Shown here piece by piece: positions 1-64,000 of a stretch of 64,000 nt of DNA. Location: the NCBI GenBank assembly GCA_965240325.2, contig OZ251245.1:62001-126000 (forward strand), in the 5' to 3' direction. Source of the DNA: Rebecca billardiae RCC1528. Taxonomy: Eukaryota; Protista; Haptophyta. A program made the translations under genes and the position numbers. The notes below the pieces were generated by a model. That model did not search any database and was not told where the DNA came from. It saw only the letters and a program-made list of their open reading frames with translations. The first letter of the stretch is position 1. Each line of letters opens with the position of its first letter.

Positions 1-3000
1 AGTGAGCCGTGTTGCCCGCGTCCGCCGAGAGGAGGAGGACGTGCGGATGCCCGCGCGGGCGCGCGGACTTGCCGTTGCGCTCCGAGCGATCCAGCACGGC
101 GTGCACGGCCTGCGCCCACGGCCGCGCCGCCGACTCGCTGCCGATCATGAGCACGCCCGCGCCCGCGTGCTCGCGATCGCGCTGCGCGACCTCTCGAGAG
201 CCAGCCGCCGGCGGCGGGATCGGGTGGCGGATCGGCTCGCGGCCGAAGCCGCCGCGGAAGACGGTGCGAGCCGAGTGCTCGCCCGTCACCGGGTGGATCT
301 CCTTCCCCACCCACTCGCGCCACGTGTCGAACTGCGCGTCCGTGACGTTCTTCGAGACGAGGTAGCCGGCGACGTCGTGGTGCGTCTGATGAGATTGAAT
401 CTCGCGCACAACGCCCACTGCGCCGCGGCGCTGCTGGAGGTAGGCGTGCCTCGCCCACGGCTTGCGCGAGCCGTCGTCTGCGCCCTCGAGCATCTCGTGC
501 AGCACGAGGTCCATCACGTCGTCGGGCGTGCCACGCAGGATGTGCTCGATATGGTCCGCCTCCCCCCGCCTGCGCTTGCGGCACGCGTTGCTCGAGACCG
601 AGAGAGATGGGCGCTGAGCGCGCTGCCGATGAGCGCCGTCCAGCCCGTTCAGCTCGGCGAGGTGCTCGAACTTGCCGGCGGCTCGGTCGGCGCGCTTGCG
701 CGCGGCGTCCTTGTCGCGCTTGAGCTCGACAAGCTGCGACTGCTGCTCGTCGCAGAGCGACTGGGCGTGCGCGCACTGCTGCTCGAGCAGCTGCTGCGCG
801 TGCAGCGCAGCCGCGAGCTCGTGCTCGACGCCGCTCAGCGCGTCAGCGGCGATGTGCTCGGTCGCGGTGAGGCGGCGCTCCAACTCGAGGGCCCGATCGC
901 GCTGCGCGTCGGCGGCGCGCTGCGCAGCTGCGGCCCGCGCGTTCGCCTCTTCGAGATCGCGCCGAAGCTTCGCCTGCGCCTGCTCCGCCTCGGCGTCGTG
1001 GCGGGTGCGCGCATCCGCGCTGTGCCCGGCGCGGTACCCGGCGAGCACAGCGCGCCTCTCCGCGGCAGCAGCGGCGGCGCGCGCGGCGGCGATCCGGTCG
1101 AGGGCCTCGCGCTCGATGTTCTCGCACTCGAGCTTGACGGCGGCGATCACCACGTCGAGAACCGGCTCGAGATCGACGGCGGCCGAGTTGACGATGTCCT
1201 CGCGCTGCCGCACCGCGTCGTCGCGCTCGCGCTCGAGCTCGCCGTTGAAGTGCTCGAGCTCGGTCACACGTGTGCGCAGCGAGGTGAGCTCGAGCTCGGA
1301 AGGGACGCTGCGCGTGCTGTGCGAGCGCCGCAACTGCTGCTCGAGCTCGGCCACGTGCTACAGCTCGGCCATGCGCCTTCGACCCCGTGCTGTCTGCTCG
1401 TCCGCCTCTGCCTCGGGCGTCGGCGCCACGCTGCCAGCCGAGCGCGTGAGAGGCCGCTGGCGGGTGGGCGCGGCCGAGAGCAGCACGGCAGGCGGCGGCG
1501 ACATGAAGGCGGGCGAGGCGACGGCAGGTGACCTCGGCGGCAGCAGCTCTTCCGCCGACCCACCGACGAACGGCTGCGCCGCCGCGCCAGCGAGGAGGAG
1601 TGGCGGCGCGGGCTGGCGGGAGGCGCTGCGCGTGACCGCGGGCGACGGCGCAGCGGCAGCAGGAAAGCTCAAGGCGGAGGAGGCGTTGGTAGTGGCGGGC
1701 GAGAAGACGAGGTGGTCGGCGTGAGCGGGAAGAGACGAGAAGCGGGCAGCGACGACGGCGGGAGACAAATCGGCGGCGGCGGCGGCGGCTGATGCCGCCG
1801 CCTCGCCGCCATCAGCTCGAAGGAGAGCGAGCGCGCGCGCGGTCGGTGGACGGGCGGCATCATGCGGCGAGGACAGCGGCTGCGGCTGCGGCCGCGGCCG
1901 CGGCCGCGGCCGCGGCTGCGGCGGCTGCACGAGCGGCGGAGGCAGGTGCGGAGGCGCCGACGGCAGCTGCGGCGGTGGCGGAAGCGACGGCAGCGGCGGC
2001 GGCCCCAACGGAGGCAGCGGCTGGGTGTCCGCGACCGCGTAGGGCATCACGGCGGCGGACGATGGATCGGATGGCGCGTCGGCGCAGAGGCCGGGCGTGA
2101 GACCGAGGACTGGAACATGCGAGAGAGGCTGAGAATGAGAATGCAGATGGGCATGCGTGGGATCGAGGGCAGAGAGATCGAGGGGGGGATGCGGCGCGAC
2201 CGCGCCGTCACCAGCTGGCGCGCGACGCCATCGGGCGCTGCTCGCTGCTCGGCGAGTGGCGGTCAGCTGCTCGCGCTGCGCGCGGCGCGCTTTCCAGTCC
2301 GCGCGCTTGCGCCGTGAGACGTCGGACTCGGGCGGCGCCGCCGGTGCCGCCGCGGCGGGCGCCGCGGCAGGCGCTGCCGGCGGCGCGCCCGTGAGCTCCG
2401 ACGGGCCCTTCGTCACAGACGGCGTGCGCCGCCAGCCCCGCCTCCGCCGCGGCGCATCGAGACGCCCTGCGCGCACACCTTGAGCAGCTCGCCGCTCACG
2501 TCAGCGCGCCCCTTCTCCTTCTTGAAGCGCCATGGCTGCATCAGCGCGTAGCGCTCGGCGTCGACGCTCACGCCGCCCTGCGCGTCCTGTGGCGCGTGCA
2601 GGCCGCCCTGCGCGTTGAGCGAGATCACGCCCACGCGCACGTGCGCGAACTGCTGGTACGCGCCGTCCGGATCGAGCCGATGCATCTCGGTGTGCTCGAT
2701 CGAGAGCGAGTGCACCGTGTTGATCGCCGAGAGGTGCCGGTCCGTGCGCGCGCCGCCGAGCGCGTTCGCCCGCAGCGGCTTCGGGACGCGGCGCATGCCC
2801 AGGTTGAGCCACGTCGAGATGCGCTCGGGCTGGTACGAGCTCACGGTGCGCCGCGTGCGGTCCTTCTCTCGCGTCTCGTGCACGACGCCCTGGTCGTCGA
2901 GCGAGGTGAACATCGGCGAGTAGAGGGCGTCACGCGGGAACAGCGCCAGCTTGGCCTTGCGCAGCAGGTTGCCCTTCTTCCGGCTGCCCTTGATGGCGAC

Positions 3001-3270
3001 GAAGTTGTTGACCTTGCGCTTGACCTCCGCCAGGTAGTTCTCGTTCGGCATGATCGAGTGGTCCACCTCGCTCGCCGCCTCGCGCGCGCGCAGCATGAGC
3101 GTCTCGTGCTCAGCCGCCTTCTCCGCGGCCGCCGCGGCCATGCGCCGCCGCACAGATGCGGCAGAGACCTTGCGCCCGATGCCGTAGCCGCCCTTCCGCT
3201 GCAGCTTGACCTTCTTCGGCTTCGCGCAGGAACGCTTGCCCTTGCCCACGGTAAGCACAGCCGTCGTCAT
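1..3270 (-). pseudogene. Disrupted long ORF, probably transposon-derived (basic N-terminus, low-complexity linker, coiled coil, possible DDE-like start); truncated by left window edge
   Basis: ORF 2413-3270 overlaps ORF 1358-2476 in another frame, implying a frameshift near 2420-2470. ORF 1358-2476 ends MAEL-TAG, but the same frame continues stop-free (HVAELEQQLRR...coiled coil...SKNVTDAQFDTWREW...HVLLLSADAGNTAH) to base 1. No introns seen. Confidence 0.55.
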
Positions 3271-3739
3271 TGCTGCGCGCGGCGAGCGCGGTCCCGCGCG
3301 GCCGCCGCCGGGCGCAGCCGCAGCAAGTTAGTCTGATGCAAATTCCCGGTCACCCATGCAAAAGTAAGCGTTCCCGCTGAGCATGTGCGTGGATCACGAG
3401 TAACCCGCCGCCTGAATACAAACTCCGCGCCCCTCCATACACTTCCTGCATCCCCGCGCGCGGCGGCGTGCAGGCGGGCGCAGATTCGCACCGTGTTACG
3501 AACAGACCTAGCAAAGTAGATCGGCGTGGCGGGTCGGGACGCGGAGCGGGTGCGGGGCAGGTGGGGGATAGGTTGGGGAACACCCGCGATTAGAGCACCG
3601 GTGGCGCAGCGGCGACGTGGACGCCGCCACACGCGCACGCACGGCGCACGCGCGCACCGGGACTTTCAACTTCGCGTCGGAGCTCTGGACGACCGTCGGT
3701 TGGTCCGAGCGGCGCGAGGAGGCTCTCGGGATTGTGGCC

Positions 3740-3857
3740 GGACGCCCGGGTTGAGCCGTTAACGGCCGAAAATCAATTTGTTGGAGTTTCCTTAACGGCC
3801 GCTTTAAAAAAGAAATCGTTGCTGTGACAGCTAATTGTTGAGACCCCTGTAGTAAAT
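3740..3857 (-). mobile_element. Putative DNA transposon terminus (hAT-like CAGGGGTCTCAAC end at 3849)
   Basis: Minus strand from 3849 reads CAGGGGTCTCAACAATTAGC. The subterminal zone is AT-rich with TTAACGGCCG twice. The flanking 8-mer TAGTAAAT fits nnnTAnnn. It lies upstream of the disrupted ORF; the other end is not in the window. Confidence 0.35.
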
Positions 3858-4091
3858 GGAATAATATCATCATCAGGTATAGAAATTATAAAACAGGCCA
3901 CGCTAGCAGATCCGGAGCCCGCCGGTACGCGACTCTCGGTCAGCCGCCTCCGCGGAGCCCACTGCACGGTAGCTAGTCCTGACGAGTGCGTGGGACGGAA
4001 GCAGAAGAGCAGATGCGGACGAGCGCCTGCGCATGTATGTCGTAGTGATATAGCGCAGTTATATCGCACCGCCGAGTGCGCCGACGACCGG

Positions 4092-5150
4092 TCACGCGGC
4101 CGCCACCGGCGCGCCGCCGCCGCCCCCCGCCGCGGGCGCGTCGCCGAGCAGGCTGAGCGCGGAGGGCTCGAGCTCGACGGGCACGGCGACGGCGGCGGGC
4201 GAGCTCGTGGCGGGCAGCACGAGCGACGAGCGGCGCGCGGGCCTCTGCGCGGGCGAGGGCTGCGCGCTGGGCGCGGCCGAGCCGGAGGCGGAGGCGGCGG
4301 CCGAGCCGGGCGCGGATTGGTCGGGCGCGGGGTGCGCGCGGCGGAAGGAGGATGCGCGCGAGGCGGCGGAGATGGGCCGCGAGCTCGCGAGCGAGCCGAG
4401 CGCCGCGGACGAGCGCGGCGAGTGCCCGCCCTCGAGCCCGTCCTCCTCCGCGCCGCCGCCGCCGCCGCCGCGCGCGCCGCCCGGCGCGGACGACTCGGCC
4501 GACTCGGGCGCCAGCCCCGCCGCCTCGCGCAGCGCGCGCACGTACGCTGGCAGCGGCAGGCAGAGCGACTTCGACAGCTTCTGCGCGCGGAGGGTGTCGC
4601 GCAGCGCGGCGGCGGAGGAGGCGAGCGAGGCGGACTCCGCCGCCTTGCGCGCGCCCGTCAGCGCGCCGAGCGTCGCGAGCGTCGCCTGCTGCATCGGCAC
4701 GCCCGGCACCAAACTGCATGCCAGCCGCACGAGCGCCTCCTTCCACTCGGCGAGTGCGAGCTCGGCGCCGGGCGCGGCCGCGGCGGCGGCAAAGGAGGCG
4801 AGGGGCGGGAGCGGGGAGGGGAGGGCGAGGGCGAAGGCCGCGGCGAGCGTGCCCTCGTCGATCGGCCGCCCCGCCAGCGCCGCCAGCCCGCGCTCCGCGC
4901 CGAGCGCGCGCCACTGCGCCCAGCCGTGCCTCGAGCGGAACTTGCGCGAGGGCGCGCGCACCGCCTCGGCGCGCGACGGCGTGTGCAGGGGGTGCGCGCG
5001 CGGCAGCGCGCCGTCCGCGTGCGCGGCGTGCTCGGTGAAGTAGGTGGTGAGCTCGTCGTCGTACGCGCCCAGCGCGCGGCGCAGCGGGCCGTCGTGCTGC
5101 AGCCGCGTGCGCACGCCGCCGCCGCCGCCGCCGCGCGGCTCGGCCGACGC

Positions 5151-5182
<32 letters not shown>

Positions 5183-6725
5183 CGTCGGCCGGCGGCGGCG
5201 GCGCGTCGAGCGCGCGCGCGAGCGGCGCGACGCGCTCGGCGACGGCGAGGTCGAAGGCGGCGGCGACGTCGGCGGCGCACCACCTCGGCGCGCGCTTGAG
5301 CGCCAGCCGCACCACCAGCCCGACGAACTGCTCCTCGCTCAGGATGAGGGGCGGCGGCGCGGCGAGCTGCTGCTGCTGCGGCTGCTGCTGCGGCTGCTGC
5401 GGCTGCGGCTGCGCCGCCGCGCCGGCGGCGGCGGCGGCGGCGGCGGGCGGCGGGCTGCGGCCGGCGGCGGGCTCGAGCGGCGCGGGCGGCGCGCACGCGC
5501 GGCGCAGCAGCACGCCGACGTCGCCCTTGCGCAGCCGGCCGCCCAGCAGCCGCGTGTCCGCCACGAACTGCATGCACCCGCCGCGCTCCAGCCCGAGCCT
5601 AGCACCGCCGCCGCCCGCCGCCGCCGCCGGTGTGGGCGGCGCCGGCAGCGTGGCCGGCGTGGGCGGCAGCCGCGCATAGTAGCCGTGCACGCGCTGCAGC
5701 CGGGGCCAGTGCGCGCAGACCGCGGCGCGCAGGGCGCGCTCGTCCGCGCGCGACTTTGCGAGCGCGTGCACCCCCACCGCCGCCCACCACGCGTCACCCG
5801 GGTCGGCGGCGGCGGCGGCGGCCGGCTCGGGCGACGGCGCGGCGGCGGGCGGCGGCGGCCCGGCCGGCGGCGCGCGCGCGCGCGCGGCGCGCAGCGGCGG
5901 CGGCGGCGGCGGCGCGGCGGCGGCGCGCTCGGCGGGCCTCCGCCCGATCGGCGGCAGCGCCACGCCGCCGTCCAGCCCCGCGCCCTCCGCCACGCCCTCG
6001 GGCGGCGCCGCGGCCGCGCGCAGCTCGGTGCGCGCGGCCGCGAGCGCGCGCTCGTAGCCGCGCTGCAGCCGCACGTTGGCGGGGTCGTGCGAGAGGCCGA
6101 GCATGAAGTGGCGGCACGCCTCGAGGGGCATGCCGTGCTCGAAGGCGGTCGTGCCGCGCCGCAGCGCCGTCGCCGCGATGCCCGAGTGCCGCCCGCCCCC
6201 GCCCGCCCCGCCGGCGGCCTGCTGGGCGGCGGCGCCGCCGCCGCCGCCCAGCCGCGCGCGCGAGCGCGCGGCGGCGGGCGGCGAGGGCGAGCCGCCGCTC
6301 GACGCGTCGTCGAGCGGCGCGAGTCGGTGCGCGCCCAGCCCCCGCGGCCGCCCCCCCGTCGCGTGCGTCGGCTGCACGAACACCTCCAGCCCCTCGCGGA
6401 TCGCGTGCCGGTAGTTGCGCCGGTATGCGACGATGGCGTCCGCGTCGAGCGAGCGGAGGGCGGCGGGGGTGGCGGCGGCGAGCGCGGCGAGCGCGCGGGC
6501 CTGCTTCGCCTCGGCCACCTTCTCCTGCTCGCGCCGGCTCGCGGCGCTCACGCTGCCGTGCCCCGCGCTCGGCGGCAGCGCGGACGGCGGGCGCGAGGAC
6601 GAGGCGGGCGAGGCCGGCGAGCGCGGCAGCGGCGAGAGCGCGGCGGTGGAGGAGCGCCGCGAGCCGGCCACGCTGGAGGGCACGTCGAGCCGCGGCAGCC
6701 CGGTCTCCGCCGCCGCCGCCGTCAT
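4092..6725 (-). CDS. Hypothetical protein (877 aa) with a TPR-like motif and C-terminal helical/EF-hand-like segments
   Basis: ATG at 6725 within ORF 4092-8003. TPR-like ALRRGTTAFEHGMPLEACRHFMLGLSHDPANVRLQ; segments CMQFVADTRLL, LSEEQFVGLVVRLA and LALAEWKEALVRLA. Divergent from DGAT2. Confidence 0.65.
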
Positions 6726-7007
6726 GGCGCCTCTCTGCCGGCCGCGCGAAGCAGCCGCGCGCGCGGCGTGTGGGCGTGAGCGCCCAGGCCTGCCCAAGCT
6801 GATGGGCTCAGCTGGTGAGCAGCCTCCGGCTGCTGCTCGGTTCATCAGCCGACGAAAGCGGCAACGTTGCCCGTAGTTGCGTGTAACGAACTGCCGGAGA
6901 ATCAGGGGAGAGAGGGAGAAGCGCGCGACGGCCCTGGAAACCAAAAGAAGACACATCAAAAGCGCGACTGCGCGAGGCGACGAGAAAATCGCGCCGACGG
7001 CCGCACG

Positions 7008-7937
7008 ATGCGCGCGGCGCAGCTCGTCGCGCCGCTCGCCGCGCTCGGCGCGGCGCACGCGCGCGGCTGGCTGGGCTCCGCGCCCGGCGCGCTCGGCGCC
7101 GCGCTGCTCGCCGCGTACCTCTTCTTCTACACCGACGGCGCCGAGCGCACCCCGTCCGCGCGCTACTCGGCGCGCGCGCACCGGCTGTTTGCGGCGTGGA
7201 ACCGCGGCGCGTACGCGCGCATGGGGCTGGGCACGCGCGTGGTGTTCGCCGAGCCGGGCAGCGTGGCGCCGGAGGAGCGGTACATCTTCGCGGTCCACCC
7301 GCACGGCGTCATGTCCTACTGCCACGCCATCCTCTGGCACCACCCGGACTTCTTGGCCGCGTCGCCGCAGGCCACGCGCCGCGCGCTCGCCGCGTCCTCG
7401 CTGTTCGCGCTGCCGCTGTGGCGCGACGTGCTGCTCGCGACGGGCGCGGTGGACGCGTCGCGCGGCGTGGCGCGCGCGTGCCTCCGCGCCGGCCTCTCCC
7501 TCTCCGTCCTCCCCGGCGGCGAGCGCGAGCAGCTCCTCGCCGCGCGCGGGCAGCACACAGTCTGGCTGAGCGCGCGCAGGGGCTTTGTGCGGCTGGCGCT
7601 GTCGCACGGCACGCCGCTCGTGCCGTGCTACTGCTTCGGCGAGACGGAGACGTACGACACGTACGGCTGGGCGCTGCGCGCGCGGCAGTGGCTCGCCTCG
7701 CGCCTCACCGTCGCGCTGCCCCTCTGCTCCGGCCCGAGCGCGCTGCGGCCGCTCCGGCCGCACCCCACGACGCTCACTCTGTGCGTGGGCGCGCCGCTGC
7801 GCGTGCAGCGCGCGCACGAGCCGACGGAGGCGCAGGTGGACGCGCTGCACGCCGCGTACGTGCGCGCGCTGCGCGAGCTCTTCGAGGCGCGCAAGGCCGA
7901 GGCGGGCCACCCGCACGCGCAGCTGCGCGTCGTCTGA
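7008..7937 (+). CDS. DGAT2: Diacylglycerol/monoacylglycerol acyltransferase, DGAT2 family (309 aa, intronless)
   Basis: YIFAVHPHG, LPGGEREQL and RRGFVRLALSHGTPLVPCYCFGE are DGAT2/MGAT signature motifs; hydrophobic N-terminus. Confidence 0.9.
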   Translation: MRAAQLVAPLAALGAAHARGWLGSAPGALGAALLAAYLFFYTDGAERTPSARYSARAHRLFAAWNRGAYARMGLGTRVVFAEPGSVAPEERYIFAVHPHGVMSYCHAILWHHPDFLAASPQATRRALAASSLFALPLWRDVLLATGAVDASRGVARACLRAGLSLSVLPGGEREQLLAARGQHTVWLSARRGFVRLALSHGTPLVPCYCFGETETYDTYGWALRARQWLASRLTVALPLCSGPSALRPLRPHPTTLTLCVGAPLRVQRAHEPTEAQVDALHAAYVRALRELFEARKAEAGHPHAQLRVV

Positions 7938-8243
7938 GTCGGATGACGATGCCCGCGGTGTCGCTGACCGGGCCGCTGTGAGGCCGCCAGCGGCAGCGTG
8001 CACATGCGTGGCTGCTCGAGGGCGCGAAGGAGGCCGGCGCGCGGAGGACTGCGCTCAGGGCAAAGCAGCGCGCGCTGCCGTTGCGCAGCGGCCCGAGCAC
8101 CGCGCATCCTCCGCGGACCGACTCGGCCGGCGCCGCGCCTCACGCCGTGTGCGCCTGTGCGGCCTCACCGCCCTCCAGCATCCGCGCTGCCAGCGAGTGG
8201 CCACGGCCCGTGTCCGTGACTCGGCATCGGCGAGTGAGTCGCG

Positions 8244-8266
8244 TAATATATCATATATATATATAT
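8244..8266. repeat. (TA)n tract between convergent gene 3' ends
   Basis: taatatatcatatatatatatat between the DGAT2 stop (7937) and the 8454 stop. Confidence 0.85.
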
Positions 8267-8453
8267 TGTCACTCACTCGTCAGTCCGAGCGGGACGAGTA
8301 GTAGCAGTCGTGCTGTACGATCGTACCGCCGCGTTCCGCGGGATGTTCGTCATCAAATATATAGATCATATTCGATCGCGCAGTGATGAACATGTCAAAG
8401 CTGATGAGACGGCGGCGCCACCGTCAAAGCAAGCGCAGCTCGGCGGCGCGCCG

Positions 8454-9800
8454 TCAGCACAGCTCGCCGCCCGCGTCGCGCCGCTCGCGCCAGTCGCACG
8501 GCTGCCCGTCGTCCACGCACGCGTACGCGCGGCTCTGCTCGAGGTCGGTGTGGGACGTGCACACGTCGATCACCGCCTCGAGCGCGGCCCACGCCGCGCG
8601 CCCGCCGTCGGTCGGGCCGCAGCGCGCAAAGCGCACGCCGGTGCGCTCGAGCACGCCCCGCGCGATCGGCTCGACGTGCCGCGCACGGTCGGGCGGCGCC
8701 AGCCCGCGCTTCCTCGCGTGCGCCTCCGCGCAGCCCAGCGCCTCGAACGCGCCGAACGGCGTCGTCATCGCGCTCAGCTCCTCCCACGCCGCCTCGCCCA
8801 CCGCGCCGATCGCGAGCGCGCGCGCGTCCACAAACGTGTAGTTCCACTCGGGCCGCATCCAGGCGAAGCGGTAGAAGGCGTCCTCGACGCAGTAGAGCTT
8901 GGTCGCCAGCTTGGTGCGCGTGGCCACCTCGAGCATCGGCACCGCGCGGTAGGCCCTCAGCACGCCCGCCGCCGCGAACGCCGCCACCTCCTCCCGGCGC
9001 CACAGCCAGTGGTAGCTGTGTGTCGGCAGGAAGGAGGCGGCCGAGCCGTTGGCACCGCGCCTGGCCGGCTTGGCCGGGGTGAGGTCGAGGCCGTTGCGCG
9101 CGCCGCGGTGGCGCAGGCCGGGGACGGACGTCTGCGCGACCTTGACCCCCTGCCGCACCAGCCCGTGCGTGATCCACTTGCGCGGGCCCGGCTCGGGCCA
9201 CGGCGAGACGAGCACGTGCCGGCCGCGCCGCTCGTACACGCTCGCCGCGTGGCACAGGTTGTTGCGCAGCACGAGGGACTCGGCGTCGAGCAGGAGGCAC
9301 GAGTGCGCGGGGGTGCTCAGGCAGCCGTACAGCTTCTTCAGGCTCTGCACCCAGTACTTGCTGCTCCCGCTCAGCGCGTCGAGCAGCGCGGGCTCGGGGG
9401 GCGGCGCCGCGCCGCCGCGCGCGAGCGCGTCGTGCAGCGTGCGCACCGCAAAGCGCTCGGCGAGCGCGGCGCCGCGCACGACGCGGCCGAGGCTCCACGG
9501 CGTGCCCGCACCCACCCTGCGCAGCACGCGCTCGAACACCCCGCGCTCCGCCTCGTCCGTCACGACCGTGAGGTGCGACGGCGGCGCAAACGCGCACCGC
9601 GGCTCGGCGGGCTCGGGCAGCGAGCGCGCGATCGACTCGACGAGCCGCGTCCACTCGGGCAGGTGCGGGCGGTGGCACGGCGTCACGACGGCGAGCTGCG
9701 GGAGCGGCGCCGCGCGCCGCGCGGCGCAGCACAGGAGCGCCGCCAGCGCGCGCCGGAAGCGGAGCGCGCGCCGGGCGGCGCTGCTGGCGTGATGCGCCAT
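8454..9800 (-). CDS. Secretory-pathway GT-A-like (glycosyltransferase-like, DUF6492-type) protein, 448 aa
   Basis: Hydrophobic leader ALAALLCCAA; LAVVTPCHRPH, LTVVTDE, YWVQSLKKLYG and LLLDAE (DxD-like) motifs; Cys-rich C-terminus. Confidence 0.6.
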   Translation of the reverse strand: MAHHASSAARRALRFRRALAALLCCAARRAAPLPQLAVVTPCHRPHLPEWTRLVESIARSLPEPAEPRCAFAPPSHLTVVTDEAERGVFERVLRRVGAGTPWSLGRVVRGAALAERFAVRTLHDALARGGAAPPPEPALLDALSGSSKYWVQSLKKLYGCLSTPAHSCLLLDAESLVLRNNLCHAASVYERRGRHVLVSPWPEPGPRKWITHGLVRQGVKVAQTSVPGLRHRGARNGLDLTPAKPARRGANGSAASFLPTHSYHWLWRREEVAAFAAAGVLRAYRAVPMLEVATRTKLATKLYCVEDAFYRFAWMRPEWNYTFVDARALAIGAVGEAAWEELSAMTTPFGAFEALGCAEAHARKRGLAPPDRARHVEPIARGVLERTGVRFARCGPTDGGRAAWAALEAVIDVCTSHTDLEQSRAYACVDDGQPCDWRERRDAGGELC

Positions 9801-10333
9801 CTCGCCCCCACCGCCGTCGTCGCCTCTGCTGTACAGTTTACTTTACTAAGAATAATTCTGGAAACCCACGAGAACAAAGGCACGACTTCACGCTGGGGAC
9901 CAGCCCGTCGCAGGCCTTTTTTTTGACGCCCCTTCTTACCACCCATCCGTAATTGGTCCAGTTACGACGAGTGGCCATGTCTTCCAGCGCCTCGCGTTCG
10001 CGAGGCGTGCCCGAAACAGCTACACACTCACCGGTGCCCTGGGGCACCGGCGCAACCCGCATCCAACACTCCGCATATCGCAGACACGACATATCCACCC
10101 GCGCTTGCACACGCACGCCCCCCCCCCGCCTGCTTGCTGACCATGAAAGGACTGGCCCCGGGTGCGGACGCCAAGCGCATGCTCATCCCGACACGACGGC
10201 GAACACCTGCGGTGTGCCTGTGCGGAGGCACTGGGGAGCGACACGCGGAGTGTGGGCCGCCCTCCTTCCTGAGCAGCGCCCGGCCCTCAGGTGGAGACCG
10301 CGCCCGTCCCGGCCTCCCCGCGGCGGCCGCGAG

Positions 10334-10357
10334 CCCCCCCCCCCCCCCCCCCCCCCC
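10334..10357 (+). repeat. Poly-C run (24 nt)
   Basis: Homopolymer visible directly in the sequence. Confidence 0.9.
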
Positions 10358-10587
10358 TTTTCCCCATCCTGCCCGTTTCGCGACAAACCCCTCTCCCCCC
10401 GAAACGCACGACGGGCCGCCGTGGTCCGGGGGACCGGCGGGGCCACTCCGGACCTGGGTTTTGAAATTTGATTTCAACCCCGCGCGCCGAAATGCCTTTG
10501 GCACCAGCACCGACCTCGCTCGCACCGCAGTGCTTCCGCACCCGCCCCCCGGCCCTCCGCAGCCCCGCGCCCGCCACACCGGCCACC

Positions 10588-11691
10588 ATGCCCCCTTACC
10601 AGCACGGCTTTTTCCGCGACCGTCTCAACAGCAGGAGCGCCTTGAGCTTCTTCCCCTCTTCCAACAACTTCGAGCGCGGGCTGCAGGTGGAACGGCCGAG
10701 CACCCCCACCGCCAGGCGGGATGCGGGCCAGCAGATGTGCACGACGATGATCAAGCTGAGCGCGCGCTGCCTGAGCGACGTGGCGCCCAACTCGCAAGGC
10801 GGGCGACTGCTCTCAGGACTCACCCAGGACCCCAAAGGCAATAAGCACGTTTTCTCCTTCACCGGCTCGGTGCTCGAGAACATGACCATCTGCCGCCGCC
10901 TGGCCACCAGCCTGTGCATGCCGAACATTCTCACGGCGTGCACCACGGAGCTCACGCAGGAGATGCTCGCGCTGTCGGCGGCCGACCTCGCAACCCAGGC
11001 GAAGGACGTGTCCCTCACGCTCCCGGTTAGCCCCACGATGACGCTCGTGCAGTTTCACAGGGCCCTCTACGAGCAGATCGTGCCCGACATCAACAAGTAC
11101 GTGACCAACGGTGAGCACGTCGAGACCAACATCTACTCCGGCGGTGTGAACCTGATCTTCCTCCGCCTGCGTTTCATGCCCATCGACCCCGAGCACCCCA
11201 TCTTCTTCGCGCCGCTCAAGCCGAGCCGCCGCATCGCCGGCGCCGCCCGCGTCCCACACAACCTGTGGGGCGTGCCGCCCGCGCCGCCTGTGCCGCCCGC
11301 GCCGCCCGCCGCTGCGCGCCGCCCTGCTCCTCAGCCGGCCGACCAACAGGCGGCGGACCCCGCCGGCCCGGAGGCGGAGGAGCCCGAGGGGGAGGGTTCG
11401 GACGATGCCATCCCGCCACCCCAGCCACCAACCGCGGCCGCGCCGTCGGACGGGCCCGAGGTGCAACAGGCCAGGCCGGCGCTCGGGGAGTCCAACTACC
11501 GCCTGGTCCTGCCCCCCGGCGCCGCGGCAGCCGGCAAGCGCGCGGCGACCGAGCCGTCCACGCCGGCGGAGGAGGATGGGCCCTCCTCCGCTGGCGGGAG
11601 CGACGCCAAGCCGGCCAAGCAGGCTCGCACCGCGTCCCTCGGCGACCCCCCCCGTGACCTGGCTGCCGCCGCGCCGCAGTCGCTGGCGTAG
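10588..11691 (+). CDS. Orphan protein (367 aa) in a lower-GC island, possibly mobile-element encoded
   Basis: GCCACCATG start; high-complexity globular N-terminal ~230 aa, then a Pro/Ala-rich tail; intronless; no family recognised. Confidence 0.6.
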   Translation: MPPYQHGFFRDRLNSRSALSFFPSSNNFERGLQVERPSTPTARRDAGQQMCTTMIKLSARCLSDVAPNSQGGRLLSGLTQDPKGNKHVFSFTGSVLENMTICRRLATSLCMPNILTACTTELTQEMLALSAADLATQAKDVSLTLPVSPTMTLVQFHRALYEQIVPDINKYVTNGEHVETNIYSGGVNLIFLRLRFMPIDPEHPIFFAPLKPSRRIAGAARVPHNLWGVPPAPPVPPAPPAAARRPAPQPADQQAADPAGPEAEEPEGEGSDDAIPPPQPPTAAAPSDGPEVQQARPALGESNYRLVLPPGAAAAGKRAATEPSTPAEEDGPSSAGGSDAKPAKQARTASLGDPPRDLAAAAPQSLA

Positions 11692-11750
11692 AGCCGCGCG
11701 CGGCGCTGGCGCGCCAGACGCGCCCGGTTGGGCAGCGCAGGCACCCTCAG

Positions 11751-11870
11751 CGGCCAGGACGACGACTTCCTCAACGGCAAGGGCGACGACTTCCTCTGCG
11801 GCCAGGGCGACGACTTCCTCAACGGCAAGGACGACGACTTCCTCAACGGCAAGGGCGACTACTCCCTCAA
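11751..11870 (+). repeat. Tandem repeat, 5 x 24 bp (CGGCMAGGRCGACGACTTCCTCAA)
   Basis: Five adjacent units with no spacers; translate as G(Q/K)(D/G)DDFLN octapeptides. Confidence 0.9.
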
Positions 11871-13330
11871 CTCGGCAAGGCCACTAGGCCGCGCACACCG
11901 GCCCGGGCGACCACATCCACTACCTGCACTACGGCATCAACTTGAACAGCCTCGGACGACGACGACACGGGCAACTACATGATGACCAAGGCCGACGACG
12001 ACTGCAAAACAGCGGCATCCCCGGGCGCCTACTACCTCAGTGACCGTGTGATCAGCATCGGTTACGACGACTCCCTCACCCGCGGCCAACGCGCTCCGAC
12101 ATCCTCCATTAACTCCATTCAGTACTTCGACAGACGAATCAGGAGAGCTGCGCCCTCGTGCCTGTGTCTTTAAATCATAGAATTAGTCACCGGGTCACAT
12201 TAGCGCAATTCGCGTACCCACTTACGCGCTCGATAGCACAAAAACCGCTCGTCGTTCGGTCCAAAACCGCTCGTCGTTCGGCGCTTTGCGTACTCACATT
12301 CGCGCAAATCGCATCGGCGCATTCGTCGTGTCGCGAGTTCAACTTCAAATTCACACGATCCGTCACTTTCTCGCTAGACAATTCACGAGCGAAAGGGCGC
12401 GCTGATATTGGCACGCGGGTATCATCTTGCATTGGACTACGAGCATCGGAGCACCTCGCGCGGCCTCGGCGCCTCGCGTCGACGACGTCCCGTGCAGGAC
12501 ACATGCGAAGAGCCCACGCCATTCCAAGGGTCGCCCTTGATTGACGTCTCGTTGGGTCGCGCGACGAGCGGCTCGCGTGCGGCGCCACTAGGCACTAGCG
12601 AGCGACGCGGGGCGCGCGGCGGGCGCACGCGCGAGGCTGCCCACCACGCGCACGCGCGCGAACCCGCCGGCTCCGGCGACACGCGCCGCCTCAGCTCGAG
12701 CATGAGCGCAAGGCGTGGCGCCTGCTCGGTGGGCGGCGGACGGCTCGACCTGCACTGCGGTGCCAGCGGATGAAGCGGCAAGCCCGGCGGGCGCATACGC
12801 GCAGGTCCCGGCCCTCCACGCGCGAGCGCGCGATTGCGTGTTCCACGAGCTGCAGCAGGCGGCCGTGGGCTGGTCGGCCGGCGAGGTCGGCGGAGTGCCG
12901 CCCGGCCCGCGTTCTCGCTTGGGCGCGGGCCACACTCTCACTCACAGCGCGGGGCGTGGTGCTGCGGACGGGCCAGTCATTGCAGCGCGCACTCCGTCAG
13001 TCCGTGGTCAGACGTGCACACGCGCGCGCGTCGTCAGCCCCGCCGCTGCGCCCCTGTGGCGCCGTTGGCAGCGTCGGAATTCCGAGCTCGGGCTACTGGC
13101 TGCGAGCCATCATGCGTTTCAGAAACAGGTTTCCAGCCCAAGTTGACGCGCAGCGCCAACCCATATAAGAGACGCACACAGCTCAGGCAACAGTACAGTA
13201 TCGACAGTATACGTTTACTAATTACTACTAGTACATACGCGACAGTACACGGTACTACATATCACGGCACATGCCTATGCTATACGGCGGTGCTGCGGAC
13301 AGCGGGCGTAGTGTTCGCGACGAACGCGGG

Positions 13331-16096
13331 CTAGCCGCTCGACGGCACGACCGGCGCGAGGCAGTCGCGCCGCCCGCGGCCGCCGGCGGCGCCGGCGGCG
13401 CCGCCGCCCTCGCCCTCCGCCGCCGCCGCCGCCGCGGGCGGCGCGTCCGCGGCGGCGCGGCGCGCGGCGCTTCGCGTGAGCAGCACGCCCGAGCGCGCGC
13501 GGCGCAGCGCGGCGTGCCAGTGCGCGCTCGCGCCCGCGTCGGCGGCGTGCTCGAGCACGTCGGAGCTCTGCGCGCGCTGCTGCGCGCCGGCGAGCCCAAA
13601 GCGCGCGACCACGCGCCGCTGCGTCGAGTGCGCGCCCGCCTCGTGCCGCCGGCGCGCCGCCTCCTCCTCGGCGAGCTTGCGCGCCTTGAGCGCGCCGATG
13701 GTCTCCGCCAGCTCGGGGTGCGTGCGCTGCAGCCCCGCCCACGCGTCCGCGTACAGCACCATCAGCTTCACGTAGTCCGACGCCTCGACCGAGGCGGAGG
13801 TGGGCGCGCCTTCGAGCAGCGAGCGCTCTCCGAAGAAGTCGCCCTGCCCGAGCCGCGCGACCACCTCCGAGCCCGCCAGCACGTTCATGTGGCCCTCGGT
13901 GATGAGGAAGAGGCCGGGCGCGGCGCTCGCGCCCTGCTCGATCACGCGCTCGCCCGGCAGCACGATCAGCTGCTTCATGTGCGCGATGATGGTGCACACC
14001 GTCGCGGTGGGCAGCGCTCTGAACAGCTCAATCTGCGTGAAGAGCCGTCGCTGCAGGCTGATCAGCACCTGCAGCCGCAGCGCGGACGGCAGCTCGCGCA
14101 GCAGCCACTGCTCGTCGTCCGAGCGGCTGTGCGTCCACGTGTACTCGGCGTACGAGAGGACCTGCCGCGAGACGGAGGGCGGCGTGCGCTTCTGGTGCAG
14201 GAACGAGCGCAGCCGGTCGATCCGCTGCCGCACCTGCGCCTGCGCAGCGTCCATGTTGCACAACGCGCTCGAGGCCGAGCCGATCACCGCCGCGGTCGCA
14301 AACACGCCGATCACGGTGACCACCGCGTTGAACAGCGCCTCGTGCCAGCCGTGCGGCTCGAAGTGGACGGGCGCGCCGCCCGACATCGACGCGACCGCCC
14401 AGAAGTAGGCGAACGAGTACTGCGCAGTGCACAGCGCGCAGTGCGCAGCGCGCAGCGCGCGCGCGCGTGGCGGGCGGGCGGGCGGGGCGCGGGCGCGTGT
14501 CGTCACGCGCACACGGGCGCGCGCGTGCACGCATGGCGCGCCCCAGGCCACCCCCGCGGCGCAGGGCGTGAGGGCGTCGGCGCGCCAGCCCCCCACGCCC
14601 GCACCTGGTCGAGGAAGAGCGCCACCCGGCTCATCGCCTCGAGGTCGCGCGGCCGCCCGAACGCGTCGTCGGCCATCAGCAGCGGCACGCCGCCCTCGGA
14701 CACGTCCGCCTTGAAGAAGCGCACCGCGTACCTGGGGGCAGAGAGGGCGCGGTGGCGGTGGGAGGCGTAGCGGGCAGTCAGCGCGCGCGCGGGCGCCCTC
14801 AGGACGAGCGCCCACACCGCGCACCGCGCGCGCGCGCGCCGTGCGCGTGCGGCTGACCACACGCAGCCGAGCCAATGCCACATGAAGAGCAGCAGCATCA
14901 CGAGGCGGCCCAGCCGCAGCACAGCCGGGTCGGTCATGGTGAGGTGCGCCTCGAGGCCCTTCAGCGCGCGGCTGGCGCGCAGCAGCCGGACCAGCTTCAC
15001 CACGCGGATCGCGCGCAGCACGCGGTTGAGCCGCGCCGCGCCGTCGCCGCCCGCGCCCTCGGCTGCGCCGCCCGCCGCGCCCTGCCGCGCGGCCAGCAGC
15101 AGGTCAAAGGGGAACGTCGAGAGAACGTCGAGCACGAACCAGCCGCGGAGGTAGTGCGCCGCGATCGGGCGCAGCGAGAGCACCACCGACTGCGCCATCG
15201 ACGTCGGGTCCACGTGCCTGCGGCGGGCGCGCGCCGCGGCGGGGAGGGGGGCAGGGCGCGCGCGCGGTTGGGCGGCGCGCGCGGCCGACCGCGCACGGCG
15301 CGCGCGCCGACGGGCGTCGCCGCGCACCGCGTGCGCGCGCGCGCCCCAGCCCCAGTGGGCCACACCTGTAGCCCGAGACGAAGCTGAGCAGAATGTCCAG
15401 CCCAAAGTACACGTCCACCACGCGGTCGGCGATCGTCTGCGGGGCGCGCGCGGCGGGAGGGCGGGGCAGGCCGCGTCAGAGCCGCGCGCCGCGCCAAGCG
15501 CAGCCGCAGCCGCAGCCGCAGCCGCAGCCGCAGCCGCAGCCGCGGCCGCGCGTGCGCCCACCAGCGGGAAGAGCACGTCCGGGTACTCGGCGCCGAACGC
15601 GAGGCGCACGGGCACGGTGATCGACGAGACGAGCACGGCGAGCACCATCGCCCCGTCCCAGTAGCTCCGGACCTTGGAGTCCGGGTGGATCACCACGGCC
15701 GCCTCGCACGACCGCAGCGCGCGCGCGCACGCGCCTCCGCCGCCCTGCGCGTCGCCCCAGCCGCCGCCGCCGCCGCGCTGGCTCGCGTCGGTCGCGCCGC
15801 CCAGCGACGCCAGCCCGCTTGCGCGGCGCGAGATCAGCGGCGTGCGCGGCAGCACGCTGCTCCCGCCCCGCGCGCCGCTGCCGCCCGCCGGCGCCACGCC
15901 GTCCGCGCCCGCCGCGCCCACCGCGGCACCGCCCAGCTTGGCGCGCTCACGCTCGATGGCGGCGAGCAGCGCGTTGAGCTCCTTGTTCGACTTGAGCGCC
16001 TCGCCGACCTTGTCGCTCGTGATGACCGTCGAGCGCCTCGGCGCGCCCCGCCCCTCGCCCGCCACGCCCACGCCCTCCGCGCCCTCGCCCCCAAAC

Positions 16097-16133
<37 letters not shown>

Positions 16134-16306
16134 TTTCGCGCCGCGCGGGCGAGGCGCGCGACGAGGGCCGCGAGGAGCGCGGGGAGCGGCCCCAGCGGGC
16201 GGAGCGCGCGGAGGGCGAGCGGAGGTTGGCCGCGACGCGCGCCGGCGCGGCCGAGCCAATCGAGGCCAGCCGCCGCGCCACGCTCGAGTCGCGCAGCGCG
16301 CCGAGC

Positions 16307-16340
<34 letters not shown>

Positions 16341-16884
16341 CGCGCGCCTCGCCGTCCGCCCACGGCGCGCGCGGCGACGGCGGTGCAGAGCCGCGCGGCG
16401 AGTCGCGCGGCGTGCTGGGCGCGGCGGAGGGCGTCTGGCTGCCGGCGCGCTCGTGCTCGCGCGCGGAGCCGATCGTGCGCACGAGCGCGCACACCGTCGG
16501 CTGCCGCTCCGCCGCGGCCGCCGAGAGGCGGCCGCCGTCTGCGCGGGGCCCGCGCATGGCGTCGGCGTCGTACACGGCCACCGTGAGGTCGTCGGCGTCC
16601 TCCGCATCCGGCGGGATCACGGTGAGCCCGCGCACGCTCGACGCCCCCGCCCCGTCGCGCGCCGCGGCGGCGCCGGCGGTTCCACGGTCGTCGCCGTGCG
16701 CCGCCGCGCCCGTCGCTCTGGCGATGCGCTCGAGCAGCGCCTGCTGCGCGGCGACGGCGCGCTGGAGCTCGGCGAGCGCGTCGATGACGGCGCTCAGCTC
16801 CGTCGCGGGCGGCGCGGCGGAGGCGGCCGCCGCGCCGCCCTCGCCCGCCGCGTCCCGGCTGGCGGGCGGCGCCTGCTGCGCCAT
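13331..16884 (-). CDS. Cyclic-nucleotide-binding-domain voltage-gated cation channel (HCN/CNG/KCNH-like); exons 16884-15562, 15436-15366, 15217-14858, 14731-14605, 14419-13331
   Basis: IHPDSKVRSYWD; IAAHYLRGWFVLDVLSTFPFD; S4 RLNRVLRAIRVVKLVRLLRASR; MWHWLGCVW; C-linker LRELPSALRLQV; CNBD GQGDFFGE. Four GT-AG introns restore the frame. Confidence 0.9.
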
Positions 16885-17171
16885 CGTTGCTGCCTGGCAG
16901 CCCCTTCCGCCGCCAGCTGCCACTGACGAACCGGTACCGGCTGATGGGCAACTGTGGGTTCACTATCATATCTATCTAGATTCTAGATTGAAGATACCTG
17001 CTTTGATGTACCGACAATGGCTGGTCCTCTGGTACCACGAGAACTCGAGAATCGGGCGCAGGATCCGACTCTTAGTCTTGCAACTCCCCAGGCCGCTCGA
17101 GCGCCACTGCCCCCGCCGCGGCTGCGGTCCGGCCAGCCCAGTCAGCGCCCCATCTGCCCGAGGCAGCGCCA

Positions 17172-18230
17172 CTACCGCGGCGGCAGCCCGGCCAGCGCCT
17201 CGTCGACCGCGTGCAGCAGCGCGGCCGCAGTCGGGCGGCGCGCGGCGTCCCTGGCGAGCGCGCTCTGCAGGATGGCGAGCGTGGGGGCGGAGGGGGGCGG
17301 GCGGTCGGGGGGCAGCGCCCAGCGCGCGTCGAGCACGGCGAGGAGCGAGTCCTCGAACGGCATCTTGAGGAACAGCAGCCTGTACAGCAGCACGCCCAGC
17401 GCCCACACGTCCACGGCCGGGCCGAGCGCGCGCGCGCCCGCGGCCGCGGCCGAGCGCACGTCCGCGAGCTCGGGCGCGCGGTACGCGAGGGTGGTGGTGG
17501 CGTCGAGGCGCTCCTGCTCGGCGGCGAGCTCGCGCGCGGGGCGGTCGGCCAGGCGGATCGGCCCGCGCACCGCCGAGCCAAAGTCGCACAGCACGAGCGG
17601 CGGCAGCTCCGCGGGCGGCGGCGCGGCGGCGCCACCGGCGGCGGCGCCGCCGCCGCCGCGGGCGCCGCCGGCGCGCGCGGGCGTCGGCGGCCCGCTGAGC
17701 AGCACGTTCTCCGCCTTGAGGTCGAGGTGGAGGATGGGCGGGCTGCGCGCGTGCATGTGCGCCACCGCCGACGCCACGCCGCGGAACGCGCGCAGCGCCG
17801 CGCCCTCCCCGAGCGGCACGCCGCGGCGCGCGGCCAGCGCCTCGACAAGACGGCCGCCCGCGCACAGCTGCGTCGCGAGCAGCAGCTCGGGGTGCGGGCG
17901 CGCGGGGGAGGGCTCGAGCTCGGCGGCGGCGAGGAGGCGTACGATGTGCGCGTGCGGCGCGAGCTCGCGCAGCAGCTCCGCCTCCAGCCGGCCGTTGCTC
18001 CCGCCGTCCTCGTCCGGACGGATCACGACGCGCTTGAGCGCGACCCGCTCGCCCGAGGCTTCGTCGACGCGGAGCTCGACGAGGGAGAAGGCGCCCTCGT
18101 CGAGGGGCGCGAGGTGGCGGAGGGTGCGCCCGCCCACGCGCAGCGGCGGCTGCCGCCCGCCGCCGCCCGCGCCGCCCGCGGGCAGGAAGGCGGCGAGGCA
18201 GTCGGAGAGGCCCGGCAGCAGCCACGCCAT
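17172..18230 (-). CDS. NAK-family (STK16/AAK1/GAK-like) Ser/Thr protein kinase
   Basis: DEGAFSLV, VALKR, HLDLKAENVLL, LCDFGSA, TTTLAYRAPEL and DVWALGVLLY motifs; intronless. Confidence 0.88.
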   Translation of the reverse strand: MAWLLPGLSDCLAAFLPAGGAGGGGRQPPLRVGGRTLRHLAPLDEGAFSLVELRVDEASGERVALKRVVIRPDEDGGSNGRLEAELLRELAPHAHIVRLLAAAELEPSPARPHPELLLATQLCAGGRLVEALAARRGVPLGEGAALRAFRGVASAVAHMHARSPPILHLDLKAENVLLSGPPTPARAGGARGGGGAAAGGAAAPPPAELPPLVLCDFGSAVRGPIRLADRPARELAAEQERLDATTTLAYRAPELADVRSAAAAGARALGPAVDVWALGVLLYRLLFLKMPFEDSLLAVLDARWALPPDRPPPSAPTLAILQSALARDAARRPTAAALLHAVDEALAGLPPR

Positions 18231-18340
18231 CGCTCGGCCAGCCGCTGCTCACCGAAATTGAAAATTCGGGCAGAAAATCTGAAGATTGGACCGCCCATAA
18301 TCCGCATGCAATCGCCATCGGCGAACACCACGCGTCGACG

Positions 18341-19303
18341 ATGGCGCCCCGGCGCGCGCCGCGCCTCGCGCTCCTCCCGCCCCTCCTCGCCCTCGCCGCG
18401 CGCGCACACCTCGTGTACGACAACCCGGAGCGCTCGGACGACGCGCTCGGCCGCACCAAGTCGCTCTCCGTCGTCGTGTGGAGCCCCGAGGCCGAGGCGC
18501 CCGTCGAGCTCGTGCTCGTGACGCAGGAGGAGTGCCCGGTCCGCTTCCACTCCGCGTTCCTCTCGCCGGACGACGAGGAGTACGACGAGGAGGAGGCGGC
18601 GGAGGGGCTCCCCCCCGGCTTCCCCTACGGCTTCGACGGCGACGGCGCCACCGAGATCGACTGGGCCGGCCTGTCCTCGGACGAGCTCGAGGTGCAGGAG
18701 GAGGCGGTCGACTGTTACGCCGACCTCGAGTTCCTGCTCGGCTTCCCCGAGCTCAGGGCGGACGAGGCGGCGCTGCAGCCGTTCCTCGACGGGCTGCTGC
18801 GGCAGGAGAAGATCCGCGTGCCCGGCGCCGACGACGACGACGCCGACGACGACGGCTGGGCCGCCGACGCCGAGGGCGAGGAGCCCCCCGCCCCGGAGCA
18901 GATCGACCTGAGCGAGCCCGACCACGAGGCGCTGCTCGGCCGGCTCGGCGCGCTGCCCGGACTCGGGCCGGAGGGCGCCGCGGCGGTGGTGGGGCATCTG
19001 CGCGCGCACGGGCCGCTCGGCTCGCTCGACGAGCTCTTCAACGTGCAGGGGCTCAGCGGCGAGCAGGTGCGCGCGCGCGCCGCTCGCCGCAGCCAGCCGC
19101 GCGCCGTGCGCTCAGCCGCGCGCCCGCGCGCGCGGCCGCGCCGGCCGCAGGTGCTGCTGCTGCACGTGACGTGCACGCTGGGCGGCGCGGACGCCGACTG
19201 GGGCGCGGCCGAGGGCGGGGACGACGCGGCCGCCGCCGCCGAGGCGGGCACTGGCGAGGGCCGCGCGCACGACGCAGACCGCCTGCTGCGCGACGAGTTG
19301 TGA
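18341..19303 (+). CDS. ER-lumenal acidic protein with ComEA-type helix-hairpin-helix domain; intron 19067-19150
   Basis: Signal peptide RLALLPPLLALAARA; HhH2 LGALPGLGPEGAAAVVGHLRAHGPLGSLDELFNVQGLS; C-terminal RDEL; in-frame 84-nt GT-AG intron. Confidence 0.75.
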   Translation: MAPRRAPRLALLPPLLALAARAHLVYDNPERSDDALGRTKSLSVVVWSPEAEAPVELVLVTQEECPVRFHSAFLSPDDEEYDEEEAAEGLPPGFPYGFDGDGATEIDWAGLSSDELEVQEEAVDCYADLEFLLGFPELRADEAALQPFLDGLLRQEKIRVPGADDDDADDDGWAADAEGEEPPAPEQIDLSEPDHEALLGRLGALPGLGPEGAAAVVGHLRAHGPLGSLDELFNVQGLSGEQVRARAARRSQPRAVRSAARPRARPRRPQVLLLHVTCTLGGADADWGAAEGGDDAAAAAEAGTGEGRAHDADRLLRDEL

Positions 19304-19709
19304 ATGGCGGCCGGCTCGGGTCACTGTCGGGGACGTCCATCAGCACAGGGGTACGTTCAGCAGACTTGAGCGCTCGATCTGATGCCGATCGAAGGACGAC
19401 TGCTATATACGACCAGGATGATGAGAAATGAAACGACGCGCGCTGCTATACTACGACTCACTGCTATACTACGACTCCGACTACGCGCGCGCGCGCTGAG
19501 CTATATTCAGACGTACTAGCTGAAAGCTGCGTCGTAGCAGAGGCCGCCGGTCATACCCTCGTCCGCCCCGCCGGGGCCCCGCGCCGGCCAGTGACTGCAC
19601 GAGTGCCAGTGCTCAACAAGGCGGGGCCGCGGGCGGCACTCATTATTCGACGAACAGTCTCAGCCTGATCGCGTTGACGATATTACAGCTGCGCTGATGA
19701 TGGTACAGT

Positions 19710-22059
19710 TCACTTGGCGGCGCGCTTGCGCGGCGAGGGCTTGGTCTCGTCCGCGCCCCGCTCCGCTTTCACCTCCGGACTCGCGCCCGCCGCCCCCGCC
19801 TGCAGGGCGCGCTTGATGCCGCCGCTGCCACCGCCGCCCTGCTTCGGCGGCTGCTTTGCGCGGGGCCGCGGTGGCGACACCGCCGCGCCCGCCTCCCCGC
19901 CCTCCTCCTCCTTGGGCGCCGCGGAGGCGGAGGCGGGCTCCTTGCCCGGCGTTCCCGGCTTGTACTTGGCGTATGCCTCCGCCATCCGGCCCATGTTCTC
20001 CTTCGAGGCGCTCTCGTGCAGCACGATGCGCGCCGGGTAGTCCTGCCCCACGCGGCAGCCCCACTGCGGCGCGGGCAAAGGGCGCCGGGCGCGCGCGCGG
20101 GGCGCGGCGCGGCCGGGGCGCGGGCGTCGGCGCGCGTGCGCGGCGGCGCGCGGCCGCCGTGCGCCACCGTGCGCCGCGCGGCGCGCGCCTGCCGCGGGGG
20201 CCGCGCACCTTGCGCTGGTCCGCGATCGGCGCCTTCCACGGCTCGAAGAGGAACTTTGTCGGGTAGCGCGCCAGCTCGGGTACGTACCGCCGCACGTACG
20301 CGCCGTCAGCGTCCCACTTCTTGCCGAACGCCACGGGCGAGTAGCAGCGGAAGTACTGCGGGCGCAAGGGGGCGAGGGGAGCGCGGCGGCGAGGTGAGCG
20401 GCGCGGGGCGCGCGCGCGGCGGGACTCGCAGATCGGCGGCGCGGGCGTGCGGCGCGCGTGCCCCCGCCCCGTCGGCACGCGCACGCGCGTCGCCACCCCC
20501 CGCGCCGCACCGCCCGCGCCGCGCGCCGCGCGTCGGCGGCGGCACCGCAGCGGGCGGCGCGCGGAGCGTCCGCGCGCGCGCGCGCGCGGCCGCGTGCCCC
20601 ACGGGGGTGCGCGGGCGTGCGCGGGCGTGCGGTGGCGTGCGCCGCTGCTGCGCACCTGGTAGAAGAAGCACGAGCACGAGAGCCACATCCAGTTGCCCGC
20701 GTTGAGCGCCCAGTCCCAGTCGACTAGCCGCTCCTCGAAGACGCGCGCGCCCTCCTCCCACGAGATCCACAGGTCGCCGCGCGTGAGGAAGCACGCCACC
20801 GCGTGCCGCGCCAGGTGGTGCACCCAGCCCTCCTGCGCCAGCTGGCGCATCACGGCGTCGATCCACGGGTAGCCCGTGCGGCCCTCGCGCCACGCGGCGA
20901 GGTGCGCGGCGGCGTGCGGGTCGGTGCGGACGGGGCGCCACGGCACCTGCCGGCAGATCGGGTTCCCCTCCATCACCTCGTACGCCGGGCCCACCGCCTT
21001 CCCCGCCGCCATGTAGAACTCGCGCCACAGCAGCTGGCCGGCGAGGGACACGGGCGGCTCCGAGGGCGAGCGCACGCCGGCGCCGCGCGTCGCCGCCGCC
21101 AGGTCGAGCCAAAACTTGCGAGGGGAGAGGCAGCCGAGCGCGAGGTACGGCGAGAGCACCGTCGTCGCGCGCGTCGTGCCCGACGCAGCACCCGCGCCGC
21201 CCGCCGCACCGCCGCCGCCGCCGCCGCCCGCCGCGCCGCGCGCGCCACCCGCCGCCGCCCCGCCCGCCGCCGCGGCCGCGGCCGGGTTGGCGAGGGCAGC
21301 CGGGTTGGTCTTCGGCTTCTCGAACGAGGCGGCCCAGCGGCCGGCGTCGAGGGCGAGGTGCTCGGCGAGCCGGCGGAGCGCCTCGCGCTCGCCCCCCGGG
21401 AAGAGCGTCGGCGCCCCCTCCAGCCCGGGCGCGAGCTCCGCCGCGTCGGGCGGCGCGCAGCGGCCGTCGCCGAGCGCGGCCGCGGCCGCGCCGGGCGGCG
21501 GGATGGCGTGCGGCGTGGGCGCGAGCGTCATCGGGTGGCGGCGGACGACGGCGGCGAACTGGCGCTGGAACGCGGCGTACACCGTGACCGGCTTCCCGCC
21601 CGCCTCGCGCAGCAGCTCGTCGAGCGGCACCATCGTGTGACCCTCCGCCTCCACCACCGCCACGCCGCGCGCCGCCGCCGCGCGCCGCACCGCCGCGTCG
21701 CGCCGAATCGCGCGCGGCTCGAGCTCGTCCTTCTCGTAGACGAGGCGGGTGGCGCCGCACGCCGCGAGCGCGCGCGGGATCTCCTCCTCCGGCGCGCCGC
21801 GCAGCACGATCAGCCGCGAGCCCTTCTCGCGCAGCGACGCGTCCAGGTCGGTCAGGCACTGCGCGAGGAAGCGGAGCCGCACCGCGCCGCCCGCCCGGCC
21901 GGACGCGACGTCGGCGGGGTCGAGGCAGTAGACGGGGTACACGTGCGCGGCGCCCTGGCACGCCGCGACGAGCGCGGGCGAGTCGTGCAGCCGCAGCCCC
22001 TTGCGGAACCAGAGCAGCGCGCTCACGGCGTGCGTGGTCGCCGTCATGGGTGGCGCCAT
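19710..22059 (-). CDS. UVR3: (6-4) photolyase / animal-like cryptochrome; exons 22059-20656, 20355-20209, 20063-19710
   Basis: WFRKGLRLHDSPAL; TTVLSPYLALGCLS; GQLLWREF; WREGRTGYPWIDA; GWVHHLARHAVACFLTRGDLWISWEEG; NAGNWMWLS; YFRCYSP; EPWKAP; basic C-terminal tail. Confidence 0.93.
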
Positions 22060-22353
22060 GAGACCGGCGCAGCTTCGCGCGCCTTCGCCTCGGCGAAGCT
22101 TGTGGCCGCCCAAATTCTTTACGACTTCGATCTGTTTTTATTGATCGATGGATGCAGGATAGATGATTCTTCTTATCTCGCGGCACGTTCACGTTGCGAC
22201 GGTCGGACACGAGGACGACGCGTCGAGCTGCTTTCTGCGTTGCTGCGACGCGGACCGTCGCGATCGAGCGCCCGGCTCGCATCGATCCCGGGCGGAGGCT
22301 GCCTTGCCCCGCCGCCGGCCGGCCACCCGCTGCGGCACTCGCGCACGCCCAGC

Positions 22354-22972
22354 TCACGGGCACGCGCTCACGAGCGCGGCGCGGCGGAGCGGCGCGCGGC
22401 GCGGCTGACCCACGCGGCCGCGCGCCGGCAGCTCCGTCGGCGCCGCGCGCCGGCCGCGCGCGCCGCGCGCCGGCCGCGGCTGCGGCGGCTGCGGCGGGTC
22501 GGTCTCGAGCTCGGCGGCCGCCTCGACGTCGCTGCCCTCGTCGTCCGACGCCGGACCCCGCCGGCCGCGCCGGTCCGGCTTCCCCGGACTGAGCAGAGTC
22601 CGGCCGGGGCCATCACTCAGCGGGTCTTCGTCCGCGTCGGGCGGTGCGGTGCTGAACTCGGCGCCGCCGTCGGCGGGGGCGCCCGCCGCGCCGGCGCACG
22701 CGCGCTCCGTGCACCGCGCCGTCGTCGCCACCGACCCCTCCTCCGCCGCCTCCGCGCCGCCGACGTCGCCGTCGTCCGTCGCTTTGAGGTGCGCGAACGT
22801 CGCGGCCAGACCGGCGCCCGCGCTGCTCAGCTCGAGGCGGCGGCGGCGCGGCCCGGCGGCGCGCGCTCGGCCGCCGCGCGGCGGCGGCGCGCGCCCCGCC
22901 GCATCCTCCTCCGACGCCTCCGCCTCCTCCTCGCCGCCGCTCTCGCCCTCGCTCTCGTCCGAGCCAGACGAC

Positions 22973-23003
<31 letters not shown>

Positions 23004-23766
23004 GCGCGCGCTCGGCGGAGAGCGGCGAGGGCAGCCGCTCGTGCGGAGGGCGGCGGCGGCGGCGCTCGGCGGGCGGCGGCGGGCTCTCGAGCCCGCGCAC
23101 GTCGATCACCGGCTCGGCCAGCCCCTTGCTCCGCGCGTGCGCCTCCGCGAGCGCGCGCAGCTGCGCCCGGCCGAGCACGAGGCCGAGGGCGGAGAGGAAG
23201 TGGCGGCGCGCGTACGGCGGCTGCGCGCCGAGCGCGGACGCCCAGCGCGCGCCCGACGCGCGCGAGAGCGAGTCCGAGGCGCACCACTGCTGGAACGACT
23301 CCGCCGCCGCGAGCCGCGCGTCCGGCGCCTCGGCGTGCGGCTGCGCGCACCACGCCGCGAACGCCTCCGCCTCCGAAGGGGCGACCTCGAGCGGCGGCGC
23401 TCCAGGCGAGCCGACGGCGGCGGCGGCCTGGTGGCCGCCGGCGACGAGGGCCTCGGTGGAGGTGGCGAGCGCGAGCTTGCCCTTCGCCTTCACGCGCTGG
23501 CGCTTGGTCGCGACGCGCGGCGCGTCCGCCGCGTCGGCGGCCGCTGCGTGCTTGAGCGCGCACGCGGACTGCTCCTCTGTCGCCTCCGAGCGCACCACCG
23601 CCTCCGCCTCCTCCTCCTCCGCCTCCTCCTCGGAGGCGGAGGCGCGCGGCCACGGGGGCGCGCGGTAGGTGTACGGGCCGAGCATGAGGACGTCCGCGGG
23701 CAGCTCCTCGGCCTCGTCGTGCGTCAGCTCGGCCAGCCCGCACTCGAGCCCCGCGCGCCGCGGCAT
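22354..23766 (-). CDS. Hypothetical low-complexity acidic/basic protein (470 aa)
   Basis: ATG-initiated ORF with coding-like GAG/GCG codon pattern, divergent from the MFS gene; central helical segment FQQWCASDSLS...RHFLSALGLVLG. Confidence 0.55.
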
Positions 23767-23932
23767 CGCGCCACCCCGCCGGCGCGACGGTTTGTGCGCG
23801 CCCCCCTCTTGATCAGAGACTCGCGCGCGACGCGCAAGCTACGGTACAGATCGAGAGAGAAATGGCCAACGGTCGGCCACCCGACCGGCGCCCGGACCCA
23901 GCCGAGGTCCGGGCGGGCGGTGCCGCGCAGCC

Positions 23933-25573
23933 ATGGCGTCCGCGACGCGGCTGCACGAGGAGGAGGAGGAGGGCGAGGAGGGCGCGGCGGAGGGCGGGGC
24001 GGGCGCGCCGCCCGGGCTGAGCATCGACGAGGTGCTCGAGCTGATCGGCTTCGGCCCCTTCCAGCTCCGGCTGCAGGCGCTCTCCGGCCTCGGCTACATG
24101 GCCGACACGGCCGAGCTCCTGTTTGTGACGTTTGTCATCCCCGAGTTCCAAAAGCAGTGGCCCGAGCTGTCGGAGGGCGCGCTCGCGCTGGTGCCCACCG
24201 TGTCCGCGGCGGGCACGCTCGTCGGCGCGCCGCTCTGGGGCGCCGCGTCCGACCTGCTCGGCCGGCGCGGCGTCTTTGTCGGCTCGGTCGGCGTGTGCGC
24301 GCTCTTTGGGCTGCTCGGCGCGGCCGCGCCCACCTTCGGCGCGTTCGTCGCGACGCGGTTCGCGGTGGGCGTGGGGCTGGGCGGCGCGCTCGCGGTGGAC
24401 TTTGTGCTCTTCGTCGAGTTCGTCCCCGCCGCGTCGCGCGGCCGCGCCACCATGCTCCTCACCCTGTGGGGCGTGCTGGGCGTGCTCTACGTCGGCGGCT
24501 GCGCGCTGCTGCTGCTGCCGGCGCACGGCTGGCGGGCGTACGCAGCAGCGGCCGCGCTGCCGAGCGCGGTGCTGCTGTGCGCGCGCGCGCGCGTGCCCGA
24601 GTCGCCGCGCTCGCTGCTCGTGCGCGGCCACCCCGCCGCCGCCGTGCGCGTGCTGCGCGCCGTCGCCGCCGCCAACGGCCGCGCGCACGCGCTGCCGGCG
24701 GCGCTCGCGCTCGCGCGCCCGCCGCCCGCCGGCGGCGCCGCGTCGCGCGCGCGGCTGCTCGCGCGCGCGCCGCTCGCGCGGCGGCTGGCGACGCTCTCGG
24801 CGGTGTGGCTCGGGCTGAGCTGCGCGTACGCGGGGTTCACCTTCTGGCTCCCCGCCTTCCTCGCCGAGCGCGGCGTCGGCGGCCTCTCCGTCTACCAGAC
24901 CTACCTCCTCATGACCGCCGCCGAAGTACCCGGATTACTCGCCGCGACCGCCGCGCTCGAGCGGCTCGGCCGGCGCGCCGTGCTCGCGAGCGCGCTGCTC
25001 GGCTTCGGCGGCTCGCTGTGCGCGTTCGCCGGCGCGGCGTCGCGCGCCGCCGTCGTGGGCTGCTCCTGCGCCGCGTACGCCACCGTCGTCGGCGCGTGGG
25101 CCACGCTGTACACGCTCACGCCCGAGTCGTTCCCCACCGCCGTGCGCTCCTCCGCGGCGGGCGCGACCAGGCTGTGTGCGTGCGTCGGCACGATGGCGGC
25201 GGCGCCGCTCGGCGCGGCGCTGCGGCGCGCGGGCGCGCGCGCGCCCGTGTTCGCGTACGCCGCGCTCGTCGGCGGCTGCGCGCTCGCCGCGCTCTCGCTG
25301 CCCAACGGCGGGCCGCGCGCGCGCGGCGGCGCGCCGGCGCCGCTGCGTGAGGTCGAGCCGTCGGCGCGGCAGCGGGGACAGCGGGCGCACGGGCCGGCGC
25401 GGCCGGCGCGCGGCGGCGGCGCGGCGGGCGCGGGCGGGGGCGAGGCGTGCGCGGCGACGCGGCGGGCGGCGTGCGCGGCGGCGGGCGGTACACCGGCGGC
25501 CGCGCAGCAGCACGAGTGCGAGCTCGCCGCCGCGAAGGGCGAGGGCGGTTTCGCGTCCGCGCCCGGCGCGTGA
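23933..25573 (+). CDS. MFS transporter, SV2/SVOP-like
   Basis: IDEVLELIGFGPFQ, GYMADTAE, WGAASDLLGRR (motif A), EFVPAASRG, VPESPRSL, LERLGRR, YTLTPESFPTAVRS; about 12 hydrophobic segments. Confidence 0.9.
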   Translation: MASATRLHEEEEEGEEGAAEGGAGAPPGLSIDEVLELIGFGPFQLRLQALSGLGYMADTAELLFVTFVIPEFQKQWPELSEGALALVPTVSAAGTLVGAPLWGAASDLLGRRGVFVGSVGVCALFGLLGAAAPTFGAFVATRFAVGVGLGGALAVDFVLFVEFVPAASRGRATMLLTLWGVLGVLYVGGCALLLLPAHGWRAYAAAAALPSAVLLCARARVPESPRSLLVRGHPAAAVRVLRAVAAANGRAHALPAALALARPPPAGGAASRARLLARAPLARRLATLSAVWLGLSCAYAGFTFWLPAFLAERGVGGLSVYQTYLLMTAAEVPGLLAATAALERLGRRAVLASALLGFGGSLCAFAGAASRAAVVGCSCAAYATVVGAWATLYTLTPESFPTAVRSSAAGATRLCACVGTMAAAPLGAALRRAGARAPVFAYAALVGGCALAALSLPNGGPRARGGAPAPLREVEPSARQRGQRAHGPARPARGGGAAGAGGGEACAATRRAACAAAGGTPAAAQQHECELAAAKGEGGFASAPGA

Positions 25574-25911
25574 TGAGGGCGGCGCGGTGATCGATTATGA
25601 TGCTGCGCTAGTGCTGCTGATGTTTTTTCATCATCAAAATGTTTAAACCAATAATAACGGAAATCGGACGGCCGGCTAAAAGCGCGTCGCCGTCGGTCGG
25701 TTAGTCGGTCGTCGGTGACTGGCCCATCGATTAGACTTGAACAAAACTGAGCTAACGCCGCCGCAGCGCCTCGTTGGGTCGTATTTACATCGGCGCACCC
25801 GCTCGGCGCGTGCAGCCTGCTGCCGGCGACGGAGTGGAGCGGGCCGCCGCGCGCGCGCGCGCGGCCGCCGTCGCTTTGCGGCGGTTACCGGCGAACGCCG
25901 GCCGCGCGCAT

Positions 25912-26628
25912 TCAAAACGCAAGCCGCGCGCCGAGCGCGGCGACGTTGTACACCGTCGAGTGCATGCACGGGTAGGCGGCGGCGGCGGCACGCACGGCGC
26001 CCGAGCGCGCGAGCGCGTCGGTCACCGAGTAGTGCGCCGTCCGCGCCGCGCGCGCCGGCGGTGCGGGCGCGTGCAGCGCGGCCGCCTGCGCGGCCGCCTC
26101 TGCGATCGCCGCCTCCTCGGCGATCGGGCACCAGCGCTTGAAGGAGAGCGCGCCGACGAACATGGGCGTGACGCCGCCGTCGATCGCGACGTCGACGGGC
26201 GTGACGTGCACCTCGTTCAGGAATGCTCGCCTGTCCTTCGTGTAGTTCACCACGCTCAGCGAGATGTCGTCGCCCGCCTCGGCGTGCGCGAGCTGGCGCG
26301 AGAACTGCGCGAGCGCGCGCCTGTCGGTGGACGGGCCCTGCAGCATCTCGAGCGACTTGCCGAGGGCCTCGGCGTGCGAGTAGCCGCACATGTTCGTCCA
26401 CGAGTCGTTCACCGCGACGATGTGGAAGGGCTGCGCCCGGCTCGTCACGACGAGCGGCCGCACGTCCGCCTCGAGCGCGTCGAGCAGCTTGGACCAGTCG
26501 GTCACGGCGGCGAGGGCGGCGGTGGAGCGCGCGGGCTGCTGGAGGTTGAGCGCGCGGAGGCCGCGGTTCGCGTTCCGCGCGAGCGTGAGCGAGCGCCGCG
26601 CGGCGAGCACGAGCGAGTGGCCGGACAT
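25912..26628 (-). CDS. LOV-like PAS domain protein lacking the photoactive Cys (238 aa)
   Basis: LVVTSRAQPFHIVAVNDSWTNMCGYSHAEALGKSLEMLQGPSTD...VVNYTKDRRAFLNEVHVTPV matches the LOV/PAS_9 pattern. Confidence 0.8.
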   Translation of the reverse strand: MSGHSLVLAARRSLTLARNANRGLRALNLQQPARSTAALAAVTDWSKLLDALEADVRPLVVTSRAQPFHIVAVNDSWTNMCGYSHAEALGKSLEMLQGPSTDRRALAQFSRQLAHAEAGDDISLSVVNYTKDRRAFLNEVHVTPVDVAIDGGVTPMFVGALSFKRWCPIAEEAAIAEAAAQAAALHAPAPPARAARTAHYSVTDALARSGAVRAAAAAYPCMHSTVYNVAALGARLAF

Positions 26629-27421
26629 CGGGGCTGGTTGGAGGACGACGGGGGGGCCGAGTTCACGCGGCGCGGCGAGGCGGTTGGCAGTGCGGCAGCG
26701 GCGCACTCGACCTTTTGCTGGCCACGTCCAGCCGCGAGTTGATGAGGTCACTGGTGATGGGCATTCAGGGCCGGGGTTGCTATTGGGAGGGGCGCGGGCC
26801 AATTAGAGCGCGCGGCGCTTTGGAGGACGAAACCTCTCGGGTGTCGGCGGTACTCGGTCCAGCCGAAACGCGAAAGCGGGAACTCCCAATAAGCGCCGCG
26901 ATTGGCGGACGAAATGCAGCGCAATAAGCGCCGGCTTGCGTTTCGGCTGCGCGGATTCGTCGACAGCAAGCTTCGGCGGGATCGGAACCCCCATGTGAGT
27001 AGTCCTCCCCGAGTCGTCTGAGACGATGGAGCCCAGTCCGAGGACATACACTTGCGCATCCGGAGATCGGCATCTGACCCACATCCCCACTCTCAGTGTC
27101 TTACGACACTTGAACAAGAATAGTCGTAGCAGAACAGCCAACGACTACCGTTTCTGCGAGCGAGCTCCCGCTGGAACCGGCCTGCGCCCGGAGTGCAGTC
27201 CTCTCCGGAACGGCTGGTCCGGATTCCCGGACTCTCCCCGCCCGCCTTCTCCTGCTAGTTCAAGGGCGAGCGGGCAGCCGTGGCGGCCTTTCCGCGCTGC
27301 TTGCTGGCTTTGGACCGGGCGGACAAGGAGCGCTTCGTTGGCGCGCGCGGCGCACGTGCTCACGGGGCGCACGCGCGGCAGGGCGCGTGAGGGCGAGCGG
27401 CGCAGCCCGCGCGCGCGCACC

Positions 27422-27868
27422 ATGTGGTCGCCGCGCGACTCGAACAAGCCGGCCAACGACCCGTCCGCGCCGCAGCCCGCGAGCACGCCGGGCGAGCTGA
27501 GCGTCGGCCCGCAGTCGCCGCGCCCGACGCCGGGCAGCAACGGGCTGTTCACCTCGTTCTCGAAGATGCTGTGGGGGGGCGAGGGCGACGACCCCTCCGG
27601 CACGCCCACGCCCGACGGCGCCGCCGGCACGCCGGCCGCCGGCGGCTTCATCGCCTCGTCGCCGCGCCGGCCGCCGCCGGTCAACCTAGCCTCGCCGCCG
27701 CCGCCGCCCGGCCTGCAGGTGCAGCCGGGCGGCGGCGAGGCGCAGCACGCGGGCGGCGGCACGCCGCCCGAGCAGACGCCCATGTCGCCGCGCACCGGCT
27801 CGCTGCTCGACAGCATCTTCTCCCCCGTCTTCCACACCTTCTTTGGGCAGCGCGGCGCCGACGGCGGC

Positions 27869-27906
<38 letters not shown>

Positions 27907-28032
27907 GGGCGGCGCGGGCGGCGGCGTGGGCGGCGGCGGCGGCGGCGGCGCGGGCGGCGCGGGCGTGGCGGGCGTGCGGGAGGACCGCGAGGCCGCGCTG
28001 CACAAGGCCGCCGCCGCGGCCGCCGTCGCCGC

Positions 28033-28077
<45 letters not shown>

Positions 28078-29599
28078 GCAGCGCGAGGCCGCGGCCGCGG
28101 CCGAGGCGGCCGCGGCCGCCGCGCGCGCGGAGCACGAGGCCGAGCGCGCGGCGGCGGCAGCGGCGGCGGTCGCAGCCGCGCAGCAGCAGCCGCAGGCGCC
28201 CACCTACGCCGCCGACGAGTTCGACCCGTACGCCTTCATCAAGGCGCTCCCGCCGCTGCCGCCCGCAGAGTCACGGCCCGTCGTCCTGCCCAAGAAGACG
28301 CGCGGCGCGCCCACCCTCTCGCTCGTGCTCGACCTGGACGAGACGCTGCTGCACTCCTCCATCGTGCCGGTGCGCGCGAGGGGGGCGGGCTCGCGGGCGC
28401 GGGGCGAGGGAGGCGGTGCACGCGAGCGCGCGCGGGGAGAAGGGTGTGCGGCGGGTGCGCGGCGGGCTGCCGCGTGCGGGCGGGCGCGCGAGGGTGCGCG
28501 CAGAGGGCGAGGCGGCGGACGGGTCGCCCCTGCGCGCACCGCCTCACGCGCCCGCACGCGCCCACCCGTGGCCACTGCTTCGCTCCTCCCTGCGTGCGCG
28601 CAGCTGGCGGACTACGACATCGTGTTCCCCGTGCACTTCAACAACGCCAACTACCAGGTGCCGCGCGGCTGCTGCGCGGGGGCTGCGCGGCTGCTGAGCG
28701 CGCGCCCCCGCCACGCCGCGCCGCGCCCTCGCGCGCGCGCCCTCACACAGGTGACGCGCCCGCGCCCGCGCCCGCTCACGCGCCCCCTTCCGCCCCGACC
28801 ACCCGCCCCGCCCCCGCCCCGCCCCGCGCCGCCGCGCAGGTGTACGTGCGCAAGCGGCCGCACCTCGACTACTTCATGGCGAAGGTCTCGCAGATGTTCG
28901 AGGTGATCGTCTTCACCGCCTCGCAGCGCGTGTACGCCGACAGGCTGCTCTCAATCATCGACCCGCAGCGGAAGTGGGTCAAGTACCGGCTGTTCCGCGA
29001 CTCGTGCGTGCTGGTGGACGGCAACTACCTCAAGGACCTGTCCGTGCTCGGGCGCGACCTCTCGAGGACGATGATCATCGACAACTCGCCGCAGGCCTTC
29101 GGCTACCAGGTGGACAACGGCATCCCGATCGAGTCGTGGTTCGACGACCCCGACGACCGCGAGCTGCTCAAGGCACGCGCACCACAGCACCAAAGCAGCG
29201 CGCACGCGGCACCGCGCGCGCGCCGCCACGCGGCGGAGCGCCTGCGCCGCGCTGCGCGGCCCTGCCCTGCGCGGCCCTGCCCTGCGCCGCCGTGTGCCGC
29301 ACGCGGCGCCAGCCCTGCGCGGCGCGGCGCCAGCCCTGCCGCACGCGGCGCGGCCGTGCGCACTGCGCACGGCCGTGCGCACTGCGCCACGCCGCGCGCG
29401 GAGGGCGCGATGCGCGGCACCGCCGACTGACCAGCGCAGCGCGCCGCGCCCCCCGCCGCCGCCGTGCCCGCCGCCCCCCGCGCAGATGATCCCGTTCCTC
29501 GAGACGCTGCTCGAGGCGGAGGACGTGCGGCCGCACATCCGCGCCAAGTTCGAGCTGCACACGCTGATCGCGAACGCGCGCGGCGTGCAGCGGCGGTAG
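27422..29599 (+). CDS. CTDSPL2: CTD small phosphatase-like protein 2 (FCP/SCP HAD phosphatase); exons 27422-28369, 28604-28657, 28840-29172, 29486-29599
   Basis: [11 protein letters not shown]; LVLDLDETL (DxDxT); VYVRKRPHL; [10 protein letters not shown]; [12 protein letters not shown]; [24 protein letters not shown]. The third intron is GC-AG. Confidence 0.92.
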
Positions 29600-30720
29600 C
29601 CAGCTCGCGGCGGGCACACTGCGCGCACGCAGCGCGCACGCGCGCGCGGCGCGCTTGTTGGGCCAGGGCTGTGCGCGAGCCGCGCGCAGCGGCGCGGGCC
29701 GTGGGGGGCGGGCAGCCGCCGCCCACCGGGCGCGGCCGACGGCCACGGCTGGCGCGCGCTGCGCACGGCTGCGGCCGTGTGTCCCGGCGCTCGGCCGAGG
29801 CGTCGGCCCGTCGGTGCGCGGCGGGCGGGCTGGCTGGGCTGCGGCTGGGCGCTTCCGCGCGCCGCCGCTCGCGAGTGAGCGGAGCTCGACGGCCGCAGCA
29901 CGGGGCGGCTCGCCGAATCGGCCGGCCCCTGTCCGCTGCCGGCCACACAGGCTGCAGCTGGGCGGCACGCGGCGGCGCGCGCGCAGAGGCGCCGCTGCGC
30001 GGGCCGTGCGGGCCGCGAACGCCATGCGGCTGCGCCTGCCACCGGCCGAGCACGAATGCTGTGTCGAGTGCAGCAGGGCCGAGCAGGCGGGGTTCGGCCG
30101 CACGAGACGCGACGAGGCGACGGCTCTGAATCTGATCGTGATCGATCGGCCACCGGCACCGCGACGGTCTCACCTTGGCGAGTCGCGCGGACCCGGCCGC
30201 GGGGCCGCGGCCGCGGGGCCGCCGCCGTCGTCGGGTCATCATCAGCAGCGCGCAGCAATTTAAGGCGGCCAGTGAACGGCGGGCATCATATCCGTAGCAG
30301 TATAGTCATATACTGCTGTATAGTCTTACTGCGGACGACTCGTCCTCAGCAGCAGACGCCGGTCACTGAATCGCTCAGCACCCGCCTCCCAGACCCAGTG
30401 GCCCAGTGAGTGGCCAGTCCCAGTCGACTCAGTCCCAGACGCCATGTGACTAAGCGTGAGCATTATTGAGCAGCGGCGCCGGCCCCGCGCGGGTGCTGGA
30501 TGGCGACTACGATGCGCGGCTGTCCAGCGGCTGCCCGCGCAGCAGCGGGCAGGCGACCCGCGCAATGGCGCCCGCGCACTCTGGCCCCAGGCCGCCAGGG
30601 CACCACACACCCGCGGCCAGCCAGCGTGGCCGCCCCCCGCCACCCGCCACCGCCCGTCCGGCCTGGCGGCACGGCGCCCGCCTGCGCTCGCGCCGCCGAG
30701 CCCGCTGCTGGGCGGGCGCA

Positions 30721-31461
30721 TCATCGGCGCCACTGGCGCGGGAGCAGCGCGTCGAGCGCGGCGTCGAGCCCCTCCGCCACCTCCGACGAGCGCGGGTCCT
30801 CGCTCTTCTCCGGCACCGCCTTCGGGTCCAGCTCCCCGCTGAGCACGCCCGCCGTCACGCGCGCGGCCAGCCCGTACATGCCGAGCGAGGTGACGCCCGA
30901 CACGCCGGCAAACATGGAGGTGAGGCCGACGACGAGGGTGCGCACGACGGTGGCCGCGCGCGCGGCGATGTACACGTCGCTCGGCACCGGGTGCGCCGCG
31001 AACCACACCGCCAGCCACCCCGTCGCGTACCACGCGCCCGCCGCGAACGCCGAGTAGAGCACACCGCCACCGAACACAACGAGTGGCTCGACGCCGTTCA
31101 GGTCGACGGGGGTGAACTCGCTCTTCTTCGGGCGCGGGGGCAGCTTGGCGACGGACTCGTCGATGCGCTGCTGCAGCCGCTCGTTCACGCTGAGCGGCGC
31201 GCCGCCCTCCGCCGACGCGTCCGCGCGCGCCGCCGCGCGCTCGGCCGCGCCGCCGTCCGCCTCGGCCAGCGGGTCGTCAAACTGCGGCGGCACGTCGGCG
31301 TCGCGGACGAAGCGGACGCGCGGCACGTCGTCGTCGACGTCGACGGCGGCGAGCACGCGCGCGCCGCGCGGCGCGGCGGCGCGGCGCGCGCCCAGCTGCG
31401 GCGCCGCGCCGCCGCGCGGGAAGGCGAGGGCGCACAGGCACGTGGCGGTGGCCAGCAGCAT
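30721..31461 (-). CDS. Plastid-targeted DUF3082-like membrane protein (246 aa)
   Basis: Bipartite leader MLLATATCLCALAF followed by an Arg/Ala transit peptide; two TM regions with FAAHPVPSDVYIAARAATVVRTLVVGLTSM. Confidence 0.75.
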   Translation of the reverse strand: MLLATATCLCALAFPRGGAAPQLGARRAAAPRGARVLAAVDVDDDVPRVRFVRDADVPPQFDDPLAEADGGAAERAAARADASAEGGAPLSVNERLQQRIDESVAKLPPRPKKSEFTPVDLNGVEPLVVFGGGVLYSAFAAGAWYATGWLAVWFAAHPVPSDVYIAARAATVVRTLVVGLTSMFAGVSGVTSLGMYGLAARVTAGVLSGELDPKAVPEKSEDPRSSEVAEGLDAALDALLPRQWRR

Positions 31462-31632
31462 GATTGGGCCCGTCCACACGCCCACCGCCGCAGCGCTCAC
31501 ACGCCGGACCGCTCGCGATCTGACTATCTGAGCAGTCGCCGGACTCACGGTTCGAAACCGTGATCAAGTTCAAACAACTTGGCGGGCCGACGCCCAAGCA
31601 GCGCACGCGCAAAGCTCCATCGCCCGTGCCCG

Positions 31633-34017
31633 ATGCCCCGCGGCCGCCGCGAGAAGCAGCCGCTCGGCGCGGAGCCGAGCGCCGACGCGCCGCCCGCGCC
31701 GACGACGCCGCCCATGCCCCGCCGCGCCGTGCGCCCCGCCTCGCCGCCGTACCTCGCGCCCGGCCGCGCGTCGCCCGCCGCCGTCGTCGCCGTGGGCGTG
31801 TGCGCGCTCGCCGCCGCCGCCGCGTACGGCGTGCGCGGCCTCGGCGCGGCGCTGCCCGCGCTCGAGGCGCCCGCTGAGCCCGCCGTCACCGAAGTCCCTT
31901 TCTCGTCTATCTCTTCGCTCGCCGCCCTCTGGCGCGCCGAGCCGCTGCCGCACGTGCCGGAGACGGCGGCTGCGGCGGCTGCGGCGGCAGGGGCGGAGGC
32001 GGAGCCATCGGCCGCCTCGGCGCTTCTCGGCCGCTGGTGGGCGCCGGAGCCGCAGCCCGCCGACGGCGCGTCGAGCTCGACGTCGGAGCCTGCCGTGACG
32101 GAAGACGCCGCCGCGCCCACGCGCGCGTCCACCCTGGACGCGCTCTCGGCGTGGTGGTCCGCGCAGCCGACGCCTTCAGATGCTGCCGACACCGCCGCAG
32201 CCGCCGCCGAGCGCGAGGCCGAGGCAGCTGCCGCGGCGGCGGAGGCGCCGGTCGTGCTGCCCGCGTTCAGCGCGTGGTGGCACGACGCGCCAGGCCCCGA
32301 GGCGCAGCCCGCCGAGCCCCCCGTGCCCGTCCCCGCCGTCGGCGCGCCCGCGCCCGCCGCGGCAGCCGGCGGCGAGATTGGCGGCTCCCCGGCTGATGCA
32401 TCGACCGAGCGGCCGCCGAGCCTGCTGGGCAGTCGCGCGTCGCTCGTGCTGCGCGTGCTGCTCGTGCTCGCGCTCGGCGGCGCCGCGCTCTCGCCGCAGC
32501 GCGCGCCCTCGCGCATCGCGACGGCGCCGCCCACCGCGCCCCAGCCCGCCGCGCCGCCCGCTGCCGCCGACCCTCTCGCGACGCCGACGCCGACGCCGAC
32601 GCCGCTGACGCCGACGCGCGGCGGCGCGCTCGAGCTCGCGCTCGCGCCCGGCTCGCCGCCGTCGCTGCCGTCCGGCCCGATCGCGACGTCGGCGGTGAGC
32701 ACGCCGGCGTCGGCGGACAAGCGGCTCGCCGCACAGCGGCAGCACGCCGGCTGGCCCGCCACGCCGCGCGGGCTCTCCCAGGGTGGCCTCCCCCAGGCGC
32801 TGCGCGGCGCGCGCGGCACGCCGCCCGCCGACGCGGCTGCCGTACCGCCCGCCGCGGCCTCGCCTGGCGGCGGCGGCGGCGCACCGTCGCCATCCAAGGC
32901 CCTGGAGGCGCACGTGGCCGTGCTCACCGGCGCGCGGCGCGCGCGCGAGCCCGCGCCGCGCCACCCGCTGCGCGACGCCGCCACCAGCGCGGGCGCCGCT
33001 CCGCTGCTCTCGCATGGCACGCAGACGGCGCTGACGCTCGCCGACGCCTCGCGCGCGGAGGCGGAGGCCGAGGCGGCGCGCGCGGCGGCGGCGCGCGCGC
33101 GGAGCGCGGTGGACGCGACGCTGAGCGAGAAGGACGCCCTCGCGCGCGCGCTCGCCAGCGCGCGCGCCGAGGCCGACGCGCAGCGCTCGAGGCTCGACGG
33201 CGCCCTCTCCGCAGCCTCGCTCGCCTCCGCCGCGCGCGACGAGGCGTCGCTCAAGATGCTCGTGTGCCGCCGCGCGGTGTTGCGACTGCTCGAGTCCGGG
33301 GCGGGCGTGAAGGCGGACGAGCGGCAGACGCTGGTCTCCGTGATCGGCAAGTGCTTCGACTTCGACCAGGACGAGCTGAACAAGGCGCACACCGGCGCGG
33401 CCGCGTCGGCGCACGGCACCCCGCAGCAGCAGCAGCAGCAGCACGGCGGCACGCCCGCCAGCGCGGCCACGCCGCTCGCGCGGCACCACGCGCCGCCGAC
33501 GCACCCGCCGCCGGACGGCGCACACCCGCCGCACCCGCCGCAGCAGCAGCAGCACGGCTCGGCCGCGCGACCGGCCGGCGCGTCGTTCTGGACGCTCGCC
33601 TCCGGCCTCTTCTCGCCCACGCAGTCTGAGGACGGGCTGGCTGCCAAGCTGGGTTGGCTCTCGCCGGGGCGCGCGCTGCCGCCCTCGGCGGCGGCGCTCC
33701 CGCCCACGCCCGTGCCGCCGATGATGTCGCCGTCCGGCGCGCCGACGCGCGGGGCGGTGCAGCCGCCGAGCGCGTCGCCCGCCTCGCCCCCCGCGTCGCA
33801 CGTCAAGCAGCCGCCCCCCGCCCCGGCGGAGAGCCCAGTCGCCAAGCTCGCGCGCGCCTTCTCGCCGCGCTCCGGCCGGCCGCCCAGCCGGGAGAACGCG
33901 TCGCCCAACGCGAGCCGGCCGGCGAGCGGCGCGCTGGCGACGGCCGCGCGCCGCGCGAGCGGCGGCAGTGCGGCGAGCGGTGCGGTGCTCAGCGTGCGCG
34001 CGGCCGAGGCGCACTGA
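31633..34017 (+). CDS. Membrane-anchored coiled-coil protein with GRIP-like domain (golgin-like)
   Basis: TM AAVVAVGVCALAAAAAYGV; second hydrophobic segment LVLRVLLVLALGG; coiled coil; GRIP-like CRRAVLRLLES...ERQTLVSVIGKCFDFDQDE. Confidence 0.6.
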   Translation: MPRGRREKQPLGAEPSADAPPAPTTPPMPRRAVRPASPPYLAPGRASPAAVVAVGVCALAAAAAYGVRGLGAALPALEAPAEPAVTEVPFSSISSLAALWRAEPLPHVPETAAAAAAAAGAEAEPSAASALLGRWWAPEPQPADGASSSTSEPAVTEDAAAPTRASTLDALSAWWSAQPTPSDAADTAAAAAEREAEAAAAAAEAPVVLPAFSAWWHDAPGPEAQPAEPPVPVPAVGAPAPAAAAGGEIGGSPADASTERPPSLLGSRASLVLRVLLVLALGGAALSPQRAPSRIATAPPTAPQPAAPPAAADPLATPTPTPTPLTPTRGGALELALAPGSPPSLPSGPIATSAVSTPASADKRLAAQRQHAGWPATPRGLSQGGLPQALRGARGTPPADAAAVPPAAASPGGGGGAPSPSKALEAHVAVLTGARRAREPAPRHPLRDAATSAGAAPLLSHGTQTALTLADASRAEAEAEAARAAAARARSAVDATLSEKDALARALASARAEADAQRSRLDGALSAASLASAARDEASLKMLVCRRAVLRLLESGAGVKADERQTLVSVIGKCFDFDQDELNKAHTGAAASAHGTPQQQQQQHGGTPASAATPLARHHAPPTHPPPDGAHPPHPPQQQQHGSAARPAGASFWTLASGLFSPTQSEDGLAAKLGWLSPGRALPPSAAALPPTPVPPMMSPSGAPTRGAVQPPSASPASPPASHVKQPPPAPAESPVAKLARAFSPRSGRPPSRENASPNASRPASGALATAARRASGGSAASGAVLSVRAAEAH

Positions 34018-34469
34018 GCGCGCGGCGGCGTGTGGCGCGCCTGCTCGGCCGACCGACGCCGATGCGCCGCGTCGGGCGGCGCGCGCCTCTTCCTCCCTTC
34101 CAACCGCACTGCACCGTATCCGTGCCCGTGTCACATGGGGCTGACTTACTGAGAGTGATGTGCGACTTGTGAGTTGTGCGTGCCGCGCCCGAGTGAGCGG
34201 AGACCGCCGCGGCGCCGGGTCGGCCTGAGCGGAGGACTGGCGCTCACGGCCCGCGGCGATTCGGGCCTGATGAAGTGGCACCGCCGGCGGCGGCGCACCA
34301 GCTCCATCCGTTCCGCGCAGGATCCCGTTACGAATACGAGTTTACGACGACCGCCGGTTTACGGTAGTACTCGGTAGTTCGATCGTCACGTCACGTGGTC
34401 GCAGCGTACTGCGGTCTGCGCGCGCGCGTGCGCCGTATTGGCGTATACGTATCATCGATCGATATATAT

Positions 34470-34981
34470 GCGTGGGGTTATTGGTACAATAACTGATGAT
34501 ATTGTCTAAGAGGACGACACGGACGCCAGGCGCCAGCGCGGAGCGCCGCTCATCAGCTCCATCGCCCTCTACCGGACCATGGCCTCAACGAGCTGCTCGG
34601 CCCGGACAAACAGTCCGTCCGGCATTTTCTGTTACCGGCCAAAGATCTCCGATCGCCATCATCGGCTTCTCGGGCTCTGCAGCCGTGGCGCGGGCATCCA
34701 GCCATGTCGCGTCCTGCGTCGCCGGCGGCTGCGGCTCGCACGCGGGTGGCGCGTCGCGTGCACCGACCAACATCTTTCGGCAACACGCACCGCGTCTCGT
34801 CGATGGCGAGCGGCATGCCCACCGCATCTGCTCACTGCTGCCGCTCGCCTTTGCATGCTGAGGACACGTAAATCCCACTGAGTAGGAACACAGGCAGCCG
34901 TCTCGGCATCGACATGCCAGGCGGCGTGCCCACCTTCGGCCAGCAGTTGGCGTCGGCGTTCGCGACGGGACGGCTATAGAC
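34470..34981 (+). mobile_element. Non-autonomous hairpin-terminated element, copy 1 (divergent family member)
   Basis: Begins GTGGGGTTATTG-GTA-CAATAACTGA...TGTCTAAGAGGACG and ends GGCTATAGAC; flanked by (TA)n. Termini resemble copies 2/3 in opposite orientation. Confidence 0.65.
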
Positions 34982-34993
34982 ATATATATATAT

Positions 34994-35852
34994 GTCTAGC
35001 CACTCCGCCATGCCCGGCTCGTACTCAAGGCGTCGGGTACGAATGGACTCTGGAGCTGGATGGTCGCGGCGCGCGGCGTCGTGGAGTAGACAGACCACAA
35101 TGATCAATCATGGAACGATCAGGTTAGCTATGTTGGGATTTGAGCAACGAACGACAGCGGGCGCTGGCAGCGGCGTGGCGGTTGAGCTGCTGCCCGCGAG
35201 GTCGAGAGGGCTCTGGGCTGGCAGCGGCGTGGCGGTTGAGCTGCTGCCCGAGGTCGAGAGGGCGCCCGCGAGTCGTCAGTCACTGAGCAAGGTCGATTAA
35301 GGCTGATGGGTCGCTGACACTGCAGTGCTTCCATATTCGCCAGAGGCCGAGGGTGGGCGGGCGGGCAAACGTGAAACGATGAAGCGTGCGGGTTGACGCG
35401 ACAGCGGCGAGAGCAAGAGACCATATTGCATGAGGGGCGACGCGGCGAAGACAGTAGATGATGTCGTCGCGCCGCCGAACGATCAGGCGGGGAGCCGGGC
35501 CACACAGACAGCCAGCGACCTTACCGAGCAGAGGGGCTGCGGCGACTGCGGTGCACCTCCTGCCTGCAGCGGAGAGTGCACCCGGCAGTGCTCGATGCAG
35601 GCGATTCCCTTGCCCAGCTCGGCGCCTTCGTCGTGAGCAGCCCCATGGCGCCCCCGAGAGCGAAGCCTGATCGATCCGATGTGAGCGGTAACCAACCGAG
35701 CCCTGCAGGTGCGCCGCTGTGGGCCAGATTGGCAGCGCACCAGTAGGACTCCTGCGCGCGGCGGTGCGCACAGGACAACGCAGGAATGCCGTGCGAGCCG
35801 GATTCTTGGCGTCGCTCATAGACACTCAGTTATAGGTTCCCTATAACGCCAC
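34994..35852 (-). mobile_element. Non-autonomous hairpin-terminated element, copy 2 (859 bp)
   Basis: Highly similar to 35853-36681; terminal hairpin GTTATAGG-TTC-CCTATAAC at 35829-35847; internal ~50-bp duplication at 35160-35262. Confidence 0.8.
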
Positions 35853-36681
35853 GTCTAGCCACTCCGCCATGCCCGGCTCGTACAAGGCGTCGGGTACGAA
35901 TGGACTCTGGAGCTGGATGGTCGCGGCGCGCGGCGTCGTGGAGTAGACAGACCACAGCAATGATCAATCATGGAACGATCAGGTTAGCGATGTTGGGATT
36001 TGAGCAACGAACGACAGCGGGCGCTGGCAGCGGCGTGGCGGTTGAGCTGCTGCCCGAGGTCGAGAGGGCGCCCGCGAGTCCCGTTTATAAGTTGGAGCGG
36101 GCGTCCAAGTAGTCGTTGATGAATCCCGTTTAGAAATAGAAGAGACGAGGACTGCGCGGCCGCGCGCGCACGATCGATCGCGACGCGCGGCGAGCAGACG
36201 TACGCGTCAGAGTGCGCCGCACCCGCGCGACGCACGGGCGCGAGGCGAGCGCGTATCTGAAACGATGAAGCGTGCGGGTTGACGCGACAGCGGCGAGAGC
36301 AAGAGACCATATTGCATGAGGGGCGACGCGGCGAAGACAGTAGATGATGTCGTCGCGCCGCCGAACGATCAGGCGGGGAGCCGGGCCACACAGACAGCCA
36401 GCGACCTTACCGAGCAGAGGGGCTGCGGCGACTGCGGTGCACCTCCTGCAGCGGAGAGTGCACCCGGCAGTGCCGTCGATGCAGGCGATTCCCTTGCCCA
36501 GCGCTCGGCGCCTTCGTCGTGAGCAGCCCCATGCCCATGGCGCCCCCGAGAGCGAGATTGGCAGCGCACCAGTAGGACTCCTGCGCGCGGCGGTGCGCAC
36601 AGGACAACGCAGGAATGCCGTGCGAGCCGGATTCTTGGCGTCGCTCATAGACACTCAGTTATAGGTCCCCTATACCGCCAC
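35853..36681 (-). mobile_element. Non-autonomous hairpin-terminated element, copy 3 (829 bp), head-to-tail with copy 2
   Basis: Seamless junction CGCCAC|GTCTAGCC at 35852/35853; ends TATAGGTCCCCTATACCGCCAC followed by (AT)n. Confidence 0.8.
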
Positions 36682-36919
36682 ATATATATATATAATATAT
36701 CGATATATATATATCAATATATATCGTCGATATATATATAGTGCAGCTAGTGGTACGAAGCGGCGGCCGAACCGCGCCGCGGCCCGGCCGGCCCGCGCCC
36801 GCCGACGCGGCGCCGGGCGGCGCCGGGCGCGCCGGCGGCAGCAGGCATCACTTTGATGACTTGATGATGCCGGGCGCCCAAACCGGTGCCCGCAACCGGT
36901 CTCGGTACCGTCGTACGTA

Positions 36920-37843
36920 CTACGACCGGGCGATGCTGACGTTATCGGTCGTCGATCCGACGTCGCCCCGGTTGGCGAGGGGACGCCGGGGCAGCGGGCA
37001 GTCCGCCATCGCGCGCGGCGGCGCCCCCGGCCCGGGGCAGCAGCTGGCGTACGCGGCGCAGCCCAGCGCCCACTCGCCCAGCGCGGAGGCGCGGTTTGTG
37101 TCGCTGCACTCGCCCTGCTGCGCGGCGCCGCGCAGGGGGGCCCAGCCGCACGGCGCGTCGTCGGGCGTGCCCGCGCACGTGGCGTTGTACGTGACGCCCG
37201 GCAGCGCCGTCGCGTACATCGGCGTGCCCGAGAAGGCGCACGCCTGCCACAGCGCGCGCTGGTTCCCGTAGTGCAGCGTGCCGAGCAAGCTGAGCAGCAG
37301 CGGCGGCGCGCCGGCGGCGGGCGTCTCGGCGACGGCGACCGAGCGCGCGTACTGGTCGTAGTAGCCGCCCATGCGCGCGAGGAGGTACTCCACCGGCCCG
37401 AGGTTCGCCACGGTGATCTGCTCGGTGTACAGCCCGACCACCTTGACGCCCAGCTCGCGCGCGCGCAGCACAAGGGCCGCGTGCTGCTCGGCGCACGGGT
37501 AGCCGTGGGTCGTGTTCAGGTACATGGCGACGAGCTCCGGCCTGGTGGCGGGCGGCGTGCGGTGGAAGAACTCCATGAAGAGCACCGCCGGCCGCGGGCG
37601 CAGCTCGCCGATCTCCGCCGCGAGCTGTGCGGAGATGGCGCACTCCTCGTGGTCCTCGCCCACAAACAGGCTGGGCGACTGCGCCCACGCGGCCTGCAGC
37701 GGGGAGCGGCGCGGGGCGGCGGCGGCGCCGGGCGCGGCCGCCAGGGCGGGGGTGCGGCTGACGCCGAGGAGCAGCGCGAGCGCGGCGGCCAGCGCGCCTG
37801 CCGCCATGAGGAAGAGGGCCGCGGACGGCCGCGCCGACGCCAT
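36920..37843 (-). CDS. Signal-anchored TIKI/EreA/ChaN-fold (RRSP/PMT-C2-like) hydrolase candidate, 307 aa
   Basis: N-terminal TM/signal; LFVGEDH, VLFMEF, LVLRARELGVKVVGL, LARM and LSLLGTLH occur in the canonical order; Cys-rich C-terminus. Confidence 0.65.
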   Translation of the reverse strand: MASARPSAALFLMAAGALAAALALLLGVSRTPALAAAPGAAAAPRRSPLQAAWAQSPSLFVGEDHEECAISAQLAAEIGELRPRPAVLFMEFFHRTPPATRPELVAMYLNTTHGYPCAEQHAALVLRARELGVKVVGLYTEQITVANLGPVEYLLARMGGYYDQYARSVAVAETPAAGAPPLLLSLLGTLHYGNQRALWQACAFSGTPMYATALPGVTYNATCAGTPDDAPCGWAPLRGAAQQGECSDTNRASALGEWALGCAAYASCCPGPGAPPRAMADCPLPRRPLANRGDVGSTTDNVSIARS

Positions 37844-38118
37844 CTTGAGGACCCGTCTTTCCTTGACAGCGAATGAAAAGCCGCCGAATAAAACGCGGAA
37901 AATGCATGCAATAGGATGGACGCGCGATCAATCATTGTCAGCGCCCAGCGCCAGCACTGGTTCGACCCGACTGTGCGGGCTGGCCCTCTCGAGCGCGCGA
38001 ATGCGATGCGATCCCGCGAAGCCACATTCTCTCGGAACTACTCCTGCGGGCTGATGCTGCGTGGCGACTACGGTTGGCGCTCCGCCAGTAGTGCTCGGCA
38101 TCAGTGACGACAGTAGCG

Positions 38119-41100
38119 TCAGTAGCCCCGGCCGCCACCGCAGCTGCTGATGCCGCCGTGCTGGTGTGCGCAGGCCCCGCCAGAGACGCTCGGGCGGCCG
38201 TCATCCTGCTCAATGCCGATGGCTCCGTCCGCACTGCCGCGGCGACTTCCCTCCACATCCGCGCCGTCGCCAGCGGCGACGGCGGGGTCGAGGCTGCTGC
38301 TGGGGCGACCACCGCCAACCGTGCCGCGCGACAGCCGCGCGCGCGCGCTCGGCGCCGCGGCGGCGGAGCGCTCCGGCGGCCGGAGCCGGCTGCTCTGGGG
38401 CGTGCTCCTCCGGAGGCTCATGCGCCGGCTGCTGGGCACGGAGGACGCCTCGGAGGCGGATGAGCTGGTGTAGGAGTCAGAGACGCTGGGCGACGCCTGT
38501 GACGCCTTGGCCCACGCCTCGCCGGCCGCGCCGTGCGACGCGACAGGGGTGATGCGCGCGCCGTTGCCGGCCGCGCGGACAACGGGGCTCAGGCCGCGAA
38601 GGCCGCCCGCGTAGCACGTGCGCGGCGCTGGGCGGAGCGGCGCCTCGGGCGCGGCAGCGCCCGGCACGCCGCCGCCAGAGGGGCCAGGGGCCGCCTCCGC
38701 GCCCGGTGGAACAGGCGATGCGCGCCCGGCAGCGGCCGCCAGCCCGCGCGCGGCGGCGGCGTGCGCTCTCGGCGGGTCCGGTCCGCGGCCCGGCTCAGGC
38801 GAGCAGCGCCGGCCCACCTTTTGCGACGCGCGCTCGGCCAGCAGCCGGCTCGGCTTGAAGAGCAGGACGCTGTCGGGCGAGCGGCTTGGCTGCCGCTGGG
38901 CGGGTGGCTCGTGCGCGCCGCCGCCAGCCGCGACACCGAGGCCAACCGTGGCGGCCCTGGGGCGCTCGAGCCGCTGAGGCTGCAGATGCGCCGCGCCCGC
39001 CGCGTCGCACGCGGCTGAGCTGCGCTCGCGGCTGAGCGCCGGCAAGCCGCTTGCGTTTGGCGATGGCAGCGGCGAGGTGCGCGGCCGGGAGACGCGCCCG
39101 CGCGCAGCCAGCGGCGCGCCGTCCCGCCTCGGCGTGATCGGCGTCGTCGGCGTCTCCCGGCGCGCGCCGAGGAAGGCGAACATGCCGCTGCCGTGTCGGC
39201 TCTGCCGCGCAGCCGGCGGCGCCGGCCGCGCGCGCCAGCTTGCGAGTGTGAGTGCGTGCAGCAGCGCCGCGCGCACCTCGGCGTTGAACGCGTCGAGGGC
39301 GGCGGCGCTGACCGCGTGGTGGCCCGCGCTCGGCGACGACGCGCCGGAGCGGAGGCTGGAGCCGCCGCCCGAGAAGGAGTCCTGCTGCTCGCCGCGCGCG
39401 CCGCTGTGCGCGCGCGCGCTCGTCGCGCCCGCGCGCTCGCTGCGCGCGCGGCCGCTGCTCAGCCGCTCGCGCAGCCCGTCGCTCAGCCGGCCCAGCGCGC
39501 GCCCGAGCTCGGCGCTGCGCAGCCGGCGGAAGCTGAAGCGGCCGTGGCCCAGAGGCGTCCACCGCGTGGCCGCGCCGAACGCCGCGCCGATCAGCTTGAA
39601 GATCGACGCGCGGTCGGACGCGACGCTCGCCCTGGCCGTGCGGCAGTCGAAGGACGAGAGCGTCTGGAGCACGCGCGCACCGTCGTGGTCGAGCGCGGCG
39701 AGGAAGGCGGCGAGCTCGGACGGCAGCGCGAGCTGCAGCTCGACGTGGCGGTGGAGGCGGCACTGCACCACCTCGTACAGGCACCACACGCGGCTCAGCG
39801 AGACCGCCGCGTCCCACGGGTCGAGCACGAGCACCATCCTGCCCACCTTGGCGATCACACTGCCAATGTGCCGGATGCCGGCCTGCACGTCGTGCTGCCG
39901 GATGGTCGCGAGGTCGAGCCAGAGGTACAGCCCGGACTCGTCGAGTCCGGTGGAGGCGGCGTGCAGCCGGACGGCGCTGAGCAGCTTGCGGAACGGGCAC
40001 GCCTGCGCGTGGCTCACGAAGAGCGTGGCGCGGCCGACCGCGCGCGTGCCGTCGGCGAGCACCAGCCCCTCGCCCGCCTCGGCGAGCGATTTGCCGCTCG
40101 ACTGCGTGAGCGCCGCCACCAGCCGGCCCACCTCTGCGGACGTCGTGTCCGCGCCGATGCTGTGCCGCTCGCACAGCTCCTCGAGGAAGCGGAGCTGCAC
40201 GCCGAGGAGGAGGTGGGCGAGCTCGGCCTCGGGAGGCTCGTCGTGCGCGTGGCCCATCGCGGCCAGCGCGCCGACCACGCGCGAGACGCGCCCGGGCAGC
40301 TGCGGGCGGCGAGCCGCGCGCGCGGCGCGCGCCGCGCGCGCAGCGCTCCCGCGCCGCGCCGCCACGGCCGCGTGCGCGCGCGCGAGCGCGTCGCTGGACT
40401 CGACGATCCGATGCGGTAGCCCCAAGCGGCTGGCGAGGAGAGTGCCCCACCCTGCTTCGGCCCCATCGCCGGCCGCGGCCACGGCCGCCGGCTGCGCTCC
40501 GGCCGACGCGCCGACGGCCGACTCGTCGCGCGTGCCGAGCAGCGCGCCGAGCGCGCGCGCCGCGCGCGTGCGGAGGCCCCGCGCCGGGCTGCAGCAGCCG
40601 ACGAAGGCGCTGATCTGGACGGTGGAGATGGCGTTGGCGAGCTCGGCGTGCGCCGAGAAGACGAGCACGCACGGCCACGCGCGCACGAACGCCCACGGGA
40701 ACGCCATGCCGACCGCGGCCTGCGCCAGGCACAGGATGAGCGTGAGCCTCACGCCCCACGAGAGCGCGCGCACGAGGAGCGCCGGCGCAGCGCCGAGCGC
40801 GCGGCGGACGAGGCGGTCGACTTGGCACGCGGCGGTGGTGACGACGAGCGGCGGGAGGCTGAGCGCGGCCAGCAGCACCAGCTGCGAGTTCACCCGCGGC
40901 GCCCGCTCGCCCAGCGCGCGGATCACCTCCGACGCGACGACGAGCGCGCCGAGCGCGAGCGCGGAAGCCCGCAGCGCGCGCCGGTAGCGCGGCAGCGTGA
41001 CGCGCATCGAGACCAGCCCGGCGTTGGCGGCGGCCTGCGCGGCGAAGGCGAGGAAGAGCGTGGTAGCGACGCTGCCCAGCAACGCCGGCACGAGCAGCAG

Positions 41101-41913
41101 CCGCAGCCCCGTCTCGTAGTCGTACCAGCGCAGCCAGAAGAAGGGGTTGAGCTGCGCGGCCGCGCGCAGCGCGTTGGCGACCAGCTCGAGCAGCAGCGTG
41201 CTCTGCGCGACGTTGGCGCGCGCGCGGCGCGCGTCGCGGGCGAGGCGGGCGAGGCCGCGCGCCGAGCGCGCGGCGTTGTACAGCGCGTGCAGCCCGACGA
41301 GCCCGGCCAGGCACGCCGGCGCCGGGTGCGCCCACATCGCGTCCCACGGCGTGCGCGACGGCGTGAAGCGCGCTCGGACGGACGCGTCCGCGCCGCGCGC
41401 GCGCGGCGGCTGCAGCAGGTGGGCGATGAGCGGCAGCGCGGCGCGCTGGTTGAGGTCGAAGGCGGGGGGCTGCGCGAGGGCGCGCGTGTCGCCCGGGCGG
41501 CTCCAGTACTTGTGCCCGCCCGGCTCGCGCCCGAGCCCACCGGTCGCGCGGAGGTCGATGACCGCCCAGCCGAGCGCGCCGAGTGCGCCCGCGCCGCGCG
41601 CGTGCTGCTCGTAGCTGCAGCGCTCGTACGTGGGGTTGAGGTGCACGACGATGGCGCCGCGCAGATCGCGCAGGCCCACGTACCGCGGCGGGCACTCGTC
41701 GTACGCCCACTCGTCCGGCGCCGTCGCGAGCAGCGGCGCGTCCACGTCGAAGGCGTCGGGCGAGAAGCGCAGTGCGCCCGCAATCAGCTCGAGGCCGCGC
41801 AGGCGCGCCGGGCCGTCGGTGACGAGGAGGTGCGCGGCGGCGGCGCGGAGGAGGAGGGCGAGCGGGAGGAGCGTGGTGGCGCGCCCGCGCGGCGGCGCGC
41901 TCCGGGTGCCCAT
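38119..41913 (-). CDS. Signal peptide + PA domain + 7TM + TIR/HET-like domain receptor (1264 aa, intronless)
   Basis: Leader TLLPLALLLRAAAA; PA-like C...DLRGAIVVH...RCSYEQHARGAGALGALGWAVID; seven hydrophobic helices (~41330-40600); cytosolic ATLFVSHAQ, LWLDLATIRQHD, RMVLVLDPW, LSRVWCLYE, ARASVASDRASIF; disordered Ser/Arg tail. Confidence 0.8.
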   Translation of the reverse strand: MGTRSAPPRGRATTLLPLALLLRAAAAHLLVTDGPARLRGLELIAGALRFSPDAFDVDAPLLATAPDEWAYDECPPRYVGLRDLRGAIVVHLNPTYERCSYEQHARGAGALGALGWAVIDLRATGGLGREPGGHKYWSRPGDTRALAQPPAFDLNQRAALPLIAHLLQPPRARGADASVRARFTPSRTPWDAMWAHPAPACLAGLVGLHALYNAARSARGLARLARDARRARANVAQSTLLLELVANALRAAAQLNPFFWLRWYDYETGLRLLLVPALLGSVATTLFLAFAAQAAANAGLVSMRVTLPRYRRALRASALALGALVVASEVIRALGERAPRVNSQLVLLAALSLPPLVVTTAACQVDRLVRRALGAAPALLVRALSWGVRLTLILCLAQAAVGMAFPWAFVRAWPCVLVFSAHAELANAISTVQISAFVGCCSPARGLRTRAARALGALLGTRDESAVGASAGAQPAAVAAAGDGAEAGWGTLLASRLGLPHRIVESSDALARAHAAVAARRGSAARAARAARAARRPQLPGRVSRVVGALAAMGHAHDEPPEAELAHLLLGVQLRFLEELCERHSIGADTTSAEVGRLVAALTQSSGKSLAEAGEGLVLADGTRAVGRATLFVSHAQACPFRKLLSAVRLHAASTGLDESGLYLWLDLATIRQHDVQAGIRHIGSVIAKVGRMVLVLDPWDAAVSLSRVWCLYEVVQCRLHRHVELQLALPSELAAFLAALDHDGARVLQTLSSFDCRTARASVASDRASIFKLIGAAFGAATRWTPLGHGRFSFRRLRSAELGRALGRLSDGLRERLSSGRARSERAGATSARAHSGARGEQQDSFSGGGSSLRSGASSPSAGHHAVSAAALDAFNAEVRAALLHALTLASWRARPAPPAARQSRHGSGMFAFLGARRETPTTPITPRRDGAPLAARGRVSRPRTSPLPSPNASGLPALSRERSSAACDAAGAAHLQPQRLERPRAATVGLGVAAGGGAHEPPAQRQPSRSPDSVLLFKPSRLLAERASQKVGRRCSPEPGRGPDPPRAHAAAARGLAAAAGRASPVPPGAEAAPGPSGGGVPGAAAPEAPLRPAPRTCYAGGLRGLSPVVRAAGNGARITPVASHGAAGEAWAKASQASPSVSDSYTSSSASEASSVPSSRRMSLRRSTPQSSRLRPPERSAAAAPSARARLSRGTVGGGRPSSSLDPAVAAGDGADVEGSRRGSADGAIGIEQDDGRPSVSGGACAHQHGGISSCGGGRGY

Positions 41914-42410
41914 GGCGTTGTTGCGCGCGTGCGGGTGGCGAGGGCGAACGGCGGGGGAGGAGGGCGAACGTCGCTCGCTCACAGAATGATTCTCAGGGAG
42001 GTCGTTGGTGTGCAAAATACCGCTCGGGGTAGGCGCGAACTACCCACCTAGGCTACTTGTTTCTTTTTGTACCATCTCGGAGCAATCTGAGTGGCTAGAA
42101 ACGAGCGCGAAGCTTTTCAGACGAGCTTTCTTACATGTGCGATTGTGGTTGTAGCGTCTCATTAGCGGCTTGATGCCCTCGTCGGATTTTCCGTCGTACG
42201 AACGTCGATTGGATCTCACACAAACCAACAGACAGCCCCCCGATTCCCCAAGCGGCGGCAATCGAACACCGACTGTTATGCAATAGCACACGGGCGCTCA
42301 CGTTTTGCCTGCTTACCGGAACGACACTTACTCCCAAATTCCCCTCACACAAACCAAGATTCCTACTACGGTACCACCGGAAGCTGCGCGGGCCACCCAG
42401 CGCGCAAAGC

Positions 42411-44281
42411 TCACTTGCGCTTGCCGCCGCCCTTCTTGCCGCGCGCGGACCCCTTGCCGCCCTTGCCCTTCCCGCCGCCCTTCTGCCGCTTGGCCGCCGC
42501 CTTCTCGCCGCGCTTGTCGGCCAGCATGCGCTTGTCCACGCGCTTCACGCGGCCGGTGCCCGCGCCCTTGGGGCCGCCCGACTTGGCCGCAGCAACGGCG
42601 CTGCGCCCGCTGCGCCCGGTGACGACGATCTTCGCCGAGGGCCGCTTCTTGCCCAGCTTGCCGCCGCCCTTCGAGTAGAGCTTCTCGATCGCCGTCGCCT
42701 TCTCGCGCTCGGACATGTCCTCCTTGCCCACAATCGCGTTGGCTTGCTTCTTGAGCTGCGGCGTGTGCGCGCGCGCAGCGGCGCAGCGGCGTGTGCGCAG
42801 CGGGGGCCACGGGCGGAGGGCAGGTGCGGGTGTGAGCTGGCGTACGCGGTGTGCGCGGCGTGCGCGCACCGCCACCGGGCGGGGGCATGCAGCCGCGGCC
42901 GCGCGCGCGCGCAGCCGGGGCGTGGCGCCTCCGCGCGCGTCCGTCTAACCGCGCGCGCGCACGTGGCGCGTGGGGCGCACGTGGCGCATCGGCGCGTACC
43001 TTCTCGATGACCTTGGCCGTGCGCCGCTTCTTGCGCGCCTTGGCCTCGGCGACCTTGCCGATCGTGCGCGCGTCGATCGCCTTGAGCCCCTCCGCGGCCG
43101 CGCTCAGCGCCGCCGCGTCCGCCAGCTGCAGCCCCGCCGCCGTGTGCCGCACGCGCCGCTCGTCGTCTGCAAACCATTCGGGCAGCTCTGCGCGCGGCGC
43201 CGGGCCGGCGGGTGGGCGGGGTGAGGGGCGGGGTGAGGGCGGGGTGCCGCGCGGCGGCGCACGGCCCGCGCCCTCCCCACCGCGAGCTCGCAGCGGACGT
43301 GGCGGTGGCGGTGCGCGGTGCGCGGTGCGCGGTGCCGGCTGCGACAGGCGGCGGGCGACAGGCAGTGGGCGGCTGCGGCGTGGCGCGCGGCGCGGCGCGC
43401 GGCGCGGCGCGGCGTGGCGCGCGGCGCGGCGCGCACCCTTGTCCGCCCACGCGTTGCGGTTGTAGGCGCTGTCCTCGAGATCGCGGCGGGAGCGCTTGCG
43501 GATCAGCATCTGGCCGAGGGCGATGCGCTCGGCCTCGCGCTCCACGCGCGCCTGCTGCGCGCGGTGCCTGCTGCCGCCGTACACTGCGCGCGCGCCGCGC
43601 CGCGCCGGCCAGCGCGCGCGCCGCGCTCAGCCGCGCGCCGCGGGCCGCGCGGCGCGCGCCTCTCGACGGCGTGTGGCGCGCCGCGGCGCGCAAGGGGGGT
43701 TGCACGGCGCGCGCGGCGGCGGCGGCGGCGGGCGCGCGCACCCGTGCCCACGCGCTCGAGGTCGTCCTCCCCGTCCTCCTCCTCCGCGCCGCCAATCTCC
43801 GCCGCGCCCGTCGCGACGGCGCGCGCGGCCGCGCGCGCGCGCGCCGCCGCGCCCTCGCGCGCCGCGCCGTTAGCCGCGCGCTCGGCGGCGGCCGGGGCGG
43901 CGCGGCCGCGCGCGCTCGCGGCCGCGCCGCCGGGCGAGGGCTTGGCGCGCTTGCCGCGCGGCGGCGGATCCTCCTCCTCCTCCTCCTCCTCCTCCTCTGT
44001 CGCGTCGCCGTCCGTCTCGCCGCCCTCCTCCTCCTCCTCCTCCTCCTCCTCCTCCTCCGCCTCCGAGTCCGCGCCCGCGGCCGCGGCCGCGCCGCCGCCG
44101 CCGCCGCCGCGCGCGCGCTTGGCGCCGCCCGCGCCGCCGCCGCGGTCCGCCTCGACCTGCGCCATGAGCGGCAGCGAGAACCACGCGTCGGCGTGGCCGC
44201 GCTCGTCGCCCTCCTCCTCGCCCTCCTCCTCCTCCTCCGCGCCCGCCTTCGCCCCCGTCTTCAGCAGCGGGTTGGCCACGC

Positions 44282-44316
<35 letters not shown>

Positions 44317-44497
44317 CTGTCCGCGGCCGCGCCGCCGCCGCCCAGCGCGCGCTCGCGCTCCGGGCCCGTCTTGAACTTGGCGGCGAGGGCGCGCTGCTGC
44401 GCGGCCTTGGAGCGCGAGCGCGCGCGGTACTGCTCGTACAGCTCGTCCAGCTGCGCCTCGAGCTGCGCCGAGTACGCCGCCTCGTCATCGTCGTCCT

Positions 44498-44528
<31 letters not shown>

Positions 44529-44566
44529 CGCGGCGGCCGCCGCGCGCCGCGCGCCGCCCGCGCCGC

Positions 44567-44597
<31 letters not shown>

Positions 44598-46964
44598 CGG
44601 GACGATGTCGGCGGAGGCGCCGCCCTTCGCCTCGTCGCCCAGCACCGCCTCGAGCGCGCCCTCCCCCCGGACCCTCGCCAGCGAGAAGAGCTCCGGGTCG
44701 TCCTGCAGCTCGAGCGCATCGCCCGGCAGCTCCATCTTCAAGGCGAGCCGCTCCTTCTGTTTAGTCAGCCGCAGCTTGGCGCGGCGGAGGGCGAGCTTCT
44801 CGCGCGCCGAGGCGGAGGCGGCGAGGGAGTCGAGCGCGACGAGCGCCTCGGCGTCCTCGCGCTCGTCGCCGTCGAGCGAGCACCCGTCCTCCTCCGCCCC
44901 GCCCTCCGCCGCCGCCGGCGCGCCGCCCTCCGCAGCCGCCAGCCGCGCCGCCCACGCCGCCCGCATCTTGAGCCGCCACTTGAGAAGCGTGCGCAGGTCG
45001 CCTGCGGGGGTAGGGTTAGGGTTAGGGGTAGGGTTAGGGTTAGGGGTAGGGGTAGGGGTTTGGGGTTGGGGGGTTGGGGTGAGCGGCGGAGGCAGGGGGC
45101 AGGCACGCGGCAGGCCGGTGCGTGCGGGCCGCACCGGCGCGCGGCCGCCTGCCGCGCAGCCGCTGCCGAGCGCGGCCGTGTCCGCGAGCCGAGCGGCCCG
45201 GCTGCGGCCGCGGCTGCTGCTGCTGCTGCGGCTGCTGCTGCTGCTGCTGCGGCTGCGGCCGCGGCTGCTGCTGCGGCTGCTGCTGCGGCTGCTGCTGCGG
45301 CTGCTGCTGCTGCTGCTGCTGCTGCTGCGGCTGCTGCTGCTGCTGCGGCTGCTGCTGCCGCTGCTGCGGCTGCTGCGGCTGCTGCTGCCGCTGCTGCGGC
45401 TGCTGCGGCTGCGCGGTCGTGTTGTGTGTCGCGCGCGCAGCCGCGGCCCAGCGCTCCGCGCGCGCGCGCGCTGCGCCGCGTGCGCGCACCCTTGCCGAGC
45501 ACGCGCAGGTCCTCGCACAGCCGCTTCACCTCGAGCGTGGTGCTCGGCTGCTCTTCGTAGAACGCCACCGCCGCGTCCGCGCCGTCCCACACCAGCCGGC
45601 TCTTCTCCGAGAGCACGCGCACCGGCGCCTCCGAGCGCACGAACGCCACCACGGGCGCGAGGTGGTACAAAGTGTAGTCCGCCTCCGCGTACCCGAGCGC
45701 GGGCGCCTGCGGGGCGGCGTGTGGCGCGGCGTGTGCAAGGCGGGTTAGGGTTAGGGTGAGGGTTAGGGTTAGGATCGGTGTGTGCCACGTGTGTGCACGG
45801 GGCGTGCGGGGCGGCAGGCGTGCGGCGTGCGTGCAAGGGGGAGGGCCGGGGCGCCCGCGCGCGCCGCGCCGCGCGCCCCGCCGCCCGCGCGCGGCCCTCT
45901 GCGCGCGGCCGCGCGGCGGCTCGCGGCGCGCGGCGCGGCGCGGCGCGCGCGCCTTTGCGCCCGGCTTGGCCTGCAGCGCGTTCGCCTGGCGCAGCTGCGT
46001 CAGGTCGGAGAAGACGGCGCGCGGGTCGAAGAGGCGCGGGTCGATCTTGGCGCCGGTGAAGCGCGAGCACACGACGAAGATCTCCGCAGACTCCGCCCGC
46101 GACGCCTGCGGCTTGGTCGCCTCGACGCGGTCGAACAGCTGCGGGGGCGCACGCGGGGCGGCGCACGCGCGGGGGGCACGGGCGGGTGTGTGCGCGGGTG
46201 GGCGGGGTGGGCGTGGAGGGTGACGCTCGGGCGGCGGGGCGCGGGCTGTGCACACCGCACACACACACGGTTACACACAAAGCGCTACACACACAGCACA
46301 CGCGCACGCACAGACACACAGACAGTGCTATACACACACACTGGTACACACACACGGGTACACACACGGGTACACGCGCACCTGGTTGAAGACCCACAGC
46401 AGCGCGTTACACACACACACACGGGTACACACACGGGTACACACGCACCTGGTTGAAGACCCACAGCAGCGCGTTGTAGTCGGCCGAGCGGAAGACCTTG
46501 GTGACGAACCAGCCGCCGGGGGCGAGGAACTCGGCGCCGAGCTTGAGCGACGCGAGCGTCAGCTCCGCCTGCCCGTACGCGTCCTTGAGCCACGCCTGCC
46601 CCACGTTGGGCGCGCCGTCATGCAGTACGCAGTCGACGCGCACGTCCTTGAACTGCTTGCGCAGCGCGGCGCGGCACGAGTCGGAGGTGATGTCGGCGGT
46701 GAGCGTGACCGCCTTGGGGACGGGGCGGATGGGCACCAGGTCCACCCCCACCAGCACGCCGGACACCGGCATGTACTCGCGCGCCACCTGCAGCCACGAG
46801 CCGGGCGCGGCGCACAGGTCGAGCACGCCGCGCGCGCCCTGCAGGAAGCCAAACTTCTTGTTGAGCTGGACGAGCTTGAACGCGGCGCGCGAGCGGTAGC
46901 CGCGCTCCTTCGCGAGGTGGTAGTACTTGTCGAGCCGCTTCTTCGCCACGCCCTTCTTCCCCAT
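42411..46964 (-). CDS. SPB1: 27S pre-rRNA 2'-O-methyltransferase SPB1/FTSJ3; exons 46964-46449, 46138-45953, 45706-45490, 45001-43742, 43583-43437, 43187-43000, 42755-42411
   Basis: [22 protein letters not shown]; [10 protein letters not shown]; [10 protein letters not shown]; FVTKVFRS; [17 protein letters not shown]; [17 protein letters not shown]; AYNR; LPEWFADDE; [17 protein letters not shown]; VKRVDKRM. Six introns, one GC-AG. Confidence 0.95.
45006..45080 (-). repeat. Interstitial telomeric-type (CCCTAA)n array in SPB1 intron 3, abutting the acceptor
   Basis: Plus strand GGGTAGGGTTAGGGTTAGGGGTAGGGTTAGGGTTAGGGG..., degenerating away from the splice site. Confidence 0.9.
45200..45412. repeat. 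Intronic (CTG/CGG)n trinucleotide array
   Basis: gctgctgctgcggctg... about 210 bp inside SPB1 intron 3. Confidence 0.9.
45742..45773 (-). repeat. Telomeric-type array in SPB1 intron 2
   Basis: GGGTTAGGGTTAGGGTGAGGGTTAGGGTTAGG on the plus strand. Confidence 0.9.
46346..46475 (-). repeat. 68-bp-period tandem duplication of the SPB1 exon1/intron1 junction
   Basis: GCACCTGGTTGAAGACCCACAGCAGCGCGTT occurs at ~46378 and ~46446, within a (CA)-rich tract. Confidence 0.85.
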
Positions 46965-47118
46965 CGCGGCGCGGGCCTCCGGGGGCGGGAGGCGGGGAGA
47001 TGCGGCCGGCCCTGGGCACGCAGTCGGCGCCCGTGCCCCAGCGGCGGGCCAGTCCGGGACGCGTGCCGGCCGCGAGCTTTTTGTGGCCGGCGCGAAAACT
47101 CCAAACCTGCTGGCGGCA

Positions 47119-47154
47119 AGAAAAAACCGCCGGCCGCGGCCGGCGGGTTTTTCT
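47119..47154. promoter_or_regulatory. Near-perfect 36-bp palindrome in the SPB1/EF-hand bidirectional promoter
   Basis: AGAAAAAACCGCCGGCCG|CGGCCGGCGGGTTTTTCT with one mismatch; an E2F-like GGCGCGAAAA lies at ~47089. Regulatory function is inferred from position only. Confidence 0.45.
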
Positions 47155-47328
47155 GCTCGTCGGTGGGTTTCGAATATCGCCGCGGCGAGAAAGGCCGCGG
47201 CGTGGATATCCTCCGCGCGGACGGCGCGCTCACTGCTCGCGGCTCGGATCAGCAGGGCCGCCCTCGGCGCGCGCGGCTGCAGTCGGACGGCCGGCGGCGG
47301 GACTGCCCGCCGTCGCACGCAGCGCGCG

Positions 47329-48293
47329 ATGACGTCGGTGCTCTCCGTGGTCTTCCTGCTCGGCGCGGCGATGCACTTCTCCCTCGCCCCGCTGTACATC
47401 TTCATGCCCTCCGCCATCATGGGCGGGCGGCCCAACCGCTCCATCCACCCGGCCATCCGTGCGCGCGCGCGCAAGGCGTGGCCGCGCGCGCGCGTGCGCG
47501 CAGCCAGCCTGGGCGCGCGCGGGAGGGCGGCTGGTTGTGGTGGGCCCTCGAGCCTCGTGCGCGTGCCCACGCACGGGAATCGCCGCGACCCGCCCCTCGC
47601 CCCCGCGCCTCCTGCCACTCGCCGCGCCGCCGCGCACGCGCGCGTGTGTGCGCGCGTGCGCGTGTGCGTGTGTGCGGCGGCGCAGGCCACTTCCTGGCGA
47701 TCCTCGGCGCCGCGCACGGCGGCTTCGCGGCGCAGCTGGTCGCGGCCGCCTTCCTGCCCAACGAGGTGCGCGCGCTCTTCGGCTGCATCTGCCTCCTCGG
47801 GTACGCGGTGATGGGCCCGATCGCGGAGGGGCTCGCCCTTGAGCGGCCGCCGACGCTGTGGGACTGTCTTTCGTGCTGCTTCTCGTCGTCGCGCGGGTTC
47901 GCGGACGCGGACAAGGACGGCGACGGCTACCTCACGGAGGAGGAGTGGCGCGCCGCGCAGGCCGCCGGCGCCATCCCGCGCTCGCGCAAGTGGTCGCGCG
48001 TGATCGCTGAGCTGGACACTGACAGCGACGGCCGCGTCTCGCTCGCCGAGTTCAAGCGGCTCAAGAACCCGTCGCTCAACTTCCCGGTGGTGGTGGCGAT
48101 CCTGCTGCTCGGGATGGTGTCGGACACCGGCCTCTCGCGGTACACGCTCGCGGCGGGCGCCATCGTGGCCCTCGGCCTGCTCATCTTTGGCGCGATCGCC
48201 TTCACCAAGACGGAGGCTTGCAGGAAGCGCCGGGCAGAGGACGGCGCCGACGAGGAGTCGGACGACGAGGGCGAGGAGGGCGGCGCCGACTGA
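47329..48293 (+). CDS. Multi-pass membrane protein with an EF-hand pair; exons 47329-47458, 47686-48293
   Basis: EF loops [12 protein letters not shown] and [12 protein letters not shown] lie between three N-terminal and two C-terminal hydrophobic helices; a phase-1 GT-AG intron restores the frame. Confidence 0.8.
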
Positions 48294-48835
48294 GCGGCGC
48301 ACGCTGCGGTGCGGCGCGGTGCCGCACGGCCCGCTCAGCGTCAGATCGTGTCACACTGACGTCGCCTGGCGCGTCGGGCGGCGCGGCAGCGGCCCAGAGG
48401 CAGACACGGTCGGCGCGCCCTCAATCCTCATGCCATGGTCCTCAGTCCGGGTCTAACTGGCTCGGTGGCAGTGAGCGGACTCGCGGAGTTGATGCATATA
48501 GTCGTCAGCATCACTGTGACGAGCAGATGCCGATATGCGGATGCGGCTCGGAGCGCCTTGGGGCGGGCACCGCGCCACGCGCTCGCTGTGCACACCTGAG
48601 CAGCCGCTGCGGCGGCATGACAGTCAGCAGCATATCGTCGCGCGCGGGCCAAAAACAACTATGAGCGGCCAGCCTCGCGGCTGGGCGTGCCACCCAGCCA
48701 TGCACTATGAATGGCCGGACGAGATCAGGCCGAGATCTTGGGCGCGTCTCGGTGGGCGCTCAGCAAAAATGGCCTGCTCGCTTTGGAAGCCGCGCGCGGC
48801 GCCATCGCGCGGCGGAGGCGTGTGTCACAAGGCGC

Positions 48836-49169
48836 ATGCCAGGCTTGCCAGCGCCCCACGGGCGGCGCGCCGCGCGCCCGCGGCTCGGCGCGACGCTCGC
48901 GCTCGCGCTCGGGCTCGCCGGCGCGCGCCGCGCCGCGTGCGCCGCCGAGTCGCAGGGCCCGTCCTCGCTCTTCGGCTTCGCGTGCGCCGCGCACTTTTCA
49001 GACGAGCAATTCGTCGTGCACTGGCTGCTCGACGTGGAGCCGAGGGCGTGCCGCGCGCGCGGCCGGCCGGGCGGGCGGCGCGCGCTGGGGGTTGTGAACG
49101 GGAGCGAGGCGGAGCGGTCGCGCGGCCGCGCGATGCAGGAGCAGCCGGGCTGGGGCGGCGGCTGGCCCA

Positions 49170-49219
<50 letters not shown>

Positions 49220-49420
49220 TGGGGCGGCTGGCCGCGCCGCGCCGGCGGCGTCTCGGGCGGCGTGAGCGGCTGGCCGATGAACGGTGGCGCCGCCGACACG
49301 CGCGGGCCCGGGATGGGCGGCCCGCCGCCCGAGCGCGGCGGGCCCATGCCGTGGGGCGGCACGATGGCGCCCGGCGGCGGCGGGCCCAGGCCAGGTCCGC
49401 GGCCGCCGGGCGGCGGCTGG

Positions 49421-49453
<33 letters not shown>

Positions 49454-49709
49454 CGGATGGGCATGCAGCCGTGGAACACCGCGGGCCCGCCCGGCGGCGG
49501 CGGCGGCGGCGGCCCGCCCGGCGGCGGCTGGGGCGGCGGCAGGTACGGCGGCGGCATGCAGGGCGGCGCTTCGACCGGGTGGGGCGGCGCGCCCGGCGCG
49601 CCCGGCGGCGGCGGTGGCGGTGGCATGTTTGGCGGCGGCGGCGGCGGCGGCGGCGCGCCCGGTGCGCCCAGCGGCATGTTTGGCGCGCCCGGCGGCGGTG
49701 GCGGCATGC

Positions 49710-49740
<31 letters not shown>

Positions 49741-52700
49741 GTCTCCCTGGGCGCTGGGCGGAGGCGGCGCGTTTGGCGGCGGCGGCGGCGGCATGCCCGG
49801 CGGCGGCTTCCGCGGTGGCGGCCCCGTGGGCGACGCGGGCGCCACCACGCTCTCGTTCGACGGCGGCGGCGCCGGCGGCGCCGCCGGCGGCGCCGCCGCG
49901 TTCGGAGCGCTGCTCGCGGCGGCGGCGGGCGGCGGCGGCGGCGGCTCGGGCGGCGGCGGCGGCGGTGGCGCGCTGCCTGGCACGATGGCGACCACCAGCG
50001 GGCACTCTGGGATCGTCGGGCACAACGACGAGGAGGGCGGGCCGTGCGAGGCGCGCGGCATCCTCGTCGCCATCGACGTCGAGTTCCGAGGCTCGGACGC
50101 GCAGCGCGCCATCGCAGGGGACTGGTGGCTCGCGTTCGGCCTCGCGGAGGCGGGCGCGCTGCTCGGCGCGGACCTCGCGGTGTTTGACGCGCGCACGCGC
50201 ACGCTGCGTGACATGCACACACGCGACACGCCCGAGTTCAAGCCGGTGTGCGCGGCTGGCGGGCGGCGGGTGGGTGCCGTGCTGCGCGTGTGCGTGTGCG
50301 CGTGTGCGTGGCACGCCGCGCCGCCCGCGCCGCCCCTCGCGCCTCCGCCCCGTGCGCCCGCCCCTCCCTGACCCTCCCCGTACCCCCAACCCCACCCCTA
50401 ACCCTACCCCCCCAACCCTAACCCTCTCCTCCGCGCAGGACCGGTGCGAGGACTGGGAGCTCGTCGGCGTCGTCTCGAACAAGGCGGTCTTCGACGGCGC
50501 GCCCGCGTTCAGAGCCACCGTGCGGATGCGCCGCCGGCTGCGCTCGCCGGACGACGCGCAGGACCGCCACTTTGAGCGCGACGAGGCGCCGCCCTACCTC
50601 GCGACCAAGGCGCGCGCTGCCCCCCGCCCGCGCGCTGCTGGCCTGCGTGCGCGTGCGCGTGCATGTGCACGTGCGCGTGCGTACGCGCGCGCGCGCGCGT
50701 GCGTGCGGCGCGGCACTGACCTGAGCTCGGCGCGCGCCGCGCGCCGCGCGCCGCGCAGGTGATTGGGCTCTGGGGGACGGGGCGCGAGCGGCCGAGCGGC
50801 GCGGGGTGGCAGAAGTCGTTCCACCACGCGATGGCCGCGCTGCGCTTCCACGCGCCCACGTGCGCGCCCGACGTGCTGGGCGAGGCGCGCGCCGAGCCGG
50901 GCGTGAGCGTGCTGCAGCTGCGCGCGCCGGGGCACGCCGCCTCGGCCATGTCGCGCGACGACCCGTCGGCGTACACGCACGTCTGCTTCGACCAGGTGCG
51001 CCGGGCGGCGCGCGCCGTGTGCGCAGGCGGGCGGGCGGGCGGGCGGCGGGCCGCGGCGGCCGCGCGCACGGCCGAGCGCTGCGCGCGGCGCGCGCGCTCG
51101 CGCGCGCGCCGCGCGGTGGTGGCGGCTGCGCGCGCGCATGCCAGCAGGCGTGCACCCCGGCCGCGGCGTGCGCCCGCGCACGCCCTCCGCCCACCCCGCG
51201 CACGCGCGACCCCGCTCCTCTCTCCTCCTCCCCCCACCGCAGAGCACCCTCGGCGGCGCGTGGCCCGCCGGCCCCGTCCACGTCACCGCCATCGAGGCGA
51301 CGATCCAACCGCCCTCCTCCATCAAGTACGTACACCACATGACGATCAGGGGGGCGCGCAAGTCGTGCGCGGAGATCAAGGACGGCGTGCAGAACGACTA
51401 CGTGCGCGCGGGCGGGGGCAGCGCGGGCGGGCGTGCCGTGTGCGGGGGCGGCGGGGCCGCCCGCCCGCCCGCCCGCCCGCCGCGCGCTCCGCTCCGCCCG
51501 GCCCGCCTGTGTGGCTGCGCGCCACGCGCCGTGACGCGCGCACACGCGCGCGCGCGCGCCCCGCCCGCCCCTGCCGCGCGGCAGGTGCTCGACCTGCTGA
51601 TCTGGTCGAAGGGGCTGGAGCCGCTCGTGCTCCCCAAGGAGGCGGGCATCCGGCTCAACGGCGAGGGCGGGTACGTCGGCTTCGTCATCGAGTACCACTA
51701 CGAGCTGTCGGGCGCGACCGAGCCGGTGCGCGACCGCTCGGGCATGGACGTGCTCTGGACGAAGCAGGTGCGTGTGCGTGTGTGTGCGTGTGCGTGTGTG
51801 CGTGTGTGCGTGTGTGCGTGTGCGTGTGTGCGTGTGCGCGTGCGTGTGTGCGTGTGTGGGCGTGTGTGCGTGTGTGTGTGCGTGTGTGCGTGTGTGCGTG
51901 TGTGCGTGTGTGCGTGTGCGTGTGTGCGTGTGCGTGTGTGTGCGTGTGCGTGTGTGCGTGTGTGCGTGTGCGTGTGTGCGTGTGTGCGTGTGTGCGTGTG
52001 TGCGTGTGTGCGTGTGCGTGTGTGCGTGTGCGCGTGCGTGTGTGCGTGTGTGGGCGTGTGTGCGTGTGTGTGTGCGTGTGTGCGTGTGTGCGTGTGTGCG
52101 TGTGTGCGTGTGCGTGTGTGCGTGTGCGTGTGTGTGCGTGTGCGTGTGTGCGTGTGTGCGTGTGCGTGTGTGCGTGTGTGCGTGTGCGTGTGTGCGTGTG
52201 TGCGTGTGCGTGTGTGCGTGTGCGTGTGCGTGTGTGCGTGTGTGGGCGTGTGTGCGTGTGTGTGTGCGTGTGTGTGTGCGTGCGTGCTTGCGTGTGTGCG
52301 TGTGGGCGTGTGCGTCTGGGCGTGTGTGCGTGTGCGTGTGCGTGCGTGCGTGTGTGCGTGTGCGTGTGGGCGTGTGCGTGCGTGGGCGTGGGCGTGGGCG
52401 TGGGCGTGTGTGCGTGTGCGTGTGTGCGTGTGTGCGTGTGCGTGTGTGCGTGTGTGCGTGTGCGTGTGTGCGTGTGTGCGTGCGTGTGCGTGCGTGCGTG
52501 CGTGCGTGTGCGTGTGCGTGCGTGTGTGTGTGCGTGCGTGTGTGCGTGTGTGTGTGCGTGCGTGTGTGCGTGTGTGTGTGCGTGGGCGTGTGTGCGCATG
52601 CATGCACGCGCCACGCACTGAGCGGCATGCCGGGCCGCACGGCGGCTCTGCCGTGGAGCGCGCCGCCGCCCCACCAGCCAATCCACCCACCCACGCCCCC

Positions 52701-53576
52701 CCCCTGCGCCCGCGCACGCACACTTCCGCCCTCTGCGCAGCTGCGCGCGCATGACGCGGGGGTGCTGCAGGTGGGGGACCCTGGGGTCTCGCTGTACGGC
52801 AAGCCGCTGCTGCCCGGGCTCTCGCGGCACATCTTCCAGTGCCCGTCCTCGTGCACCGCCAACGGGCTCAAGCGCGGCGACAAGGCACGAGACGCGCCCA
52901 CCCCGCCCACCCCTGCCGCACCGCCCCCCGCGGCGCGCGACGCGCCGGCGCGCTGCAGCCAGCACGCGCGCACTCACGCGGGCGCCGCGCCGCCGCGCCG
53001 CGCCGCGCCGCGCGCTGCGGTGGGCAGATCACGGTGTTCAAGCGCACGCTGCACATGCACTCGCACGGCACGCGGATGGCGACCGCGCTGATGGGCCGCG
53101 ACGGCGGCGTCAAGCGCGTCGACAAGGCGAGCGCGCACACAGCGCGGTCGCCCGTGCACACCACCCCGCTGCCACGTCGCGCCAGCGCACCCAGCCAACC
53201 CCCGTTGCCACGTCAACCCTAACCCTAACCCTAACCCTAACCCTAACCCAGCGCACCCAACCAACCCCCGTTGCCGCCGGCGCGGCGCGTGCGCAGGTGG
53301 ACTACTACGACTTCCACTCCACCTCCGGCTTCGAGCCGCGCTCCACCGCCGCGGGCTTCGACGTGCACCGCGGCGACTGGTTCTTCACCGAGTGCAACTA
53401 CGCGACCGCGCCCTGGACGACCGCGGCGTCGCCGTCGATGCCGCTGTTCGGGTACAAGAGCACCTCGGAGATGTGCATCGACTTTCTGTACTACTACCCG
53501 CGCCAGCCCTTCTCGCCGCTGGACATGTGCGGGCCGCTCAACTACGCCGTGGTGCGCGCTCGGCGCGGCGCGTGCC

Positions 53577-53613
<37 letters not shown>

Positions 53614-54434
53614 GGGCGCGGCGGGCGGCGCGAGGGAGCGGGGAGGCGCCGCTGTGCCCGCGCGCGCCGCCGAGCCGCGCCGCTCCCCGCGCCGCTCCCC
53701 GCGCCCCGCGCCCGCGCCCCCCGCAGGTCGCCGCGAAGGAGGAGGAGGACAAGGAGAAGAAGGCCGGCCGCCCGCCCTCCAAGTCCGCGCTGCTGATGAA
53801 GCAGGCGCCGTATGCACCCGCAGCGGACGGCGGAGACTACCTCTGCCACGGCACGCACCAAATCTCGCTGCAGGCGGCGGGCGACGCGGCGATCAACCGG
53901 ACGTGGGGGCTGCCGCCGCGGCTGCCGCCCGAGGGCTCGCGGTGCGACTCGAGCGACCGGATGCAGCGCCGCGTGCGCGCGGGCTGGCGGAAGGCGAGCA
54001 AGGCGAGCGCGCCGTGGGCGGCCATGGGCGGGGGCGCGCAGCAGCAGCAGGGCGCGCCCGGCGGCGGCGGCGCGCCGTGGGCGGCGGGCGGCGGCGGTGG
54101 CGGTGGCGGCATGCCGGGCGGCGGCGGCGGCGCGCCGTGGGCGGCGGGCGGCGGCGGAGGCGGTGGCGGCATGCCGGGCGGCGGCGGCGGCGCGCCGTGG
54201 GCGGCGGGCGGCGGCGGAGGCGGTGGCGGCATGCCGGGCGGCGGCGGCGGCGCGCCGTGGGCGGCAGGCGGCGGCGGAGGCGGTGGCGGCATGCCGGGCG
54301 GCGGCGGCGGCGCGCCGTGGGCGCCAGGTGGCGGCGGCGCCGCCGGCCGCGGCGCGCCGTGGGCGGGCGGCGCGGGCGGCGCGGGCGGAGGGTGGCGCAT
54401 GCCGCCGGGCGGCGGCGGCTTCGGCCCGCGCTGA
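48836..54434 (+). CDS. DOMON + copper type II ascorbate-dependent monooxygenase (DBH/MOXD1-like) with Gly-rich insertions; exons 48836-50245, 50439-50609, 50759-50995, 51243-51401, 51585-51767, 52741-52884, 53028-53126, 53297-53551, 53727-54434
   Basis: Signal peptide; [24 protein letters not shown]...DWELV; Cu ligands YVHHM, EYHY, LHMH and EMC; LPKEAG, DRSG, YYDF, FLYYYP. Eight introns, three GC-AG. Confidence 0.88.
50386..50425 (+). repeat. Degenerate telomeric-type (CCCTAA) array in monooxygenase intron 1
   Basis: CCAACCCCACCCCTAACCCTACCCCCCCAACCCTAACCCT just before the acceptor at 50438. Confidence 0.75.
51768..52600. repeat. ~830-bp (GT/GC)n compound microsatellite in monooxygenase intron 5
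   Basis: gtgcgtgtgtgcgtgt... largely alternating purine-pyrimidine, starting at the donor GT. Confidence 0.95.
53215..53249 (+). repeat. Perfect telomeric (AACCCT)n array in monooxygenase intron 7
   Basis: AACCCTAACCCTAACCCTAACCCTAACCCTAACCC. Confidence 0.92.
54061..54323 (+). repeat. Coding tandem repeat, ~4.4 x 60 bp ([20 protein letters not shown])
   Basis: Four near-identical 60-nt units plus a partial fifth in the last exon. Confidence 0.92.
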
Positions 54435-54623
54435 GACCCGCGCCGCCGCCGCCGCCCCGGGGCGCGACGACCGCATATGCGCATCGTCACGTTGCCGCAC
54501 AATTGCCCGGGCAGGACGGGGCAGCACGGCCAGCACGGGGCCACAGGGCGGATGCTCACGCCGAGCCTGCTGCGGCGGCGGCAGTGATCGTCAGTCGCAT
54601 ATCAGCGCATCGCATCATTAAAC

Positions 54624-54651
54624 TATATATAATATATATATATATATATAT
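54624..54651. repeat. (TA)n tract between convergent gene 3' ends
   Basis: tatatataatatatatatatatatatat between the stops at 54434 and 54967. Confidence 0.85.
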
Positions 54652-54966
54652 GCTGACGATACGATACGACTACCCGTCCGAGGAAGCGCCGCCAGCACTG
54701 AGTGAGTTAGATGGGCAGCCAGCAGGTCGTAATAAGTTCAAGCAGCAGCCCGCGCAGCAGCATCACGTCGTCATCGATATCGTAGTCGATCGCCGTTCTC
54801 CGGTTGAGCGCAGCAGAGCGCCGCGGCCAGCAGCTCGTCGTCAGCCCCGGCGACGCGAGTAGTGCCGTAGTGGCGCCGACGACGCGCTTATTGCCGGCCG
54901 CCCGTATTGCATGCCAGCTGGCAGCTGTGACTCGCGTCGCCGCGCTGGTCGAGTATAGTGATATAG

Positions 54967-55765
54967 TCAGACCGGCGGGAGGCCACAGCGGCTGAACCAC
55001 TCCCTCCGCTGCTCCGCACTCAGCAGCGGCGCTGACCCGTTCCCCTCGCGGGGCTTCGCCCCGGCTTCTGCTCGGGCCGCGCCGACCACTCCGCTCGTCA
55101 CCAGGCTGCTGCCCCGCCTGTACGCCGGTGGCGGCAAACGCCGGCCGCCGCGCGGCGGCGGCGCCGCCTCCGCCTCCGCCTCCGCCGGCAGTTGGGAGGG
55201 GTGTGGGCGCACGCGCATCACGTACAGCGATGGCGGCGGCGCCCGCTGACCGCCCGCGCCCTCCCCCGGCGGCGCCCCCGGCGGCGCACCGCGTGCCCCC
55301 CCGCCGCCCGCCGTGCGCAGCGCGCCGTCCTTGAGCCGGATCGACGCGCGCAGCCCCGGCAGCTCGCGCACGCGCAGCCCGCTGGGCCAGAGCTCGCGCG
55401 CCCAGAAGCAGAGGGGGTACCAGGAGAAGTACCAGCGCGCGAGGCTGCCCTCGCGGCAGCGCGGCCCAGTCGCCTCGGCCCCACCGCCACCCGCCGCCGC
55501 CGCCAACGCGGTGCGGTTCTCGCGCGCGCGCGCCCCCTCCGCGCCCGGCGGCGGCGCGCGCTCCGCTGCCACCCGCGCCGCCGCCGCCGGCGTCGGGCGT
55601 GCCGCAGCCAGCAGCTCGATGGAGCGGAGAACGAGGGAGGCGGCGGAGCGCGGCATGAGCCACAGGCCGTCCGGGGGCAGCGCCTCGTCCACGCTCCGCT
55701 CCGCGCCCGCGATATACCACGACGAGCGCGGCTCGACGTACGCACACGCAGCCCCCTCCCCGCTC

Positions 55766-55806
<41 letters not shown>

Positions 55807-56382
55807 CGCCCCTCTGAGCGCGGACGCGCCGGGGTGGAGCGGCGGCAGCGGCGCGGCGTACTCCAGGTCCGGTCGGGCGAGCAGCACGGCGTCGAAGCGG
55901 AGGGCACGGCGCCGCTCGTGCAGCTCGACCATCTGCCACGCGCGCGCCATCGTCCCCCACCAGACGGCCGCCTCCGTGCGGCGGCGGCGGCAGCAGCGCG
56001 CGTCGCACTCGTAAGGCGCGCCGCCCTGCGGCGTGCCGCACGCCCACGCGCAGCGCGCGACGTGGCGTGCCTGGCTCGCGTACAGGTAGGGCGCGTCGTC
56101 CACCGCGAGCAGGTGCACGTCGGCCAGCAGCTCCCCGAACGCACTCAGCTCGCGCCGCACGCCGTTCAGCTGTGCGTCGGTCGGCGCGCGCCCGCGCCGG
56201 TCTCTGAGCAGCTTGAGGTGGACGAAGAGCGCCGAGTCAGCATGGCTGCCGAGAGGCTGGAGCACGCTCTCGCGGAAGGAGCCGAGCGCGCACGCGTCGG
56301 CGTAGCACGCGCCGGCGAGCGCGAAGGCGATCGGCCCCAGCCGGCACGCGCCCGCGTCGTCGCGCGGGCCGGCCGCCGCCAT
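54967..56382 (-). CDS. Hypothetical glycosyltransferase-like protein (algal 'FDAVLLARPDL' type), 471 aa
   Basis: IAFALAG, SFRESVLQPL, ALFVHL and AWQMVELHERRRALRFDAVLLARPDL, PDGLWLMPR motif order; intronless. Confidence 0.6.
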
Positions 56383-56796
56383 TATTTCGCGATGAAACCG
56401 GACTCCACTACTGGGGCACCCGGGTCCGGCGCGGGAGGCCACCCTGGCGCAAACGGGCCGCTGGACGTGAGAGGTCCTTGGGTCGGCGCCGAGTTCTACT
56501 CTCATATAACCGATATATGCAGTTTTAAAGCAATATAGGTCGTCGTCCACCTAGGACGACGCCACAATCATGGGGCATGCCAGTTCTGCGCCCAACGCTG
56601 GCGCGCCGAGTTGGCTGAGCGCCGGCCTCTGACTCTGACTCTGAGACTCGCCCGCGTCATCCCGGCAGCCGGGCAGCGGCAGCGACTCCTTCCGGCCCGG
56701 CCATCCGCACGCGCCACGGCGACGTGGCGGCCGCCCTCCCCGCCGCCCTCGAGCCCGCTCGCCCGCGCGGGGGCGGCCACGCCGCCGCCCTCCTCC

Positions 56797-57780
56797 TCAG
56801 TACTGCTCGAGCACGAGCGTGGACGCGATCAGCGCCATCCCCGCGACGAACGCGCCGGGCGCGAGCGAGCTGCCCGCCGCCCGGTCGTGCGCGAGCGCCG
56901 CCGGCAGGAAGTCGACGCCGACGACGACGACGGCCATGCCGCAGACGAGGCCGAACATGGCGCCGAAGACGCGCGCGCGCACCGCCGCGCCGCCCGCGTC
57001 GCCGCCCGCCGCCGCGCCCTCCGCCGCGCGCGCGATCGCGTACCCGGCCGCGCCGCCCACCAGCTCTGACACGCCCGCGAACGCCGCCCAGCCGAGTGCG
57101 CGCGCGCGCGAGCGCGAGTCGGCGTAGAGCGGCGCGGCGATGCAGAGGCCCTCGGGCACGTTGTGCAGGATCACGCCGAACGCGATCCCGAGGCCCGAGC
57201 GCGCCGACGCCAGCGTCGCGAGGAACGCCGCGAGGCCCTCCGGCGCGTTGTGCAGTGCGACGGCTAGGGTCGTTCCAACCGACGCGCGGTGCAGCCCGCC
57301 GGCGGGCGCGACGTGGGCGTCGGGGCCGTGCGCGTGGCCGTGCGCGGCCATCGTGCTCGTGCCTCGGCCGTGCGCGTCCGCCATCTCGAGCTCCACCTGC
57401 GCCGCGGCGGCGTGCGCGGGCGCCGCCGCGCCGCCGTCGGCCGCGCAGCACGAGCCGGCGAGGATGTGCGTCACGCTGTGCGCGCCGAGCGTGAGCAGCG
57501 CGCCGGCGAAGAAGGAGAGCGTGGCGTGGAGCTTGGCGGCCTTCTCGTCGTCCCCCGCCTCGCCGAACGCCTCCTCGCTCTTCGCGAACAGCTCGGCCAC
57601 CGCGACGTACAGCATGGTGCCGCCGGCGAGGCCGAGCATCACGGCGAGCAGCCGCGGCGGCGGCCCCGCCGGCTTGCGCTGGAGGCAGAGGAGCGCGCCG
57701 AGCGCGCCGCAGAGAGTGGAGACGCTCGCGGCGGCCGTGAGCGTCCACGCCAGCGCGTACCCGCCGCCGCCGTCCGCCAT
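56797..57780 (-). CDS. zupT: ZIP-family zinc/divalent metal transporter, ZupT/GufA type (327 aa)
   Basis: LGLAGGTMLYVAVAEL; His-rich loop HGHAH; ALHNAPEG; ILHNVPEG; GVSELVGG; about eight TM segments. Confidence 0.92.
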   Translation of the reverse strand: MADGGGGYALAWTLTAAASVSTLCGALGALLCLQRKPAGPPPRLLAVMLGLAGGTMLYVAVAELFAKSEEAFGEAGDDEKAAKLHATLSFFAGALLTLGAHSVTHILAGSCCAADGGAAAPAHAAAAQVELEMADAHGRGTSTMAAHGHAHGPDAHVAPAGGLHRASVGTTLAVALHNAPEGLAAFLATLASARSGLGIAFGVILHNVPEGLCIAAPLYADSRSRARALGWAAFAGVSELVGGAAGYAIARAAEGAAAGGDAGGAAVRARVFGAMFGLVCGMAVVVVGVDFLPAALAHDRAAGSSLAPGAFVAGMALIASTLVLEQY

Positions 57781-58110
57781 CTCGCGCCTCGGTGTCGCCG
57801 TCGCCGAGCTGCCTGTTCGAATGCGCGGGCGCTTCGGCCGAGCGGGGTGTGCGGTTGGCCGCGTGATGAGCGCCAAGCTCAAAGCCACCTGCCGGCTTGA
57901 CGGCGGGCGGCTTTGAAGCGTCGCGCCGGACCAAACCTGCAGAGGCGACGGCTCACACCGGACCACGGCGCGTCGAACTTTGATGCGCCCGCCGCGCCCG
58001 CCGAAAAAAAGGAAAAGCCCGCAGGCGTAAATCTAAAAGGCGCGCGGAAACGGCGGACGTTTCGCCCTTCGCCCGGCCGCACGCCTTAGCGACGGCGCCA
58101 TCCTGGCGCC

Positions 58111-60286
58111 ATGGGCGTCAAGTCGGTCGAGCACATGAGCAAGCTCGCGCAGGAGCTGCGCTCGTCGATGCCGCCGTCGCAGTCGGAGCACCCGGCGGCG
58201 CAGTCCACCGCGGGCGACCTCACCCCCGCGCCGCGCCCCAGCGCCACGCCCACGCGCCGCGTCGGCGCGGTCACAACCATCCGGCGCGGGCTGCGCGTGC
58301 ACGACTCTGCCGACCTGCAGCAGCTGGAGAAGGTGCGCGCCGCGCGCACGCCGGGGGGTACGCGGCTCGTGCGGGGCTCCTCGCGCACACGGCCGTGCCC
58401 CCCCGCGCCCCCGCCCCCGCGCGCGCGCTCGCCCCGACGGCCCGCCTGCCCACTGCAACCCCCGCGCACACGCGCGCTCGCGCTGCCTGCGCGCGCGCGC
58501 CGCTGCGGCTGGCCGGTGCGGCGCGGCGCGGGCGCGCAGGACTACGAGGAGGTGAAGGCGCGGTACGAGGAGCTGCTCAAGCAGAACGAGGCGCTCAAGG
58601 CCGACACCCGCCGGCGCATGGAGTCGTACATCCGCCGCGAGCACAAATACCAGGAGGAAATCTCGCTGCTCCGAGATGAGCTGCGCCGAGCGACCGCCGG
58701 GCTGGGCGCGTCGGACGAGCGCGCGCCGATGGCGCCGCTGCACGCGATGCACGGGCAGATCCTGGACGGGCTGTCGGGGATCCAGCAGAAGACGGCGGCG
58801 GTGCTCAAGGAGCAGGAGTCCGACCTCCTCCGCGCCTTCCGCGCGCGGCTGTACGATGTTCAGATGGAGCTCGAGGCGGAGCGCTCCAAGAAGGACGACG
58901 GCGCGCTCGAGGTGCGCCCAACCCTACCCTAGCCCTACCCCCTACCCCTAGCCCTACCCCCGAGCCCAGCACCCCGTGGCCGTACACCCCGCCGCTCCCC
59001 GCGCAGCACGAGCGCACCGCACCGCGCGCCCGTGCGCTCGCTCAGCCGAGCGGCTGCGCCGCCCTCTGCTCCTAACCCTAACCCTAACCCTAACCCTCTG
59101 ATCGGCCCCGCGCGCCCTGCCCGCGCCGCGCCGTGCGCAGTGGATCGAGCGCACGCGCACGCTGGGCAAGGAGCTCGACTGGTCGCGCGAGGAGGCGCTG
59201 CGGCTGGACCGGACGAACCAGCAGCTCGCCAAGGACAACCAGCGGCTGCGCGGCCAGGCCAAGGCGCAGGAAGACGATCGCCACTTTTTGCTCCGACAGC
59301 TCGTCGCCTTAAAAAAGGATAACGCGCGGCTGCGCGACCGCGTGGCGGTGGGCGGCGGCGGCAGCGCGGTCGGCTCGGCGCTGGGCAGCGCGGCGGAGGC
59401 GTCGGCGCTGCGCCCGCCGGCCTCGACCAACCTCGCGACGATCTCGGGCGCGACCACCGCCGCGCCGGACGGCGCTGCCGCAGGGGCGGCGCCAGGGGCC
59501 CAGCCGCCGCACCTGGGGCAGCGCCCCGCCACCAGCGCCTCGCACTCGCTGTCGCGCCCGAGCGGCGGCGGGGGCGGCGGCGGCGGGCTGCCGGCGTCGG
59601 CGAGCGCGCTCGGCGTGCGGCCGTCCACCACGCCCGCGCCGCCGGCGCGGCGCGGCGCGGACGGCGGCGCGGAGCGCGCGGCCGCGCTCGAGGCGCGGCA
59701 CCGCGAGCTGCAGGAGCGGTTCGCCGAGGCTGAACGCCGCTCGAACGAGGTGGTGACGAAGCTGAAGAAGATGCTCGAGGCGGAGCGGCGCGCGCTCAAG
59801 GCGCTGCGCGGCACGCACACGCGCGAGCTGCAGCAGCGCACGGAGCTGGAGACTTTCCTCAGGCAGTGCGTGGCGGACGTGAAGGCGCAACTGGTGCGCC
59901 CGCGCGCGCGCGACGCCGCCGCGCGCGGGGCGCGCGTGCGTGCGCTTGGCCGCGGCACTGAGGGCGCCGCTGCCCCGCGCCACCCGCCGTCGCGCCGCCA
60001 CCCGCCGCGCGCGCAGGACGGCGCGAGCCGCTCCCGCCAGCTCGACCTCGCGCCCGAGGACCGGCAGCGCGTGCTCGAGCTGCTACTCTCGCAGGAGCGC
60101 GTCGTCAGCCTGCTGTACGACAAGACGTTCCCCCGGCAGCCCACGCCGGTGAGCGAGTGGCAGGGCGACCTGCTCGTGGGCCCGGAGGAGGGCGAGGAGC
60201 CGGCGGAGGCGAGGGCGAGCCTGGGCGCGCGGCTCACGATGATGCCGAGGCGCGCGAGCGGCGCGCCCTTCAGCTCCGGCGCCTGA
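58111..60286 (+). CDS. Coiled-coil protein, possibly cilia/basal-body associated (CFAP157/BBOF1-like); exons 58111-58332, 58540-58911, 59141-59893, 60017-60286
   Basis: Long heptad helices; ESDLLRAFRARL; ELETFLRQCVADVK; DRQRVLELLLSQERVVSLLYDKTFP; three GT-AG introns. Family assignment is tentative. Confidence 0.75.
59071..59097 (+). repeat. Telomeric (CCCTAA)n array in intron 2 of the coiled-coil gene
   Basis: CCTAACCCTAACCCTAACCCTAACCCT; degenerate CCCTA units also occur at 58917-58960. Confidence 0.9.
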
Positions 60287-60912
60287 GCCGCGCTGGCGCT
60301 GGTCGGGGCCGGTGCGACTCGCCGCCCAGAGGGGCGGGCTGGCGCGGGCCGCCCAGCGCGGCCGTGTGCCGCTCACAATCGTCACTACTCTGCACGGCAG
60401 CTCACCGCGTGCCGAGAGAGTACTATTCACGTCCGCCGACCGCAGAGTCGGCGGGCCCGCGGCGGCCGCGGCACTCTTACAGCCAGGAGGCGCCGGAGTG
60501 ATGCTGCCCCCGGCCCCTGCCGAAGTGCCGGCTGAAGTTGGTGGGAAGATGCCGCCGCTGATGCCGCGCGTCGAGACGGCGCTATCGACACGTCGTCGAG
60601 GCAGCGTCAGCCGCGCCTTGTAGCACCGCCGGGCAAGGATGCCGTGGATGCCCCTCCGCGTCATCATCAGCGGGCTGGAGTTGGACTGCCCGGCCAAGGG
60701 GGTTCAATCAAGCCCGGCCATGCTGATCCTGATGAGTGATGCTGCCGCGCCGGCGAGCGAGCGCAAACTGAAGCGCCTGCCGCACGGTCCGGAGGCTGCG
60801 CAAAGGCTCGTCCGGCGGCCGGAATGAAAAGCCGGCGCCCTTCTCCCGCTTCCACCCACCCGGCAGCTGGGTGCTGAGAAGCGCGGGGCAGCTGGGAAGC
60901 GCGTCATTCAAG

Positions 60913-63900
60913 ATGCGGCGGCGCGCCTCCCCCGCTGCCAACCGCCTCGCGCGCGCGGCGCTGCTGCTCGCGGCGGCGGCGGGCCCGCGCGGCGCGCGTG
61001 GCTCGAGCGAGTGCTACCGGCGGCACGACGTCTCCGACTACCGCGGCAACGTCTCCGTCACCGCGCGCGGCGAGCCGTGCATGCGCTGGGCGGACGTGCC
61101 GCGCGGCGACGCGCTCGCGCGCCTCCGGCGCCACATCTCGCTCTACCCGGACGGGTACGACCCGGAGGCGGCGGGGCTGGGCGAGCACAACCACTGCCGA
61201 CACGCCGGCGCGGGCACCTTCCGCTGCGCGTGGTGCTTCATCGCGCAGCCGCCCTCGCCGCCCGCGCCGCCGCCGGCGCCGCCGCCCGAGCACGGCCGTC
61301 GGCGCCGCCGCCGCCGCGCGCCCGCGGCGCGCGCGGCGCGGCTGTGGGAGTGCTGCGACGTGGGCCCGCCGGACGAGAGCTGCGCGCCGGACGAGCACCT
61401 GCCGCCCGCGCTGCCCGCGCCCGGCGCCGCGCCGCACGGCCGCGGCGGCGCGGCGCCGGACGCCGCGCCGCCCGCGCCGCCCGCGCCGCCGCCGCCCGCG
61501 CCGCCGCCCGCCGAGGTCGAGGCGCGGTACATGCGCGCGGCGCCGGGCTCGATCCTGCTCTTCGCGACGGGCGCGGCGTGCGGCGTGCACATCCAGCCCG
61601 GCGTCGCCTCCGTCCCCGAGTGCGTGCAGCTCGCCACGCGCCACGCGGCCGTGCCGCCGCCGCCGGGCGCGGACGGCGAGCTCGGCGCCGCGCGCGCGCA
61701 CCGCGCGCGCGCGGCGCGCGACGGGAGCCTGGCGGGTCCGGACGACCTGTGGCTGAGCTACGCGCCGCGCGACGGCTCGTGCGGCTGGTGCACGCGCGAG
61801 CAGGCGCTCGAGCTCGTCCCGCGCCAGGGCAGCGCCGTGTACCGCGTGCCGCAACACAGGCGGCAGCGTATGGACCCGCCACCGCGCTGGGCGCGGCCGA
61901 GCGAGCGCGCGCTCGCGGCGGCCGCGGAGCGGTTCGGCGAGGGCGCGGGCGTGGCGGCGCTCGCGCCGGCGGAGGGGTTCGTCGTGGACGAGGAGTCGGC
62001 GCGCTCGCGCGCGCGCGACGCCGCGCCCGCGCCCGAGCCCGCGGCCGCGACGGGCGGCGGCGGCGGCGGCGCCGCCGCCGCCGACGGCCGCGGCGCCGCC
62101 GACGGCGGCGGCGGCGCCGACGGCGGCGGTGGCGGCGCCGACGGCCCGACGGCGGCGGCGCTCCGCTGCCCCGATGGCCGCCCCGCGCGCAACCTGGCGC
62201 TGGGCGCGGCGGTGACGGCGAGCTCGTACGCCTCGCCCGCCGCGTCCGCGCTCGCCCCCGCCGCCGCGCACCTCGCCGCCGACGGCTCGGCCCAAACCGC
62301 ATGGGGCGCGGCCGAGGTTCGCGCCGCCTCGGCCGCGCCGCACCTGGCGGCTCTGACGGTCGACCTGCTGCAGCTTGGGTCCGTGCGCGGCGTCTCGGTG
62401 CTCTGGGCGGGGGAGGAGGCGGGCGGCGGCGCGGCCGACGGCGCCAACCACGACGCGGCCGACGGCGCGGCGGGCGGCGGCGGCGCCGGCGGCGGCGGCG
62501 GCTCTGCTCAGGACGGCGCCGCTGGCCCCTCAGATCAGCATGGGGGCGGCGACCATGCTGACTCTGAGCAGGGGCAGCCGCAGCCGGAGGCGGGGGAGGG
62601 CGCCGAGGCGGCGTACGGGTACGACGAGTACGGCGCGCGCACGCACGTGTACGGCTCTGCCGACGGCGAGGACTGGTGGGCCCTCACAGAGCGCCCGCTG
62701 CGCGCGGCGGGTGGCGGCTGGAGCGCCGTCGTCGCCGCGCGCCACGCCGCGCGCGCCGCCGTGCGCTTTGTCCGCCTCGTCGCCGACGACGGTTACGAAT
62801 CCCGCTCCGGCTCGGGCGGCGGCGCGGAGGCCGGCGGCGCGGCTGGCTCCCCGCTGGCCATCCCGCTCGGCCGGCACGCGCAGGCGCTGCGCCTGCGGGA
62901 GCTGCAGCTGCTGGGCTGCCCGCTCACGCCGCCGGCGCCGGCGTTTGTGCCCCACGCGGCGGCGGAGGCGGCGCCGCTGGGCTCGTGGGCGGCGCAGTGG
63001 CCCCCGCCCGAGCCGACGCGCGTCGCGGCGGCGCTCGGGGGCAGCGAGGCCGAGGGCGGGGCGGCTGGTGCGTACGCCGGGACGTGCACGGACGACATGG
63101 CGGTCGACGCAGCGCACGCCTCCGGCCGCGCCTTCGCGCCCGCCGCCTCGTCCGTGTGGCACACAGCGGCGCACGCCGTCGACAGCCGCCCCGGCACTCG
63201 CTGGGCGTCGCCCAACCCGCCGCGCGCCGCGGACGGCGGCCCGCTGCGCGGCGAGCCGTGGGCGAAGTGGGCCGCGGCGCACGGCTGGCTGGGCGTCGAC
63301 CTGCGCACGCCGCACGCGCTGGTCGGCGTGGACGTCCTCTGGGAGCAGGCGTTCGCCTCGGAGTACGCGCTTGACGTCTCCGCGGACGGCGTGCATTGGT
63401 TCGAGCTGAGCGGCGGCGGCGGCGGTGGCGGCGGCGGTGGCGGTGGCGGTGGCGGCGGCACGCACCGCGCGCGCGGGCCGGGCTGGGCGACGGTGCGCGT
63501 GCCGCGCCGGCCTGACGGCACGCACGTCGTCGCGCAGTTTGTGCGCGTGCGCGGCCTCCAGCGGGGCTCAGAGTGGGGCTTTTCCATCCTTGAGCTGCAG
63601 GCGCGCGGCTGCCCCGCGCTGCCGGCGCCGCGGCCGGTGCCGCAGGCGTTGGTGGGGCGCGCGACGCCGCGCGCCGCCGTGGACGTGGCCTCGGCCGGCA
63701 CGGCGGTGCCGGCCTCGCCCGCCGAGTGCGCGGCGGGCGGCGCGGCGCCGCACGAGCTCGTCTCCGCCTTCCGCGCGGCCGCCTCCGCCTCCTCCGCGCG
63801 CGCGGCCTGGGGCATCGAGCACGGCGCGGAGCGCGCGGTTGACGCTGACCCGTCCACCGCGTGGCAGGGGCTGCGGCGCGGCGCGTCCGGCGGCGAGGCC

Positions 63901-64000
63901 CGCCCGCCGCGCTTCACGCTCGACCTGCGCGCGCAGTGCGCACTCACACACGTGCGCGCGCTGTGGGGCAAGGGGAGCTCCGCCACCGCGTACACGGTGC
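60913..64000 (+). CDS. Secreted Kringle + multiple F5/8 type C (discoidin/CBM32) domain protein; 3'-truncated by window end and absent from the ORF track
   Basis: Signal RAALLLAAAAG; Kringle ECY...DYRGNVSVTARGEPCMRW...HNHCRH...WCF...WECC; F5/8C NLALGAAVTASS...LTVDL; AVDSRPGTRWAS...WLGVDL...WEQAFASEYALDVSADGVHW...WGFSILELQ; a third domain begins AVDADPSTAWQG. Frame open to 64000. Confidence 0.85.
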   Translation, partial: MRRRASPAANRLARAALLLAAAAGPRGARGSSECYRRHDVSDYRGNVSVTARGEPCMRWADVPRGDALARLRRHISLYPDGYDPEAAGLGEHNHCRHAGAGTFRCAWCFIAQPPSPPAPPPAPPPEHGRRRRRRRAPAARAARLWECCDVGPPDESCAPDEHLPPALPAPGAAPHGRGGAAPDAAPPAPPAPPPPAPPPAEVEARYMRAAPGSILLFATGAACGVHIQPGVASVPECVQLATRHAAVPPPPGADGELGAARAHRARAARDGSLAGPDDLWLSYAPRDGSCGWCTREQALELVPRQGSAVYRVPQHRRQRMDPPPRWARPSERALAAAAERFGEGAGVAALAPAEGFVVDEESARSRARDAAPAPEPAAATGGGGGGAAAADGRGAADGGGGADGGGGGADGPTAAALRCPDGRPARNLALGAAVTASSYASPAASALAPAAAHLAADGSAQTAWGAAEVRAASAAPHLAALTVDLLQLGSVRGVSVLWAGEEAGGGAADGANHDAADGAAGGGGAGGGGGSAQDGAAGPSDQHGGGDHADSEQGQPQPEAGEGAEAAYGYDEYGARTHVYGSADGEDWWALTERPLRAAGGGWSAVVAARHAARAAVRFVRLVADDGYESRSGSGGGAEAGGAAGSPLAIPLGRHAQALRLRELQLLGCPLTPPAPAFVPHAAAEAAPLGSWAAQWPPPEPTRVAAALGGSEAEGGAAGAYAGTCTDDMAVDAAHASGRAFAPAASSVWHTAAHAVDSRPGTRWASPNPPRAADGGPLRGEPWAKWAAAHGWLGVDLRTPHALVGVDVLWEQAFASEYALDVSADGVHWFELSGGGGGGGGGGGGGGGGTHRARGPGWATVRVPRRPDGTHVVAQFVRVRGLQRGSEWGFSILELQARGCPALPAPRPVPQALVGRATPRAAVDVASAGTAVPASPAECAAGGAAPHELVSAFRAAASASSARAAWGIEHGAERAVDADPSTAWQGLRRGASGGEARPPRFTLDLRAQCALTHVRALWGKGSSATAYTV

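Follow-up and report, generated by a model that had tools for sequence, protein, structure and literature searches.

A seven-helix receptor gene with a PA-like ectodomain and a TIR/HET-like cytosolic module in the haptophyte Rebecca billardiae

Known receptors and enzymes of comparable design

TIR domains constitute a common enzymatic core of immune and cell-death signaling in bacteria, plants and animals, and fungal HET domains kill cells when overexpressed. Every TIR enzyme that has been tested requires its catalytic glutamate and self-association (PMC10022894); HET domains span 220–240 residues and have no known biochemical activity (PMC12881547). Among receptors, the GPCR-bigrams of oomycetes and protists (GPCR-PIPK, -AC, -PDE, -INPP and -TKL) join a 7TM region to a C-terminal, putatively catalytic domain (PMC6033456).

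The gene described here is encoded in a window of 64,000 nucleotides (the whole stretch of DNA that was analysed) from R. billardiae RCC1528. Its product combines a PA-like ectodomain, a seven-helix bundle and a TIR/HET-like module, an architecture that is conserved as a family, with the folds of its parts modeled. With Toll-like and IL-1 receptors it shares the logic of an extracellular binder anchored in the membrane and linked to a TIR-family domain in the cytosol; these receptors, however, have one helix, an LRR or Ig ectodomain and an adaptor TIR, whereas in the present protein a PA-like ectodomain is combined with a seven-helix GPCR fold and an enzyme-type W-x-x-x-E motif. Like the GPCR-bigrams, it carries an N-terminal 7TM region and a C-terminal, catalytic-type cytosolic domain in one polypeptide, a likeness of architecture; unlike them it adds a PA ectodomain, and TIR/HET is not among the accessory domains in PMC6033456. 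The ectodomain fold (by Foldseek) and the pattern ...GAIVV...C..E..A..AGA... are shared with PA-domain receptors (ZNRF3/RNF43, the apical domain of the transferrin receptor TfR, vacuolar sorting receptors), but those are single-pass or soluble, whereas the PA-like domain of the present protein lies ahead of a 7TM bundle and falls short of the Pfam PA threshold. The initial annotation, made from the sequence alone, did not recognize this architecture as described, and the literature searched on HET/TIR in algae, GPCR-TIR and 7TM-TIR yielded no paper reporting a PA-7TM-TIR/HET fusion.

Gene structure and the receptor half

The locus is best read as one genuine gene whose product is a membrane receptor of several domains. 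It consists of one minus-strand ORF with its ATG at 41913 and its stop codon at 38119–38121, encoding 1264 amino acids (Table 1). Its upstream neighbor is the 3' end of a Spb1-like gene; on the downstream side the next ORF begins at 37843. The window has a GC content of about 75%, and 28 ORFs of at least 100 codons overlap the receptor region when all frames are counted. Long ORFs are common by chance at such GC values, yet the receptor frame is the coding frame, as indicated by GC at the three codon positions (GC1/GC2/GC3 of 0.77/0.63/0.94) and by domain homologues with E-values down to 5e-47. GC3 amounts to 0.96–1.0 from residue 17 to about residue 866, codon periodicity is lowest at residues ~471–505, and homology is unbroken in a single frame from residue ~14 to ~893. 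The ORF proved intact on translation, and the motifs FVSHA, WLD..IRQH, LVLDPW (residues 695–700) and RVWCLYE all lie where the initial annotation had placed them. Contigs from a public sequencing run (low share) were short and identical to the window.

Table 1. Features of the receptor gene, with coordinates in the window
Feature	Residues	Coordinates	Strand	Basis or remarks
Complete ORF, PA-7TM-TIR/HET-like receptor gene	1-1264	38119..41913	(-)	1264 codons + stop; codon periodicity
Predicted signal peptide (core TTLLPLALLL, then AAA|H)	1-27	41833..41913	(-)	Hydropathy; homologues start alike (alignment A2)
PA/apical-like ectodomain	28-195	41329..41832	(-)	Alignment A2, model, Foldseek
Seven-helix GPCR-fold membrane core + helix 8	198-458	40540..41322	(-)	Helices 198-227, 235-253, 266-296, 308-335, 343-372, 378-409, 412-441, 443-458
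Ala/Arg-rich low-complexity linker	459-564	40222..40539	(-)	Translation
TIR/HET-like module	565-784	39562..40221	(-)	N-terminal helical sub-domain, then flavodoxin-like core; model pLDDT 91.7
FVSHA, betaA motif	632-636	40006..40020	(-)	Family consensus FVSHAW; Phe, His nearly invariant
WLDLATIRQH, betaB + BB-loop start	665-674	39892..39921	(-)	Family consensus WxDxFxxxQH; Asp nearly invariant
RVWCLYE, start of alphaC	708-714	39772..39792	(-)	Glu codon 39772-39774
Low-complexity insertion, ~88 aa	785-872	39298..39561	(-)	Between domain core and final conserved helix
Conserved terminal helix LDAFNAEVRAALLHALTLASW	873-893	39235..39297	(-)	Consensus FNxxVRxAL...L..SW
Lineage-specific Ala/Ser/Pro/Arg/Gly-rich tail	894-1264	38122..39234	(-)	No counterpart in 750-890-aa relatives

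The signal peptide, PA-like ectodomain and seven helices read in the initial annotation find support in hydropathy, in a 22-sequence alignment (A2) and in an AlphaFold2 model of the N-terminal half (pLDDT 86, and above 90 across the ectodomain) which displays a PA-like and a GPCR fold. The ectodomain contains the conserved motifs CPPxY, GAIVV and CSxE..ARGA...GA, and Foldseek matched it to the TfR apical domain and the PA ectodomain of ZNRF3 (E 7e-3 to 1e-2; TM-score by target ~0.6). Pfam gave no PA match on the window protein, and in the paralogue P0010 PA (PF02225) scored 20.3 bits, short of its cut-off of 23.9. In a structure atlas, a shape search with the 470-residue N-terminal model retrieved only PA-containing M28 peptidases (TM ~0.4), and a feature search with residues 1–905 gave weak leads only (no higher than 0.80).

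The membrane core, as modeled, has the arrangement of a GPCR, with seven predicted membrane helices, the N-terminus outside and the C-terminus inside; its Arg-rich loops are on the cytosolic side. It resembles GPCR classes A, C and F and LYCHOS about equally (a tie within about 2 Z units). No Pfam 7tm match to a named GPCR family was obtained with either the window protein or P0010, and the sequence yielded neither G-protein nor GPCR motifs. An SPPL2-type intramembrane protease, which likewise combines a PA domain with a multi-pass region, was rejected as a candidate on the basis of a bundle that matches GPCRs, a translation in which no GxGD motif was seen and the lack of a Peptidase_A22 match.

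The length of the linker differs among homologues (alignment A2), and at the site of the low-complexity insertion homologues have just ~10–25 residues; an unspliced intron at residues 785–872 was rejected in view of a GC3 of 0.98–1.0. Of the homologues examined, those of the same architecture and the short ones have the terminal helix, and many of them stop right behind it. In the tail the coding signal is weaker (GC3 0.72–0.92); the Diacronema paralogue P0151 likewise has a tail.

The cytosolic module, its family and its relation to TIR and HET

The module belongs to a eukaryotic domain family for which there is no Pfam model. Relatives were gathered by an exhaustive HMMER search, which gave 2381 matches at E≤1e-3; a limit of E≤1e-10 leaves 429. 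Word-index searches yielded little (one already known member with the domain alignment A1, nothing at E≤1e-3 with the N-terminal 470 residues), probably because the Ala/Arg-rich composition saturates the candidate list. A homologous N-terminal PA-7TM module (E 1e-11 to 1e-48) occurs in 21 of the best 150 domain matches. The fusion recurs in at least 21 clusters of proteins, among them Diacronema lutheri, which has several copies; three of the relatives are single unbroken ORFs on multi-gene or independent contigs. TPR arrays accompany the domain in 9 of 9 soluble relatives tested, in line with the statement in the initial annotation that the domain usually sits N-terminal to such arrays in soluble proteins. 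Receptor-linked domains form one clade (SH-aLRT 96), and TPR-linked domains fall in a separate clade. A second membrane-fused group (P0040, P0056 and others) showed no relation to the 7TM module (hhalign E 0.48).

Trp710 and Glu714 (also numbered W151 and E155) are invariant in 65 of 65 aligned family members, at a mean column identity of 26%. Near-invariant residues are F, H, D, P, P, R, C and D, and the conserved residues sit at the C-termini of strands betaA, betaB and betaC or just past them. Against a bona fide TIR profile (hhalign E 9e-4), FVSHA, WxD, the betaC strand and RxWxxxE match column by column: FVSHA aligns with FISHA(W/S) of PdTIR and AbTIR, WLDLATIRQH with VWYDEF of bacterial TIR, and RVWCLYE with R-G-W-P-E-Y-E, Trp710 and Glu714 falling on the W and the second E. 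The last Glu of the profile motif aligns with E208 of AbTIR if chain 7uwg_A carries a 3-residue tag, as the numbering assumes, and E208 is the catalytic residue of that enzyme (PMC10022894). The cytosolic TIR/HET-like domain claimed in the initial annotation thus has an invariant Glu aligned to the catalytic Glu of TIR enzymes. As to the fold, the AlphaFold model has a flavodoxin-like core and its top structural neighbors are TIR domains, but the scores are modest and Pfam thresholds for TIR and HET were missed.

Enzymatic TIRs (SARM1, plant TNL and TIR-only proteins, AbTir, PdTIR, ThsB) share with the module its modeled core and the order of the motifs, i.e., F-x-S-H in betaA, W-x-D in betaB, a hydrophobic betaC and R-x-W-x-x-x-E at the start of alphaC. 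The module differs from them in its length (~240 residues vs. ~140–160, or 80–100 residues more than a canonical TIR), in a conserved helical sub-domain at the N-terminus and in additional helices at the C-terminus. Its similarity scores are weak, and the Pfam thresholds for TIR and TIR_2 are not reached. Pfam gave no match to the window protein at E≤10, whether to TIR (PF01582), TIR_2 (PF13676) or HET (PF06985). In the family the only recurrent matches were HET (in 8 of the 65 members, with a best E of 2.9e-4) and TIR_2 (4 of 65, best E 0.032), all sub-threshold, in addition to ThsB_TIR in 1 of 65. PdTIR was the sole PDB match of the family profile, and a phmmer search of the PDB with a 61-residue betaC-alphaC piece returned chance matches only (ODAD4, bL32m).

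These observations are best explained by a receptor whose cytosolic domain is a TIR-type enzyme activated by clustering, a reading to which we assign a probability of roughly 0.5. NADase activity, activation by clustering, sensor-effector coupling and a part in immunity or cell death are what we infer. We regard it as unlikely that the domain instead acts as a non-enzymatic, homotypic adaptor which recruits soluble proteins with the same domain (e.g., the domain-TPR proteins) to relay the signal. The best VIA matches do include MyD88, MAL, IL-1RAcP, TRAM and TRIF, the family is very large and its many TPR-bearing soluble members are possible partners; however, the constancy of Trp and Glu in W-x-x-x-E over 65 sequences so divergent favors catalysis over an interaction surface, and the separation of receptor-linked from TPR-linked domains into different clades also speaks against recruitment.

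Similarly doubtful is a HET-type death domain with non-TIR chemistry, comparable to that of fungal HET or of a nucleoside 2-deoxyribosyltransferase or nucleotide hydrolase, acting on a substrate other than NAD+. Nucleoside 2-deoxyribosyltransferases score nearly as high as TIRs in the structure comparison, and fungal HET resembles the module in its size (a core of ~220 residues plus the terminal helix) and in the pairing with repeat sensors (TPR in this family; WD40, TPR or ANK in fungi). The sub-threshold matches center on the W-x-D...Q block, which in relatives aligns with Pfam HET positions ~36–91 and is the middle one of three ordered conserved HET blocks, the last ending in a conserved Glu; the first and last blocks may likewise correspond to motifs of the module. 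On the other hand, no family member tested reached the gathering score of HET (22.5 bits; P0088 scored 16.2 and P0006 14.7) or that of TIR_2, the family is algal and protist whereas HET is fungal, and fusion of HET to a 7TM receptor is not described in the literature found. Moreover, the column-by-column match is to TIR catalytic motifs and, since HET is held to be a distant TIR relative (PMC10197012), this alternative overlaps with an enzymatic TIR-type domain.

A gene-model artefact, in which the ORF overstates the gene at 75% GC and the real transcript is spliced, shorter or split into two products, is highly improbable: codon periodicity is weak around the linker dip noted above and in some stretches of the tail past residue ~970, and the ORF continues for 370 codons where relatives stop soon after the SW helix, but the two modules share one reading frame along which homology is unbroken, high GC3 (0.96–1.0) extends over both of them and the insertion, the fusion recurs in the clusters and independent unbroken ORFs already described, and the neighboring genes leave no space for a second promoter-gene unit.

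Proposed mechanism and biological meaning

In a receptor with an enzymatic TIR-type domain, the PA-like ectodomain would face the outside or a lumen and the GPCR-fold bundle would span the membrane, followed by a flexible linker, the ~240-residue TIR/HET-superfamily domain in the cytosol and a long disordered tail. The Trp710-x-x-x-Glu714 pair may cleave NAD+ or a related nucleotide, and the domain would be activated only on clustering of several copies, as in other enzymatic TIRs. Binding of a ligand to the PA/7TM part could drive or rearrange dimers or oligomers and so activate the cytosolic domains with no G protein involved. The receptor would then either generate a signal derived from a nucleotide or deplete NAD+, with growth arrest or cell death as the result. 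Such a protein would be a seven-helix counterpart to the Toll-like receptor idea in which the TIR is an enzyme rather than an adaptor. It is a more tentative proposal that this is a one-component immune or death receptor of the algal surface, in which a PA-headed GPCR fold switches NAD+ cleavage by a TIR/HET domain through clustering and without a G protein, and that the same family ties fungal HET to TIR across eukaryotes.

The family would represent a large branch of the TIR/HET superfamily in algae and protists that has a catalytic-type Trp/Glu pair, lacks a Pfam model and is joined to TPR sensors or, in the window protein, to a seven-helix receptor that has its binding domain on the outside. 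Haptophytes matter ecologically, and virus-linked cell death occurs among them. If the domain is active, this protein would be, to our knowledge, the first receptor of GPCR fold to drive an enzyme of the TIR type directly, haptophytes would gain a candidate surface receptor for death or immunity, and a tractable soluble domain would become available for probing HET-like function. If the domain is inactive, the protein would still add a new receptor architecture to the catalogues of protist signaling.

Coding status and surroundings of the receptor gene

With a G+C content of ~75% the window contains long open reading frames (ORFs) as a consequence in all frames, 28 of them of at least 100 aa overlapping the 37-43 kb region. 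Among these the minus-strand ORF of 1264 aa is the coding frame: G+C per codon position is 0.77/0.63/0.94 over its whole length and third-position G+C (GC3) is 0.96-1.0 between aa 17 and ~866. The initial annotation had described a single ORF joining a PA-like domain, seven transmembrane helices (7TM) and a TIR/HET-like domain, an observation confirmed by translation, codon periodicity and motif positions; its four motifs (FVSHA, WLD..IRQH, LVLDPW and RVWCLYE) all occur where it had placed them, with the Glu codon of RVWCLYE at 39772-39774. At 40400-40500 (aa ~471-505), in an Ala/Gly-rich linker, GC3 falls to 0.76-0.80 and no longer exceeds both other codon positions; this is the sole such dip within the conserved part of the ORF and could be a composition effect or a small in-frame intron.

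In relatives, an extra conserved helix (FNxxVRxAL...L..SW) lies 10-25 residues past the core of the C-terminal domain, and many of these proteins terminate there. In the receptor protein, core and helix are separated by an 88-residue low-complexity insertion which, with a GC3 of 0.98-1.0, looks coding and not intronic. The helix is followed by a low-complexity tail of 370 residues with a weaker coding signal (GC3 0.72-0.92) and no in-frame stop.

The gene is bounded by neighbours on both sides (see the table of features). An Spb1-like rRNA methyltransferase gene has its 3' end upstream, on the same strand, about 500 bp from the receptor gene start; the two ORFs found there are probably the last exons of one Spb1/FtsJ3-like gene, separated by an intron or a frame change. 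The downstream ORF has a hydrophobic N-terminus and gave nothing at E<=0.01 in a Pfam scan. A few contigs (151-243 bases, low depth) of X1, a public 2024 sequencing run of organism A, are identical to parts of the receptor gene (window 37900-42200), so the sample contains the same organism or one very close to it; the X1 contig over 39852-39986 has 13 mismatches to the window and may be derived from a paralogue.

Features of the receptor gene, its protein, its neighbours and two relatives
Feature	Position	Strand	Remarks
Receptor ORF	ATG at 41913 to stop 38119-38121	minus	1264 aa
Beta-rich domain	aa 29-195		AlphaFold2 model
Seven helices	aa 198-227, 235-253, 266-296, 308-335, 343-372, 378-409, 412-441		AlphaFold2 model
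Short helix 8	after helix 412-441		AlphaFold2 model
Conserved terminal helix	aa 873-893		match to FNxxVRxAL...L..SW
Spb1 C-terminal domain ORFs	42331-43584 and 42414-42875	both minus	Spb1_C, E 5e-20 and 5e-15; overlapping, different frames
Downstream ORF	36920-37843	minus	307 aa; start 37843; ~275 bp gap to receptor gene
Diacronema lutheri copies	JAGTXO010000051.1 (L001), 6001-9457 and 14047-15000		tandem or near-tandem

The C-terminal TIR/HET-like module

An exhaustive HMMER search of representative proteins with aa 554-824 as query recovered a family of 2381 proteins at E<=1e-3, or 429 at E<=1e-10. Aligning 65 members (mean column identity 26%) gave the consensus FVSHAW ... WxDxFxxxQH ... 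LVLxPWxxPxxLxRxWCLxE. All 65 have the Trp and Glu of the last motif, and F, H, D, P, P, R, C and one later D are nearly invariant. In the AlphaFold2 model of the module (pLDDT 91.7, pTM 0.88) a helical sub-domain at the N-terminus precedes an alpha/beta core, with the conserved motifs at or just past the C-terminal ends of strands.

The TIR/HET-like fold proposed from the sequence stands in part. It is favoured by the alpha/beta core and by a Foldseek list made up almost wholly of TIR domains (RPPT-TIR at E 0.02, RPP1, SNC1, RPS4, MAL, AbTir, SARM1, ThsB), whereas no solved structure is a strong match and the only recurrent Pfam families among the 65 members, HET (8/65, best E 2.9e-4) and TIR_2 (4/65, best E 0.032), are all under curated thresholds. 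The sole PDB sequence match of the family profile is PdTIR (E 0.21), with FVSHAW aligned to FISHAW. The receptor protein itself has no Pfam match anywhere along its length and by curated thresholds falls outside TIR, TIR_2, HET and PA.

Residues were compared with a profile of bona fide TIR domains built from a DUF1883-TIR protein (Methylobacterium plasmid) and relatives annotated PF01582/PF13676. The hhalign alignment extends from betaA to alphaC (E 9e-4, although the very narrow template profile keeps the probability at 22%) and pairs FVSHA with FISHA, WLD with WYD, VLVLD with VVVLS and R-V-W-C-L-Y-E with R-G-W-P-E-Y-E. The TIR profile in turn matches AbTIR at E 1e-57, where the motif columns read D-W-T-N-Y-E and correspond to W204 and E208 (chain 7uwg_A count, a three-residue tag being assumed). 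E208 is the catalytic glutamate of AbTIR, and all enzymatic TIRs tested require that residue and self-association (PMC10022894). The module is placed in the TIR/HET superfamily, with its catalytic-type Trp/Glu pair intact. SARM1 (W638/E642) and plant TIRs (WCxxE) share the W-x-x-x-E pattern.

Two of the main rival explanations concern what this module does. For an adaptor-type TIR speak the adaptor TIRs among its best structural matches; against this reading is the strict invariance of Trp and Glu, which hints at catalysis rather than an interaction surface. If it were instead a death domain of the HET kind acting by other chemistry, it would fit the HET matches, all under curated thresholds; the aligned motif columns point to TIR domains. 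Reviews of 2023 and 2025 describe neither a structure nor a biochemical activity as established for HET (PMC10197012, PMC12881547).

The N-terminal half and the fusion in relatives

Among the top 150 relatives found with the C-terminal domain, 21 also match over the N-terminal 450 residues (phmmer E 1e-11 to 1e-48). The resulting 22-sequence alignment displays a hydrophobic leader, a conserved ectodomain with typical PA-domain motifs (CPPxY, GAIVV, CSxE..ARGA...GA) and seven hydrophobic segments. Modelled by AlphaFold2 on this alignment (pLDDT 86.3), the ectodomain matched the transferrin-receptor apical domain and the ZNRF3 PA ectodomain in Foldseek (E ~1e-2, TM by target ~0.6) and the helix bundle matched GPCRs (MRGPRX1 at E 1.2e-3); motifs, model and matches together support the PA-like ectodomain and seven-helix core of the initial annotation, as predicted PA-like and GPCR folds. 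Arg-rich loops follow helices 1, 3, 5 and 7 and, with the signal peptide and the conserved ectodomain cysteines, fit an N-out, C-in topology, so that the C-terminal module would be cytosolic.

With clustering at 50% identity, the PA-7TM-domain order recurs in 21 or more clusters. A flawed receptor gene model is the remaining main rival; the weaker coding signal of the tail is to be set beside three relatives that each read as one unbroken ORF on an independent contig (64% to 74% G+C), two of the three with neighbouring genes. Sequence comparison supports a real fusion and the three-part architecture, encoded in one coding ORF, is conserved.

In Diacronema lutheri four or more copies are annotated, some of them arranged in tandem, and UniRef gives two of them the name 'Heterokaryon incompatibility domain-containing protein'. 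The C-terminal third of a 1115-aa receptor is 96.5% identical to a 317-aa gene lying 4.6 kb further downstream, and KFE25_009422/009423 are two further paralogues in adjacent genes, which suggests local duplication. In a quick, provisional maximum-likelihood tree, 10 of 10 receptor-linked domains group in a single clade (SH-aLRT 96), together with short proteins that are possibly fragments; TPR-linked domains make up the other half of the tree.

The association with TPR arrays in soluble proteins given in the initial annotation was borne out, TPR_10/TPR_12 arrays following the domain in 9 of 9 long soluble relatives tested. Atlas shape searches matched the whole 240-residue module (TM 0.76-0.85) to clusters whose labels are for the most part oomycete, chlorophyte, haptophyte and ciliate; members of two clusters (TM 0.79-0.81), which have no taxa on record, carry methyltransferase (Ubie_methyltran, Methyltransf_11) or DUF285 domains. 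In the relatives coded P0040, P0056, P0062, P0079, P0112, P0113 and P0123 (~575-640 aa) the domain follows a different multi-pass N-terminus of 3-6 predicted helices without a PA domain. No relation between these N-termini and the PA-7TM module was detected by hhalign, and fusions of the domain with membrane modules thus seem to have arisen more than once.

Related receptors and predicted function

The receptor protein is related to two known kinds, TIR-family receptors and GPCR fusions. Its logic is similar to that of Toll-like receptors, and it is built like a GPCR-bigram. The partners listed for GPCR-bigrams are PIPK, INPP, AC, PDE, TKL and aspartic protease (PMC6033456). A GPCR-TIR or 7TM-TIR fusion was not mentioned in the literature searched. 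The initial interpretation, a GPCR-like sensor coupled directly to an NAD+-cleaving or nucleotide-signal effector, is partly supported. In such a receptor the module would be switched on by receptor-driven clustering and would cleave NAD+ or a related nucleotide, and its output, a nucleotide signal or NAD+ depletion, may serve in defence or cell death.
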